64,000 nt of DNA from an uncultured Chloroflexia bacterium (GCA_963765765.1 CAVXYC010000027.1:128001-192000), one strand, 5' to 3'. Counted from the stretch's first letter, positions 1 to 64,000 are shown. Numbers and translations are program-made. The notes: generated by a model not told the origin, from the letters alone.

Positions 1-429
1 ACGCCAGACGAGGTGCTGGAAAGTATCCAGCGAGCATTCCAGCGATTCGACATCGTGGAAGGTGATGTCCTTGTTGCGTTGGCCATCGACTGGGCCGGCA
101 CTCCGCGTTATCCGCTCCTGCGGAACATCGCAGAGGGCATTGCCAAGGGTCTCGCGAACACGATCGCCACGAAACAGCCTCTAGTGCTGGTCTTTGCCAA
201 TGACTTTGGCAAGCTCATCGGCGACATCATGCGCGAAGAATTCGGGGTCCAGGGGCAGATCATCTCCATCGATAGCATCGTGCTCCAGGAGTTCGACTAC
301 ATCGACGTCGGTGAAGTCATCCGCCCGGCGTTCGTGGTTCCAGTCGTTGTCAAGTCACTCGTGTTCCCGGAGATCGTCACAGCCGACGCGGCGGAAGTCG
401 CTGAAGCGTACTCGGGGGCGAAGCAGTAG
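1..429 (+). CDS. eutA: EutA-family (ethanolamine ammonia-lyase reactivase-like) protein, C-terminal part; 5' end outside the window
   Basis: Frame is open from base 1; C-terminus DFGKLIG...ISIDSIVLQEFDYIDVGEVI...VPVVVKSLVF matches the EutA family tail. Confidence 0.75.
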   Translation, partial: TPDEVLESIQRAFQRFDIVEGDVLVALAIDWAGTPRYPLLRNIAEGIAKGLANTIATKQPLVLVFANDFGKLIGDIMREEFGVQGQIISIDSIVLQEFDYIDVGEVIRPAFVVPVVVKSLVFPEIVTADAAEVAEAYSGAKQ

Positions 430-535
430 TTCACGCTCTGGTAGAGAGGCATGGCCCGACGCTGCCTCTCTACCAACATCAATCAGTTTCTGCCCGCTAT
501 CGATTAACGCCACGCTCATCAGCACGGGAGGAGAC

Positions 536-1579
536 ATGGCTGATACAGAGGTCCGATTGCGCGTTGACGCGTACGGTGAATGGGCTGCCGCTCAAGGCGT
601 ACCCATTCTTACGGGCCACTATGTGGAAGATCTCAACACCGTTGAGTTAGCCCCCTGGGAGATGATCGAGGGCCGCGGCGCCATCATCAATCTAACGGGC
701 TCTGAGCAAACGTCCGGCGCTTATGTTGCAGAGATCCCTCCGGGACAGAGCCTCAAGCCACAGCGGCATCTCTACGAGGAGATTATCCACATCCTCAGCG
801 GCCGAGGCGCCACGACCGTGTGGCAATCCGAAGACGGGGCGAAGCACTCCTTCGAGTGGGGTCCCGGCAGTCTGTTTGCCGTTCCGCTCAACGCGGCGTA
901 TCAGATGCACAACGGCCAGGCCGGTGACCCAGTCAGGTTCGTGGCGGTTCACACCGCGCCGCTGTTGATGAACTATTTCCACAATCCCGACTTCATCTTC
1001 GCGAATCCATTCCGATTTAATGATCGCTTCGACGGTCGCGGTGACTTCTTCAGTGGAGACGGCCGGCACCTCGAGACCCGCAGCCTGGAGATCAACTTCC
1101 TCTCCGATGTCCGATCACTTGGACTCGAGACGTGGGTCGAGCGCGGCGGCGGCGGCACCTCGATGGGCTTTGAGCTCTCGAGCAACACGTTCGGCTCGCA
1201 CGTCTCCGAATTTCAACCGGGCAACTACAAGAAGGGTCATCGTCACGGCGGCGGCGCCCACATTCTGATCCTGCACGGAGAGGGCTACAGCTTGATGTGG
1301 CCGGACGACGAGGACTGGATCAAAGTGGACTGGAAACCCGGAGCATTCTTCTCTCCCCCGGACGTCTGGTGGCATCAGCACTTCAACGTCAGTGACGGCC
1401 AGGCTCGTTATCTGGCTTTTCGGTGGGGCAGCCGGAAATTCAGCATGCCGCGGCTCTTTCAGCCTGACAAACGCGTGGGCTCTGGCAAGAGTCAAATCGA
1501 ATACGAGGAAGAGGATCCGCGCGTCCGACAAATCTTTGATGAAGAGTGTGCGAAATGGAAGACCCGCGCGGGAAAGTAG
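536..1579 (+). CDS. Bicupin protein (gentisate 1,2-dioxygenase-like fold), paralog 1
   Basis: GGAGGAG RBS before ATG 536; two cupin repeats with QRHLYEE, YKKGHRHGGGAH and WWHQHFN. Confidence 0.8.
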   Translation: MADTEVRLRVDAYGEWAAAQGVPILTGHYVEDLNTVELAPWEMIEGRGAIINLTGSEQTSGAYVAEIPPGQSLKPQRHLYEEIIHILSGRGATTVWQSEDGAKHSFEWGPGSLFAVPLNAAYQMHNGQAGDPVRFVAVHTAPLLMNYFHNPDFIFANPFRFNDRFDGRGDFFSGDGRHLETRSLEINFLSDVRSLGLETWVERGGGGTSMGFELSSNTFGSHVSEFQPGNYKKGHRHGGGAHILILHGEGYSLMWPDDEDWIKVDWKPGAFFSPPDVWWHQHFNVSDGQARYLAFRWGSRKFSMPRLFQPDKRVGSGKSQIEYEEEDPRVRQIFDEECAKWKTRAGK

Positions 1580-1659
1580 TGCCGTTTTCAATTTTGGCCG
1601 CGGCCTGCTAGAGTTGGATTCGGCAATGCGGGCCAATTGCTGCACCAAAGGAGTTCATT

Positions 1660-2736
1660 GTGACTGCAACCCCAATGCTTGGCCGTAGAAGTACCTACGC
1701 CAAATTTGTCCAGAGCGAAGGCATCCCCTTGATCGAGGGATCGTACATCGAAGACCTCAAGACTGTGGAAGTGCAGCCGTGGGCTCGTCGCGATGTACGC
1801 GGCGCCTACATCAACCACGACGCCAGTGATATCTCCAACGACTGTTACGTGATGGAGATTCCGCCAGGAAAAGAGAGCGCACCGCAGCACCAGATGTTTG
1901 AGGAGATGATCTACGTTCTCCAGGGACGTGGTGCTACCACCGTCTGGACGGACGGCGGCAAGAAGCATCACTTCGAATGGGGACCCGGCGCGCTCTTTGG
2001 GATTCCACTGAACGCGTGGCATCAGCACTTCAATGCGTCGGGCAGTGAGAATGTCCGATACCTCGGTGTCACCAGCGCTCCGGTATCGATCAACACCTTC
2101 GCAAGCACGGACTTCGTCTTCAACTGCGACTACAAGTTCACGGATCGTTTCACCGGTGAGGAGGATTACTTCAGCGGCAAGGGTACTCAGACCGGCATGG
2201 TCTGGGAGACCAACTTCGTCGCGAACGTTCCTGACTACGCGCTTCTGGACTACAAGGCGCGCGGCGCGGGCGGGCGGAACATCAAGTTCACGCTCTGCAA
2301 GAACCAGATGGGCGCCCACGTCTCCGAGTTCCCGGTGGGCACGTACAAGAAGGGCCACCGACACGGGCCAGGAGCGCACGTCGTCGTCATCGGCGGCGAG
2401 GGATACTCACTCATGTGGAAGCAGGGTGAGGAGATCAAGAAGTACGACTGGCACGTCGGCAGCCTGGTCATTCCCCCGGATCGAACGTTCCACCAGCACT
2501 TCAATGTTGGCGCATCACCCGCTCGCTATCTGGCCCTGCGCTTCAGTGGCAACACCGAGATGCTCACCTACGACCCCAACAATCTGCCCATGGGTCAGCG
2601 CAGCGTCAGCATTGGCGGGGACCAGTTCGAGTACGACGAGCAGGATCCGTACATTCACGATACCTTCGTGAAAGAGTGTGCCAAGCACGGCGTCGAAGTG
2701 AAGATGAAAGAGTTCCTGCCCGTCGGTAAAGCGTAG
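1660..2736 (+). CDS. Bicupin protein, paralog 2
   Basis: AAGGAG RBS, GTG start; QHQMFEE, WHQHFN, YKKGHRHGPGAH and FHQHFN; colinear with 536..1579. Confidence 0.8.
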   Translation: MTATPMLGRRSTYAKFVQSEGIPLIEGSYIEDLKTVEVQPWARRDVRGAYINHDASDISNDCYVMEIPPGKESAPQHQMFEEMIYVLQGRGATTVWTDGGKKHHFEWGPGALFGIPLNAWHQHFNASGSENVRYLGVTSAPVSINTFASTDFVFNCDYKFTDRFTGEEDYFSGKGTQTGMVWETNFVANVPDYALLDYKARGAGGRNIKFTLCKNQMGAHVSEFPVGTYKKGHRHGPGAHVVVIGGEGYSLMWKQGEEIKKYDWHVGSLVIPPDRTFHQHFNVGASPARYLALRFSGNTEMLTYDPNNLPMGQRSVSIGGDQFEYDEQDPYIHDTFVKECAKHGVEVKMKEFLPVGKA

Positions 2737-2762
2737 CCAGCACCTTTGCTTGAGAGTGCAAT

Positions 2763-2810
2763 ATGGGGCCAGTGGAGGGCTATATGCCTGCCACTGGCCC
2801 CATTTTTATT
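2763..2810. terminator. Intrinsic terminator between convergent genes
   Basis: ATGGGGCCAGTGG...CCACTGGCCCCAT stem followed by a T-run. Confidence 0.75.
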
Positions 2811-3705
2811 TCGCCCTGCGCGCCTCTAACTCATCAAGTGTCTTCGGCCAATCGCCCTTGAGTAATCGGGACAGGCCTCGATCCGCGAGGAGCTTTCCGC
2901 CGGTCTGGCACCGGGCGCAGTAGTTACACTCATTCTCTGCGTAGACGATTCGCTGCACGGGCGCGCCGCAGTCCGGGCAGGGCTTACCGTATCGGCCGTG
3001 GACCGCCATCTCCGCCCGAAATGCCGTCACCTTCTCAGGGAGACCATCCCCAGCTTCAGCGCGCAGCCGCTCCAGCCAGAGCTGAAGCGTCACCAGGGTA
3101 GCATCGAACAGCCTCTCGATCTCCTCATCCGTCAACTGACGCGTAAGACGAATTGGGGAAAGGCGTGCACGATGAAGAATCTCATCCGAATACGCGTTCC
3201 CGATCCCGCTGAAGAGATCAGGATCGGTGAGCGACCGCTTGACTGTGTGGCTCTCTGAGCGCAGCACTTCGGCAAACTCAGCGAGGCTTGACTCGAGTAC
3301 CTCCAGACCGCCCCGATCGAGCTCTGCCAGGCCACTGGCGCCTCGCACGACGTGAATGGCCGCGCGTTTTTTACTGCTGGCCTCGGTCAGCGTCATGGTA
3401 CCCGAAGCGAAATCGAATGCTGCGAGTCCGATCTTTCCAGGGACCTTAGCTCCCGGCTCCTTCCAGTGGAGTCGACCGGCGATCATCAAATGGATCGAAA
3501 GATACAGATCGTTGTCGAAGCCGAGCACGATCTGCTTGCCAAGCCGCTGCACGTTGACGAGCGTGGCGCCCTCAACCGCGTGGATGGGCGGATCGAAGGT
3601 CCGAACGAGGAACGGACTGGCAATGCGTACTTTGTTGAGCACCTGCCCGCCAGCCAGTGACTGGATGCGCTCAACGTAAACGGCGACGTCCGGCAGCTCA
3701 GGCAT
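2806..3705 (-). CDS. Fpg/Nei-family DNA glycosylase/AP lyase
   Basis: N-terminal PELPD, HLMIAG, SGIGNAYSDEIL (H2TH), C-terminal CPDC...CARCQ zinc finger. Confidence 0.9.
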   Translation of the reverse strand: MPELPDVAVYVERIQSLAGGQVLNKVRIASPFLVRTFDPPIHAVEGATLVNVQRLGKQIVLGFDNDLYLSIHLMIAGRLHWKEPGAKVPGKIGLAAFDFASGTMTLTEASSKKRAAIHVVRGASGLAELDRGGLEVLESSLAEFAEVLRSESHTVKRSLTDPDLFSGIGNAYSDEILHRARLSPIRLTRQLTDEEIERLFDATLVTLQLWLERLRAEAGDGLPEKVTAFRAEMAVHGRYGKPCPDCGAPVQRIVYAENECNYCARCQTGGKLLADRGLSRLLKGDWPKTLDELEARRAK

Positions 3706-4042
3706 CTGTCACTTTCACGTTGCTGGGCAGCCACTCATAGACGCTCAAATCGCACCGACCTCGTGGGTCGAACAGGACTCCCTCCACTTCCAGCATCGAC
3801 CGACGATGGGCGCCCTCGGTAGTGCTCGCATCGCCACTGACGGCGCCGAATCGATTGATCACTCGATGCGCCGGCACGTCTTCCGGACACACGGCCATTG
3901 CCCACCCAACTTCTCGCGCTTTTCGCGGATCGCCCAGCAGGCGTGCAATTGAGCCATAGGTAATGACTCGGCCTTCCGGAACGCGCCTGACGAGGCGGTA
4001 AACCTGTTCGTTAAATGACGGCCTCGTCGCTGGTGTGTTCAG
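3698..4042 (-). CDS. Alkyltransferase-like (ATL/MGMT family) protein; start uncertain (CTG 4042, or ATG 4055 with a 1-nt indel)
   Basis: Manual in-frame extension of the 66-aa ORF reads SFNEQVYRLVRRVPEGRVITYGSIARLLGDPRKAREVGWAM...VPAHRVIN...LEVEGV. Confidence 0.8.
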   Translation of the reverse strand: MNTPATRPSFNEQVYRLVRRVPEGRVITYGSIARLLGDPRKAREVGWAMAVCPEDVPAHRVINRFGAVSGDASTTEGAHRRSMLEVEGVLFDPRGRCDLSVYEWLPSNVKVTDA

Positions 4043-4524
4043 TGCAATCGTGCATATGTTGCCACTTCCACATTCGAGGGAAACCCAACCCCTGCAGCAG
4101 CCCTTCGCGTTATAGCAGTTGATAACGATGCGTACTGCGCCGCGGAATGGAAAAGTGGCGACTCCCGGGAAGACGGGCTGCCGAGACGCTCATCACAGTG
4201 TTCGTCCTCACGAGGAGCGACCGTTGGTTGGTCAGGCATTCGCCATTGCGCTCAAGGATGGCCAGGGCATCGTAAGCGCCCCGCAACACGTGACTCCAGA
4301 GCGAGCACGTGGCCTTCGTTCGCGCAAGCCGAACCGATGTCTTACTGGTTTAGTTCAACCTCGCGCTAGCCTTTGCATGCGAGCGGTATGAAGCCAGCGT
4401 CGCCCTTGAATGATTTGGTCGAGCCCCGCTACGCTAGGTCGAGTTAGGAGGAAACTTGGCGTGCCAGCAGTTGGTCAATATTGAGTTAGGGTTAAGCCGG
4501 GCAATGAATTACTGATGACTGCGC

Positions 4525-4567
4525 AAAAAGAAAAAGCCACGCGCGAGCGACTTTCGCCGCGTGGCTT
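4525..4567 (-). terminator. Intrinsic terminator
   Basis: AAGCCACGCG/CGCGTGGCTT stem with a T-run on the minus strand. Confidence 0.7.
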
Positions 4568-4574
4568 CCGTATG

Positions 4575-5392
4575 GAGACTCGTTTGCTGTTCACGATACG
4601 CTGAGAAACATGGTATGCCCACAGCACCTCGGCGATCTTCTGCGTCAAATCTCCTCGCTGCCTGCGTTTGTCGCGTCCGTAAAGGTACAGGACTGAAACC
4701 GACGTTATTATTTTGCTGCACGATGCGGTGATGGAGCATGAGCTGATCCTTTCCATCACAGTCGTTGCAGGCGCTGAGCGCCGAAGTCTGCTCGACCATA
4801 TTCTGGATATCGAATTTGAATGAGCCCTTCCGCTCATCACGAGCCGCTTGCTCGGGAAAGCGCTCATTTTTCGACGTCTCATCCTTAAAGAGCTGCTTGG
4901 CCTGATCGGCAGTCTTCGTCACGTAGACGGTGTGATCGATAACTCTCGGTCCCAGCGTGTCCGCTGAGCCGGTATCGTCTCGGCGCTCATATCGACCGCG
5001 TGCCCAGGTGCCCTTATCGTCAGCACCGTCTTCAAATCGGTACTGAGTTGCTTCCTTACCAGCATCCGCAAGTTTGAAGACGAGATCCGTAGCTGGGCCC
5101 GTGTAAAGGCCAGAGCCCGTCTGACGGGGCGCAGGCGACGATGGAGCTGACTCAGACTGCGCTGCGGGGCAGACTCCTGGGTGACAACGGGCGGATTTAC
5201 GGGCCGACACTCGGGAAGTGCAGCGTTATCCTTGTCTTCGCAGTCGACCTCGTTACTTGTTTCGACCTTCTTCTTTTCGTCGCCGTCATCGGCCCAGACC
5301 GGTCCAATGAGCGACAAGCCCAGAAGCACTGCGAAGAATAATGATGTACGTCTACCAAGGAAGTTTTTTCTCAAGCGATTAGGACCTCTCAT
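4575..5392 (-). CDS. Hypothetical secreted protein, broken by apparent frameshifts (near 5160 and 4698); 3' end approximate
   Basis: Signal-peptide-like start (MRGPNRLRK...FFAVLLGLSLIGPVWA) in ORF 4919..5491, continuing in frames 4509..5210 and 4475..4882; ends before the terminator. Confidence 0.5.
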
Positions 5393-5680
5393 ATCAGGGT
5401 TGCATTCAGGGAGGCGTACCAGGCGGAGATACGAGCCCGCTAGTTTCCCCGAGCAGTTCAACGACTCACAACGATAACGGTTGCGTCGCATGATGGCCTG
5501 GAACTTAACTCGTCGAGATTCCTGAGGATGAGTCCTGAAGAGGGGAACCCCTTCATCAAGCGAGCTAGTAAGAGGTGGGGTCTCGTCAAACTCAGTGCGG
5601 AATGCCTAATCCCAATGACTGCGCGATGTCCGCGGCGAGGACCAACAGCGAGGCCCGCGCCAGAATATTTCGACGGGACG

Positions 5681-6223
5681 TCAACCCTCGGGCGGGGTGA
5701 GAGCCGCCACGAGGCGCGGAATCGTATCCACGGCGGGGGCCGGCGCTCCTGGTCTATCCAGGTCATGGAGCAAACGCTCCAGTCTCGCCCGCACGAACGT
5801 CTGCTCTTCGAGTGAATAGAGCGGCGATGAGATCTCCGATTCCAGGGAGCGGAGGCGCCAGGCCATCCGTTGCCCCGGATCATCTCCGAGAGTCGCGAAC
5901 GCTCCATCAATGTCGCGAATGACCGCTCGAACCGCGCCGTTGACCGCTCCGAGCTGCACGTTTACGTCTCGACGGGAACGACCGTCTGCATCGGGGGCGC
6001 TATGCTGGAGCATCACTACCCCCCAGTCCTTGAGTGCGTCAACCGCCGAGTGATTTAAATTCTCCGCAAGTGAGTCATCCGACCGAAGCCGTTGCGAGAG
6101 CAGATCGATTTCCGCATTCACATCAGCGTCTGTGGCGGTCTCTTCGTCTCCCGGTCTTGAACGACCGAGCAGAGAGTCGATGAATCTCCAGGGGAATACC
6201 GGGCATGGACTATCCAGCCTCAA
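5681..6223 (-). CDS. Hypothetical helical protein
   Basis: 180-aa ORF overlapping the ABC gene stop; protein-like composition; start uncertain. Confidence 0.55.
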   Translation of the reverse strand: MRLDSPCPVFPWRFIDSLLGRSRPGDEETATDADVNAEIDLLSQRLRSDDSLAENLNHSAVDALKDWGVVMLQHSAPDADGRSRRDVNVQLGAVNGAVRAVIRDIDGAFATLGDDPGQRMAWRLRSLESEISSPLYSLEEQTFVRARLERLLHDLDRPGAPAPAVDTIPRLVAALTPPEG

Positions 6224-8162
6224 CAGTTTCGAGCGCCGCTCGAAACTGAGTCTCGTAGAGCCGCGAATACAAGCCCCCCTGGAGTATCAGCTCCGCATGC
6301 GATCCACGTTCCACGATCCGTCCATGGTCCAGCACGAGGATGGTGTCGGCTGCCAGCACAGTGCTCAACCGGTGGGCAATCACGAGGCTGGTCCGGCCGA
6401 TCATCACCCGGCTAAGCGCATCACGGACCAGCGCTTCCGATTCAGAATCGAGATGAGCAGTTGCTTCATCAAGTACCAGGATGCGTGGATCCTTGAGAAT
6501 GACGCGCGCTATCGCCAGTCGTTGTTTCTCACCACCGGAAAGACGATAGCCTCGTTCGCCGACGATGGTCTCAAATCCTTCTGGAAGACCGGCGATGAAA
6601 TCGTAGATGTTGGCAGAGCGGCACGCCTCCTCTAACTGCGCGTCTGTCGCCACGGCGGAGGCGTAGAGCAGGTTGGAGCGGATCGAGTCATGGAAGAGAT
6701 AGGTCTCTTGCGTCACCATGCCGACCTGATTCACCAGTGATTCGAGCGAAACATCACGCAGATCATGCCCGTCTAGGAGGATCCGTCCGCGAGTTGGGTC
6801 GTAGAGTCGTGGAAGGAGGTAGGTCATGGTGGTCTTACCCGCTCCGCTCGGCCCCACGAGCGCAACGAGCTGCCCGGGCAGCATGTCAAAACTCACGTCC
6901 TGAAGTGCCCAACGGGTTTCACCCGGCTCCGTGGTCGCGATCTCCTTCTTCGGGCGTGGGCCACTCAAAGGCACATCCTCGACATGCCCACGTCGGCCTC
7001 GATTTGGTGCCGTTGAAAGCACGGCAAGCCGTGCCGATGCTGGAGGCTCAGAGTAGCTAAACCAGACGTGCTCTAGCTGGACTCGACCCTCCGCTTGCGT
7101 CAGCTCTATGGCATCGGCGCGCTCCTTTATCTCAGTTGGCAGATCGAGCACCTCAAAAACACGCTCGAAGCTCACGAGCGACGTCGCAAACTCAACACGC
7201 GCATTCGTCAGTGCGGCAAGCGGTCCATAGAGCTGTCCAAGATATGCGCCAAAGGCCACGACGGTACCTATGGTTAACGCATCCGTCAGAACGAAGTAGC
7301 CCCCAATCCAGAAGACGACCGCCATCCCCACTGCACTCACCAGACTGAGACCAAGGAAAAACCAACGGCCAATGAGAGCGGAACGGATGCCGATGTCTCG
7401 AACTCGCTCAGCGCGCTCAGCAAATCGTTCGGTCTCGGCGCGCTCTCTCCCGAATAGCTTGACGAGTAGCGCACCGCTCACGTTCAGAGTCTCATTCATG
7501 AGCGCGTTCATCTGAGCGTTGAGACCCATGCCTTCACGGGTCACCCTGCGTAGCACCTGTCCCACACGCCGAGCCGGAAGCACGAAGAGTGGCAGCAGTA
7601 GAACGCCTGCAAGCGTGAGGCGCCACTCCAGCGTAATCATGATGGCGAGTGCGGAGACCACCGCGATCAAGTTCGAGGCAATGTTGACAAGCGTGCTTGT
7701 GACAGCCTGCTGCGCGCCAACTACGTCGCTATTGAGACGAGCCATGAGCTCACCAGTCTTGCTCTCGGTAAAGAAGCGCAGCGACATCCGCTGCATATGG
7801 CCGTAGACGGCCTTACGCAAGTCAAAGATGATCCCCTCACCGATGCAAGAGCCCAGGTAACGCTGCCACACTCCCAACAGCCCAGAAATGACCGGTACGA
7901 GAACCATGCCTAGTGCCAGTAGGTTCAATTGGCGGAAGTCTCCCGAAGGAAGAGCGTGATCGATGAGCTGGCGAATCAGGAGAGGAGGAACGAGCGAAAG
8001 CAGCGTGATGGCCACGATAGTGGCAAGCATCACAGCAACGCGGACACCGTACGGTCGTGCATAGGCTGCCACTCGGCGAAGGACAGCGCGATTGACTACA
8101 GGTTGATCGCGCTGGTCATCGTAGCCGAGGAATGACCACCAGCCGCGATCTAAGGACATCAT
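6210..8162 (-). CDS. ABC exporter, fused permease/ATP-binding protein (MdlB/MsbA-like)
   Basis: N-terminal TM domain, Walker A GPSGAGKT, signature LSGGEKQR, Walker B ILVLDE, AHRLST. Confidence 0.93.
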   Translation of the reverse strand: MMSLDRGWWSFLGYDDQRDQPVVNRAVLRRVAAYARPYGVRVAVMLATIVAITLLSLVPPLLIRQLIDHALPSGDFRQLNLLALGMVLVPVISGLLGVWQRYLGSCIGEGIIFDLRKAVYGHMQRMSLRFFTESKTGELMARLNSDVVGAQQAVTSTLVNIASNLIAVVSALAIMITLEWRLTLAGVLLLPLFVLPARRVGQVLRRVTREGMGLNAQMNALMNETLNVSGALLVKLFGRERAETERFAERAERVRDIGIRSALIGRWFFLGLSLVSAVGMAVVFWIGGYFVLTDALTIGTVVAFGAYLGQLYGPLAALTNARVEFATSLVSFERVFEVLDLPTEIKERADAIELTQAEGRVQLEHVWFSYSEPPASARLAVLSTAPNRGRRGHVEDVPLSGPRPKKEIATTEPGETRWALQDVSFDMLPGQLVALVGPSGAGKTTMTYLLPRLYDPTRGRILLDGHDLRDVSLESLVNQVGMVTQETYLFHDSIRSNLLYASAVATDAQLEEACRSANIYDFIAGLPEGFETIVGERGYRLSGGEKQRLAIARVILKDPRILVLDEATAHLDSESEALVRDALSRVMIGRTSLVIAHRLSTVLAADTILVLDHGRIVERGSHAELILQGGLYSRLYETQFRAALETVEAG

Positions 8163-8168
8163 AGTGCG

Positions 8169-8174
8169 ATTATA
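8169..8174 (-). promoter_or_regulatory. -10 box positioned for a leaderless transcript of the ABC exporter
   Basis: Perfect TATAAT 6 nt upstream of ATG 8162; no Shine-Dalgarno. Confidence 0.55.
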
Positions 8175-8267
8175 CGGACGGCGGGCGGTGATCCGACGTG
8201 GGGCGACTGAAGTCTATCCCTGCTGTCAATCGCCTGCTGTCGATTCTCCGTCCCGTCCGTCGTGACG

Positions 8268-9377
8268 CTACTTGAAGAACGCCTTGTCGAAGATTTCGAT
8301 GTACTCGTTGTTGCGAGAGATCTGGTCGGGCGTCCGCCTGCTCGGGTTCACTTCGTTAAACGGCGGTAGGCCGGCAGACGGCGCGACACCTGGCAGCGCG
8401 GGATGCGAGTAGAGGTTATCCGTCATAGAACGCTGCCCGTCAGGCGAGGTCAGCCAGCTCACCCAGAGCTTGGCCGCATCCAGAGACGGGCCGTTTTTCA
8501 CAACGGCAATGGTGCCCGTCAGTACGGTAGAGCCACCGTCTCGTAGGTACTCCACCTTCACCGGGGCAGCCCGTTCCAGGTCGAACCATTCCCGCGTCGT
8601 TCCCAGCGGCAAGAACATGGCGTACTCGCCTCGGGCAATCTGGTGTGGGGCGGCGTCGCGGTCACGAACGAATGTCGGCTCTTGCCCTTTCAGCGCCTCC
8701 AGATAGGACTGCCCCGCTTGCTCGTAGATCATCGTGAAAACGTCAAGTCCTGGTCCGTTGGCGCGCGGATCCTCGAGAAGAATCTTTCCCTTACCCTTCC
8801 AGAACGGATCGAGGAGGTCTTCCTTCTTCATCGGGACCTTATCCGCCGGCACCAACTGCGTGTTGTAGATGTAGCCGAATAGGCTCTCCGTAGTAGCCCA
8901 ACGCACGCCGCCTGAGGTCAACGGAATCTCTGGGAGCTGCGAGGCCGTTGGGGGGCCCTCCCATTGCTCCAACATGCCCTGCTTGTCGACCGTGGTCATT
9001 GTTGTCTGGCCGTGGCTCACAACGTTGGCTATGAGCTTGCCGCTCGCTGCCTCTGCCTGAACACGCTGGATCATTTCGGGACCGCGCAGCAGGACCGTCT
9101 CGATCTCGATCTTGGGATAGTATTTGTGGAAATCTTTGACGATCTCATCGTACTCGGACCCGGTACCGCCATAGTGTGAGACCTTCACTCCACCCGATGC
9201 CTGCGCCTTCGTGTAGAAGTCGTCCAGCTTGGCCTTCACATCCGGGGAGTTGACGCTGGCAGACCCTCCACCGCTGGTGGAGGCGTTTCCTGGGGCAACC
9301 GCCCCACCGGAGCAAGCGGCAAGGACGACGGCCGCGAGTGCGATCCAGGTTAGCGCCGCGACACGATTCACGAGCAT
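8268..9377 (-). CDS. ABC transporter extracellular solute-binding lipoprotein (Fe3+/thiamine-like cluster)
   Basis: Lipobox LAAC, YNTQLV, IARGE, AAKLWVSWLTSPDGQ; purine-rich RBS before ATG 9377. Confidence 0.82.
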   Translation of the reverse strand: MLVNRVAALTWIALAAVVLAACSGGAVAPGNASTSGGGSASVNSPDVKAKLDDFYTKAQASGGVKVSHYGGTGSEYDEIVKDFHKYYPKIEIETVLLRGPEMIQRVQAEAASGKLIANVVSHGQTTMTTVDKQGMLEQWEGPPTASQLPEIPLTSGGVRWATTESLFGYIYNTQLVPADKVPMKKEDLLDPFWKGKGKILLEDPRANGPGLDVFTMIYEQAGQSYLEALKGQEPTFVRDRDAAPHQIARGEYAMFLPLGTTREWFDLERAAPVKVEYLRDGGSTVLTGTIAVVKNGPSLDAAKLWVSWLTSPDGQRSMTDNLYSHPALPGVAPSAGLPPFNEVNPSRRTPDQISRNNEYIEIFDKAFFK

Positions 9378-9573
9378 CGACTCTCTCCCTGTCCCCTCCG
9401 TCTGGAGGACGACACTCAGTGATGCTAGCAATGACCCGTGTCAAGGTTGAAGTATTTCAATAGCGGGCGCGAAGCGATTTTGGAGTGCGTCACGGAGGGT
9501 GATTGTCATTGGCCGTTTTCGCCACCCGCCCACCCGGTCTTGCTCCAAGTCGCCGTGCAGGCAATGCTCGAGC

Positions 9574-11126
9574 TTAAGCTCGGCCTCGGACGAGACTTAC
9601 CAGGGACCCAAGGTCTTCCGACTTGAGAATCGCCGACACTCCGAAGTAGACGATTGCGCCGAAGGCGCAAATGCCAACCAGGAGCAAGGCCTGCATCTGG
9701 CTCGAGGCTGCTGAAAATCCACCGAACACGAGATTAGGCAGTGCCCAAATAGCCAGAGCCATCATTGCGCTGGCAATGAGAATGCGCGCCAGGCCACCCC
9801 ACAGCGTAGACATCGGCAATCCACCCACCCGCCGAGCCAATAGCCAGAGCAGTAGTGCCGCCTCCGTCAACGCGGCGAGTGAGTGAGCCAACGCCAGCCC
9901 ACGATAATTGAGCTCGGTATTCATCAGGAGCAGGCTGAGTACGATGTTGAGCAAAATCGCGCCAACGGCCACGGTTACAGGCGTGCGGGTGTCATGGTTT
10001 GCATAGAAGACACGATCGACAATCTCAACGGACGCGTGACCGGCGAGTCCGAATTGAATAAAAGACAAGTGCACCCGCGGTCATCGTTGTTGAAAGGGCT
10101 GTAAATTCGCCACGCTCGAAAAACAGCTTGATCACGGGCTCAGCAAGCACCATCAACCCCACACTAGCGGGAATCGTCAGAAAGAGAATCATCCGAAGAG
10201 CGAGGAGAAAGAGATCCCGAACGGATTCAGTGTGCTCCAGAGCGCTCTCCTCGGCCAGCGTTGGAAACACCGCGGTTGACACGGCCATCGCGAGCACCAG
10301 CGGACTCATAAGGAGTGTCCAGGCCACATTCAAATACCCGATGCTGCCCGAGATTAGGATGGACGCAAGCACAACATTCACGAGAAGGTTGATCTGGACC
10401 ACGGCCAGTCCGAGCATGCGAGGCAGCATCAAACGGCCAATCTCGCGGAGCCCCGGATGGTGAATCTGGAACGCCGGGCGCAGACGCATGCCGAGGGAAT
10501 AGAGTCCGGGCACCTGCACCAGAAGATGTAGGAGCGCACCTACCGCGACACCGACCGCCACGCCCTCGATACCAAAGGGGCGAAGCAAGACAGCTCCCAG
10601 AATGATGCTCAGGTTGTAAGCCACGGGAGCAAGGGCAGTGATGGCGAAACGCTGGAACGAGTTGAGCACGCTGGTTGCAAAACCGCTCACGGCGAACAGA
10701 GCCGGTGAGACCAGCATGATACGCATGAGGTCAGCGGTCTCCTGCTTCAACTCAGCGTCAAATCCTGGAACGATGAGATCCGCTAAGCGCACGGGCCACA
10801 ATGGCCATGAGTATCGCCACGGGGATAGTGATGGCCACCGCCACGGTCATCGCCGTTCGAGCCAGCCTAAACCCGTCGTCCAGTCCATCGCGGGCGATAT
10901 AGGTCTTAAAGACAGGAATGAATGCCGAGCCCACGGCACCTCCGGCAAGCACCTGGAAGATGATGTCCGGTACCGTGACCGCCGCGACGTAGGCCTCGAA
11001 TTCTCGTCCGGTGCCGAACTGATTCAGGATGACCATGTTGCGGACGAGACCGAGCAACCTACTGGCCAGGAATCCGGCCATCACCACGAGTGAGGCCACA
11101 GCCAGCTTGTTCATCCCCGACTTCAC
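9574..11126 (-). CDS. murJ: Lipid II flippase MurJ, two apparent frameshifts (near 10790 and 10055)
   Basis: SRLLGLVR, SAFIPVF, STAVFPTL, FERGEF, RVFYA..DTRTP and GLALA motifs spread over three consecutive frames. Confidence 0.85.
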
Positions 11127-11127
11127 G

Positions 11128-11889
11128 CTAGCGAACGCCCGTCCGGACGGTTCCCAGCTTCTTCACTCTGGCCACGACCGATTCATGTGCACGCCGCTCG
11201 AGCGTGTCGTCAAGGGGGTCGAGCTCGGTCAGGGTTGGTTCGCGTCGTTTGAGGGCTTGAAGGATGAGGTGGTCGGCAAACCATGGATTTTTGGGCAAGA
11301 GCGATCCATGCAGGTAACACCCGTAAAGCTGGCGATACACGGCCCCTTCTGTGTGGTCAATGCCGTTGTTCCCATTGCCCTGCACAACTCGCGCCAGTGG
11401 CTGGCACCCCTCGCCCAGAAATGTTTGTCCGCTATGGTTTTCGAATCCCACGAGGGTTCGCCGGTCCTCGCCGACCATCGCTTCCACGACAACATTGCCA
11501 ATGGATCTGCGCGTACCGGCCACCGTCCAGGCATCAAGGATGCCGAGCCCTGGGATCTCTTCTCCCTCGAGTGTGCGAAAGTACTTCCCAAGAAGCTGAT
11601 AGCCGCCACAAACGGCGAGCACCACCACGTTGGACTCCACCGCGGCCCGCAGACCATCGCCCTTGATCGAGAGAAGATCGTTGCCGACGACCGACTGCTC
11701 GCGATCGGCCCCACCACCGAAGAACAAAAGGTCGTACGCTGCCGCTTCCACAGAATCGCCGTCCTTGATTGGCGTGACGGAAACGTTGATTCCTCGCCAT
11801 TCGCAACGACGGACGAGTGTGATGATGTTTCCCCGGTCACCATAGAGTCCCATGGTGTCGGGGTAGAGATGACCAATAGAGAGGTGCAT
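11128..11889 (-). CDS. gatD: Lipid II isoglutaminyl synthase, glutaminase subunit
   Basis: LYPDTMGLYGDRGN, AVCGGYQLLG, GFENHSG, YLHGSLLPKNP; coupled to murT. Confidence 0.9.
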   Translation of the reverse strand: MHLSIGHLYPDTMGLYGDRGNIITLVRRCEWRGINVSVTPIKDGDSVEAAAYDLLFFGGGADREQSVVGNDLLSIKGDGLRAAVESNVVVLAVCGGYQLLGKYFRTLEGEEIPGLGILDAWTVAGTRRSIGNVVVEAMVGEDRRTLVGFENHSGQTFLGEGCQPLARVVQGNGNNGIDHTEGAVYRQLYGCYLHGSLLPKNPWFADHLILQALKRREPTLTELDPLDDTLERRAHESVVARVKKLGTVRTGVR

Positions 11890-13277
11890 CAGTCTTCCCA
11901 GAATCCGCGGACGTACCCGGTTTTACGCAGGAGCTTCCGTGTTTCTAGCATTGCCGTGTAGGTGGGCAGCATGTAGACCGTCTCGCCCGGCTCAGTCTTC
12001 GCGAGAGCGAGCTCCAACGCTCGAGTCAGGTCAGGCTCCACCTCGATCCGATGTCGCTCGACATTGGCGTACTTAAGGCGCACCGCCATATCGTCCGCAC
12101 GAAGCCCCGTACAAACAATTGAGATGGGCCGTTCCGCGAGCACCTCAAAGTCCACGTCCCAGAGCCAGGAAATGTCCGTGCCATCAGCAAAGAGGTCGTT
12201 GATTGCCAGAACGAGCTGGAACGTACCATCAACCGGAAGAACCGATCGAAGCACCTCATTAAACCCCACGGGATTCTTCACCAGGGCCAGCAGCAGCTCG
12301 CGCTGCTCGATCAGTACCCGCTCCAGTCTGCCGAACGCGGCCTCGAACCGCTCCACCCCCTGCTGAATGACTCGGGACGGAATATCCAGGGCTGTAGCGC
12401 AGGCTGTAGCGGCCAACGCATTGAAGATGTTGTACAGACCAGGCAGCTTCACATCGAGATCAAACGTCTGCGCCAGTGTCTGTACTGTGACGCGCGATCC
12501 GCGATCGCCGTGAGTCTCCACCTTCGTGATTCGGATATCCGGATCCGGCCTTCTCCAGCCACAGGATGTGCAGCGGTAGTGCCCAAGGTGCCCGTAAAAA
12601 TTGGAGAGATACTCGTACGGGGCTCCGCAAAAGGCGCACAAGCGCGCATCCAGCGCATGCGGCGTCTCCCCAGTGCCCACGTCAGAACTTTCCACACCAA
12701 AATAGATGACATTCTCTCGACCGCGCCCTAACGATGCGACTATTGGGTCATCGGCATTGAGAATGAGCGTGGTAGACGGCGGGAGCGTCTCGATCATCTT
12801 CCGCCAGAGTGACGCGACAAACTCCACTTCACCGTAACGGTCAAGCTGATCTCGAAAGAGATTGGTGAGAACTATGAGTCGAGGAACCACCTCAGCCACA
12901 GCCCCAGGAACGGTGGCTTCATCCACCTCAAACACGCCGATCCCAGCGCGCGGACGTCCGAGAGGACCGGCGTTCTCCACCACGGCCGTTGTCAGACCCG
13001 TGATGAGGTTTGCACCGGCTCGATTGTGTAGGGGGCGCAGCCCACTCAACGTGAGCATACTCGCGAGAAGCCGCGAGGTGGTCGTCTTTCCATTTGTGCC
13101 TGAAACTACCAGGCACCCCGAGGGAAGGCTAGCAGCAATCGTCTGCAGCGCTCTGGGGTCCAGACGCTGCGCAACGTGCCCCGCGATGACCGTGCCACCA
13201 CCGAGACCGAATCGACGACTCAAGGCCGCGGCGGCCTGTCCGGCGGCTACAGCCGCCGAGAGGCGGACACTCACCAA
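11889..13277 (-). CDS. murT: Lipid II isoglutaminyl synthase, MurT ligase subunit
   Basis: GTNGKTTT, EVDE, NLFRDQLDRYGE, Cys4 zinc site, KNPVG, DISWLWDVDFE, PTYTAM. Confidence 0.9.
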   Translation of the reverse strand: MVSVRLSAAVAAGQAAAALSRRFGLGGGTVIAGHVAQRLDPRALQTIAASLPSGCLVVSGTNGKTTTSRLLASMLTLSGLRPLHNRAGANLITGLTTAVVENAGPLGRPRAGIGVFEVDEATVPGAVAEVVPRLIVLTNLFRDQLDRYGEVEFVASLWRKMIETLPPSTTLILNADDPIVASLGRGRENVIYFGVESSDVGTGETPHALDARLCAFCGAPYEYLSNFYGHLGHYRCTSCGWRRPDPDIRITKVETHGDRGSRVTVQTLAQTFDLDVKLPGLYNIFNALAATACATALDIPSRVIQQGVERFEAAFGRLERVLIEQRELLLALVKNPVGFNEVLRSVLPVDGTFQLVLAINDLFADGTDISWLWDVDFEVLAERPISIVCTGLRADDMAVRLKYANVERHRIEVEPDLTRALELALAKTEPGETVYMLPTYTAMLETRKLLRKTGYVRGFWED

Positions 13278-13367
13278 TGGTGCTCCTCAGAGCGGTACCC
13301 GGCGTTGGTGCGATCCACGATACCTCGCTGATGATCACGCCTGTGCGCCGCCCTCTTTCGACGAAGG

Positions 13368-14171
13368 TCAGCTCTTGAGTTCGATGCGCTCGATGCGGTA
13401 CCGAACTACGCCGGCCGGCACCTCTACCTCTACGGTATCTCCTACGCCTCGGCGATCCAGGGCGCGGCCCACAGGCGACTGAATGGAGATCTTCCCTTTA
13501 CGGGCATCAATCTCTCCCGGACCGACCAGGGTGTACGTAATCTCCTCGTCCTCCTCGAGATCAGCGACCACAACAGTTGAGCCGATACTCACACGAGTGG
13601 AATTGGTGACTTCTACAACCTGGCCCGCCGCAATTGTCGACTTGATTTCACTCATCTTGCGGTGGATTTCGGCGAGGTGCTGTTTGGCCGCGTCATACGG
13701 CGCGTTCTCGCGGAAGTCCTTGTCCGCGGCGGCAAGCCGCAGCTCTTGCTCGGCTGCCGGCCGCTCTACGTTGTCAAGTCGATCCAGCTGTGTTTGGAGC
13801 TGCTCCAGACCTGCGGGCGTAAGCTGAATCGTTGGCTCGTCGGGCCGGTCGGAGTCGTTCTTGGTAGCGCTGTTGGTGCGCCGCTTGATGCGTAGCGCCG
13901 TGGCAACCGCCTCATCGAGCAGCTTGCGCTTGCGCGCAAATGTGAAGAAGTCCTTGAGTGGCTCGAGGCGTGTGCTGTTTCCAGAACCGTTATCTTCCTG
14001 CTGCGCCTGGTATCGTTCGAGATCAAGACGGGTCACCGTGCGGACCGGTCGATCAGACCCGAACCAACGTCCAAAGCGCTGAAGCTCACGAGCAACAGCG
14101 GGACGATGCTCCGACGCGACGACTGTCACATACTCGGACATCGCCTCGGATAGTGTTACGTCAACAGCCAT
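13368..14171 (-). CDS. greA: GreA/GreB-family elongation factor with an extra N-terminal domain of about 110 aa
   Basis: LTPAGLEQL, DFRENAPYDAAK, ISIQSPVGRAL in the C-terminal 155 aa. Confidence 0.85.
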   Translation of the reverse strand: MAVDVTLSEAMSEYVTVVASEHRPAVARELQRFGRWFGSDRPVRTVTRLDLERYQAQQEDNGSGNSTRLEPLKDFFTFARKRKLLDEAVATALRIKRRTNSATKNDSDRPDEPTIQLTPAGLEQLQTQLDRLDNVERPAAEQELRLAAADKDFRENAPYDAAKQHLAEIHRKMSEIKSTIAAGQVVEVTNSTRVSIGSTVVVADLEEDEEITYTLVGPGEIDARKGKISIQSPVGRALDRRGVGDTVEVEVPAGVVRYRIERIELKS

Positions 14172-14191
14172 AGTTCACCAGTGAGCAGAAT

Positions 14192-14968
14192 ATGTCCAGG
14201 GACAAGAACCATTATAAGGATCGCCCCGATGAGCCCTCAAGCATCCCAACCAAATCGTGGGTGGAGGGCGCGGAGACGATCGGCATCCCGCTAGAGAATC
14301 ACACACTCGAAAAGTTCGGTCGCTACCAGAACGAGCTCATCGAGTGGAACGAGCGAGTGAATCTCACGTCCATCACTTCGCCAGGCGAGATACAGCGTCG
14401 ACACTTCCTCGATTCGCTGAGCTGCATCGCCGGGGCGCGAGACCTTCTCTCCCTGCCGGGCTGCAACGTCGTCGATATCGGCAGCGGCGCCGGTTTTCCG
14501 GGCCTTCCTCTCGCCCTGGTGATGACCCATTTGCGTGTCACGCTCGTGGAGACCCGCGGCAAACGAGCGATGTTTCTCCGGCATCTCCTGGATGTGCTGG
14601 AGATTGAAAACGTCAGCGTCATCAGCGAACGAGCTGAGATACTCGGGCATGACATTGCACATCGGGAGCGCTACGACGTGACGGTGGCGAGAGCACTTGG
14701 TCCACTGCCGCTCATCGCGGAGCTGTGCATGCCGCTGGCTCGCATTGGCGGACGCTGCATCGCGCCGCGACGAGAAGACTTCAAAAGTGAAAGCGTGTTA
14801 GCTCAACCAGCCTTCGACCTGGTGGGCGGGTCCGCGCTCCAGTGGATTCCTGTAAACCTTCCCGAACTCGACGATGGACGAGGGCTCGTAATTGCGGAAA
14901 AAGTATCACCAACACCAGATAGATTTCCAAGACGACCAGGCATGCCGGCGAAGCGCCCACTCACGTAA
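14192..14968 (+). CDS. rsmG: 16S rRNA m7G527 methyltransferase
   Basis: WNERVNLTSI, HFLDS, DIGSGAGFPGLPL, FPRRPGMPAKRPL. Confidence 0.93.
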   Translation: MSRDKNHYKDRPDEPSSIPTKSWVEGAETIGIPLENHTLEKFGRYQNELIEWNERVNLTSITSPGEIQRRHFLDSLSCIAGARDLLSLPGCNVVDIGSGAGFPGLPLALVMTHLRVTLVETRGKRAMFLRHLLDVLEIENVSVISERAEILGHDIAHRERYDVTVARALGPLPLIAELCMPLARIGGRCIAPRREDFKSESVLAQPAFDLVGGSALQWIPVNLPELDDGRGLVIAEKVSPTPDRFPRRPGMPAKRPLT

Positions 14969-14986
14969 TTGCCCATCTTGAGACTT

Positions 14987-15235
14987 CTAGTCTTCGAAAC
15001 GCCAGAGCATCGAGAAGATCACGCCAAGTGTGAAGCCCACAACTAGTCCCGCGGCTGTTGCCAGCGCGACTTCCGATCCAAACTCGAGCCAGAGGAATAC
15101 ACTCAACCCCGCGGCCGTGAGCAATCCGACGATTACTACCGCCAGGCGCCGTCGAATTTGATAGTGCGCTTCAGTGTTGGCGTCTTGACTCATTAGCGCC
15201 CAAAACATCGAGCAATGATGAAGATACTGCCGCAT
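14987..15235 (-). CDS. Small two-TM membrane protein
   Basis: Two hydrophobic segments; true start probably the later ATG (MSQDA). Confidence 0.5.
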   Translation of the reverse strand: MRQYLHHCSMFWALMSQDANTEAHYQIRRRLAVVIVGLLTAAGLSVFLWLEFGSEVALATAAGLVVGFTLGVIFSMLWRFED

Positions 15236-15344
15236 TGTGCCAAACCTGACAGTCTCGACGTCACACCCGGCTGATTCTTCCTGATGCTTGGCGCGGAGAA
15301 GGTGCTTCTCGACTCGAATATCTAAGACTCAAAGATTGAATTCC

Positions 15345-15373
15345 TTGTCAAGTGCAAATACCTGGTGTATATT
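15345..15373 (+). promoter_or_regulatory. Sigma70-type promoter
   Basis: TTGTCA-N17-TATATT upstream of the zinc-ribbon gene. Confidence 0.65.
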
Positions 15374-15505
15374 GGCCGCGGCCTGGCGAGATCGATTACC
15401 CGAGGCGCCGTTTTGGCTCGGCGCAGTACCACCGGCACAACCCGTAACGCCGCGGATCATCGCACTACCAAGCCCGACTAGACGTGGAAAGGAGGTGAGG
15501 GAGAC

Positions 15506-15817
15506 GTGACGTTTACTGACAAAGTGTTGGTGTGTCGAGAGTGCGGTGCCAGCTTTATCTTCACTTCGGGGGAGCAGGAGTTCTTCGCCATGAAGGGCCT
15601 GCAAAATGAGCCTGGCCGCTGTACTGATTGTCGCTCGGTCCGGCGACAACAACGCGACACCGGTGGCGCCATGGGCGATTATCGCCCACGACGTGAGATG
15701 CACGACGCCGTCTGCGCGCAGTGCGGACAAACCACGCAGGTGCCTTTCCTCCCGCGTGGCGACCGACCAGTCTATTGCAGCTCCTGTTTTGAACAGGTCC
15801 GCTCTGTCAGGCGCTGA
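15506..15817 (+). CDS. Zinc-ribbon / CxxC-x17-CxxC domain protein
   Basis: DKVLVCRECG..F.FT.GEQEFF..KG..NEP.RC..CR and CAQCG...VPF.P...RPVYCSSCF; strong GGAGGTGA RBS. Confidence 0.88.
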   Translation: MTFTDKVLVCRECGASFIFTSGEQEFFAMKGLQNEPGRCTDCRSVRRQQRDTGGAMGDYRPRREMHDAVCAQCGQTTQVPFLPRGDRPVYCSSCFEQVRSVRR

Positions 15818-15843
15818 CAGCACAATTCATTAGTCGCACAGAG

Positions 15844-15881
15844 AAAACGGCCCCTGAAGCAGACGCTTCAGGGGCCGTTTT
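15844..15881. terminator. Bidirectional intrinsic terminator
   Basis: Perfect AAAACGGCCCCTGAAGC-AGAC-GCTTCAGGGGCCGTTTT. Confidence 0.9.
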
Positions 15882-15901
15882 ACGTGATGCGTTGGACGAA
15901 T

Positions 15902-17326
15902 CTAAGGGATGATCGATGAGGCCGCCTGGACAGCGAGTGGAATGAACACCCCCGACAAAATCCCCACAATGAGAACACCCGCGGTGGCCGTGAGCAGAGT
16001 GAGGGCAGGTCCAACATCCACGATGACCGGCTTGTCCACAGTCGGCTCCACCAGATACATCTGGCGGACGACACGCGTGTAGTAGTAGAGCGAGATGGCG
16101 GAATTCACGACGCCCAACAAGACCAGCCAGTACATGCCGCTCTGCGCCACTGTCCAGAACAGATACAGTTTGGAGAAGAACCCAACCAGCGGTGGCAGGC
16201 CCGCCAGCGACAGCAACGCCAGCGACATCGCTAGCGCGAGCAGCGGCGCCCGTCGACCAAGACCCGAAAAGTACTCGAGATCCTCGTCCGGGATGTATCG
16301 CGAAAGCATGATGATGACGGTGAATGCCGCAATGTTCGTCAGCATGTAGGACAACAAATAGAAAAGAACAGCCGAATAGCTCTCCTGCGTCGCGACGGCT
16401 GGCCCCATCAACATGTAACCCACGTGGGCAATGCTGGAATAGGCCAGCAAGCGCTTCACATTACTCTGGACGAGCGCGGCAAGATTCCCGATGGTCATGG
16501 TCAATGCCGCCAGCACGGCCATGAGCGCGGTCCAGTCGCCCTGGATAGATGGAAGTGCGACCGCGAGAATCCTCAACAAAACAGAAAAACCGGCGGCCTT
16601 TGATGCAACCGAGAGGAACGCGGTAACTGGCGTTGGCGCCCCCTCGTAAACGTCAGGGGTCCACATCTGAAATGGCACGGCCGAGATCTTGAACCCGAAG
16701 CCAGCGACGATCATCGACAACGCCAGCAGCGCCGCGGCGCTGGTATCACTAGTAAGCGCACCACGAATGCCCGATAGCGTTGTGACGCCGGTCGCGCCGT
16801 AGAGTAGCGCCATTCCGAACAGCAGAATGGCCGTCGACATGGCGCTGAGGACGAAGAACTTCAGACCCGCCTCACTGGAGCGCAGATCACGCTTCGCCCA
16901 GCTTGCCATGAACGCCAATGAAAGACTGGTAAGCTCGAGCGACACAAAGATGGAGATAAGCTCCGTGGAGCTCGCCATCAGCATGAATCCGGTTGTACAG
17001 AAAAGGATCGCCGAATAGAACTCGGCTTCGTACTGTTCCACCAGATCGGTAAATGTCTCCGAGGCCAGCAGGACGAGGCCGGCAGCCAGCAGGAACAAGA
17101 ACTTGAAGAAGATCGAGTAGTTGTCAACCGTGTAGGCGCCAAAGAATGACGTCTCACTGCGTCCAATGAGCGCTCCTGTCGCGCCCATGGCACCAACCAC
17201 GCCCACCAGAGCAAGGTAGAGCAGTGGCCGGCGCGATGCTCCAGCCGGTAGGAACACGCCCACCAGCAGGACCACACAGGCCCACACTGTCAGGACAAGC
17301 TCAGGAGCTAGAAGAGAGAGATTCAA
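15902..17326 (-). CDS. nuoN: NADH-quinone oxidoreductase subunit N
   Basis: EAGLKFF, FKISAVPFQMWTPDVYEGAPTP, KRLLAYSSIAH. Confidence 0.95.
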   Translation of the reverse strand: MNLSLLAPELVLTVWACVVLLVGVFLPAGASRRPLLYLALVGVVGAMGATGALIGRSETSFFGAYTVDNYSIFFKFLFLLAAGLVLLASETFTDLVEQYEAEFYSAILFCTTGFMLMASSTELISIFVSLELTSLSLAFMASWAKRDLRSSEAGLKFFVLSAMSTAILLFGMALLYGATGVTTLSGIRGALTSDTSAAALLALSMIVAGFGFKISAVPFQMWTPDVYEGAPTPVTAFLSVASKAAGFSVLLRILAVALPSIQGDWTALMAVLAALTMTIGNLAALVQSNVKRLLAYSSIAHVGYMLMGPAVATQESYSAVLFYLLSYMLTNIAAFTVIIMLSRYIPDEDLEYFSGLGRRAPLLALAMSLALLSLAGLPPLVGFFSKLYLFWTVAQSGMYWLVLLGVVNSAISLYYYTRVVRQMYLVEPTVDKPVIVDVGPALTLLTATAGVLIVGILSGVFIPLAVQAASSIIP

Positions 17327-17344
17327 GTCGTCCTCCGTCCGAAC

Positions 17345-18823
17345 CTATCCGAACAACCGCGCGATAGGAGTTACTCCGCCGGCGATCATCTCGGCAATGA
17401 CGTTGGGGAACACACCCACCAGGATGATGACCGCAACCAGCGTGCCGACGGCAAACCCTTCACGGGCGGACATGTCAGTGAGATGTGAGTCGCGCCATTC
17501 TTGACCAAGCGGACCCATGAAGACTCGCTCCAGCATCCACAAGAGATATCCGGCGGTGATGACGATGGCGAACGCTCCGATGACCGTGTACCACTGCCAG
17601 ACGGGGAACGAGCCAATGAACACCAGGAACTCACCGACGAAGCCGCTCATTCCTGGCAAGCCAAGCGAAGCAAGCGCGGCCACAACAAAGAGCGCGCCGG
17701 CCACAGGCATGCGCTGGGCTAATCCAGCCATTCGAGGAATTTCGCGCGTGTGCGTACGGTCGTAGACGACACCCACCATCATGAACAAGAGCCCTGTGAT
17801 CGTTCCGTGTGTAACCATCTGGAACACCGCGCCCTGGAAACCAGTTTGCGTCAGCGCAGACAGACCCAGGATGACGTATCCCATGTGGCTGATGCTGGAG
17901 TTCGCGATCATCTTCTTGAGGTCGGTCTGAGCCAGCGCCACCATGGCCCCATAGATGATATTGACCACCGCAAGTACGGCCAGGAGCCAGGAAAGCTGCT
18001 GAGCGGCCTCAGGGAGCACACTCACGCACAATCGCAGTAGACCGTAGCCGCCCATTTTCAGTAGCACACCTGCGAGTAGCACACTCCCTGGGGTGGGCGC
18101 CTCAACGTGAGCATCCGGAAGCCAGGTATGGAACGGAAAGATCGGCACCTTTACCGCGAAACCGATCGCCAGAAGCAGGAACAATCCAACCTGGACGCTC
18201 GGCGCAAGTGAGCGAGCCGCGGTAGAAAGCTCGACCATGTCGAAGCTACGTCCGCCTGTGAAGAAGAACAGCGCCAGAATGCCCAGCAGCATGAAGGCAC
18301 TGCCGACCACCGTGTACACGATGAATTTCATAGCCGCATACTCGCGGCGAGGTCCGCCCCAGATGCCGATGAGCAGGTACATCGGAATCAGTTCCAGCTC
18401 CCAGAAGAGGAAGAACAGGAAGAAATCAAGCGACGTGAATACGCCCGAGACTGCTGTCTGAAGGATCAACAGGATAGAGAAATAGAGCTGCGGACGATGA
18501 GTCTGATTCCACGAGATGACAACGGCCAGGAATCCCAGCAACGTGTTGAGGACGAGCAGCGGAAGGCTGATCCCATCCACTCCTAGCTTGTAGTAGGACC
18601 TAATCGGCGGAAGCCACATGAATCCGCCGTCGAATTGAAACCCAGCAATCGCGCTGTTAAAGGCCGCGAAGAGCCAGATAGACAATCCAAGTGTCGCGAT
18701 CGTAATGATCGCGGCTATCCGTCGCGGTGCACCTGTACCGCCGCCACCAATGATCCCGATGAGGATCGCCCCGAGCATCGGGAGCCAGACAACGAGCTGA
18801 AGGACGAGGGTCTCAAGCGACAT
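17345..18823 (-). CDS. nuoM: NADH-quinone oxidoreductase subunit M
   Basis: LGVDGIS, FWELELIPMY, HTWLPDAHVEAPT, LLKMGGYG. Confidence 0.95.
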   Translation of the reverse strand: MSLETLVLQLVVWLPMLGAILIGIIGGGGTGAPRRIAAIITIATLGLSIWLFAAFNSAIAGFQFDGGFMWLPPIRSYYKLGVDGISLPLLVLNTLLGFLAVVISWNQTHRPQLYFSILLILQTAVSGVFTSLDFFLFFLFWELELIPMYLLIGIWGGPRREYAAMKFIVYTVVGSAFMLLGILALFFFTGGRSFDMVELSTAARSLAPSVQVGLFLLLAIGFAVKVPIFPFHTWLPDAHVEAPTPGSVLLAGVLLKMGGYGLLRLCVSVLPEAAQQLSWLLAVLAVVNIIYGAMVALAQTDLKKMIANSSISHMGYVILGLSALTQTGFQGAVFQMVTHGTITGLLFMMVGVVYDRTHTREIPRMAGLAQRMPVAGALFVVAALASLGLPGMSGFVGEFLVFIGSFPVWQWYTVIGAFAIVITAGYLLWMLERVFMGPLGQEWRDSHLTDMSAREGFAVGTLVAVIILVGVFPNVIAEMIAGGVTPIARLFG

Positions 18824-18873
18824 GACGGCTCCAGCTCACGATGACACCTACAGGAGAAGTATTCGCGGTGGCG

Positions 18874-20817
18874 TTAACGGACACGAACCACCACCATAAA
18901 GAACGCGATGATGACGAGTCCGCCAAAAACTGCCAGGGCATACGACTGCACGCGACCCGTCTGCGCCAGGCGCAAAGCGCCGCCAGCGTTCACCGTAACT
19001 CGCGCGATGCCATTGACCGCGCCATCGATAACACGCCGGTCGAAGTTCGCCAGCGTCGCCGCGCCACCAATGAATATGGTGCCAATCAGCGCGTTGTAGA
19101 GTCGATCGAATCCATACTTATTAATGGCGCCCACGTATATCGGCCGGAATACCGCTGTCATTGTGGCCGGCGAAAGTGCCTTTCTGTAGTACATCGCCCA
19201 TGCGAGACCAATGCCCGCGACAGCGAGAAGTACTGAACCGCCCGCAACCATCACATTTGGCTCCACATGCTCCGGATGGCCGTGCTCTAGAAAGTTTCCG
19301 AAGCCGTTCCCAAAGAGTGGCGCGCCCCATAGACCACTCAGTACGCTGGGTACGGCAAGGATGAGCAGGGGAGCCGCCATCAAGGGGTACTTGTCCACCC
19401 ACCCGTGAGGGTGCTCGTGGCCGCGCTGCTCGCCGCTGAATGTCATGAACACCGCTCGGAACATGTAGAACGCCGTGAGGAACACGGTAATCATGGCGAA
19501 GACGAAGAGCACAACGAAGACGGGCTCCCCGTGAGTTGCCCTATCAAACGTTGCCAGCAGGACCTCATCCTTGCTCCAGAACCCACTGAGTGGCGGGATA
19601 CCCGCAAGCGAAAGTGCCGCGATCACCATCGTGATACCGGTGATACGGAGAGGCTTCCAGAGACCGCCCAGAAGGCGCATGTCTTGCGTGCCGGCGGCGT
19701 GAATAATGCTCCCCGCGGTGAGAAATAGGAGCGCTTTAAAAAACGCGTGATTAAACAGGTGGAAAATGCTGGCTGAGTATGCTCCGGCTCCCAGCGCCAG
19801 CATCATGTAGCCAAGCTGACTAATGGTGGAATAGGCCATGACCCGCTTGAGGTCAAATGACACAACACCCATCGTTGCCGCGAAGATGGCCGTGAATCCG
19901 CCGATCACGGCCACCACCATCATCGCGGTAGCCGAGTGCTCGGTGATCGGCAGCATTCTGGCCATCAGGTAGACGCCGGCCGCAACCATGGTGGCCGCGT
20001 GGATCAGTGCGGAAACGGGTGTTGGGCCCTCCATGGCATCCGGCAGCCACACGTGGAGCGGGAATTGAGCGGACTTACCGACCGCCCCAGCGAATACGAG
20101 CAGCGCAGCGATGGTTACATCGGCGCTCGTGAAAGTGCCAGTCGCCGCCGCTTGCTCGATCTCGGTGAATCCGAGGCCCCCGATTCTCCACCAGATATAG
20201 AGAATGCCAAGGAGCAAACCAAAGTCGCCGAGTCGTGTGGTGACGAACGCCTTCTTGGCCGCTTCGAAAGGGGAAGGACGCTTGTCTACTTCATTCTCTA
20301 ACTGCGGCTCAGCGGGCGGACGGTCATACCAGAATCCGATAAGGAGGAATGATCCGAGCCCAACCCCTTCCCAGAACAGATACACGGCCAGCAGGTTATT
20401 GGACAGCACCAGCCCCAACATGGCGCAGGTAAAGAGACACAAAAACGCAAAGAACCGCCCATATCCGGGATCGAGCTCCCAATGTCCATGGTGCTCGTGA
20501 CGCATGTACCCCTGCGAATATAGGTGAACCAATAAACTGACTGAGGTGACGACAACCAGCATGATTACCGCCAGTGGGTCGACTCGCATGCCGAGCACCA
20601 GCGACTCCGTGGCTCCCAGTGAGAGCCACGGGATACTGACGTCCAGCTCATTGCCCGCCATGACCTCTTGAAAGACCAACAACGAGATGACGAACGACAG
20701 AGCGACGGCCGCTGTAGCCAACGCCGCGGCCGCCTCTTTCTGCCGTCGCAGGAACAAAATGATGAACGCGAAGGCGGCAAAGGGTAGGAGCGGGATGAGC
20801 CAGGCTTGATTGATCAC
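18874..20817 (-). CDS. nuoL: NADH-quinone oxidoreductase subunit L
   Basis: GKSAQFPLHVWLPDAMEGPTPVSALIHAATMV, AYSTISQLGYM, HAFFKALLFL. Confidence 0.95.
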   Translation of the reverse strand: MINQAWLIPLLPFAAFAFIILFLRRQKEAAAALATAAVALSFVISLLVFQEVMAGNELDVSIPWLSLGATESLVLGMRVDPLAVIMLVVVTSVSLLVHLYSQGYMRHEHHGHWELDPGYGRFFAFLCLFTCAMLGLVLSNNLLAVYLFWEGVGLGSFLLIGFWYDRPPAEPQLENEVDKRPSPFEAAKKAFVTTRLGDFGLLLGILYIWWRIGGLGFTEIEQAAATGTFTSADVTIAALLVFAGAVGKSAQFPLHVWLPDAMEGPTPVSALIHAATMVAAGVYLMARMLPITEHSATAMMVVAVIGGFTAIFAATMGVVSFDLKRVMAYSTISQLGYMMLALGAGAYSASIFHLFNHAFFKALLFLTAGSIIHAAGTQDMRLLGGLWKPLRITGITMVIAALSLAGIPPLSGFWSKDEVLLATFDRATHGEPVFVVLFVFAMITVFLTAFYMFRAVFMTFSGEQRGHEHPHGWVDKYPLMAAPLLILAVPSVLSGLWGAPLFGNGFGNFLEHGHPEHVEPNVMVAGGSVLLAVAGIGLAWAMYYRKALSPATMTAVFRPIYVGAINKYGFDRLYNALIGTIFIGGAATLANFDRRVIDGAVNGIARVTVNAGGALRLAQTGRVQSYALAVFGGLVIIAFFMVVVRVR

Positions 20818-20821
20818 GGTC

Positions 20822-21145
20822 TTATCCCTTCAACAAGTCAATCTGGTCGACCCGCACCGTACGGCGGAGTCGATAGACCGCGATCACAATAGCTAATCCA
20901 ACCGCCGCCTCAGCAGCGGCGACCGTAATGATGAAGATGGCGAAGATCTGACCAGCCATCTCCTGCGCAGGCTGGAGATATCGGGCGAAGGCCACCATGA
21001 TGATATTCACGCCGTTGAGCATGAGCTCAATTGAGAGCAGCACCCCGATGGCATTCCGCCGTGAAAGCGCGCCAAACATGCCCAGCGAAAACAGCGCCGC
21101 TCCGAGAACCAGAAAATGCTGGAGTGTGAGCGGGAAAAGTGACAT
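20822..21145 (-). CDS. nuoK: NADH-quinone oxidoreductase subunit K
   Basis: SIELMLN, VAAAEAAVGLAI. Confidence 0.95.
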   Translation of the reverse strand: MSLFPLTLQHFLVLGAALFSLGMFGALSRRNAIGVLLSIELMLNGVNIIMVAFARYLQPAQEMAGQIFAIFIITVAAAEAAVGLAIVIAVYRLRRTVRVDQIDLLKG

Positions 21146-21148
21146 TGG

Positions 21149-21646
21149 CTAATTCTCCCGCGCGATCACGAGCGCGCCAATGAGTGCGGCGGTCAGCAGC
21201 ACAGACGCAATCTCGAACGGCAGCACGTAGTTGGTTAGCAGAAGCTGACCTATCCTTTCCGTGGTAGGTGCATTGACCACATCAGTCCGGATGCGCCACG
21301 GCGTTATCAACATGACACTTGTGGTGATCACGAAGACCACCGTGGACAAGATACCCGCTGCAAGGGTTTGCCCCTGACTGGCGAGGCCTGGAATCTCAAC
21401 TTGGCCAGGTGTGAGCATGATCGCGAACAACATCAGGATCATGATGGCGCCGACATAGATGAGGATCTGCGCCACCGCTAGAAAGTCGGCGTTGAGCAGT
21501 AGATAGACCACGGCAACGCCGCCAAACGAAAGGACGAGTGCCAGGGCGCTTCGAACCATCTCCTTTGAGCGGAGCATTCCTACGGCACCGCACAGGCAGA
21601 CGACGACTGCGACCCAGAATGTGATCGCTGCGAATACGTCCGTCAT
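21149..21646 (-). CDS. nuoJ: NADH-quinone oxidoreductase subunit J
   Basis: QILIYVGAI, PFEIASVLL. Confidence 0.93.
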   Translation of the reverse strand: MTDVFAAITFWVAVVVCLCGAVGMLRSKEMVRSALALVLSFGGVAVVYLLLNADFLAVAQILIYVGAIMILMLFAIMLTPGQVEIPGLASQGQTLAAGILSTVVFVITTSVMLITPWRIRTDVVNAPTTERIGQLLLTNYVLPFEIASVLLTAALIGALVIAREN

Positions 21647-21648
21647 GC

Positions 21649-22455
21649 CTATGTGCCCCCATCAGTCTTTGGGGCGCCTCGGCCGATCCCAGCCGCCGCG
21701 GCGCGCTCTTTGTAGATTCGGGCGCGATCGGAGGCGCTCAGCCCCTCGAGATCAGCAGTCTTGGAGAGAGGACCTCCAGGGCCCGCTGGCGCAGCCGAAG
21801 GCGCGACAGCAGCGGGCGCCGGTGGCGCTTCAGTCCCTGTTGGCGTGAGCGGAGCTCCGGGCGCAGGTCGCGAACCCGGCGGGGGGGCGTCGGCTGACGT
21901 TTGTGCTGGGCGGGCCGGAGTGGAGGCCGCCGCTCCGGCTGCACGAGCGGCCGGAGCAGGCCTTTGAGCCGCTGAAGCTTCCTGACCAGACCTTCCGCGC
22001 TTCACACCCTGGATGTACTCCATGGCAGCATCAACCTCAGGCGTACCCGGAATTCGGAGCTGGTGCATATTGAACACCAGCGACTGCTGGCGATCGTATG
22101 TCCCAAGCTCGAAATCGGGCGCCATGACAATCGCCCTGAACGGACATGCTTCAACGCACAGAGCGCACTCAATGCAGCCGCCCATATCGAGGTCGAAGCG
22201 ATCGAGCACCTTTTTGCGATCGGGCCCCGCCTGATATTCAATTTTGATGACATCCACGGGGCACGCAATCGCGCATGCGCCACATGAGGTGCAGCGGAGC
22301 TCACCGTTCTCCAATTCGTAAATTAGGCGGGGCCGACCACGAGTCCAGGGCGGCATCTCCATCTTCTCTTCCGGGTATTGAATGGTCACCGGCTTCGAGA
22401 AGAAGAAGTGCCGAAGCGTCGTCGCCATGCCCGCCAGAATTCCGAGTCCCAGCAT
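21649..22455 (-). CDS. nuoI: NADH-quinone oxidoreductase subunit I with a long Pro/Ala C-terminal extension
   Basis: VTIQYPEE; two CxxCxxCxxxCP motifs. Confidence 0.93.
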   Translation of the reverse strand: MLGLGILAGMATTLRHFFFSKPVTIQYPEEKMEMPPWTRGRPRLIYELENGELRCTSCGACAIACPVDVIKIEYQAGPDRKKVLDRFDLDMGGCIECALCVEACPFRAIVMAPDFELGTYDRQQSLVFNMHQLRIPGTPEVDAAMEYIQGVKRGRSGQEASAAQRPAPAARAAGAAASTPARPAQTSADAPPPGSRPAPGAPLTPTGTEAPPAPAAVAPSAAPAGPGGPLSKTADLEGLSASDRARIYKERAAAAGIGRGAPKTDGGT

Positions 22456-22461
22456 CGTCGA

Positions 22462-23523
22462 TTACCTCGGCATCAGGTGCGGCAATACGAACGCGACCGC
22501 GAGCGCCGTCAATGCGACGTTCGCCAATGCGATCGGGAAGAGCCGCTTCCACGCGAAATGCATCAATTGGTCGTAGCGGAGTCTCGGCAACGTTCCGCGG
22601 AACCAGAAGAATACGAAGATCAGGGCACTCACCTTGCCCATGAACCAGATGTACGGCGGCAGAATCGGCCCGTCCCAGCCTCCCAGAAAGAACACCGCGC
22701 CCAGCGCCGAGATGACGAAGACGTTGGCGTACTCCGCCAAGAAGAACAGGGCGAAACGCATACCGCTGTATTCGGTATGAAAACCGGCGATGATCTCTGA
22801 TTCAGCCTCTACCAGGTCAAAGGGCGTCCGATTGCTCTCCGCGGTTCCAGCGATCAAGAAGATTAGGAATGCCAGCGGCCCAATGGGGAAGAAAAAAATG
22901 TACCACAGACCTCCGGACTGCGCCTTAACGATGTCCTGAAGCGACATCGAGCTAGCCAGGAGTACAGGTACAAGGACCGCCAAAATGCCAGGTATCTCGT
23001 AGCTTACGAACTGAGCAGCCGCACGCATGCCTCCCAACAGTGAGTACTTGTTGTCAGAGGCCCAGCCCGCCATGACGAAGCCAATGCTCGGCAAGCCGCT
23101 CATGGCGATAACAAAGAGGACCGCGACGTTGAGATCCGCCACCGCCAGCCCTGGTGCAAACGGAATAACCGCCCAGACCATGAGCGAAGCGCCCAGGACA
23201 ATGATTGGCGAGAGAGCGAACAACAGCCTGTCCGCACCCGCGGGGACAATGTCTTCCTTCGTCAGCAGCTTCACCGCGTCAGCGACCGGCTGCAGGAGTC
23301 CGAACGGCCCTACACGGTTCGGCCCATATCGATCCTGCATACGGGCGATGACCTTGCGCTCGAAATATACCAGCGCCATCACTACAACCGGGATGATCGC
23401 GAAGAGAATGGCGATGCCAAGGAGGCTCAAGATGGCGCTGGCGAGCCAGTCAGGCATGAAACTGACTAACACACCGTAAAGCAGGTCTCGGATAAAGCCG
23501 AATGGGTTGTAGATGAAATCCAC
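22462..23523 (-). CDS. nuoH: NADH-quinone oxidoreductase subunit H
   Basis: ERK..ARMQDRYGPNRVGP, NRTPFDLVEAESE, PRLRYDQLM. Confidence 0.95.
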   Translation of the reverse strand: MDFIYNPFGFIRDLLYGVLVSFMPDWLASAILSLLGIAILFAIIPVVVMALVYFERKVIARMQDRYGPNRVGPFGLLQPVADAVKLLTKEDIVPAGADRLLFALSPIIVLGASLMVWAVIPFAPGLAVADLNVAVLFVIAMSGLPSIGFVMAGWASDNKYSLLGGMRAAAQFVSYEIPGILAVLVPVLLASSMSLQDIVKAQSGGLWYIFFFPIGPLAFLIFLIAGTAESNRTPFDLVEAESEIIAGFHTEYSGMRFALFFLAEYANVFVISALGAVFFLGGWDGPILPPYIWFMGKVSALIFVFFWFRGTLPRLRYDQLMHFAWKRLFPIALANVALTALAVAFVLPHLMPR

Positions 23524-24662
23524 TAGCGGTCGACCTCGCCCATAACGATATCGAAGCTTCCCAGGATGACCACTGCATCCGCGACCTTATGTCCAATGAC
23601 GAGTTGAGACAGGACGCCGAGGTTGATGAAGCTGGGAGCACGGACCTTGAATCGATAGGGCGACGTGGTGCCGTCAGAAATCAGGAAGAAGCCGAGCTCC
23701 CCTTTGGGGGCCTCAATTCGGGCGTATGCAGAGCCTTTGGGGGGACGAAGTACTTTGGGTAGCCGCGCACGGAACTCACCCTCGGGAATGTCCGCTAACG
23801 CCTGCTTGAGAATGCGTACTGACTCACGCATCTCCGCGACACGAACCAGGTAGCGATCGTAGCAATCGCCGTTGTATCGAATCGGGACGTCCCAGTCGAA
23901 GCGATCGTAGATTCCGTAGGGCTCCGCACGTCGGACGTCGTAATTGATGCCGCTGGCGCGCGCGATTGGACCGGTGATGCTAAAGGCCTTGGCGAGATCG
24001 GGTGGAAGGTACCCAACGCCGATCGTACGCGCCCTGAAGATCTCGTTGTTCGTGAGAAGTGACTCATACTCATCGATCTTGCCCGGCATCTCGTCAACAA
24101 AAGCGCGGGCCTTCTCGATGAACTCGGGAGTCAGATCACGCGCGACGCCGCCAAAGCGTATGTAACTCGGGTTCATGCGCACGCCCGCGCACAGCCCAAA
24201 AAGATCAAGAATCACCTCGCGCTCACGGAACGCGTACACCAGCGGAGTGAACCACGTGCCCACGTCTGCGCCAAATGTGCCGATTGCCACAAGGTGACTG
24301 GCCAAGCGATTCAGCTCGACCGTAATGACTCGGATGAAGTCACCGCGCTCAGGAATCTCGAGACCGGTAAGCTTTTCTACGGCCAATGCATAGGCAAGGT
24401 TATTGGACATCGGGGCCAGATAATCCATGCGGTCTGTCAGTGTTACCGCCTGGACCCACGTTCGCGCCTCACCGAGCTTCTCGGTAGATCGATGGAGGTA
24501 GCCCATGACGGGTCGCGCGGAAATAACCGTCTCGCCGTCGAGCTGCAGGACCAGTCGAAATACCCCATGCGTGCTGGGGTGCTGTGGTCCCATGTTGAGG
24601 GTCATCTTCCCCTCTTCAGTGGCTTCCGCCACCTCCATGGTCGCGCCCTCAAACATACTCAA
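23523..24662 (-). CDS. nuoD: NADH-quinone oxidoreductase subunit D
   Basis: NMGPQHPSTHGV, GYLHR, EAPKGELG, C-terminal GEVDR. Confidence 0.95.
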   Translation of the reverse strand: MSMFEGATMEVAEATEEGKMTLNMGPQHPSTHGVFRLVLQLDGETVISARPVMGYLHRSTEKLGEARTWVQAVTLTDRMDYLAPMSNNLAYALAVEKLTGLEIPERGDFIRVITVELNRLASHLVAIGTFGADVGTWFTPLVYAFREREVILDLFGLCAGVRMNPSYIRFGGVARDLTPEFIEKARAFVDEMPGKIDEYESLLTNNEIFRARTIGVGYLPPDLAKAFSITGPIARASGINYDVRRAEPYGIYDRFDWDVPIRYNGDCYDRYLVRVAEMRESVRILKQALADIPEGEFRARLPKVLRPPKGSAYARIEAPKGELGFFLISDGTTSPYRFKVRAPSFINLGVLSQLVIGHKVADAVVILGSFDIVMGEVDR

Positions 24663-24724
24663 ACTCCGATGCCAGTCCTGAGGCTGCCGAGCCGCACCGC
24701 GGAATAACGACCGTCATCGCGCCC

Positions 24725-25552
24725 TCAACCATGGTCATACTCCGACGTTCGTCCCGAGAGCGGCGCTTCGCGCTGTTGCTCAGCTCCATAACGAAGATGG
24801 TGAACCAGGACGTACTGGAAGTCCATCTCGAAGTCCTTACGCAGCGGGTGCCCTGGGAAATCGTCGTCCAGAAGAATGCGTCGAAGCTCGGGGTGTCCGG
24901 CGAACTTAATGCCCATGAGGTCGTAGACTTCGCGCTCCTGGTAATCGGCACCCGGCCATAACGGGGTCAGCGAATCGACCAACGGGTTCGCCTCAGGCTC
25001 CAAAGAAACTCTGAGCACGAGACAACCCGGTTGCTTCGCATAGTCATACCCGTAGAGGTGATAGAGCAGCTCCAGGCGATCTTTCCAGTCAACGGCCGTT
25101 ATGGATGACAGATAGTCGTAGCCAAGCTCATCACGCGCGGCTCGCGCCGCCGCGACAAGATTGTCACGATCTATCGTCACTTCAACGTATCCATGAACAC
25201 GCTCCCACTTGAGATCGGGGGCAATGCCCTTGAGCACAGGGAGCTCGGAGGGATCTGGCTCAGGCTCTTCTACCTTAGGTTCCGGCGCGGGCTTGGCAGC
25301 CGCGGCAGGTGCAGGAGCCGCCGGCTTTGGTGCAGCAGGAGCCGTGGGCGCAGGAGCGGACGGTACAGCGGCGGCTGGCGCGGGCGGAGGTGCCGCTGCC
25401 GGGGCGGGCGCATCAGCGCTTGCCGCTGCCGGCGCACGGCCAATACCCGCTGCGGCGGCGCGCTCCTTGTAAATCCGCGCGCGCTCCGACGGAGTTAAGT
25501 TGGCAATGTCGTCCGTCTTAGCGAGCGGGTTGCCGATTGGTTCATCAGCCAT
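24725..25552 (-). CDS. nuoC: NADH-quinone oxidoreductase subunit C with an N-terminal extension
   Basis: ITAVD, EREVYDLMGIKFAGHPELRRIL, GHPLRKDF. Confidence 0.93.
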   Translation of the reverse strand: MADEPIGNPLAKTDDIANLTPSERARIYKERAAAAGIGRAPAAASADAPAPAAAPPPAPAAAVPSAPAPTAPAAPKPAAPAPAAAAKPAPEPKVEEPEPDPSELPVLKGIAPDLKWERVHGYVEVTIDRDNLVAAARAARDELGYDYLSSITAVDWKDRLELLYHLYGYDYAKQPGCLVLRVSLEPEANPLVDSLTPLWPGADYQEREVYDLMGIKFAGHPELRRILLDDDFPGHPLRKDFEMDFQYVLVHHLRYGAEQQREAPLSGRTSEYDHG

Positions 25553-25572
25553 ACGTTCTTCTTGTCTCCGCT

Positions 25573-26178
25573 CTAGCTCTTGTTAGCGGTGGCTTCCATA
25601 TTGATCTTGCGCTGAAGCTGGATAACCGCGTGCAGTAGCGCATCTGGCCGGGGCGGACACCCCGCGATGTACACGTCAACCGGGAGGAAATTATCGATCC
25701 CCGGAACGGTGCTATACGAGCCCTGATAAGGGCCGCCGGCGATCACGCAGGTCCCCATGGCAATGACGTACTTCGGGTCCGACATCTGGTCATAGAGTCG
25801 GCGCACCGCGGGCGCCATCTTCGTTGTGACGGTGCCCGAGACGATCATCACGTCTGCCTGCCGCGGTGACGGACGAAACACCTCTGCTCCGAATCGGGCG
25901 ATGTCAAACCGAGCAGTACCTACGGCCATCATCTCGATAGCACAGCAGGCGAGCCCAAATGTCATTGGCCAGAGCGATGAAGTCCGCGCCCAGGCGATGA
26001 GCGAGTCCAGCGAGGTGACCATTGCGTGGCCCTTGAGGTCCCACGGAACGTCAAGTCGAGACTCGAGAATCTGATCTGCCGGGAGGGGCTGGGCGAAATC
26101 GAGCGTCGTCCGGTCGTCGTCAATGTTAATGACCTTCGGATACTCCTGATTGAACTTGTCGTGGTTATTTACTGACAT
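25573..26178 (-). CDS. nuoB: NADH-quinone oxidoreductase subunit B
   Basis: [22 protein letters not shown]. Confidence 0.95.
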
Positions 26179-26202
26179 TGGCCTGGCTCCGTTGGGCGCC
26201 CT

Positions 26203-26559
26203 TTACATCCACTCAAGGTCACCCTTACGCCACGCGTAGGCGTAGCCTACAAGCAAGAACGCGACAAAGATGCCCATCTCAATCAGGGCGAAAAGGCCAA
26301 GCTGGTCGAAAGCCACGGCCCACGGAAAGAGGAAGAGCACCTCCACGTCAAAGATGACGAAGATGAGCGCGTAAAGATAATAACGAGTGCGGAACTGGAT
26401 GTGCGTTGGCCCGATTGTGGTCATGCCGCTCTCATACGGCTGCGATTTCACGGTGTCCGGACGCTTCGGCGCCACGAGCCGCGAAAGCCCCAGTGGCACC
26501 ATCGGAAAGATCAGCGCAACGATGAGAAAGAGCGCAACAGGACCATAAGATTCAAGCAA
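26203..26559 (-). CDS. nuoA: NADH-quinone oxidoreductase subunit A
   Basis: PYESG, FDVEVLFLFPWA, KGDLEW; AAGGAG RBS, TTG start. Confidence 0.93.
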   Translation of the reverse strand: MLESYGPVALFLIVALIFPMVPLGLSRLVAPKRPDTVKSQPYESGMTTIGPTHIQFRTRYYLYALIFVIFDVEVLFLFPWAVAFDQLGLFALIEMGIFVAFLLVGYAYAWRKGDLEWM

Positions 26560-26861
26560 AGTTCGCCCACGTCTCCTTGGCAGGGGGTCCGTTGGCCATT
26601 ATATGCAACCGGAGAGTGCGTTGGACGTTGGCCCAGGCTCAACCACTTTGCCCGAAGACTGCCTGGTGCGCCGGTGTCGTGAGTCCGCGTTTTGTCTCGT
26701 CTCAGTCTGCGCAAGGTGCAACTGAGGGCGAGCCACGCACCGCACTCGAAGCCACTTCTTGCAAAGGGCGATTGCGTTGTGCACGGTCTGCCCCTTCACT
26801 TCAGTCCCACGTTCCAAAGGGCGCGTGATAGCATCCGGCAATCTACAGAATCGGAGATTGC

Positions 26862-28292
26862 ATGGCGCCGCGAGACCTTCGCGCATTCATCAAACAACTC
26901 GAGCAGGCTGGTGAGCTTCGACGCATCGCCGCAGAGGTCAGTCCCCATCTAGAGATCACCGAGATTGCCGATCGAGTCATGAAGACGGGTGGCCCCGCCC
27001 TTCTTTTTGAGAACGTCGAAGGCTCAACAATGCCGGTGCTGATCAACGCGCTCGGATCACGGCGTCGGATGAGCATGGCACTGGGAGTCGACGATCTGGA
27101 CGAGCATGCTCAACGCATTCGGAAGCTCGTCACCATGGCACCGCCATCCGACCTTGCGGGCAAGCTCCGCGCGCTTGGAGATTTGAAGGATATCGCCAGC
27201 ATCGGTCCGCGAGGTGTATCGCACGGCCCGTGTCAGGAAGTGATCGTTCCAGAGCCATCGCTGAAGCAGCTTCCGGTTCTCACTTGCTGGCCTGATGATG
27301 GTGGCCCCTACATCACCCTTGGACTAGTGTTTACGCGCGATCCGCGCACCGCCCGCCGTAACGTTGGGCTCTATCGCGTTCAGGTCTACAACGAGCGAGA
27401 GGCGGCAATGCACTGGCAGATCCACAAGGGCGGTGCGGATCATTACCGTGAAGCCGGTAAGCGGCTGGAAGTTGCCGTCGTCATTGGCGCCGATCCAGCC
27501 ACGGTCTACAGCGCATCCGCGCCGTTGCCACCAACAATCGACGAACTGCTCTTCGCCGGCTTCCTCCGCCGAGCCCCCGTCGAGACGGTGAAATGCCGCA
27601 CCGTTGATATCGAAGTGCCCGCGCAGGCTGAGATCGTACTGGAAGGTTACGTGGATCCGGATGATCTACGGGTCGAGGGCCCGTTTGGCGACCACACCGG
27701 CTACTATTCACTTGCCGACAACTACCCCGTCTTTCATCTAACGATGATGACGCACCGACGTAATCCGATCTATCACACGACCATCGTTGGACAGCCGCCC
27801 ATGGAGGACTACTACATGGGTAAGGCCACGGAGCGACTTTTCCTTCCGCTCATGCAGCTCGTTGCCCCGGAGATCGTGGACGTCAATATGCCGGCGGAGG
27901 GCGTGTTCCACAACCTTGTGCTCGTCTCCATCAAGAAGAGATTCCCCGGTCATGCGCACAAGGTCATGTATGCGCTCTGGGGCATGGGGCAGATGATGTT
28001 CGCTCGCAACATCATCGTTCTGGATGACGACGTGGACGTGCAGAACCTTTCCGAGGTTGCCTGGCGGGTGACCGCGAATGTCGATGCACGGCGAGATCTC
28101 GTCATCCTGGATGGCCCTGTTGACGTCCTCGACCACGCCTCGCCCCAGCCGCTCATCGGCGGGAAGCTGGGTATCGACGCCACGCGCAAGACACCCGCGG
28201 ACGGCTACACCCGGGAGTGGCCGCCCGATATCGTGATGTCGCCAGACATCAAAGCGCTGGTGGATCGTCGGTGGAGTGAATACGGGATCTAG
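26862..28292 (+). CDS. UbiD-family decarboxylase, menaquinone (futalosine pathway, MqnL-like)
   Basis: LEITEIADR, GPALLFEN, EGPFGDHTGYY, GQPPMED, KLGIDAT; next to UbiA and MenG genes. Confidence 0.88.
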   Translation: MAPRDLRAFIKQLEQAGELRRIAAEVSPHLEITEIADRVMKTGGPALLFENVEGSTMPVLINALGSRRRMSMALGVDDLDEHAQRIRKLVTMAPPSDLAGKLRALGDLKDIASIGPRGVSHGPCQEVIVPEPSLKQLPVLTCWPDDGGPYITLGLVFTRDPRTARRNVGLYRVQVYNEREAAMHWQIHKGGADHYREAGKRLEVAVVIGADPATVYSASAPLPPTIDELLFAGFLRRAPVETVKCRTVDIEVPAQAEIVLEGYVDPDDLRVEGPFGDHTGYYSLADNYPVFHLTMMTHRRNPIYHTTIVGQPPMEDYYMGKATERLFLPLMQLVAPEIVDVNMPAEGVFHNLVLVSIKKRFPGHAHKVMYALWGMGQMMFARNIIVLDDDVDVQNLSEVAWRVTANVDARRDLVILDGPVDVLDHASPQPLIGGKLGIDATRKTPADGYTREWPPDIVMSPDIKALVDRRWSEYGI

Positions 28293-28440
28293 TCGTCAGC
28301 ACCCTCTGCAATACGCCGCTGATCCGCTAAGTTCCCATGCTTAGGTCTCGGGTAACCCACCCGGCCAGGACTCCCCGGTGGTGCGCCCTGAAATTTTCCA
28401 TTCGTTACACTTCTTGCGGATCTGATCAAGGAGCCGGCTA

Positions 28441-29283
28441 CTGAAACTCCTTCTCGAAAACGTCAAATTCGAGCACACCATCTTCGCACTGCCGTTTGCC
28501 TACCTGGGGATGGTGCTGGCGGCCGGCGGCTGGCCTACCTGGCACCAGCTGATCTGGGTAACGGTTGCGATGGCCGCGGCGCGAACGATGGCCATGTCGC
28601 TCAATCGCGCCATCGATCGGGAGATTGACGCCAGGAACCCGCGCACCGCGATACGTCCGATTCCTAGCGGCCGACTGAGCGTCAGCAAGGTATGGATCGC
28701 GGCAGGCGTTTCGGCCGGAGTACTCACCTTCGCTGCCTGGCAGCTTAATGAGCTGGCAGTAAAGCTGCTGCCCGTGGCGATGATCATCCTCACTCTGTAC
28801 CACTACACCAAACGGTTCACCTGGCTCTGCCATCTGGGGCTTGGCATTGCCGATGGAGGCGCCCCACTGGGTGGGTGGCTGGCCGTGACAGGCGCCATCG
28901 ACCCACCGGCCTGGCTCCTGTTCATCGCCGTAACAACGTGGGTGGGGGGCTTTGATCTCATTTACGCATGCCAGGACGTCGACTTCGACCGCGCCAACGG
29001 CTTGCATTCCGTCCCGGTGCGCTTCGGCATAGCCAAAAGCCTATGGTCCGCGCGCATTTCGCATCTCATCACGCTGCTCGCGCTGGCCGGCGTCGGTTTC
29101 ATGCTCAATCTTGGGCCGCTGTACTGGGCCGGATGGCTAGCCGCGCTTGGGCTGTTAGCGTACGAGCATAGTCTGGTCTCCCCACGCGATCTGTCGAAAC
29201 TGAATGTCGCGTTCTTCAATATCAATGGCTACATTGGCGTGATCGTTCTCGGATTCACGCTGGCAGCCGTGCTCGCGCGCTGA
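28441..29283 (+). CDS. UbiA-family prenyltransferase (MqnP-like), probable CTG start
   Basis: VKFEHTIFALPFAY upstream of the ORF-track start, NRAIDREIDARNPRT, DLIYACQDVDFDR. Confidence 0.88.
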   Translation: MKLLLENVKFEHTIFALPFAYLGMVLAAGGWPTWHQLIWVTVAMAAARTMAMSLNRAIDREIDARNPRTAIRPIPSGRLSVSKVWIAAGVSAGVLTFAAWQLNELAVKLLPVAMIILTLYHYTKRFTWLCHLGLGIADGGAPLGGWLAVTGAIDPPAWLLFIAVTTWVGGFDLIYACQDVDFDRANGLHSVPVRFGIAKSLWSARISHLITLLALAGVGFMLNLGPLYWAGWLAALGLLAYEHSLVSPRDLSKLNVAFFNINGYIGVIVLGFTLAAVLAR

Positions 29284-29308
29284 TGCAGCGTTTATCTGTA
29301 GGCATCCA

Positions 29309-30046
29309 GTGACCCAGTCCCAGCCACATCCTATTCTGCCGAATAGCCAGGATCGCTCCCGCTTCGTCAGCGAGATGTTCGGTCGAATTGCATCGCGTTA
29401 CGATCTGATGAATACCGTCATGACGTTCGGTCAGGATGCATGGTGGCGGCGCCTGGCTGTTGCAGCGGCAGCTCCGCCTACCGATGGCGTGGCGCTGGAC
29501 GTTGGTACCGGCACGGGAAAAGTCGCTTTCGATCTCGCCCGCCGGATGACTGGCGGACGGGTCATCGCGAGCGACTTCTCCGAGGCAATGCTTCGCCAGG
29601 GGCAGCGTTCCCTTGAATCCACGCCCGCGGCGCGCCGGGTCCAGTTTGTTGTCGGAGATGCACTGCACCTGCCCTGCCCGAACGCCAGCATGGATTGCGT
29701 CACATCGGCCTTCACCGTGCGGAATCTCACGAGCGCGGTGGAGGGCTTCCGCGAGATGGCCAGAGTGACTCGCCCGGGCGGGCGTGTTGTCTGCCTTGAG
29801 ATCACACGATTGGATAATCCATTGCAGCGCAAGCTCTTCGGTATCTATTTCAGCGGCCTCGTTCCACTTATCGGCCGGCTCATTAGCGGTGACGACACGG
29901 CGTATCGCTATCTTCCGGCTTCAGTAGACGCATTCCACAATCCTTATGAGCTGGCGGTCCAGATGCGCGAAGCCGGCCTGGTCTTCATCACGCGGAGAAT
30001 GCTGGGCATGGGCACCGTCACAATGCTGACGGGCACCAAGCCCTAG
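29309..30046 (+). CDS. menG: Demethylmenaquinone methyltransferase (UbiE/MenG)
   Basis: MFGRIASRYDLMN, LDVGTGTG, EMARVTRPGGR, AYRYLPASV. Confidence 0.88.
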   Translation: MTQSQPHPILPNSQDRSRFVSEMFGRIASRYDLMNTVMTFGQDAWWRRLAVAAAAPPTDGVALDVGTGTGKVAFDLARRMTGGRVIASDFSEAMLRQGQRSLESTPAARRVQFVVGDALHLPCPNASMDCVTSAFTVRNLTSAVEGFREMARVTRPGGRVVCLEITRLDNPLQRKLFGIYFSGLVPLIGRLISGDDTAYRYLPASVDAFHNPYELAVQMREAGLVFITRRMLGMGTVTMLTGTKP

Positions 30047-30071
30047 TTGGATCGTGGACCCTAGGCAATCA

Positions 30072-31076
30072 CTAAACCGGGGTCAGGCTGTCTCGAAACA
30101 CAGTGAAATGCTCTAGCGCCCGACCTGAGCCAATGGCAACGCACGTCAGCGGATCATCCGCCACATAAGCGGGAACTCCCGTAGCGCGCACGAGAAGCTT
30201 CTCGATATTTCTTAGAAGGGCGCCGCCGCCCGTAAGGATCATGCCACGGTCCACCACGTCGGAGGCAAGCTCAGGAGGAGTCTGCTCCAGCACAGTCTTC
30301 ACGCTCGTGACTATAGAAACGAGAGCGTCGCTGATTGCATCGGTCACTTCCTCGGAGCTGATAATTCGTGTTCGCGGGAGCCCCTCAACCTGATGCAGGC
30401 CACGGACCTCCATCTCGAGCGGCGGATCAAGCTGCAGAGCGCTGCCGATCTGGAGTTTGACGTCCTCTGCGGTACGCTCGCCGACGATGAGGTTGTACTT
30501 TTTCCGAATGTAGGTGGCGATCATCTCGTCGATTTTGTTGCCGGCAACTCGGGTTGAATTGCTGACAACGATGTCGTTGAGCGAGATCACGGCCGCCTCG
30601 GTAGTTCCCCCACCGATGTCCACCACCATATTCCCGCTGGCGCTGTGGATGGGCACATTCGCGCCAATCGCCGCTGCCAGAGGCTCCGGAATGAGGTGCG
30701 CTTCCTTAGCGCCAGCCTGAATTGTGGCGTCCAGTACCGCGCGGCTCTCCACATTGGTCACACCCGCCGGTATACAGACCATGACAACGGGGCGGAAGAT
30801 ACTGAAGCGTCCACAGACTTTTCGAATGAAGTATCGCAGCATTGCTTCGGTGATCATGTAGTCGGCGATGACGCCATCGCGCATCGGACGAGATACGGCG
30901 ATGCGACCGGGTGTTCGTCCCAGCATAGAGCGAGCCTCAGTCCCGACTGCCATCACACGATTGTCCGCGGTGGAATAGGCGACAACGGAAGGCTCGTTCA
31001 ACACAATGCCTTGACCGCGAACATAAACAAGTACGTTCGCAGTGCCGAGGTCAATTCCGATGTGCTTACCAAACAT
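30072..31076 (-). CDS. mreB: Rod shape-determining protein MreB/Mbl
   Basis: [34 protein letters not shown]. Confidence 0.95.
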
Positions 31077-31204
31077 TTAGCGCGTCGGGCCCGTGAAGCT
31101 AGTGCGTGAAGCGAGTATCACCTGTAGCAAAACGCGTGATGTGTAGGCTCGCTGTGGAAAGCGGCTCAACATAGAAGACTCTGAGTTATGCTGGCCGCCT
31201 GGGC

Positions 31205-32515
31205 TTATGATGACGGCCCGAATTCCGCATCGACCACCGCCCCGAGCCCCGTCAGGTTCTCGAGCAGATCGTCGTAACCGCGGTCCAGATGATGAATGTC
31301 GTGAATGGTGGTCAGGCCGTCGGCCGCCAACGCCGCAAGTACTACCGCGGCGCCTGAGCGGATGTCCAATGCGCGCACGTCCGTGCCGTGTAACGGTGTG
31401 GGGCCTGTGATTCGCGCCGTCTGCCCAGCCACCTCGAATCTGGCGCCCATCTTGGCCAACTCAAGCCCATAACCGAGGCGATTCTCGAAAACACGTTCAT
31501 GCACCAAACTGACGCCCCGAGCCTGAGTGAGAAGTGTGCAAAACGCGGATTGGAGATCCGTGGGAAATCCTGGATAAGAGATCGCCTGAATCTCCACACC
31601 CTCCAGCGATCCTGTAGACGCAGCAGTCACGCTCTCATCACTCTCTTCAACCGCGGCGCGGGCCTCGCGCAGCTTGTACGTCACTGCATCGAGGTGCTCT
31701 GGGATCACCTGCGAGACGGTCACTTCGCCGCCTGAAATAACCCCAGCAATCAGAAACGTACCGGCTTCAAGCCGGTCGGGCATCACTGCGTGGTTTGCTC
31801 CATGCAGTCGCTCCACTCCTTCGACTTCCAGCACGCTAGTGCCGATTCCGGAAATGTTGGCACCCATGGCTACTAGAAAGTTGGCAAGGTCGCTTACTTC
31901 AGGCTCCATAGAGGCGTGCTTAATGATCGTCTTGCCCTCAGCCAGGCACGCGGCCATGAGCAGGTTTTCAGTGCCGGTGTGGCTCGGGTAGTCAAGATAT
32001 AACTTTCGTCCCACTAGGCGGTTTGCTTCCGCCACGTAACAACCGTCCACGTGACGAATCTTTGCCCCCATTGCCTCGAAGCCGCGGACGTCCACGTTGA
32101 CCGGTCGCTCACCGATGGCACAGCCGCCCGGATGAGGCGATTCAGCATGACCAACTCGGGCTAGAAGGGGGCCCAGGACGAGGAAGGAAGCCCGCATACG
32201 CCTCGCGAGAAGATCGGGAGATCGGGTCTCGGTAATCCGTTCCGCGCGAATGGCTACCTCATGGGGACCGAGGAATCGAATCTCAGCGCCCAGTCCATCC
32301 ATGACTCCGGCCATCGTGTGAATGTCTTCGATGTTCGGAATATTGGAGAGGATGCACCAGTCCGGCGTTAGAAGGCAGGCGGCCATCATTGGCAACGCCG
32401 CGTTCTTCGCGCCGCCAATCTGGACTGTTCCACGTAGGGGATGTCTGCCTTCTATTCGAAGGCGAACTGGCCGAGCCGGACGACTGCTGTCGGCCTCGCT
32501 CGGCTGGACAATCAT
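31205..32515 (-). CDS. murA: UDP-N-acetylglucosamine 1-carboxyvinyltransferase
   Basis: GAKNAALP, MRASF, PGGCAIG, YPGFPTDLQ, FENR, HLDRGY. Confidence 0.95.
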   Translation of the reverse strand: MIVQPSEADSSRPARPVRLRIEGRHPLRGTVQIGGAKNAALPMMAACLLTPDWCILSNIPNIEDIHTMAGVMDGLGAEIRFLGPHEVAIRAERITETRSPDLLARRMRASFLVLGPLLARVGHAESPHPGGCAIGERPVNVDVRGFEAMGAKIRHVDGCYVAEANRLVGRKLYLDYPSHTGTENLLMAACLAEGKTIIKHASMEPEVSDLANFLVAMGANISGIGTSVLEVEGVERLHGANHAVMPDRLEAGTFLIAGVISGGEVTVSQVIPEHLDAVTYKLREARAAVEESDESVTAASTGSLEGVEIQAISYPGFPTDLQSAFCTLLTQARGVSLVHERVFENRLGYGLELAKMGARFEVAGQTARITGPTPLHGTDVRALDIRSGAAVVLAALAADGLTTIHDIHHLDRGYDDLLENLTGLGAVVDAEFGPSS

Positions 32516-32943
32516 GAGCCCGGCATCCGGCGGCGGCGGCGCACAACCGTCAGCCGCGCCATTGAGCGGCTCAGGGCAACTCGTGCAGCCTGAATCTGAA
32601 TTGTCGTTCCGCCCCGCGTGGCCTCTTGCAGAGCAGCGGCGGCGCTGTCCCTGGCTTCCTGGGCTCGTGTCTCGTCGATCTCGTCTTCACGCTCGGCAGT
32701 GTCTGCCAATACCAGGACCCTGTCGCGATTTACCTGGAGAAAACCGCCGCCCACGGCCATCTCCGACTCCTGGCCGTTCTTCTTGATCCGCAGTACGCCC
32801 GGGCTCAGCAGCGTAAGCAGCGCGGCGTGCTTCGGGAGAATACCGATCGTCCCCTCGCTCCCAGGAGCCACCACCATGTCCACATCGTCTTCGGCCAGGA
32901 GCTGTCGCTCCGCCGTAACGATCTCAACGCGCAACTTCGCCAT
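32512..32943 (-). CDS. atpC: ATP synthase F1 epsilon subunit
   Basis: LRVEIVTAER, GILPKH, GGFLQV; GGAGG RBS; ATGA overlap with murA. Confidence 0.93.
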   Translation of the reverse strand: MAKLRVEIVTAERQLLAEDDVDMVVAPGSEGTIGILPKHAALLTLLSPGVLRIKKNGQESEMAVGGGFLQVNRDRVLVLADTAEREDEIDETRAQEARDSAAAALQEATRGGTTIQIQAARVALSRSMARLTVVRRRRRMPGS

Positions 32944-33056
32944 CCATCCTCCGTCCAAAGCCCCGTCTACCGTGCGAAATGAGCATACAGGCTTCAGAAA
33001 TCAGCGAGCAACGCTTAAGAAGTTGCTCAGTATCTCCGGTTCGCCGCCCAGCCGCC

Positions 33057-33521
33057 TCATACGTCACTGGTGCTTTCGATAAATGATTGAAGATTGTGTA
33101 TCGACCTGTCGAAATCCTGCTCAATGCGGTCTCGAGCACCGAATGCGTTGAACAGCATGCCGACGGGCCCACTCGGCCGCTCAAACGCCAACTCGGCATG
33201 TAGCACGGTCTCGGACGGCGTTACAGCCTCCAGCCGCGAATCGGACCGACTCTTGAAGCCAGGCCCCATAACGGTTTCGATGACGATACGAGATGGAGAC
33301 TCCAACACCGCGCATCGACCTCGCGCCTCCCACGACCGACCCAGAGCGTCAACATTGGACAGGGTCTCCGACCCAACTCGAATCTCTCCAGGCGTGAGCA
33401 CTCTGACGGAGCGAACTCCAACAAGCCATTTCGTCGTTTGTTCAGGCGATGAGAGGACGCCGAAGACTCGTTCGATTGGAGCCGCGATTGTCACCGTCCG
33501 ATTGACGCGCTCAATAGACAT
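33057..33521 (-). CDS. SRPBCC/START-fold (polyketide cyclase-like) protein
   Basis: VTIAAPIERVF...P....W N-terminus and C-terminal amphipathic helix (SIHNLQSFIES). Confidence 0.78.
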   Translation of the reverse strand: MSIERVNRTVTIAAPIERVFGVLSSPEQTTKWLVGVRSVRVLTPGEIRVGSETLSNVDALGRSWEARGRCAVLESPSRIVIETVMGPGFKSRSDSRLEAVTPSETVLHAELAFERPSGPVGMLFNAFGARDRIEQDFDRSIHNLQSFIESTSDV

Positions 33522-33539
33522 CTAGTTGAACCAGTCACG

Positions 33540-33564
33540 AAAAAGGGCCGCTGCGGCGGCCCTC
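33540..33564 (-). terminator. Intrinsic terminator after the small acidic ORF
   Basis: Minus strand AGGGCCGC-CGCA-GCGGCCCT followed by TTTT. Confidence 0.8.
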
Positions 33565-33583
33565 ATCTCAGATCGTTGAGAAA

Positions 33584-33718
33584 TTACGCGTCGGGCATGT
33601 CCGGGTTGACGTCGTCCGGAATATCCACACCCTCTTCGGCAGTCTCTTCGCCGTTCATCTTTGCGTCGTCGTCAGCTTCGTCGAAGTACGCTTCCACTAG
33701 ACCAAATGCCTGTGTCAT
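33584..33718 (-). CDS. Small acidic 44-aa protein, absent from the ORF track
   Basis: MTQAFGLVEAYFDEADDDAKMNGEETAEEGVDIPDDVNPDMPDA; GGAG upstream, GC-rich third positions, flanked by a promoter and a terminator. Confidence 0.7.
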   Translation of the reverse strand: MTQAFGLVEAYFDEADDDAKMNGEETAEEGVDIPDDVNPDMPDA

Positions 33719-33766
33719 GTTCCAATGCTCCGTTCGTTCGCGAGCTTAACGGCTCGCACCGACACC

Positions 33767-33809
33767 ACTCTACCATCACAAGTAGAGAATGTATGTCAAA
33801 TTCGTGACA
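33767..33809 (-). promoter_or_regulatory. Extended -10 promoter with a CRP/FNR-family-like palindrome
   Basis: Minus strand TG-G-TAGAGT (hexamer 33772..33767); TGTCA-N6-TGACA at 33794..33809, centred near -41.5. Confidence 0.55.
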
Positions 33810-33815
33810 ATCCGG

Positions 33816-35327
<1,512 letters not shown>

Positions 35328-35334
35328 CTAAGCT

Positions 35335-36210
35335 CTAGCGCGCCGACGCCGCCATTGCTTCTGCCGCCGAGGCAATCTCGGTGACTTCGCGGGTGATCGC
35401 CGCCTGGCGAGCCTTGTTATAGGTAAGGGTGAGCGAGTCTACAATCTCAGTGGCGTTATCTGTGGCATTGCGCATAGCAATCATGCGCGCGCTTTGCTCA
35501 CTGGCCTGGGTCTCGAGCAACGCCTGGTAGACCTGAACCTCAACGAATCGAGGCAGCAGCTCTTCCAGGATAGCGCTCGGGTCTGGCTCGAAGATGTAGT
35601 CCACTGGCTTGGTGTCGCCCGCCCCCGGCGGCTGAAGCGGCAGGAGCTGGTCCACCTGCGGCCGTTGCGTAAGTGTGTTTACGAACTTGGGATACACGAG
35701 GTAGCAACGATCCATGACGCCCGCGTTGTAGCTATCCAGGATCACTCGCGCGATCGGGATGATGTCGTCATATGATGGCGAGTCCGTGATCCCCGTGAAC
35801 GTACCAAGAAGCTCATGCCCCCTGCGAGCCATGAAGTCCTGGCCCTTGCGGCCAACCGTCAAGAGCTCAACAGGATGCGTTTGCTCCAGAATCACTTCCG
35901 AGCTGCGGCGGATCACATTGGTATTGAGACCGCCGCACAGGCCACGATTGGTTGTGAAGAGCACGATCCCAACCGTGTCGATGGGGCGCTGGACGAGGAG
36001 CGGATGAAGCTCGGCCCCGGCGTTAGAGCCGACGGACGCCGCAAGCCCCTCGATGAGCGACCGCATCGTTTCTGAGTACGGTCTAGCGGACGTGACGCGC
36101 TGTTGAGCACGTCGCATCCGCGACGCTGCCACCATTTCCATCGCCTTGGTAATTTGCGACGTATTCTTGATTGACCGAATTCGTCGGCGTATGTCACGAA
36201 GACTAGGCAT
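35335..36210 (-). CDS. atpG: ATP synthase F1 gamma subunit
   Basis: ITKAMEMVAAS, RGLCG, ARMIAMRNATDNA, RQAAITRE. Confidence 0.97.
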   Translation of the reverse strand: MPSLRDIRRRIRSIKNTSQITKAMEMVAASRMRRAQQRVTSARPYSETMRSLIEGLAASVGSNAGAELHPLLVQRPIDTVGIVLFTTNRGLCGGLNTNVIRRSSEVILEQTHPVELLTVGRKGQDFMARRGHELLGTFTGITDSPSYDDIIPIARVILDSYNAGVMDRCYLVYPKFVNTLTQRPQVDQLLPLQPPGAGDTKPVDYIFEPDPSAILEELLPRFVEVQVYQALLETQASEQSARMIAMRNATDNATEIVDSLTLTYNKARQAAITREVTEIASAAEAMAASAR

Positions 36211-36233
36211 GCATTCGACTCCTCATCATTGCT

Positions 36234-37763
<1,530 letters not shown>

Positions 37764-37797
37764 TCTGTCCTCTGCCTCCTGTTCGCGCAGCCAGGCC

Positions 37798-38337
37798 TTA
37801 GGCCGACTGCACTAGCGCTGCGCGCAGTCGATCGAGCCGGCCCCTAACGCTTCCGTCGAGCACCTGGTCACCAACGCGAGCAACGAGACCGCCGATAATA
37901 TTTGGATCAACACGAGTCTCGATCACCACCTGGCGACCGAGATGCTGGGCTAGCCGTGCGGCGACTTCGTCTCGCTCGGACGCTTCGAGCGGCTCCGAGG
38001 TCGTGACCTCGACAACCTGAACTCCTCGATGCTCGTTCAGCAACGCCCGAAACGTGGCGAGGATGTCAGGAAGCACACCAAGCCGGTCCTGCCGGACCAG
38101 GAGCACCAGAAAGTTTCGAACTCGCGATTCCATTTCGGGAAATGTGGCTAGAATCAGCTCTTCCTTGCGTTCGCGAGGTACTACTGGACTCGTGAAAGCT
38201 CGATTGAGCGCGGGATCCGCTAGAATGGCCGCGACAGCAGCGAGCTGCTCCTCCCAGTCGTCAAGAGAGCCGCTGCTTCTCGCTACTTCGAACGCGGCTT
38301 CCGCGTACCGCCGCGCACGACCCGAGACCAGTGCCAT
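37798..38337 (-). CDS. atpH: ATP synthase delta subunit
   Basis: [23 protein letters not shown]; operon position. Confidence 0.93.
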
Positions 38338-38349
38338 TGCTCGGGCCCC

Positions 38350-38865
38350 TTACCGCACCCCGCCATTAGAGACGGGCAGCTCTGCGAGAAATTCTTCAAC
38401 GATTCGGCGATTGGTCTGATGATCGAGATTCGCTCGAATTACTCGCTCCGCCGCGAGAATGCTCAATTCCGCCACTTCCTGGCGAAGCTCTGACATCGCT
38501 TGATTACGCTCCGCGGTGGCCTCGGCCTGTGCCCGCTCGACGATCCGGCGAGCCTCTTCCTGCGCGACTTGCCGTGCTTCCGCCTTTACCTGCTCAGCCA
38601 TGGTCGTAGCCTGTGTGAGCATAGCCTGCACTTGCCGCCGGGCTTCGTCCATCTGAGCGAGTCGCTCCTGCTCATCCCGCTCTGATTGAGCGCGGATCTG
38701 CTCGGCACGCTCCATGCTCTCTCGAACCCGTTCCGCACGGTCGTCGAGAATCTTGACGATTGGCTTGTACAGGATCCTGCTCAGCAGGAACAGCAGAACC
38801 AGGAAGTTCGCGGTATGCCAGAGGAAACCTTGGAGATTGATCCCCAGCGTTTCTAGAACTTGCAT
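38350..38865 (-). CDS. atpF: ATP synthase Fo b subunit
   Basis: N-terminal TM (NFLVLLFLL..LYKPI...LDDR) followed by a coiled coil. Confidence 0.93.
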   Translation of the reverse strand: MQVLETLGINLQGFLWHTANFLVLLFLLSRILYKPIVKILDDRAERVRESMERAEQIRAQSERDEQERLAQMDEARRQVQAMLTQATTMAEQVKAEARQVAQEEARRIVERAQAEATAERNQAMSELRQEVAELSILAAERVIRANLDHQTNRRIVEEFLAELPVSNGGVR

Positions 38866-38920
38866 AGTTCATTGTCGGCGCGCCCCGTGTTACGTGATCT
38901 TGGGGCGCGCCTACGACAAT

Positions 38921-39172
<252 letters not shown>

Positions 39173-39175
39173 CTA

Positions 39176-39922
39176 TCAATGATGGTGCTCATCGCCGGCC
39201 GCATCATGACCGTGTGCGGTGGCGATGGAAAGAAACGCGAGCGTAAGCATGGCAAAAATGAGCGCCTGAATCATGCCCACGAAGACTTCGAGCCCGAGGA
39301 ACACGAACAAGACATACGGCGCGATGCCAAGCATCGTCTTGAGGAGCACTTCACCGGCGAAGATGTTCCCAAAGAGCCTGAGGGAAAGCGAGACCGGTCG
39401 ACTGAGCTCCGTCAGAATATGGAGCGGATTTGGCACCACAAACTCTTTCAGGTACCCGCCGATGCCCATGCTCCTGATTCCCCAAAACTGGACGGTAAAA
39501 AATACGATGATCGCCATGGCGGCAGTGAGGTTCAAATCACTGTTCGGGGAGCGGAACCAATTGATGTTCCCAAAGATCGGAAGCGTCCCAAGCCAGTTGC
39601 ACATCAATATAAAGAGGAATGCCGTGACCACGAGCGGCAAGAACTTCCTGCCGCGCGCGCCGGCCACCTGTTCAATGATGCCCATCCAGGCTTCGACGAT
39701 GAGCTCAACCAGGTTCTGAAACCCAGAAGGAATCAGTTTCAGATTACGGGTGACCGACCATGCCAAAATGACAAGGACGGCCATGACGCACCAGGCAGAA
39801 AAGACTGTATCCGACACCGGAATGCCCGCGATCGCGAAGATATTCGTGGTCTCCGGACCGACATGTTCCCCGTGCTCGGCTGCAGCTTCCTGGGCGAGCA
39901 GAGCCAGAAAGTTTAGCTTCAC
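39176..39922 (-). CDS. atpB: ATP synthase Fo a subunit
   Basis: PSGFQN, SLSLRLFGNIFAGE, IQALIFAML. Confidence 0.95.
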   Translation of the reverse strand: MKLNFLALLAQEAAAEHGEHVGPETTNIFAIAGIPVSDTVFSAWCVMAVLVILAWSVTRNLKLIPSGFQNLVELIVEAWMGIIEQVAGARGRKFLPLVVTAFLFILMCNWLGTLPIFGNINWFRSPNSDLNLTAAMAIIVFFTVQFWGIRSMGIGGYLKEFVVPNPLHILTELSRPVSLSLRLFGNIFAGEVLLKTMLGIAPYVLFVFLGLEVFVGMIQALIFAMLTLAFLSIATAHGHDAAGDEHHH

Positions 39923-40173
39923 TTCTCCCGTTCCCCGTTGACTTGCCGGGCATTCCGGCGATTGAGCGCACCCATAACCTGAATCGTACTTGCGATGGCG
40001 GAAATGAGACCGGCAAATACGCCCAGAAGCGTGAACACTGGAATAGTATTGAAACCGAGCCGGGTGTCAACTGCGTTACCCAGAAAGATACCCAGCCCTA
40101 CCGCCACCGCAAGGGTGACACCGAACTGGGTTGCGACAGCAATTGCCTGCCAGGCATTCAAGCTGGGCTGCAC
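39919..40173 (-). CDS. AtpZ/AtpI-family protein
   Basis: Two TMs, GNAVD..LG...P.F.L.G; GAGGT RBS, GTG start; first gene of the atp operon. Confidence 0.8.
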   Translation of the reverse strand: MQPSLNAWQAIAVATQFGVTLAVAVGLGIFLGNAVDTRLGFNTIPVFTLLGVFAGLISAIASTIQVMGALNRRNARQVNGEREK

Positions 40174-40202
40174 AAACACCTCTTTGCGGCGCTGGCAGGG
40201 CC

Positions 40203-40231
40203 AGTATATCATCGGGCATTCAGGGCGGCAA
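40203..40231 (-). promoter_or_regulatory. atp operon sigma70 promoter
   Basis: Minus strand TTGCCG-N17-TATACT with a TGn extension. Confidence 0.65.
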
Positions 40232-40364
40232 ATGAGCGTACGGGCATACCGACGGCCGGCCCCGGAGCAGATTCTGCTCCGCCCATCCATGTTCCACCGA
40301 TTGAGCTCAGTCCCTCAGTCCCATTGTAGGGTCTGAATTTCATGTACGCCCCAGGAGGCAAACT

Positions 40365-42660
40365 ATGACGGCTGGCGCTGTAGGCGACCAGATCATTGGG
40401 TCCCGAGTACGCCGCGTGGACGCCGCGGAGAAGCTCACCGGACTCTCCCGATTCTCCGCGGATCTCAATCTTCCGGGTATGCTCTTCGCTCGATTGGCAT
40501 TGAGCCCGTACGCACACGCACGCATCAACGGCTTCGATACCAGTGAGACGCTCGCCCTGCCCGGGCGTTGTGGCAGTAGTCACCGCGGAGGACCTGGAAG
40601 CCGTTATCAAGGTGGAGCCGAGCTCTCGCGCTCGGGCCATGCTGGCTCACGGAGAGGCGCGCTACTGCGGCGAGCCGGTCGCTGTCGTCCTTGCCGAAAG
40701 TGAAGCCGCTGCCGAAGATGGGGTTACGCGCCTGATCGTCGATTACGAGGAGCTTCCGGCGATCATCGATCCAATCCAGGCCCTGGATCCGAGTTCCCCG
40801 ATGGTCTGGCCCGATGGCTTCCTGGAGGACGAGGGAGAAGGCGCGGCGCACGGCCTCGCAGGCGGTGGGCCTAGCGCGGACGCAAAAGCGACGAATATCT
40901 CGTCAACCGCGAATATGGATCGCGGGGACGTGGACGCCGGGTTTGCCGAGGCAGACGTCACAGTTGAGCGGACCTATCGCATCCCAATCGTTCACCAGGG
41001 CTATATCGAGCCGCATGCGTCGGTCGCAGCCGTCGATTCCACGGGTCGAATCACCGTCTGGACAATGACGCAGGGCATCTGGCGCGTCATGGAAGAGACG
41101 GCCGCTACGCTCGGACTTGCAAGTCACCAGCTCAAGGTTGTCCCGATGCCGGTGGGCGGTGGATTCGGTGGGAAAACGGTCTTGCTGGAGCCGTTGGCAG
41201 CGGCTCTCGCAATGACACAGAAGCGACCAGTCCAGGTAGCTCTGACACGGATTGATGAGTTTCTGACGACCACGCCATCGCCACAAGCCGTCATCAAGGT
41301 GAAGCTTGGCGCCAAGAAAGATGGCACCCTTACGGCCCTGGACTCTGAGGTCGTCTTCGACGCAGGAATGTTCCCCGGGTCACCCATGGCCAATGGATGC
41401 TTGATGGTTGGCGCCTATTACCAGGTACCCAATCTTCGTATTCGCGGCTTTGAAGTGGTGACGAACAAGTCGCCGCAAGGCGCCTACCGTGCACCTGGAG
41501 CGGTGCAGGGTACGTATGCCATCGAGTCAGCCATTGAAGAGCTCGCACGAAAGCTTGATGTCGACCCTATCGGAATCCGGCTCAAGAACGTTTCGATGCC
41601 CGGTGACCCTTTGCCAAATGGTGCCAAGTGGGCACACATGGGCCTGAAGCAGGTGCTGGAGGCGCTCCAGGAGCATCCCGCCTGGAAGAATCGGACCAAA
41701 GAGCCCAACGTGGGCTATGGAGTAGCCGTGGGCGGATGGATGGGCGGCGCCGGCCCTGGGGCGGCAACGACGCGGCTCGAATCCGATGGGACGCTCTCGG
41801 TAATCGTGGGCTCGGTCGATATTTCGGGGACCAATACCGGCATTGCGCTTATCGCCGCCGAGGCCTTCGGCATTCCGTTTGAAAAGGTTCGCGTCGTGAA
41901 CGCGGATTCCGACACGGCCCCATTCTCAGGCATGGCGGGCGGTAGCAAAATCACGCTGACAATCGGTTCGGCGGTCTCGGACGCCTCTGCTGATGCGCGC
42001 CGGCAAGTATTGGCCATTGCTGCCGATCAATTAGAAGCGTCGCCCGAAGACCTGAACATCGTGAACGATCACGTCGAAGTTCGCGGAGCACCGGAGCGCA
42101 CGATCAGCCTCAGCAAACTGGCCAGCATGACAATGTCCATGTCGGCCAAATACCCACCCGTGCAAGGCCGAGGTACCGTCGCAATTACCGCCCGAAACCC
42201 AGGGATCGCCGCTCATCTGGCCACGGTGCGCGTGGACCCAGATACCAGGGTTCCGCGTGTCATCAGTTACGTCGCTGTCCAGGACGTTGGCAAGATCATC
42301 AACCCCTCGGGAATCGAGGACCAGATTCACGGTGGTGTGGCGCAAGGTATCGGCCGCGCTCTCTATGAGGACATGGTGTACGACGAAGATGGCCGGTTAC
42401 TCGCCGGCAGTCTGCTCGACTACACTCTGCCGAACTCGCACCAGATTCCCAACATCGATGTCGTCATGGTCGAGAACCCCGGTCAGGCGGCAGGAGTGGC
42501 ATTTGGTCTGCGGGGTGTGGGCGAGCCGCCCATCGTGCCGGTAGCAGCCGCAGTAGCAAACGCCGTGGCTGACGCATCCGGCTTCCGCGTCACCGAGCTA
42601 CCCGTAACGGCCGAGCGTGTGTTCAGAGCTTCTGAAGACGGAGTGCGCGAGGCCCAATAG
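40365..42660 (+). CDS. Xanthine dehydrogenase-family molybdopterin-binding subunit, apparent frameshift near 40560
   Basis: IGSRVRRVDA.EK.TG, SPYAHARI, VGGGFGGK, GAYRAPG, QIHGGVAQGIG, GVGEPP; AGGAGG RBS. Confidence 0.88.
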
Positions 42661-42678
42661 CGTCTAGTCTAGTTCCTG

Positions 42679-42730
42679 GCCTGGATGAGGGTGAGGAAGT
42701 GATTGATTGCTCACTCACCATCATCCAGGC
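42679..42730. terminator. Hairpin between convergent genes
   Basis: GCCTGGATGA..GGTGAG / CTCACC..TCATCCAGGC. Confidence 0.5.
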
Positions 42731-42731
42731 A

Positions 42732-44211
42732 TCAAGCGTTTGCGGCTTTCAGCTCGCCGCTCCGACGTGGTCGCCAGGAAACTGCTCGCCTTATCACATC
42801 GTCCACCAACGGGCTTGCCCCAATGGTGAACACCAATAGGGGGAGCAACCGCGTTCCAAAGCGAACCGCGGTCTCCTCACGCAGGGCCAGATCCGTGCGA
42901 CCTGCCAGCAGGAAAGCGTAAAGAGCGATCACGTAGACCGTCGCGTTCATGAGTAGAGCCGCTGAGAGATACAGGCTCGGTGGGCGATCTGGCAGCCCGA
43001 GCGGTATGAGAAGGATCGCCAGGAGCATCACGTAGCCGTAGGTCTGGTTGTACTCGGGAAAAACAAAGCTCACGACCCTGACGAGCGTATTCAGATCAAT
43101 CGATCCGCGAGAGATCGCGGCGAAGACCATTTCCCCGAAGCCGCCGCCAAGATACGTGTCCCGACTGAGAGCGGCTCCCCAAAACATGCTCTTGAAGATC
43201 ACCCAAGGCGAAAAGGCGATGACGAGGCCAGCAACGGCGACGATCATCATCGTCGCGGCCTTCCATTGCCGGATCGTTAAGAGCGCAACGACGCCGAACA
43301 ATCCCAGGTTCATCAGCCCGAAGCTCAGTCCGTCGGGTCTCACAAGACCGGCCACGCCAAGAAGCAGCCCGGCGACCAGCGATAGCTGCACATCGCGGCG
43401 CTTCAATGCTGAAGCCGCGGTGAGCACCCCCAACCCGCCATAGGTTATGAGCGGAAAGTCGATGAGTGATTCCGTGCCACCCCAGAACATGAGAAGGCCT
43501 GCAATGAGCGTGAACAAGACACTCGTCGTAGCGGAGGCGAAGTCGCGAAGGCGGGCATGAAAGAGCGCTAGGAACGAAGCGAACATCGCCCAGCTCACGA
43601 GATGGTTGGGCGATGGATCGTCCGATCCGGTGAGCTCGTACAACCACGTCCGGCTCGAGGGGTACGAATGGGGGATATGTGCGAACGTCCTGCGTCAGCA
43701 TGCCCGACTCTCGCGTCACGCCGCCTTCATGGAAGAAGATCTTTGCCGCCAACATATGATGGCTGAGCTCATCCCAGCGCAACGTGGGTTGATACGTCGC
43801 GACGGCAAGATTCACCACCACAACAATTCCAATCGCGACCTTGAGCAGCCGGCTTAGTACAACGGAGCACAGCGATTGGTCGGCACTCGATGGGGGTGGC
43901 TCAGGCGAAGGCATCGACTCCGGGTGTGCGCCCTGCTGTTTCCTTCGCAGGATCACCAGGGGAACGATCGGCGCGCAAGCAATGAGAGCCGAGATGACAA
44001 ATAGCGGTGCCCGAGCGTAGCGCTGCCCGCTAAGCTGCCAACCGAGCATTGTCGCCACAATGAGAGCCAATCCCAGGAGATAGCCAAGGGCCAGCCGCTC
44101 TATTAGACGCGATCTCGGACGAATCAGTGTTGCCCAACCGAACCCGACGATGGCTGTCCAGCCAACCACCAACATGGCCAGCGTCCAGCTTCCGATTACC
44201 GAGCCGCTCAC
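42732..44211 (-). CDS. Multi-TM GT-C-like glycosyltransferase, apparent frameshift near 43650
   Basis: ERLALGYLLG, WDELSHH..AAKIFF, YPPFVP, VRPDG, many TM helices across two frames. Confidence 0.6.
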
Positions 44212-45218
44212 CGGGTTCCATCCTCACGACTAATCTCAATGAGCCCCGTGTCCGGATACACAGCGTCCACGCCTGGGGTGAACAGCAAACGAGCTTCGAA
44301 CCGAATTCGGCCCGGAAGTACCCCGCCCTTCCCTGCATCTGCGCTCTCCTGGAACCGACGGACGACATCCTGGATCCGCAGCGTGTGGAGCTTCTCCTCA
44401 CGATCCGCGAATAGCGGCTCAGCAATGAGCGCGGACGCTCCCGACTGGGCCGGCTCGAGTGTAAGAAGCACCCCCGGATCGCGCAACGTGTAGTCGAGCT
44501 CCATATCGATTCGTTGACCCACTCGAGCCTCCAAATCGATCGGCATGCGCCAGACATCGAATTCCGTGGGCTCTCGATACTGAAAATCGAAGACCTCGCC
44601 CACGCCGTACGGACCGTCGACTACTTCATGAGCGCGCGACGTGCGCGTAGCCCGCCCCCCCGTGCGCCGCGCCATCTGCGAGGTCGCATTGGCGTATTCT
44701 ACGGACGCTGTCACAACACCATGCTCGTCCAGCACACGCAGGCCGTAGATCGTCAGGCGAACGTCACGATTCCCCTTGAGAGGTTGCACTGTCTCGTCTG
44801 AGATCCGTCCCGATGCAAATGTGCTCCGCGAGCCGGGAACCAAGAATGACGGCGCGCCATCGGCGGTCACCACATGTGTCGCTCTGGAGCTTGGTGTGAT
44901 GAAGTCAGCCGACATGACCGTTCGTGGGTAGAGAAAGTACCCGGCCAATGAGCGGCGCTCGATGAAGAAGCCAGTCCTTCCTCCCGTGGGGAACATGATG
45001 ACGGCATCCTCGGGGGTGCGTGCATCAATGAATCGCATGAAGCGCGAGAACTCATTCCAGCGGTAATCCACCCTGGCGTCATACGACTGGAACGGATTCG
45101 CCACCATGCGCTGGATGGTCGGGAGGTTCTCTCCAAGAAAGGACCTCACCGAGGCTCCCAGGAGCAGCACGATCAGGAAGCCAGCCGACGCGAGACGGGC
45201 TCGGCGAAGAAGAGTCAC
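44208..45218 (-). CDS. Hypothetical membrane-anchored protein
   Basis: N-terminal TM; FI...TPEDAVI and YFLYPR; GTGA overlap with the next gene. Confidence 0.65.
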   Translation of the reverse strand: MTLLRRARLASAGFLIVLLLGASVRSFLGENLPTIQRMVANPFQSYDARVDYRWNEFSRFMRFIDARTPEDAVIMFPTGGRTGFFIERRSLAGYFLYPRTVMSADFITPSSRATHVVTADGAPSFLVPGSRSTFASGRISDETVQPLKGNRDVRLTIYGLRVLDEHGVVTASVEYANATSQMARRTGGRATRTSRAHEVVDGPYGVGEVFDFQYREPTEFDVWRMPIDLEARVGQRIDMELDYTLRDPGVLLTLEPAQSGASALIAEPLFADREEKLHTLRIQDVVRRFQESADAGKGGVLPGRIRFEARLLFTPGVDAVYPDTGLIEISREDGTR

Positions 45219-45268
45219 GATTGCTGCAACGCTCCTGAGTCCGTCAGTCCTCGAATTAGTGTAGACAG

Positions 45269-45304
45269 TCCGGTGGGACAGGCGTCTCTCCCTGTCCCAC
45301 CGGA
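45269..45304. repeat. Perfect 14-bp inverted repeat (REP-like hairpin)
   Basis: TCCGGTGGGACAGG-CGTCTCTC-CCTGTCCCACCGGA; a second hairpin lies at 45330..45358. Confidence 0.55.
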
Positions 45305-45402
45305 ATCCCTCAGCGTCACCGATATGAAAGACCTCCTCTCAATCGCTGAAAGGAGGTCGCTATCGAAAAACCTTCGATCAACTGGGCCAGACTGACCGAA
45401 GC

Positions 45403-48119
45403 CTACGCCTGCGTGAGCTGCCGAAGCACGTACTGAAGGATTCCGCCGTGTCGGTAGTACTCAATATCGATGGGACTATCGAGGCGCGCATCCGCTTTGA
45501 ACACGATTTCCGAACCGTCAGGGCGCCGAGCGCGAACAGTGAGAATCTTTCGAACGGTGAGTCCTTCGGCAATGCCTTCGATATCGAAGACCTCGTCGCC
45601 GTTGATCCCCAACGTCGTCCGATTCTCTCCTGGCATAAATTGAAGCGGCAGAATGCCCATGCCGACGAGATTACTGCGATGGATTCGCTCGTAACTCTCC
45701 GCGATAGCGACACGAATGCCCTGGAGCATAGGACCCTTGGCTGCCCAGTCGCGTGAGCTGCCCGAGCCATACTCCTGGCCGGCGATCACAACCAACGGAA
45801 CTCCGTCAGCCTGATACTTCATCGCGGCGTCGTAAATGCTCATCACCTCGCCGGTAGGCAGATACGTGGTGACGCCGCCCTCTGTGCCAGGAGCAAGTTG
45901 ATTGCGAAGCCGAACGTTGGCAAACGTCCCGCGAACCATCACCTCGTGATTGCCTCTCCGCGCCCCGTAGGTGTTGAAGTCCACTGGCTTCGTACCGTGC
46001 TCCATCAAGTAGCGACCAGCCGGCCCATCCGTTTTGATAGAACCCGCTGGGGAGATGTGGTCAGTCGTGATCGAATCTCCGAGTACCGCCAACAGCCGAC
46101 CGCCTCGAATATCTTTCAGCTCACCTGGTTCGGGGGTCAGATTGTCGAAGTAATTCGGTTCACGCACGTACGTTGAGTCTTCGTCAAAGCTGTAGAGGTC
46201 ACCTTCGGGCACAGGAAGTCCCTGCCAGACGGCATCGCCCTGGAAGACGTTTGAGTAGCGCGCCTTGAAGATCTCCGGGGAGATACTTCGCTCCATCGCT
46301 TCTCTGACTTCTTCTTGAGAAGGCCAGATATCGCGAAGGTACACGTCTTCGCCATTCTTCCCGGTGCCGATTGGCTCAGTGGTGAGATCGATGTCCACCG
46401 TGCCGGCGAGGGCGTACGCAACGACGAGTGGCGGTGAAGCTAGGTAGGACATCTTGACGACCGGATTGATGCGGCCCTCAAAATTCCGGTTCCCACTGAG
46501 AACCGAGGACATGACGATGTCATGCTCTTCACTCGCAAGAGCAATCGGGTCCAACACGGAGCCACTGTTGCCGATACAGGTGGTGCAGCCATAGCCGACC
46601 AGGTTGAATCGGAGCTTATCGAGATATTCCCAGAGTCCGGCCTTCTCGAGATAGTCGGTGACAACCGTGGAGCCCGGCGCCAGGCTGGTCTTTACCCAGG
46701 GCTTAGATTCCAGGCCGCGCTCAACGGCATTCTTCGCTAGGAGCCCGGCACCGACCATCACCGATGGATTAGTGGTGTTGGTACAACTCGTAATGGCGGC
46801 GATGGAGACCGCGCCATCGCCGATCTCCACCTGCTGACCTTCGATCGTTACCAGGGCCTTACGCGCCGTTACCTTCTCGGCGACAGCGGTGCCGCCGCCG
46901 CTGCTAGGAGTCGAGATGAACGTCGGTAGCACCGCGTCAAATCCGGCTTTCATGTCCGTCAGCGCCACACGATCCTGCGGGCGCCGGGGACCTGCCAGGC
47001 TAGACTCAACAGTACTGAGATCCATCTCCAACACTTCGCTGAAGATCGGTTCTGGTGAGGACGCCTCGCGGAAGAGTCCCTGCTCCTTGGTGTATCGCTC
47101 AACTAGATCAATCTGCTCAGGACTCCGACCGGAAAGAACCATATAGCGAAGGGTCTCGTCATCCACGGGGAAGAAGCCGCATGTTGCACCGTATTCAGGC
47201 GACATGTTGGCGATCGTGGCTCGGTCGAAGAGACTCAAATTATTCAAGCCCGGCCCGGAGTACTCGACGAACTTGCTAACCACACCGTGCTTACGCAGCA
47301 TCTGGGTGATTGTAAGGACGGCGTCGGTGGCCGTGGTGCCTTCTCGGAGCTGGCCGGTGAGACGGACACCTACGACTTGCGGCGCCAGCATGTAGAAGGG
47401 CTGGCTTAACATGACGGCCTCTGCCTCAATGCCGCCCACGCCCCACCCGAGTACGCCAAGACCATTGACCATCGTGGTGTGAGAGTCGGTTCCTACCACG
47501 GTGTCCGGATAGGCTTCCCGACCGCCGTTACCGCGCGCGTCTGGACGACGCTTGCCAGGTACTCGATATTGACCTGGTGAATGATGCCAGTACCCGGAGG
47601 CACCACCTGGAAATTCTTGAATGCCGTTTGCGCCCAGCGGAGGAACGCATAGCGCTCGCCGTTTCGCTCGTACTCTTTTTTGACGTTGAGTTCGAAGGCG
47701 TCATCGATGCCGTAGTAGTCGACCTGTACTGAGTGATCGATAACAAGATCCACGGGAACGGTTGGATTGATCTTCTGAGGGTCGCCACCCATCCGTTTGA
47801 CTGCGGAGCGCATGGCAGCGAGGTCTACGACACAGGGGATGCCGGTGAAATCCTGAAGGAGTGCGCGAGCGGGGCGGAATGGAAGCTCTTGTTCGGCAAC
47901 GCTCTTTGCGTTCCAGCGGGCCAGGTTCACTACGTCATCCTCGTTGACCAGGAAGCCGTCACAGTGCCGCAGCAGGTTCTCAAGCAATACCTTTATTGAA
48001 TACGGAAGTCGGCTCAGGTCGGCTTTATCCGAAAGCGCACCAAGCCGATAGATCGTGTAGGCCCCACCGCGCGTCTGAAGCGTCGTTCGGGCGCCAAATG
48101 GATTTGTCTCACCTGCCAT
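45403..48119 (-). CDS. acnA: Aconitate hydratase A, apparent frameshift near 47535
   Basis: LQDFTG, DLVIDHSVQVD, GTDSHTTM, AAITSCTNT, GYGCTTCIGNSG, GSGSSRDWAAKG. Confidence 0.95.
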
Positions 48120-48131
48120 CAGGAGCTCCCC

Positions 48132-49235
48132 TCACACATCGATGCTCGCTATTGTACTTCGTTCTCTGGGCGCCAGTTCACCCGAGGATCGTAGGTCCGC
48201 GAGCGCCGCCACAAGCCGACGATTCTCACCCGGCCGACGTACTGCGATCCGGATGTATTCCGGCAATCCGAACGATTGGCAGTCGCGCACCAGCAAGGCG
48301 CGCCTGGCCAGGCTCAGCCGAACGTGTCGAGCGGAGCCGACATTTACGATCACGTAGTTGGCTTCGCCCGCCGAAACGTCCCAATGGCCGTTTTCGAGCG
48401 CTCGCACCAGTCCTGACTTCGCTTCTCGCACCTTCCTTAATGTTACGTCAAGATATGCTGAATCTTGCAGCGCGGCGATCCCTGCAGCCTGAGCGAGTCC
48501 ATTGACGCTCCATGGGGGGAGCTGGCAGCGGATCTGCGAGGTCAGGCTCGGGTGCCCAACGGCATATCCAAGGCGGAGCGCCGTGAGTCCGTAATCCTTG
48601 GTCATGGAGCGGACAATCAGAAGATTGCGTTGCTCATCTAGCAGTGATAGTGCTGATGGCGCGCCGCTCACGAACTGGATGTATGCCTCATCAAGGACGA
48701 CCACTCCGGACATCGCGCCCAGCGCCTGCTTTAGCCGGTCTGAAGGAATGAGCTCACCGGTCGGATTGTTTGGGTGACAGAGGAAGAGCAGCGACAGCTC
48801 CGCAAGGTCACTCATGGCGTCGTCGTCCTTTAGACCGATGGCGTGCACGGCCGCGCCGTTGGATCGAGCGGCGGCCTCATATTCGCCAAACGTCGGCGGG
48901 CAGTGACCCACACGGCTGCCCGGAGTAGCCCACGCTCTGGCGGCTGCGTAGATCAGCTCAGTGGCGCCATTGCCGGGGACGATCCAATCGGTTGGAAGAC
49001 CGTGGTGGGCACTCAACGTTTCCACGAGGTCAGTACACTCAACGTCCGGGTACCGATCCAGCCGAACTTCGTGCAACACCTTGCGAACCCGTGGGCTTGG
49101 TCCATAGGGGTTCACGCTGGCGCTGAAATCGATCACGTCATCTGGCGTAAGGCCCAAGGCACGCAGGTCGGCAGTGCGGACGCCACCATGCGCTTCACCG
49201 GCCGCGATGTGCGGATCAGCGGGCTTCGGAGACAT
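48132..49235 (-). CDS. PLP-dependent CobD/HisC-family enzyme (threonine-phosphate decarboxylase-like)
   Basis: HGG, DFSASVNPYG, YPD, GNGATE, PNNPTG, DEAY, RSMTKDYGL..LRLGY. Confidence 0.8.
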   Translation of the reverse strand: MSPKPADPHIAAGEAHGGVRTADLRALGLTPDDVIDFSASVNPYGPSPRVRKVLHEVRLDRYPDVECTDLVETLSAHHGLPTDWIVPGNGATELIYAAARAWATPGSRVGHCPPTFGEYEAAARSNGAAVHAIGLKDDDAMSDLAELSLLFLCHPNNPTGELIPSDRLKQALGAMSGVVVLDEAYIQFVSGAPSALSLLDEQRNLLIVRSMTKDYGLTALRLGYAVGHPSLTSQIRCQLPPWSVNGLAQAAGIAALQDSAYLDVTLRKVREAKSGLVRALENGHWDVSAGEANYVIVNVGSARHVRLSLARRALLVRDCQSFGLPEYIRIAVRRPGENRRLVAALADLRSSGELAPRERSTIASIDV

Positions 49236-49335
49236 GCACTCGCGAACCTGCCGGCCCATTTGCTATTGTGATCAGCGGCGATTTCACGCCGGGCATGATC
49301 GAGATCGCAGCGATCACGAGAGGAGCCTTCTCCGA

Positions 49336-51180
49336 GTGAAAATCATTCTTTGCACAAAACAGGTCCCGAACGTTGAGTCGGTGGGCTTTAACGAAGAGAC
49401 TCGGACCATCGTCCGAGAAGGCGTGATGAACGAGATAAACCCGTACGATCGTCGAGCCCTGGGCATGGCCGCCGAGCTCAAGAAGAAGTTCGGCGGAGAA
49501 ATCGTCGCGGTTACGATGGGCCCACCGCAAGCCATTGACGTTCTTCACGAGTGCATGGCCGTTGGCGCGGATCGCGGGGTTCACCTATGTCATCCTGCCT
49601 TTGCCGGCTCGGACACGCTGGCAACGGCGCGGGCATTGGCAGCCTTCATTAAGAAGGAAGAGCCTGACCTCGTCTTCTGTGGAAAGTACAGCGTCGACGC
49701 TGAGACGGGCCAGGTCGGTCCCGAGCTTGCCGAGCTACTTGGAATTCCCCAGGTGACGGGCGCCACCAGCCTGGAGTTCGACGAGGCCGGCAAGAGGGCC
49801 ACGGTTGGTCGGGAGACGGATGAGGGCATCGAAACTGTTGAGGTCAACTTGCCCGTCCTGCTCACCGCCGCCGAGCGACTCATCCGCCCCCCACGCGTTA
49901 CGCCGGATGACATCGATCGCGTGAAAGACTTACCGGTGGAGCGTCTCACTCCTGCCGATCTCGGCCTCTCTCCTGAGGAAGTGGGATTCAAAGGGTCCCC
50001 CACCTGGGTGGCAGAAATCTATTCGGTGAAGCCCAACCGGCAGGGTAAGAAGATCGATGGTGAGGATGCCGAGAGTGCGAGTAAGGAGATCGTCGATCTC
50101 ATGCTTGCTCGAGGGCTCTTTGGCACCTGGGTTGGGGAGTCAGCTCCCCAACCCGTCCCCGCCAACTCCGCATCGGCCGACCCCAGTAAGAGCGTTTGGG
50201 TCGCGGCGGATATCGTGAACGACACGGTCAGCCCAGTCACGCTGGAGTTATTGGGCGGAGCTGTCGAGGTGGCAGGGAAGATCGGCGGTCAAGTCGCCGC
50301 GCTTCTCATCGGGAATGATGTCGCTAAATACGTCGACACACTCGCTGCATTTGGCGCATCTACGGTCTACCTGGCCGAAAGCTCGCGACTGGAATCGTAC
50401 GACACCGAGGCTCACACGGAGATTGTTTCGCGAGCGATCGAGACGCACAAACCGTGGGCGCTGCTGATCTCGGCTCACAGCAATGGTCGCGATTACGCTC
50501 CCCGCGTGGCAGCCAGGCTAGGTCTCGGCCTGACCGGTGACGCCGTAGGCCTGGACCTGGATGCCGAAGGGCGACTCCTGCAGCTCAAACCCGCGTTCGG
50601 CGGGACAATTGTGGCGCCCATCATTTCAAACACCTTCCCGCAAATGGCCACCGTGCGAGGTGGCATGCTGGATCCGAGGATCCCCGACGAGAATCGAGCG
50701 GCGGTCATTGTGAATCTGCCGGTCGACAACCTCCCGGATGCCCGCACTCAAGTGGTCGGTCGAGACGTGGAGGCCGGTGCCGCGGGTCTGGCATTGGACA
50801 CCGCCGATGTCGTGGTCTGCGCAGGCAATGGTCTTGGAGACCCATCGAACCTGCACTACGTGGATGAGCTGGCGCTGGTTCTGGACGGTGCCGTCGGAGC
50901 AACGCGACGCGTCGTCGACGCGGGCTGGCTGCCACGGCAGCAGCAGGTCGGGCTCACGGGCAAGGTCCTCGCACCGAAGCTCTACGTCGGCGTGGGCGTA
51001 CGAGGTGTGTTCAATCACACTATCGGTATCCAGCGAGCCGGCCTGGTGGTGTCCATCAACACCGACCCCGAGGCTCCCATCGTGGAGCACTCGGACTACA
51101 CAATCATCGGCGACTATCAAAAGGTCGTGCCGGCGCTGGTCTCAGCGCTCAAGGAAGCGCGGCTGGCGCGTAAGGGCTAA
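49336..51180 (+). CDS. Fused electron transfer flavoprotein beta-alpha
   Basis: KQVP, INPYD, TMGPPQA, DTLATA (beta), then RLGLGLTGD, PQMATVR, GATR, QVGLTGK (alpha); AGGAG RBS, GTG start. Confidence 0.9.
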   Translation: MKIILCTKQVPNVESVGFNEETRTIVREGVMNEINPYDRRALGMAAELKKKFGGEIVAVTMGPPQAIDVLHECMAVGADRGVHLCHPAFAGSDTLATARALAAFIKKEEPDLVFCGKYSVDAETGQVGPELAELLGIPQVTGATSLEFDEAGKRATVGRETDEGIETVEVNLPVLLTAAERLIRPPRVTPDDIDRVKDLPVERLTPADLGLSPEEVGFKGSPTWVAEIYSVKPNRQGKKIDGEDAESASKEIVDLMLARGLFGTWVGESAPQPVPANSASADPSKSVWVAADIVNDTVSPVTLELLGGAVEVAGKIGGQVAALLIGNDVAKYVDTLAAFGASTVYLAESSRLESYDTEAHTEIVSRAIETHKPWALLISAHSNGRDYAPRVAARLGLGLTGDAVGLDLDAEGRLLQLKPAFGGTIVAPIISNTFPQMATVRGGMLDPRIPDENRAAVIVNLPVDNLPDARTQVVGRDVEAGAAGLALDTADVVVCAGNGLGDPSNLHYVDELALVLDGAVGATRRVVDAGWLPRQQQVGLTGKVLAPKLYVGVGVRGVFNHTIGIQRAGLVVSINTDPEAPIVEHSDYTIIGDYQKVVPALVSALKEARLARKG

Positions 51181-51195
51181 GTTGCTAGGCGTGAG

Positions 51196-51230
51196 AAGGT
51201 CCTGCAACAGAAATGTTGCAGGACCTTTTT
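51196..51230 (+). terminator. Intrinsic terminator
   Basis: AAGGTCCTGCAACA/TGTTGCAGGACCTT followed by a T-run. Confidence 0.85.
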
Positions 51231-51500
51231 GTACATTCCGTATGCAGGGGCCGGTCGTAGCCGCTGTAATACCGCAGTAGTGGCGATTCGTGACGGGCAT
51301 GAGCTCGAGAGTTAGTTCGCGAGCACGTGTGCGGAAATCTAGATTGCGCCCATGAGGGAACGCCACTACGTCGAGTCGTCGCCTCCAGACACTAGCTCAT
51401 CGTAGAGGGGACATTCTCCCCCGATTGAGATCCAACTGACGGAGAGATTCATCGAACTAGGCAAGCAGTCCCGCTCCCGAGGACGATCGGGTGAAATGGC

Positions 51501-51548
51501 CACACAGCAAGGAGCCTCGCGATGATTCGCGGGGCTCCTTGCTGTGTG
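51501..51548 (-). terminator. Long hairpin ending the amtB unit
   Basis: CACACAGCAAGGAGCCTCGCGA / TCGCGGGGCTCCTTGCTGTGTG. Confidence 0.65.
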
Positions 51549-51570
51549 CTCGATTATCGAGAGGTCCAGA

Positions 51571-51702
51571 CTAGGCGGCCATTGCCTCCGGCTCAGCCAC
51601 CACAGGGAACATCTCGGCCGTGCCAGGCCGCTCGGGAAGGCCGAACCACATGAGCAACTGTGCAACGAATCCGATGAGTGCAACTGGGATGAGTGCGTCC
51701 AT
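51571..51702 (-). CDS. Small 43-aa single-TM protein downstream of amtB
   Basis: MDALIPVALIGFVAQLLMWFGLPERPGTAEMFPVVAEPEAMAA; GAGAGG RBS. Confidence 0.55.
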   Translation of the reverse strand: MDALIPVALIGFVAQLLMWFGLPERPGTAEMFPVVAEPEAMAA

Positions 51703-51736
51703 GTCAGTAAACCTCTCTTGAACCTTTCCGAATCTA

Positions 51737-52966
51737 CTACCCCTGGTATGCCAGCTCGCCGTGCTGGCTACGGTCGAGGCCGAGTACCTCTTCTTCTTCA
51801 CCAACCCGTAGGCCGATGGTCGCGTCGATCACTTTCAGCAGGACAAACGTGACGCCGCCTGCGTAGACCCATGTGACCGCGACCGCCGCGATCTGGATGA
51901 AAAGCTGTCCAGGATTGCCGTAGAGCAGGCCGTCCACGCCAGCGGGATTCACGCTTGTGGTTGCGAATACGCCCGTGAGAATGGCGCCCAGCGTTCCGCC
52001 AACGCCGTGCACACCCCACACATCGAGCGAATCGTCAACACCCAGCTTGGACTTGAGCTCAACAGCAAGGAAGCAGACCACACCAGCGGCGAGGCCGATG
52101 ATGACCGCCGCCGCGGGAGTTACGAAGCCCGCTGCCGGCGTAATGGCCACCAGACCAGCCACCGCTCCGATGGCGGCGCCAATTGCGCTGGGACGACCTG
52201 TCCGCGCCCAGCTCATGGTCACCCACGTTACCGCGGCCATTGCCGCTGCGGTATTCGTGGCGACGAAGGCCGAGGCGGCCAGTCCGCCCGCCGTCAACGC
52301 AGAACCAGCGTTGAATCCGAACCAACCGAACCAGAGCAGCCCCGCGCCAAGGATCGTCATGGTGGAGTCATGCGCATCCATGCTGGCTTCGCCGAAGCCA
52401 ATGCGACGACCAAGGATCATGGCCGCGACAAGCGCAGACACGCCTGAGCTAACGTGCACCACGGTGCCACCAGCAAAGTCCAGGGCGCCCATCATTCGGA
52501 TCCAACCGCCGACGCCCCACACCCAGTGGGCAAGCGGGTCATAGACGAGAGTGGCCCAGAGGAGCGAGAAAATCGCGAAAGCCTTGAAGCGCTTGCGTTC
52601 GGCGAATGCACCCGTAATCAGAGCGGGTGTGATGACCGCGAAGGCCATCTGGAAAGCCATGAATGCAAGGTGCGGAACCGTTGCCGCGTAATCTGCATTT
52701 GGCTCCTGGCCTACACCGTTAAGACCAATCCAATCGAGACCGCCAATGACGCCGCCCACATCGGGGCCGAACGCCAGCGTGTAACCCCACAGGACCCACT
52801 GAACGCTAACAAGGCACAGTATGAAAAAGCTGTGCATGATCGTAGCGAGCACGTTCTTTTGTCGAACGAGGCCGCCATAGAAGAAACCGAGCGCTGGTGT
52901 CATGAGCACGACAAGTGCCGTCGACATCAGAAGCCAAGCCGTATCGCCCGAGTTTATCGCATCCAA
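51737..52966 (-). CDS. amtB: Ammonium transporter
   Basis: [52 protein letters not shown]; GGAGG RBS before TTG 52966. Confidence 0.95.
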
Positions 52967-53266
52967 CAGGATTCCCTCCGTCGCATTCTCTGGTTCGGCA
53001 CGGCTTCGTGCGCTCTGCCCATGGTCAGCGTTCTTGACCAAGAGCCAAGCACCAGATGTTGTTGCTAAGAGTAACGTTGGACCGAGGTTGGAGCCATCGT
53101 ACAAGTACGTGGAAAATGAATGGCCATCCTCTGTGCACACTGCACAAAGGCGGACCATTGTGTTCGATCTCGGGTTTCAGATGCTCGAGCCGTGGAGAGA
53201 GCTACGCCGAGCCGGGTTCGTCGAAGGTTTATCCAGAAGAGGCGCAGCTCATCTGGAAGACGAAAG

Positions 53267-54679
53267 CTATGAGCCGACAGCGAACGCGGCAAATGGATAA
53301 TCGCTGTTCTCCATTGCCTTCATAAGCCTTTCGGCAGAGATCGTCCGTGATGAACCGGGACCGCGGGAGTCAATAGGATCGTGATAGATGAACCGATCGC
53401 CAGCGTAGCCTGTAACGACCACGTAGTGATCGCCCCAGTAGTCGGACCCTTCGCGGCCGCTGAGAAATCGGTACATCACCTGCGGGATCACAGCGCGACC
53501 ATCACGTAGTTGGGCACGCATTTCCTCAGCGGACCAGCGGTGAAACCCGCTCTGCCCGCTCTCGAACAGCCCGAGCGTGCGTGCACCATGCTCATCTGCC
53601 ACCGCCGCAAGATGCTCGATGAACACGCCGCAGTCATCGCATCGATCGATATTCTGGTAGCTCAACGCCTCTGAACGGAGAACCGCAGGAGACGGCACCC
53701 CGGCGACCCGGCCCTGGAGCGCCATCCACAACACCGCCGGCCCACAGTTTGCTGCCTCATAGGATGAGCCGTCTAGCTGCGTCCGGTATGGCACTCGCAG
53801 CCATGCGTCGGGCTCCTGATCCCGCACCAGATCACGCGTCACGGAATACTCCGTGTATTCTGACGGATCGCGCGGTGTCGCCAGGACATCCTCACCATCG
53901 ATCCAGGCGTCCAGAGGTTCGCCATTGTCAGGACGAGCAGCCAGAAAGACGTGCGCCCAATCTCGGCCGGACGTCTCCCGGACCTCAAGATATGTCCTTG
54001 GCGGGATGGCGAGAGCCACAGGCGCCGATTCGGTGGGACTGGTTCGGAGTATTGCCGACGAGCGCGTGCGAACGAACTTCGGCCAGACGGCCTCAGCCGT
54101 GTCTGAGACGTCTAGCCACGCCTCGCCGGGCCGCTTGAGCTCCTCATCTCCGGAGTAAAACACGCGGAACCGATTGCCCTGACGATCGAGCACGCGGACA
54201 GTGGTGGCTTGAGGAATCTTTGTGAAATCAACGCCGCCATCTGCCGCCGACCACAATGCGGACTCTCGAGTGAGTCGGAGCCATCGAGGCAGCTCTCCAG
54301 TCAATCGCGGACGTGCCGGAGCAATGGCCGGCGGGTTGAGTGCGGGAGCCGACGCACCAGGCTGATGGGATACATCGGCTGGCGGCGATACTTCAGCGAG
54401 CGGGGATAGTTCAAGCGGCGGTAATACATCAGCTTGCGCGGATACTCCCACTTCCGCCGATATATTGGCATACGATTCTGGAATTGACTGTAGGTCTTGA
54501 GGACTTGCCGCGAAGGTCTGCGGTGTTTGATCCTCGTACGCATGGCCTGCAAAAGAGCCGTCATCTTGTTGCCAGGCTGCAAGACGTCCCGCTAATAGGA
54601 ACCCCGAGAGGACCGCAATCACGATAGTTATTGGTCCAACAAGCTGCCGCGGACGTATCGTCCGCCCTGTCCTATCCAT
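53267..54679 (-). CDS. Membrane-anchored C39-like cysteine peptidase with SH3-like repeats
   Basis: N-terminal TM, Pro-rich linker, VPYRTQLDG...NCGPA, HYVVVTGY, YHDP. Confidence 0.75.
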   Translation of the reverse strand: MDRTGRTIRPRQLVGPITIVIAVLSGFLLAGRLAAWQQDDGSFAGHAYEDQTPQTFAASPQDLQSIPESYANISAEVGVSAQADVLPPLELSPLAEVSPPADVSHQPGASAPALNPPAIAPARPRLTGELPRWLRLTRESALWSAADGGVDFTKIPQATTVRVLDRQGNRFRVFYSGDEELKRPGEAWLDVSDTAEAVWPKFVRTRSSAILRTSPTESAPVALAIPPRTYLEVRETSGRDWAHVFLAARPDNGEPLDAWIDGEDVLATPRDPSEYTEYSVTRDLVRDQEPDAWLRVPYRTQLDGSSYEAANCGPAVLWMALQGRVAGVPSPAVLRSEALSYQNIDRCDDCGVFIEHLAAVADEHGARTLGLFESGQSGFHRWSAEEMRAQLRDGRAVIPQVMYRFLSGREGSDYWGDHYVVVTGYAGDRFIYHDPIDSRGPGSSRTISAERLMKAMENSDYPFAAFAVGS

Positions 54680-54731
54680 AGACCGATTCTCGGTGTCCCG
54701 ATGCTCCTGTTCAAGTACGTATGTACGGGGG

Positions 54732-54762
54732 AAAAATCGCGCAGGCTGATTAGCCTGCGCGA
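54732..54762 (-). terminator. Intrinsic terminator
   Basis: TCGCGCAGGCT/AGCCTGCGCGA stem followed by TTTTT on the minus strand. Confidence 0.75.
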
Positions 54763-54785
54763 CTTGCCCACGCCTTGAGGTCCGA

Positions 54786-55025
54786 CTAGTTGCTGTTGTC
54801 GTCCGGCTCACTGATAGAATCAGCCCAGAAGAGCTTTTCATTCTCTTTGTAGCCGCTCACCTCAACATAGTCACGAACTTTCACGCCACTCTGCTTGATG
54901 AGGAACGGCGCGTCCTTACCGTAGAGCTTCACGGTGACAGGTCGGTCTATGTTGGCGAGAATGATCTCGTTCGGCTCGACCAGCGTACGCCGCGAGGGCC
55001 AACGCCAGGAGCGCAGACAGGCCAC
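54786..55025 (-). CDS. Small beta-rich hypothetical protein or fragment; 5' end unclear
   Basis: C-terminal ~65 aa look coding (VKVRDYVEVSGYKENEKLFWADSI); followed by a terminator. Confidence 0.4.
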   Translation of the reverse strand: MACLRSWRWPSRRTLVEPNEIILANIDRPVTVKLYGKDAPFLIKQSGVKVRDYVEVSGYKENEKLFWADSISEPDDNSN

Positions 55026-55420
55026 CGGACCTCGTCAACGACCGCTTCATCGATCCCTCCAATATGGACTGGTCGACTTCTTAAGCACTTCTGCCGCGTA
55101 ACCACCAGTCCATCTTCGGGTAGCCTACGCCCACCCAGAAAGTTGCGCATGCGTACTCTACCATTAACGGGCCCTGTGAGGAATAGTTGCTCCTCAGTCG
55201 CAATTGCTCAGAATCAGGGGCCGGTCATCGTAACGTGGAGCGCCACGAGACATGGAATTCGGGCATGTTCACTGCGCATGCGCCAGCTCGAGATCCAGGC
55301 ACAGGGGACGAGCCCAGTACTACAATCGGCCGCCCCTAATTCTGAGCTCTCATTCTAGTCTGGCATCACGACTTCGTGAGAGATGCGCGCCTCCTGAGAC
55401 CTGCAGAAACGTGCCGATCC

Positions 55421-57096
55421 CTACTCAATCGCGAAGATGATGGCGGTGCCATCTCGATAAACGATGCGCATCCCGGGGTCCGCCGCTGCAACATCGTAGA
55501 AGGAATAGTGATCGCGATCGGTGAGCACGATCTTGCTTCCGAACGTGTCGCGTATGAGGCTGGATGGCAGGTCAATTTGACCTCGCGTAATGGCGCGCCA
55601 GGTGAGGTAAAGGTCAGGCTGGTATTGGTACATGTACGTGGGGTCTAGACCGATTAGATACGTGTTGTGCGTGTTCTGATAAAAGAGCACCGGAAAGTCG
55701 TCCCAATCCGTAGTGAAGACGCGAGATCCGGCCGGCGTGTTGCCTCCAGCCACTGACCGGCCCCCGCGAACGTATCCGCGGATCGTGAGGCACGCGCCGA
55801 ATTCTGAGCAGAGGTAATGGTAGGCCGCAGCAACGCAACGGTCCCTGCCAGGAGCAGCACCCAGGCAAGAGCCCATAGCCCTGCCTGGACTGATCGTGGC
55901 ACGCGCGCTCGAATTCGCTCTCGAAGCACACTGGGAATTTGAAACGACCAGGCGAATGCGCAAAAAAGAACGGCGAACGCAGGTTGATACTCCACAAACC
56001 TACGTGAGCGGAGAAGCAGCACGGTAAAGAACGTGGCAAGGAGCGCCAGTGCGACAACTCGTCCATCCCAGCGTCGTTCGTACCGTAATGTTGCGATTAG
56101 CGGAATGAAACCAACCGCTACCGCGGCCAGAGAAGCGCCCGCGGCCCGTAGGAGCGCCGAGCGTTCGTACGGGTACCACTCATTACCCACGCCGACGATG
56201 AAGTCCCCGACCGGCACTAACTTGGGCAGCGCATGTTCGATGGCGAAGGTGAGGCTGCGCGGCGTGTAGGGATTAACGATCAAGCCAAGAATCACGCCAG
56301 CCGTCGCAAAGCCCAGGAGCGATAGATGCGGCAAGTTTCTTCGCACCAAATCTCGAATGGCCCCCCGTCCGGAGAAACTCACCTCACCGCGCACTGCGAC
56401 GGAGAGCCAGCGCAACGCCCGTCCATAGACCCCGTCATCCACCCAGCGTCCCAGCATGAGGAACGCAGCCACGATCATGAACAACAAAAACCCGTCGTAA
56501 ACCCACGAGAACACAAACCCCGTGAGGAGGGCGAATCGGTCACGCCGTGAGAAGGCGACTACGATAAGGGCAACAAACAGAATCAATACGATCGCCTGCC
56601 GGCGCGTCATGCTCAATCGATAGAGAAATGCCCCGGATACTCCTAATAGCAGTAGCAGCCAGAGAAGGCTCCAACGCACCCGCTGCCAGTACATCAGCCC
56701 GTAGACGACGAGCGCGGCGATACTTGCGAACGAGGCCGCGGCCAGCTTTGCGCCTAATCGCAGATCGAGAAGCGTGAACGGCTCCAGGAGAATATGGAAG
56801 AGTAAATGGTGATCGGTGAATTGGGCTGGATTCAAGATGGTCAACTGAAGCCACGGGAAATAAATCGGCGCCGGGATCACGTTCTGGCGCATGATCTCGG
56901 CGATTTTTATGTGGAAGTAGCCATCAACTCCCATGATGTTCGGTGTCGACCACTGGATCTCGCTGAAAATCAGCGCGACACACAGAATCGCGGGCGTCAT
57001 TTTGAGCCACGACTCTCTCTCGAGGAGCTCAGAAAGCCAGTCCAACAGGCTCGTAAAGGTTGCGGACTTGGATGTAGAAAGCTCGGATTCACTCAT
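55421..57096 (-). CDS. Multi-TM GT-C glycosyltransferase (STT3/ArnT-like), apparent frameshift near 55740
   Basis: GVDGYFHIK in the first loop, many TMs, RRFVEY, soluble C-terminal domain TPAGSRVFTTDWDDFP. Confidence 0.65.
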
Positions 57097-57221
57097 AGCA
57101 CTGTTGAGACGTGCGAGCCCGCATGGCTGAGGCCACAGCATCAAGGATACGGGATGTGCAATGGGCTATTCGCATGACTAGCGAAATACCGCGGACGGCC
57201 AGTTTAACAACGAGAGGGAAG

Positions 57222-57914
57222 ATGGATCCCGCGGTCATTCTCGCATCGCAGTCGCCTAGGCGCATGCTCCTTCTTCCAATTGTCTGCGGAGTTGTCGGTA
57301 CCGTTTCGCCCGATGTCGATGAGTCGCCTGCTCTGGGAGAGACGTCCGAGGAGCTGGCCCTTCGGCTGGCAAAAGCGAAACTTGATCGAGCTCGATCGAT
57401 GCTCGAAGTTAGCTTTGACAATGTGAGCATCGTGGCGGCAGACACGGTCGTGGCGCTCAAAGGAATACCGTTGGGCAAGCCAACGTGTGAGTCCGAAGCG
57501 CGCGACATGCTTACGAACCTCAGGGGACGATCACATACCGTCATCACGGCGGTGGCAATGGGCCAAGCTCGCTCAGAGTCTGTCACCGATGACCGAGTAG
57601 CCATCGTGGCCACTGAAGTTGAGATGCGTGAGCTCGACAACGAAGAGATCGAGCAGTACATCGCACGCGGCGAGCCGTTCGACAAGGCCGGCGGCTATGC
57701 AATCCAGGATGCTCAGCTTCGACCAGTCGAGGCCGTACGGGGCTGCTTTCCGAATGTTGTTGGGCTCCCACTCTGTGCCGTCCAGGCGATGCTCGAGAAT
57801 GATTCTGTCTCAGGCTCGTTTGCGCCAACCAATACACCATGCGAGCTATGTAGAGCCGCTTCCGAGGCACTGAACGAGCATGGATTCTGGGCCCTGTTGA
57901 GTAGTTGTCACTAG
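57222..57914 (+). CDS. maf: Maf-family nucleoside triphosphate pyrophosphatase
   Basis: ILASQSPRR, VAADTVV, LGKP, DKAGGYAIQ, NVVGLP. Confidence 0.92.
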   Translation: MDPAVILASQSPRRMLLLPIVCGVVGTVSPDVDESPALGETSEELALRLAKAKLDRARSMLEVSFDNVSIVAADTVVALKGIPLGKPTCESEARDMLTNLRGRSHTVITAVAMGQARSESVTDDRVAIVATEVEMRELDNEEIEQYIARGEPFDKAGGYAIQDAQLRPVEAVRGCFPNVVGLPLCAVQAMLENDSVSGSFAPTNTPCELCRAASEALNEHGFWALLSSCH

Positions 57915-58113
57915 CTGAAGCCTACCGCGCGACCCGACCGGAGATTGTGGCATTCATGGCAGTAAAGCGAAGGATGACACAGAGACCGGGGTTGCGTGAC
58001 GCGGTTCTTCATCGCTTGGGCAGCAAGAATCGCCCAACGAGCGCGAGTACGGTAACATACGGACAACCGAGCATGAGGCGGCAGCCGGCTTCCATGAAGC
58101 AGCCGAATTATTA

Positions 58114-60339
58114 CTATCGCGAGCGGCTGGTAGCGGTTGGCTGAGTGGCCGGAGCGTTGGTTGGCTTTGCTGGGGCCGGCGTGGGGTTCGCGGCAGCCGC
58201 AGTGGGGTTCGCGGCAGCCGCGGTTGGCTTGGCGGGCGCCGCGGTTGGCGCTGCAGTAGGAGCAACTGACTTAGGCGCGGCCGTAGGCTGCGCCGCTGGA
58301 GGCGCCGTAGGCTTTGCCGCCGAGGGCGCAGAGGTTGGCTGTGATGGTCTCGCGGTCGGTTGAGCCTGCGTTGTGGTTGCCGGTACGGCGGTACCCGATA
58401 CAGCGCTCGAGGCAGGCGCATTGACGCTTTCGGTGCGCGGCGCACTGGCCGGCGCACCGCCGGTGCCAACCATAATGACGTTCCTGGCAGGACGATACCG
58501 ACTCGTCATGCGAAGTGTCCGCTCATCACCGTCATTCGGGATAACACGGCGAACGACTGTCGAAGCAAACCCCGCCTGGGCGCCCTCAACGGCGATTCTC
58601 TGCCCCTTTGGCATTGAAGGCTCTTCTTGAATAAGTGTGCCCACCACCGGATCCACTACATCCGTTTTTGGGAGCGATTCGACTTTTACTGTCCAGGGGG
58701 GTGGTGTTCCGTAAAGCGCGAAATTTACATTCAGCGATGCATCGATCCACGACTGCACCAGCAGGTAATTCTGGGTCGTGTTGATGAATTTGAAATCCAG
58801 ACCCGAATCCTCGTCAACCGTGGCGTCCAAGCCAACGATGTTGCGCGACGTATAGGACGGAATCCAGTAGAGGTGCCAGTTACGCTCCTCAATCTGATAG
58901 CCAGCCCAAAACACGGACTGGAACAGGGTTGTCGCCACCTGGCAGATGCCACCTGCGACGGAAGGAACGGTCTTATGCCCGGTCGAGGACGCGGCAATTC
59001 CCCAACCTACCTGGTATCCCGCGTCAAGACTTGTGGAGCCGACTTCCTTGTTGAAGGAGAACATTTCTCCAGGGGGCACCACAACACCGTTCAAGCGCGA
59101 CGCCGCCAGCTGGATGTTGTGCTTCTTTGGTGGAAGGCCGCTGGCAAAGTTGGTGCGCGAGCTTTCGATGAGAGATGTGATACCCAGCTTCGCCTTGTCC
59201 TCGACACGGACAGCGGCAGGCGCGACGGACACCGGGAGGTTGAGCACCCGCTCAGGGCCGGTGAGCTGAGCGGTCAGCAGATCCATCGTAGCGGGCCGTT
59301 CTAACTTTTGACCGTCCTTGGACTCGCGCAACACGTCCAGCGCTCCACCGGCCCAGCTGAATCGCGCGTCCTGGGGCTCCTGGTCGATCTCAGCAGCGAT
59401 CTGCTCCGTAAGCTTTTCAATGGCCGCCCGGTCGGTGTCTACGCTGACTCGCCCGTCCGCGTCCGTATTCATCTTCAGTGTCTTGACAAGCGCGCGTGAA
59501 TCCAGCTGCCACTGCTGATTCCCAAAACGCAGCGTAAGCGGCGAGCTCAAAACCTGGACGGCTTTGTTGCTCGCATCCGCAATCTTTTCATCGCCAACAC
59601 GCGGTGCCACCTCATTAACAGCGAGCTCGACTGTCTGCGGGCCTGGATGCGAGAGCGCCTCATCGAGTCGCCGCCAGGTGGCGTCCACATCAAGCTCACG
59701 GCCGACTTGAGAGCCTTGCTGATCGATCGAGCCGTCCGGACGAAATTCCAGCCGGGCGTCCACGACTGATCGATTCACTTGACCAGCCAGCTCCTCCACG
59801 AAGACAAGTCCAGCAGCAGAATCGTAAAGAACTCCTGCCGAATCGAGATTGCGTCCAGTCCGCCAGAGCGACACCTGCTGGACGAGCTGCGAGAGAATAT
59901 TACCTTCACGTCCAAGTTCATAAGCCGATTCAACAAGCGGCCGAACGTCACGCTTAAGTCCGAATTCGCCTCCGCGACGTTGCCATTCTTGATCCTGGAA
60001 GCGAAGCTTGATCACGCGACTGTCGAACGAATCCAGCACCTCGCTCAATGATGCCTGAGCTTGTTCCGGAGTCTGCCCACCCAGATCCACGCCCATGACG
60101 CGCACGCCAGGAAATACTCGTCCGGCGTAGGCGATCTGGAATCCAACGAGGAGCACAATGAGCGCCCCAACAGCCACGATGGCATTGACGCCAATGAAGC
60201 GGCTAGGAGATGTAAGGACCGTTCGAACGCTCTCGACACTGGGAGAATTAAGCTGGAAATCGCGATTCAATCCCGGGCCCTTACACTGAGGACGTGACGC
60301 ATGTCGCGACGGAGCGCGCCACGCTCGCAGCACGACCAC
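58114..60339 (-). CDS. VanW-family protein with putative peptidoglycan-binding repeats and a Pro/Ala/Thr tail; true start probably later
   Basis: TM anchor, NIQLAASRLNGVVVPPGEMFSFN, GGICQVATTLF, GLDATV, DFKFIN. Confidence 0.85.
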   Translation of the reverse strand: MVVLRAWRAPSRHASRPQCKGPGLNRDFQLNSPSVESVRTVLTSPSRFIGVNAIVAVGALIVLLVGFQIAYAGRVFPGVRVMGVDLGGQTPEQAQASLSEVLDSFDSRVIKLRFQDQEWQRRGGEFGLKRDVRPLVESAYELGREGNILSQLVQQVSLWRTGRNLDSAGVLYDSAAGLVFVEELAGQVNRSVVDARLEFRPDGSIDQQGSQVGRELDVDATWRRLDEALSHPGPQTVELAVNEVAPRVGDEKIADASNKAVQVLSSPLTLRFGNQQWQLDSRALVKTLKMNTDADGRVSVDTDRAAIEKLTEQIAAEIDQEPQDARFSWAGGALDVLRESKDGQKLERPATMDLLTAQLTGPERVLNLPVSVAPAAVRVEDKAKLGITSLIESSRTNFASGLPPKKHNIQLAASRLNGVVVPPGEMFSFNKEVGSTSLDAGYQVGWGIAASSTGHKTVPSVAGGICQVATTLFQSVFWAGYQIEERNWHLYWIPSYTSRNIVGLDATVDEDSGLDFKFINTTQNYLLVQSWIDASLNVNFALYGTPPPWTVKVESLPKTDVVDPVVGTLIQEEPSMPKGQRIAVEGAQAGFASTVVRRVIPNDGDERTLRMTSRYRPARNVIMVGTGGAPASAPRTESVNAPASSAVSGTAVPATTTQAQPTARPSQPTSAPSAAKPTAPPAAQPTAAPKSVAPTAAPTAAPAKPTAAAANPTAAAANPTPAPAKPTNAPATQPTATSRSR
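58181..58222. repeat. 21-bp tandem duplication in the low-complexity VanW tail
   Basis: Two copies of GTGGGGTTCGCGGCAGCCGC(A/G), encoding AAAANPT units. Confidence 0.8.
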
Positions 60340-60421
60340 GATGGTACGAGGTTCGACGGAGCTTCGGCAATTTTCTTGACACCGAATTTATTGGGCGTTA
60401 TCGGGAGCTGGTATGACGCAT

Positions 60422-60790
60422 TCATCGCGATCGATCCCTCAGTATACGCACCGCGATGTCCCCAACCGGAGGCCCCGCAATTGGAGCATTCGGTTTATGG
60501 ACACAAACCTGAACGCTTGCCACGCTCGCGAACGCATTCAGCACTGATTCCGCGATTCTCCCGGCGAGTGTTTCGATGAGTCGAAATGGCTTGCCTTCCA
60601 CGATATCTCGCGCGCATTGAACCACTTGACCGTAGTCGACCCCGTGCTCCAGCTCATCGTGGTTCGATGCCGGCTGAAGATCCAGAAGAAGGACGAGATC
60701 CACGACAAATCGCTGGCCGAGCCGTTGCTCTTCCTCGTGAACACCGTGGTACCCGAAGCATTGAATGCCGCGGATCTCTATCGAGTCCAC
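60422..60790 (-). CDS. folB: Dihydroneopterin aldolase
   Basis: GYHGV..EE...GQRFVVD, VDY, LIETLA..IA, KPNAPI. Confidence 0.93.
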   Translation of the reverse strand: MDSIEIRGIQCFGYHGVHEEEQRLGQRFVVDLVLLLDLQPASNHDELEHGVDYGQVVQCARDIVEGKPFRLIETLAGRIAESVLNAFASVASVQVCVHKPNAPIAGPPVGDIAVRILRDRSR

Positions 60791-60998
60791 TAAGAGCTGC
60801 CTCGATAGATGTCCGCGTTCGATACCCAGATCAATTCCTTACTTCCTCGGCACATACTAGCTGCTTTGTCCGGACCCACTGTTGATGCGACATCGATCCA
60901 CACCATGCTCAGCGGCCTGCGCTTGACGCGCGCCAGCCCCCCGGAGATAGTAGTCACGGGTTCCCGAACGGAGCTGTTCTTGTTGGAGAATTCAACGC

Positions 60999-62435
60999 AT
61001 GCCTCTACGCACCACTGCTGAATATCGTGCGAGCCTTCAGGACGCACGTCGCGTCTTCTTTCGCGGACAGCGCGTGGACGACGTTACCACCCATCCTGCT
61101 ATGGCTGAAGCCGTAACCCATGCGGCTATCGATTTCGAAATGGCGGAGCAGCCGGAGTTCCGAGACCTGGCTGTCGTCGGCTCTGGACCTGATGAGTACA
61201 GTCGATACTTCCATCTCCCCACAACGGCAGATGACCTTCTGAAACGTAGCGCTCTCATCGAGTCAGCCACGCGAGAGGGACGAACGCTCGTGGTGCTGAT
61301 CAAGGAAATCGGCACCGACGCCTTGTTCGGACTGCACCTGGCTACCAAGGCGATGGATGATGCCATCGGCACCTCGTATCTCCATCGCGTCCAGAGCTTT
61401 TTAGACATGTGTCGAGAAAAAGACCTTGCCCTCGCGGTAGCTCAAACGGACGTCAAGGGCGACCGGTCGCGCTCGCCCTCAGATCAATCTCATCCAGACT
61501 ACTACGTTCGCATCGTGGAACGAAGGCCGGACGGAATCGTCGTCTCAGGTGCAAAGGTCCACACGTCGGTCTCGGTCAATTCCAATGAGCTCATCGTCTT
61601 GCCCACCCGCGCGATGAGCGAGCGAGATGCCGACTACGCGGTGGCATTCGCGGTAACGCCAGACACGCCAGGGGTCACCCTGATCGCTAGCCCCCACGGT
61701 ACGGGCCCGCGCGATGCGTTTGAGCGTCCACTCTCATCGGGTCGAAAAATGTTCGAGACACTCACGGTGTTCGAGAACGTTTTCGTCCCCAACGAGCGAG
61801 TCTTTCTCGCCGGGGAGTGGCAGTTCGCCGGGCCTGTAGCCGTGGATTTCGTGGAGTTCCACCGATTCACGGCAATTTCATACAAGCTCCCGCTAGTAGA
61901 CCTGCTGGTGGGCTCGGCGTTTCTGCTCGCCCAGTACAACGGGCTGACGCGCGTCAGTCACATTCGTGACAAGCTAGCGCGGCTGGTCGCATACGCAGAG
62001 ACACTGCGAGCGCTCACTCACGCCGCCGCGGCGCAATGCCATATGAAAGCGCCGGGCCTGGCCGTACCCGATCCGATGCTGGTGAACCTTGCCAAGCTGC
62101 ACTTCGCCAGCGGCTACCACCAGGCCGTGAGCTGGGCACAGGACATCGCCGGCGGCTTGCTCGTCACCGGTCCGGCGGCAGAAGACCTCAAGAGCCCCGA
62201 AACGCGCGGCTACATTGAGAAATACTTCGGCGCGGGCGAAGTTACGGCGGAGGCTCGACTTAGGGCCATGAATGTGCTGGCCGATCTCACGGCCTCAGAT
62301 TTTGGCGGCTACCAGGAGGTCCTCGCTGTGCATGCCGAGGGCTCGATCGAGGCGGAGAAGCTCACCGCGCTGCGGAACTACAATTCAAATGAAACCATGG
62401 CCTATGCGATGCGCATGGCTGGAATCGACGAGTAG
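60999..62435 (+). CDS. 4-hydroxyphenylacetate 3-hydroxylase / 4-hydroxybutyryl-CoA dehydratase family flavoprotein
   Basis: EYRASLQD, QTDVKGDRS..P, GIVVSGAKVH, FENVFVPNERVF, QDIAGG. Confidence 0.85.
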   Translation: MPLRTTAEYRASLQDARRVFFRGQRVDDVTTHPAMAEAVTHAAIDFEMAEQPEFRDLAVVGSGPDEYSRYFHLPTTADDLLKRSALIESATREGRTLVVLIKEIGTDALFGLHLATKAMDDAIGTSYLHRVQSFLDMCREKDLALAVAQTDVKGDRSRSPSDQSHPDYYVRIVERRPDGIVVSGAKVHTSVSVNSNELIVLPTRAMSERDADYAVAFAVTPDTPGVTLIASPHGTGPRDAFERPLSSGRKMFETLTVFENVFVPNERVFLAGEWQFAGPVAVDFVEFHRFTAISYKLPLVDLLVGSAFLLAQYNGLTRVSHIRDKLARLVAYAETLRALTHAAAAQCHMKAPGLAVPDPMLVNLAKLHFASGYHQAVSWAQDIAGGLLVTGPAAEDLKSPETRGYIEKYFGAGEVTAEARLRAMNVLADLTASDFGGYQEVLAVHAEGSIEAEKLTALRNYNSNETMAYAMRMAGIDE

Positions 62436-62514
62436 CGAGTTGACAGTGAGCTGTCATCATTCCACCGCGAGCCGTTAACTGCCGACTGTGAACGCTTAAT
62501 TGCTGGAGGTATCT

Positions 62515-63855
62515 GTGATCGATCCGCGCGCGGAATTCTGGGACGAAAAGATTGAGACAATCAGCCGCGACGAGCTTGCCAACTTGCAGCTACAAAAGCT
62601 GCAGTGGCAGGTTCAGCGCTGTTGGGATGGCTCTGAATTCTACCGCGCGCGGCTCGAGCAGGTGGGAGCCACTCCATCCGACATTCAATCGCTAGACGAC
62701 GTGCGAAAAATCCCAATCGTTACCAAGCAACAGCTACGAGATGAGCAGCTCGCCCATCCGCCCTACGGTCGGTACACAGTGGGAGCTCGAGCTAACTGGA
62801 GTGAGCTCCATCCGTCCACCGGAACAACTGGGGTCCCGGTGAGCACCATCTGGTCCCAGGCGGATTGCGAGAATATCACTCAGTTCACGGCCAGAACCAT
62901 GTGGTCATTTGGCGTGCGGCCAGGCGCCATCGTGCAGAACGCGTTCGCCTACGGATTGTGGGTGGCCGGCATGTCGGTGCACTATGCCGCCAAGCGGATG
63001 GGCTGCTTCGTCATCCCCATTGGAGCCGCGCTCACCAACAGACAGATCGATTATCTGCTGGCCGGATCCACGGTTCTTCTCGCCACCCCGTCGTACGCGC
63101 TCCACATCGCGGAAGCACTTCGGGAGCATGGCGTAGCGCCGGACGACATTACGTTGGAGCTGGGCTGCTTTGGCGGAGAGGCGGGGACGGAAAATGCGTC
63201 CACTCGCGGGAAGATCGAGCGCGGTCTCGGAATCGATGCGTATGACTACTACGGGTTGGCAGAGATCGGCCCAACCTTCGCCTCGGAATGCGTCGCAAAA
63301 GTCGGCATCCACTGGGCTGAAGACCATCATCTGATTGAGATCATCAATCCCGACACCATGGAACCATGCGCGGAGGGCGAAATTGGCGTGGTAGTCATTA
63401 CTCACCTGAGTCGCGAGGCTACCCCGATGCTTCGCTACTGGAGCAATGACTACGCTCGCTACACATCCGCACGCTGCGATTGCGGACGAACACATGGCCG
63501 CTCCCTGGGCGGCATCATGGGGCGACACGATGATCTGGTGATCTATCGCGGTGCCAAGTTCTATCCCGTGCAGGTTGAAAAGGTCGTCCGATCCTTCGGA
63601 GAGCTCTCAGACGAATTCCGCATTGAGCTCGCTCGCGATGAGAACGTCGGCACGGATCGCTGCACCGTGGTTGCTGAAGTGAACCAGGTCAGCGATGAGT
63701 CCGTCCTTGCACGATTACGTAGCGCCCTACGGGAAGAGCTCCTGGTCACGCCGGACATTCGTTTGGAACAATTCGGGACACTCGAGCGCACGACGTTCAA
63801 GGCACAGCGTATCGTGGACTTGCGACCTAAGAATGAGGGCCCGGGGCAGGCCTGA
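62515..63855 (+). CDS. Phenylacetate-CoA ligase (PaaK) family protein
   Basis: STGTTG, TPSYAL, YGLAEIG, EATPMLRY, GRHDDL, KAQRIVD; GGAGGT RBS before GTG 62515. Confidence 0.88.
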   Translation: MIDPRAEFWDEKIETISRDELANLQLQKLQWQVQRCWDGSEFYRARLEQVGATPSDIQSLDDVRKIPIVTKQQLRDEQLAHPPYGRYTVGARANWSELHPSTGTTGVPVSTIWSQADCENITQFTARTMWSFGVRPGAIVQNAFAYGLWVAGMSVHYAAKRMGCFVIPIGAALTNRQIDYLLAGSTVLLATPSYALHIAEALREHGVAPDDITLELGCFGGEAGTENASTRGKIERGLGIDAYDYYGLAEIGPTFASECVAKVGIHWAEDHHLIEIINPDTMEPCAEGEIGVVVITHLSREATPMLRYWSNDYARYTSARCDCGRTHGRSLGGIMGRHDDLVIYRGAKFYPVQVEKVVRSFGELSDEFRIELARDENVGTDRCTVVAEVNQVSDESVLARLRSALREELLVTPDIRLEQFGTLERTTFKAQRIVDLRPKNEGPGQA

Positions 63856-64000
63856 TCAAACTTGAGCTGAGCGAAACTCAGCCTTCCTGGTTTGAGAGTG
63901 GGAAATCAATGAAGCCTCGATTAGTGAGCGCATTTCAAGGTACTCCTCGCGGTTAGACTCTTAGGATGCCTTCGTCACTCCCCTCGACGCAGGTCCGGGG

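Follow-up and report, generated by a model that had tools for sequence, protein, structure and literature searches.

The window, by which we mean the whole 64,000-nucleotide stretch of DNA analysed here, carries on its minus strand an 11-gene nuo operon (15902–26559) in the order nuoA-B-C-D-H-I-J-K-L-M-N, without nuoE, nuoF and nuoG, as the first-pass annotation of this DNA had stated. All 11 genes match their Pfam families and no gene lies between nuoD and nuoH. Two of the encoded proteins, identified as the complex I subunits NuoC and NuoI by their core profiles and operon position, carry copies of the same short peptide, referred to here as the tag. NuoC (275 amino acids; 24725–25552, minus strand) comprises an N-terminal tag, a Pro/Ala linker and a Complex1_30kDa core (PF00329, E = 3e-40, residues 125–244); its start, 'MADE..', is kept in orthologues. 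NuoI (268 amino acids; 21649–22455, minus strand) begins with a core containing two [4Fe-4S] clusters, matched by the 4Fe-4S dicluster (Fer4) families, and continues with an Ala/Pro/Gly-rich linker, the tag and a nine-residue tail. The genome to which the window belongs (G000; 92% complete) also contains a second, canonical nuo operon that has all 14 genes, nuoEFG included, and encodes untagged NuoC and NuoI.

The tag occupies residues 8–39 of NuoC (25436–25531, minus strand; tag profile E = 4e-19) and residues 228–259 of NuoI (21679–21774, minus strand; E = 7e-17). The next best match among the 99,334 open frames of the genome has an E value of 0.46, and the likeness between the NuoC and NuoI copies is far above chance. 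The first-pass annotation had reported 28 residues of each copy, and the translations of 25436–25519 and 21679–21762 on the minus strand match these peptides exactly. The arms that it had described as rich in Pro and Ala are likewise borne out by composition. Ala makes up 42% and Pro 32% of the NuoC linker (residues 40–104; 25241–25435, minus strand). The NuoI linker spans approximately residues 159–227 (21775–21981, minus strand), with the core boundary placed where untagged orthologues end, the NuoI proteins of two relatives (G005 and G004) terminating soon after '..GVKRG..'; residues 150–236, a measured stretch that includes nine residues of the tag lead, are 30% Ala and 21% Pro.

The tag is about 30 residues long, with the consensus xxPLxRTPDMEGLSPAERAxIYKERAAAAGIGRAP. 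Its 16-residue core is identical in NuoC and NuoI, and the two copies differ in ten of the 16 codons, all differences being synonymous (10 differences over 13.8 synonymous sites against none over 34.2 non-synonymous sites). Selection on the peptide and not on the DNA, as originally proposed, is thus upheld. In pairwise comparison of 25 of the 28 tags of our alignment A2 (300 pairs, with three divergent rows omitted) the mean pN is 0.20 and the mean pS 0.61. Among NuoC orthologues the tag and the folded core are equally conserved (pairwise identities of 0.68 and 0.67, respectively), the linker reaching 0.48. These data show strong purifying selection on the peptide. Within A2, Tyr22 is present in at least 90% of rows, Lys23 is invariant and position 21 is Ile, Leu, Val or Met with two exceptions; the Ala, Tyr and Gly positions are near-invariant, and an Arg, a Lys and a further Arg are conserved in the predicted helix. 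The first half of the tag has a charge of −2 and the helical second half one of +4, so that the earlier description of a basic helix fits the second half but not the whole tag, with a net charge of just +2. Contigs from soil RNA libraries, 90–99% alike, span the NuoI tag region (run X1, 21603–21843), which is weak evidence of expression because DNA may occur in such libraries. In each of the 12 runs the fraction of sampled words present is low (0.05–0.12); RNA cover was examined in four of them, and uncovered parts of the stretch are uninformative.

In related genomes the same tag is found at the N-terminus of a third protein, a QcrC-like subunit IV of a cytochrome b6c-type complex, where it is sometimes present as two tandem copies. 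This carrier is PetD-like: PF00032 matches both P0013 and the 273-amino-acid protein of the window's own genome, and the gene lies between those for cytochrome b6 (PF00033) and a Rieske protein, which places the carrier in the b6c-type complex. QcrC has a second conserved helix ('..EQR.R.A.AV.R..') from which the tag might have arisen; this origin was tested and rejected (hhalign probability 0.2). The tag of the window's NuoC is closest to the N-terminal QcrC tags of sister genera (0.80, 0.77 and 0.77). The attachment points on NuoC and NuoI face the cytoplasm, and that on subunit IV probably does so too, judging from its homology to PetD (PF00032).

The carrier subunit switches between genera. 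In the family of the window, G000 and G001 bear tags on NuoC and NuoI and possess an untagged QcrC, the NuoC tag being confined to the window's own genus; G002, G007 and G008 have tags on QcrC and NuoI; G009 has two on QcrC and one on NuoI; and G005 has two on QcrC and none on NuoC or NuoI. In G004 (80% complete) NuoC and NuoI are untagged and QcrC is not assembled. All seven genomes of this family in which the three carrier genes are assembled contain two or three tags. In a second family (f3) seven of 11 genomes have three tags (on QcrC, NuoC and NuoI), the complex I variant of the tag in f3 being divergent. Two tandem tags are found on the NuoI of G013. The pattern of two or more copies reflects few independent events among related genomes.

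AlphaFold2 models predict a single 14-residue helix in each tag, with low confidence (mean pLDDT 52 and 59). For full-length NuoC (8-row alignment; mean pLDDT 51.9) the model was used for secondary structure only: the predicted helix comprises residues 21–34 (25451–25492, minus strand; pLDDT blocks of 54–63, low confidence), and residues 36–83 are predicted to be disordered (pLDDT below 50). The earlier picture of a helix on a flexible arm is supported by these low-confidence predictions. The natural tandem-tag segment of the G005 QcrC (3-row alignment) was modelled as two separate helices with no confident arrangement (pTM 0.23). The AlphaFold2 models, of low confidence, contain no confident packing of the tag onto its carrier, and the tag may dock back onto its own complex in a manner compatible with them. 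Co-folding of two tag copies from A2 gave ipSAE values of 0.02 and 0.02, which carry no weight either way on pairing. The hydrophobic moment of the tag helix is 0.14–0.18 and its mean hydrophobicity −0.32, and it was rejected as an amphipathic membrane-targeting helix, which would combine a high moment with a positive mean hydrophobicity.

The tag is distributed over three families (f1, f3 and f5) of one order of Chloroflexota, in 21 of the 39 genomes of the order and ten of the 401 of the phylum; the 17 genomes of families f2, f4, f6 and f7 are tag-less. All carriers are from uncultured metagenome-assembled genomes, the hosts being uncultured soil Chloroflexota of a widespread group. Genome and metagenome contigs provided a further 86 loci, of which 47 are QcrC-like, 12 NuoI and six NuoC carriers and 21 are truncated at the end of a contig; the 65 classifiable loci include no other host. 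The tag profile matches 40 of 1.84 billion representative proteins. Seventeen of these were inspected (15 together with P0004 and P0009), the other 23 being mostly fragments of fewer than 140 amino acids, and the inspected matches consist only of NuoC, NuoI, QcrC and four odd proteins. P0045 (255 amino acids), a singleton on a 998-base contig, has a perfect N-terminal tag followed by a phrog_7609-like part, and P0062 (328 amino acids) combines a phage-type HTH with a weak tag-like stretch; either one may be a chimera or a chance match. P0029, the top representative match, is an IQ-repeat protein of eukaryotic type whose score derives from 12 weak stretches and was discarded as spurious, as was the low-complexity P0053. 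Among IMG/VR viral contigs 18 pattern matches were obtained, none of which was confirmed as a tag. A profile search of the PDB revealed no relative (best E = 0.55), and the ESM Atlas gave no usable match. No Pfam relative was found at E ≤ 0.1 with full-length NuoC and NuoI, nor a credible one at E ≤ 10 with the 28 isolated tags; matches to CSTF_C (two of 28 tags, best E = 0.0011) and SBE2_N (one of 28) were taken as chance. No prior description of the tag was found in the literature, judged at abstract level, and the passages of PMC4453560 that were consulted do not mention it.

We tentatively favour the view that the tag is a lineage-specific, portable and multivalent docking peptide, which would bring one and the same cytoplasmic partner to the two quinone-coupled complexes. 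In the tag a short acidic lead is followed by a single predicted helix of 14 residues, which presents a conserved face of Arg, Tyr, Lys and Ala. Long Pro/Ala arms would expose it at the cytoplasmic face of the 11-subunit complex I lacking NuoEFG, from the N-terminus of NuoC and the C-terminus of NuoI, and likewise at that of the cytochrome b6c-type complex, from the N-terminus of the QcrC-like subunit IV. The carrier is interchangeable and the copy number is kept, and the tag therefore presumably does not serve the chemistry of the subunit that bears it. Most likely it captures a common cytoplasmic partner with avidity, which would thereby be held at the respiratory membrane beside both complexes; the most plausible candidate for this putative partner is a redox protein or an adaptor that is acidic and perhaps dimeric. 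Selection, host range, portability, the likeness of tags across carriers, the structure models, the cytoplasmic attachment points and, weakly, the RNA contigs all speak for this explanation, which we regard as quite possible and far from assured. Against it count the net charge of only +2, the small number of independent events behind the copy-number pattern, the untagged NuoC and NuoI of G004 and the low confidence of the models. The docking role suggested by the first-pass annotation is, to this extent, plausible.

Alternatively, the tags might bind each other, or one bridging factor, with the Pro/Ala arms as spacers, although we consider this unlikely. With at least two tags per complex, complex I and the dimeric b6c complex would then be cross-linked into supercomplexes or membrane patches, an outcome that we rate as doubtful. 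The tag does occur on exactly the two complexes that pass quinol from one to the other, and genomes hold at least two tags, with tandem copies on QcrC or NuoI where another carrier is untagged, as a valence of at least two would require; the dipolar charge would also suit antiparallel pairing. However, G000 and G001 are tagged on complex I only and G005 on the b6c complex only, and tag–tag pairing is therefore unable to join the two complexes in these genomes. The tandem-tag segment, moreover, was modelled as two helices apart, in no confident arrangement. A related and similarly improbable form of the idea is a portable 'velcro' with at least two copies per complex on arms of the 20-nm class, the number of stickers being constant while they are moved among NuoC, NuoI and subunit IV.

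The first-pass annotation had tied the tag to a complex I lacking NuoEFG, and the arms might accordingly replace the missing subunits by catching, for the 11-subunit enzyme specifically, its electron donor, be it a ferredoxin, a flavodoxin or a dehydrogenase. The conserved Arg, Lys and Arg of the helix would suit this function, and in G000 the tags are restricted to NuoC and NuoI of the nuoEFG-less paralogue. In principle, a ferredoxin-type carrier could serve the n-side of a b6-type complex too, as in the parallel of cyclic electron flow around b6f and NDH-1. Against such a dedicated function, 47 of the 65 classifiable loci have the tag on the b6c subunit IV and G005 has no tag on complex I at all. 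Two tag-less sister genomes (G015 and G016) share the nuoEFG-less operon in the order A-B-C-D-H-I-J-K-L, and of the 39 genomes in the taxonomic order 37 encode an orthologous NuoC compared with 21 that have the tag. The tag is therefore neither required by nor limited to the nuoEFG-less enzyme, and we judge this explanation to have a rather low probability.

It is improbable that the tag acts in cis or in housekeeping, as an assembly aid, a regulatory plug or a recruiter of a chaperone, an Fe-S delivery factor or a protease adaptor. Both carrier complexes contain Fe-S subunits, and the hydrophobic-Tyr-Lys triplet of the tag resembles the LYR tripeptide; NuoC and subunit IV themselves, however, have no Fe-S cluster, the tag has no Complex1_LYR or other Pfam match, and no surface in cis is common to the two complexes. 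The C-terminal domain of HscB (PF07743) was not found in the 92% complete G000, and a LYR motif read by HscB was dropped for this reason. Binding of a non-protein target, for example nucleic acid or the anionic lipids of the membrane, would agree with the +4 charge of the helical half but is highly improbable given the acidic first half, a moment and hydrophobicity unlike those of amphipathic membrane-targeting helices and carriers that are already in the membrane; the near-invariant Ala, Tyr and Gly positions suggest a shaped protein interface.

The tag bears on two open questions of bioenergetics, namely the electron donor of 11-subunit complex I relatives lacking NuoEFG and the organiser of respiratory complexes in the membrane. 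It offers a defined handle of about 30 residues, with conservation as strong as that of the catalytic core, and could serve as bait in the form of a synthetic peptide; the molecule caught in this way, be it a donor, an adaptor, the tag itself or the other complex, would answer one of these questions for this group of Chloroflexota. It is also a clean natural case of unrelated carrier proteins exchanging a short linear motif. If tags were to join complexes in the manner of velcro, by binding each other or one bridging protein, the tag would be the first supercomplex tether of bacteria to be both sequence-encoded and transferable.

Several known systems invite comparison. Calmodulin-binding IQ motifs follow the consensus IQxxxRGxxxR, which the I-Y-K-E-R-A-A-A-A-G-I-G-R spacing of the tag does not fit, and PF00612 does not match the tags. 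Amyloid signalling motifs are shared by two proteins, C-terminal in one and N-terminal in the other, with an NLR-type neighbour, and are β-prone and rich in Gly, Asn, Gln and hydrophobic residues; this assignment was rejected, as the tag is charged, Ala-rich and predicted to be helical and its carriers are respiratory subunits. In mitochondria the LYR tripeptide recruits the Fe-S (HSC20) or ACP machinery to complexes I–III. The tag has a corresponding [LIV]-Y-[RK] triplet in a basic helix and is likewise associated with complexes I and III, but the three-helix LYRM domain is not matched by the tag in Pfam, and LYRM proteins are generally considered eukaryotic. The C-terminal peptide of FtsZ and the C-terminal tail of SSB are short conserved end peptides that serve as partner hubs behind a variable disordered linker. 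The tag shares this design but differs in sequence, carriers and process, and occurs on three carriers and at either terminus.

Another comparison is with the NDH-1 of cyanobacteria and chloroplasts, in which the accessory subunits NdhS, NdhV and NdhO dock ferredoxin and contribute basic elements near NdhI and NdhJ, the counterparts of NuoI and NuoC. The likeness is that of an 11-subunit enzyme without the N-module and with additional basic elements near the NuoI and NuoC counterparts. NdhS, NdhV and NdhO, however, are separate folded subunits confined to NDH-1, whereas the tag, a tethered peptide, is fused to core subunits and occurs on the b6c complex as well. No sequence relation to these subunits emerged among the inspected matches of the tag profile to the 1.84 billion representative proteins. 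The peripheral-subunit-binding domain (E3_binding) of 2-oxoacid dehydrogenase E2 is a mini-module of about 35 residues that, like the tag, is set in flexible Ala/Pro-rich linkers; its basic helix, with a Ser-Pro cap at the start, docks acidic and often dimeric partner enzymes. The tag has no E3_binding match (E ≤ 0.1 for full-length NuoC and NuoI; E ≤ 10 for the 28 isolated tags), and the low-confidence models predict one helix per tag in place of the two-helix fold of that domain. The tag would nonetheless work in a comparable mode, its carriers being respiratory membrane complexes in place of the E2 cores on whose swinging arms the peripheral-subunit-binding domain is displayed.

The tag-bearing genes lie in an operon of eleven consecutive genes, nuoA-B-C-D-H-I-J-K-L-M-N (15902-26559, minus strand), each product of which matches its Pfam family. 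Nothing lies between nuoD and nuoH, which bears out the claim of the first-pass annotation that nuoEFG are lacking. NuoC (275 aa; 24725-25552, minus strand) contains a Complex1_30kDa domain at residues 125-244, and NuoI (268 aa; 21649-22455, minus strand) contains two 4Fe-4S motifs within residues 54-111. Translation of the window reproduces exactly the 28-residue peptides quoted earlier, as NuoC residues 12-39 and NuoI residues 232-259. The long Pro/Ala linkers also proposed there are evident from composition: residues 40-104 of NuoC, between tag and core, are 42% Ala and 32% Pro, and in the NuoI stretch 150-236, nine residues of which belong to the tag lead, Ala makes up 30% and Pro 21%. The 16-residue core is identical in both copies, yet 10 of its 16 codons differ, with 10 substitutions over 13.8 synonymous sites versus none over 34.2 non-synonymous sites. 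Since every difference is synonymous, the codon evidence excludes a recent duplication or an assembly artefact and places the peptide under selection, as had been argued. Immediately downstream of nuoN the plus strand, opposite to the operon, encodes a 103-aa protein (15506-15817) with the treble-clef zinc-finger domains zf_Tbcl and zf_Tbcl_2. Quinone-biosynthesis genes of the UbiD, UbiA and UbiE families (26862-30046, plus strand) diverge from nuoA.

Among the 28 tags aligned in our profile, Arg18, Ala19, Lys23, Ala26, Ala28 and Gly32 are invariant, and Leu4, Asp9, Tyr22 and Arg25 are kept in at least 90% of the rows. Low-confidence AlphaFold2 models show a 14-residue helix preceded by a short turn (helix at NuoC residues 21-34) and, for a tandem-tag segment, helices at residues 16-29 and 91-104. 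Both models leave the linkers disordered and show no confident packing. A helical wheel places the conserved residues Arg18, Tyr22, Arg25, Ala29, Ala26, Ala19 and Lys23 in an arc of 80°-240°. Conservation among NuoC orthologues is 0.68 for the tag, compared with 0.67 for the catalytic core and 0.48 for the linker. In four RNA libraries from soil, contigs with 90-99% identity overlap parts of nuoH, nuoD, nuoC and nuoI and span the NuoI tag at 21603-21843; as libraries of this type may contain DNA, the match hints only weakly at transcription. Protein-level conservation with saturated synonymous change argues more strongly that the tag is translated.

A word-indexed search of relatives with NuoC residues 1-110 returned tagged orthologues of NuoC and NuoI and, unexpectedly, a third class, named 'menaquinol-cytochrome c reductase cytochrome b/c subunit', which belongs to PF00032 (PetD/cytochrome b C-terminal family) and carries the tag at its N-terminus (QcrC-like subunit IV). 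In the window's own genome (6.49 Mb; 99,334 open frames) the profile finds exactly two copies, those of NuoC and NuoI, and the third-ranked frame has an E value of 0.46. A single peptide query found the tag in 19 of 41 relatives' whole genomes, and the 28-row profile in 21 of the 39 genomes of the order. By the profile it occurs in the window's family f1 (8/9, or 7/8 without G006, a genome flagged unpublished) and in families f3 (11/11) and f5 (1/1), and was not found in f2 (0/5), f4 (0/8), f6 (0/3) or f7 (0/1). An even sample of the phylum gave 10 tagged genomes out of 401, all from f1, f3 and f5. Only 40 of 1.84 billion representative proteins matched at E ≤ 0.001. The record titles of the 17 loci in species-representative genomes all describe metagenome-assembled genomes of Chloroflexota/Chloroflexi. 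Beyond the three carriers, a tag or a stretch resembling it occurs in two metagenome proteins, both singletons; one (P0045) also matches phrog_7609 and the other (P0062) a phage HTH family, and they may represent phage mimicry, chimeric contigs or chance matches.

The tag-bearing frame was classified at 86 loci (17 genome and 69 metagenome contigs): 47 are QcrC-like, 12 NuoI and six NuoC, and 21, truncated at a contig end, look like the C-terminus of NuoI or the N-terminus of QcrC or NuoC. The 86 loci revealed no fourth carrier. Within f1 the carrier differs from genus to genus. NuoC and NuoI are tagged in the window's genome and its congener G001, where QcrC (273-274 aa) is untagged; QcrC and NuoI are tagged in three further genomes (G002, G007 and G008). 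G009 has two tandem tags on QcrC and one on NuoI; its untagged NuoC (L042, 4174-5895, minus strand) has a long low-complexity N-terminal extension, Ala-, Pro- and Thr-rich, of about 240 residues. In G005 only QcrC is tagged, again in tandem, and NuoI and NuoC are short. In G004 (80% complete) NuoI and NuoC are untagged and QcrC was not found in the assembly. All seven f1 genomes with the three carrier genes fully assembled have two or three tags, seven of the 11 f3 genomes have three, and the f5 genome has two in tandem on NuoI. In f3 the QcrC tag is similar to the f1 form and the NuoC and NuoI tags are more divergent, as read in NuoC of G021, G025 and G030 and NuoI of G030 and G038; the NuoC of G037, with a QcrC-like tag, is the exception. 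The NuoC tag of the window is closest to the tags at the N-terminus of QcrC in sister genera (0.80, 0.77 and 0.77), which would fit an exchange between the 5' ends of nuoC and the QcrC gene, a point that 35 columns cannot prove. QcrC-like proteins have another conserved, helix-like segment, '..L.PEQR.RLAAAVQRG..', which follows the tag and precedes the first membrane helix and is present also in the untagged QcrC of the window's genome (L003, contig C15, 1498-2319, minus strand); hhalign found no relation between it and the tag.

A canonical nuoA-B-C-D-E-F-G-H-I…L operon lies on another contig of the same genome (L009, contig C30, 4762-15187), so that the organism has two complex I isoforms; both NuoC (154 aa) and NuoI (191 aa) of the canonical operon lack the tag and are short. 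At its N-terminus, NuoB of the eleven-gene operon (25573-26178, minus strand) is extended by about 60 residues compared with its canonical counterpart (201 versus 164 aa), and the extension is kept in relatives. The eleven-subunit-type NuoC has orthologues in 37 of the 39 genomes, tag-less families included. Two tag-less genomes, G015 (f7) and G016 (f2), share the order A-B-C-D-H-I-J-K-L without E, F or G, and lack the tag regions, since their matches start at NuoC residue 107 and stop at NuoI residue 171 or 142. Because such untagged operons and orthologues occur, the tag is, on comparative grounds, an accessory that arose in only a part of the order and not a general feature of nuoEFG-less enzymes. 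At two tag-less loci (L163 in G029, f4; L164 in G023, f6) the orthologous operon is nuoA-B-C-H-J-K-L, with no tblastn match to nuoD or nuoI between neighbouring genes; these may lie elsewhere, or the enzyme may be a different one.

The tag is a real feature, a portable peptide under selection that is carried on flexible arms, is retained in at least two copies and is found only where two quinone-coupled complexes face the cytoplasm. Since it can sit on different subunits, and even on different complexes, we infer that the tag cannot serve the chemistry of one subunit. In the simplest model, which we favour tentatively, the tags would capture a putative common cytoplasmic partner with avidity. 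Homotypic stickers, or a supercomplex tether, are unlikely. Somewhat less probable is the docking element for an electron donor of complex I without NuoEFG put forward in the first-pass annotation; the window's operon agrees with it, but its tie to such enzymes is broken by the tag on QcrC and by nuoEFG-less, tag-less G015 and G016. A tag that binds in cis, or that recruits factors for assembly or turnover, is improbable. That the tag, whose charge is dipolar (lead -2, helix +4) and whose helix is not amphipathic (hydrophobic moment 0.14-0.18, mean hydrophobicity -0.32), binds lipid or nucleic acid is very improbable.

No Pfam family, PDB sequence or Atlas cluster matches the tag. The portions of the literature consulted hold no account of a tag common to complex I and a bc-type complex; they include part of PMC4453560, which discusses Chloroflexi nuo gene content. 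Tethered docking peptides as such are known, but the tag belongs to no described family of them. The peripheral-subunit-binding domain sits on the swinging arms of E2; the tag is not a member of that family, and capture of a common partner would resemble it by functional analogy only.
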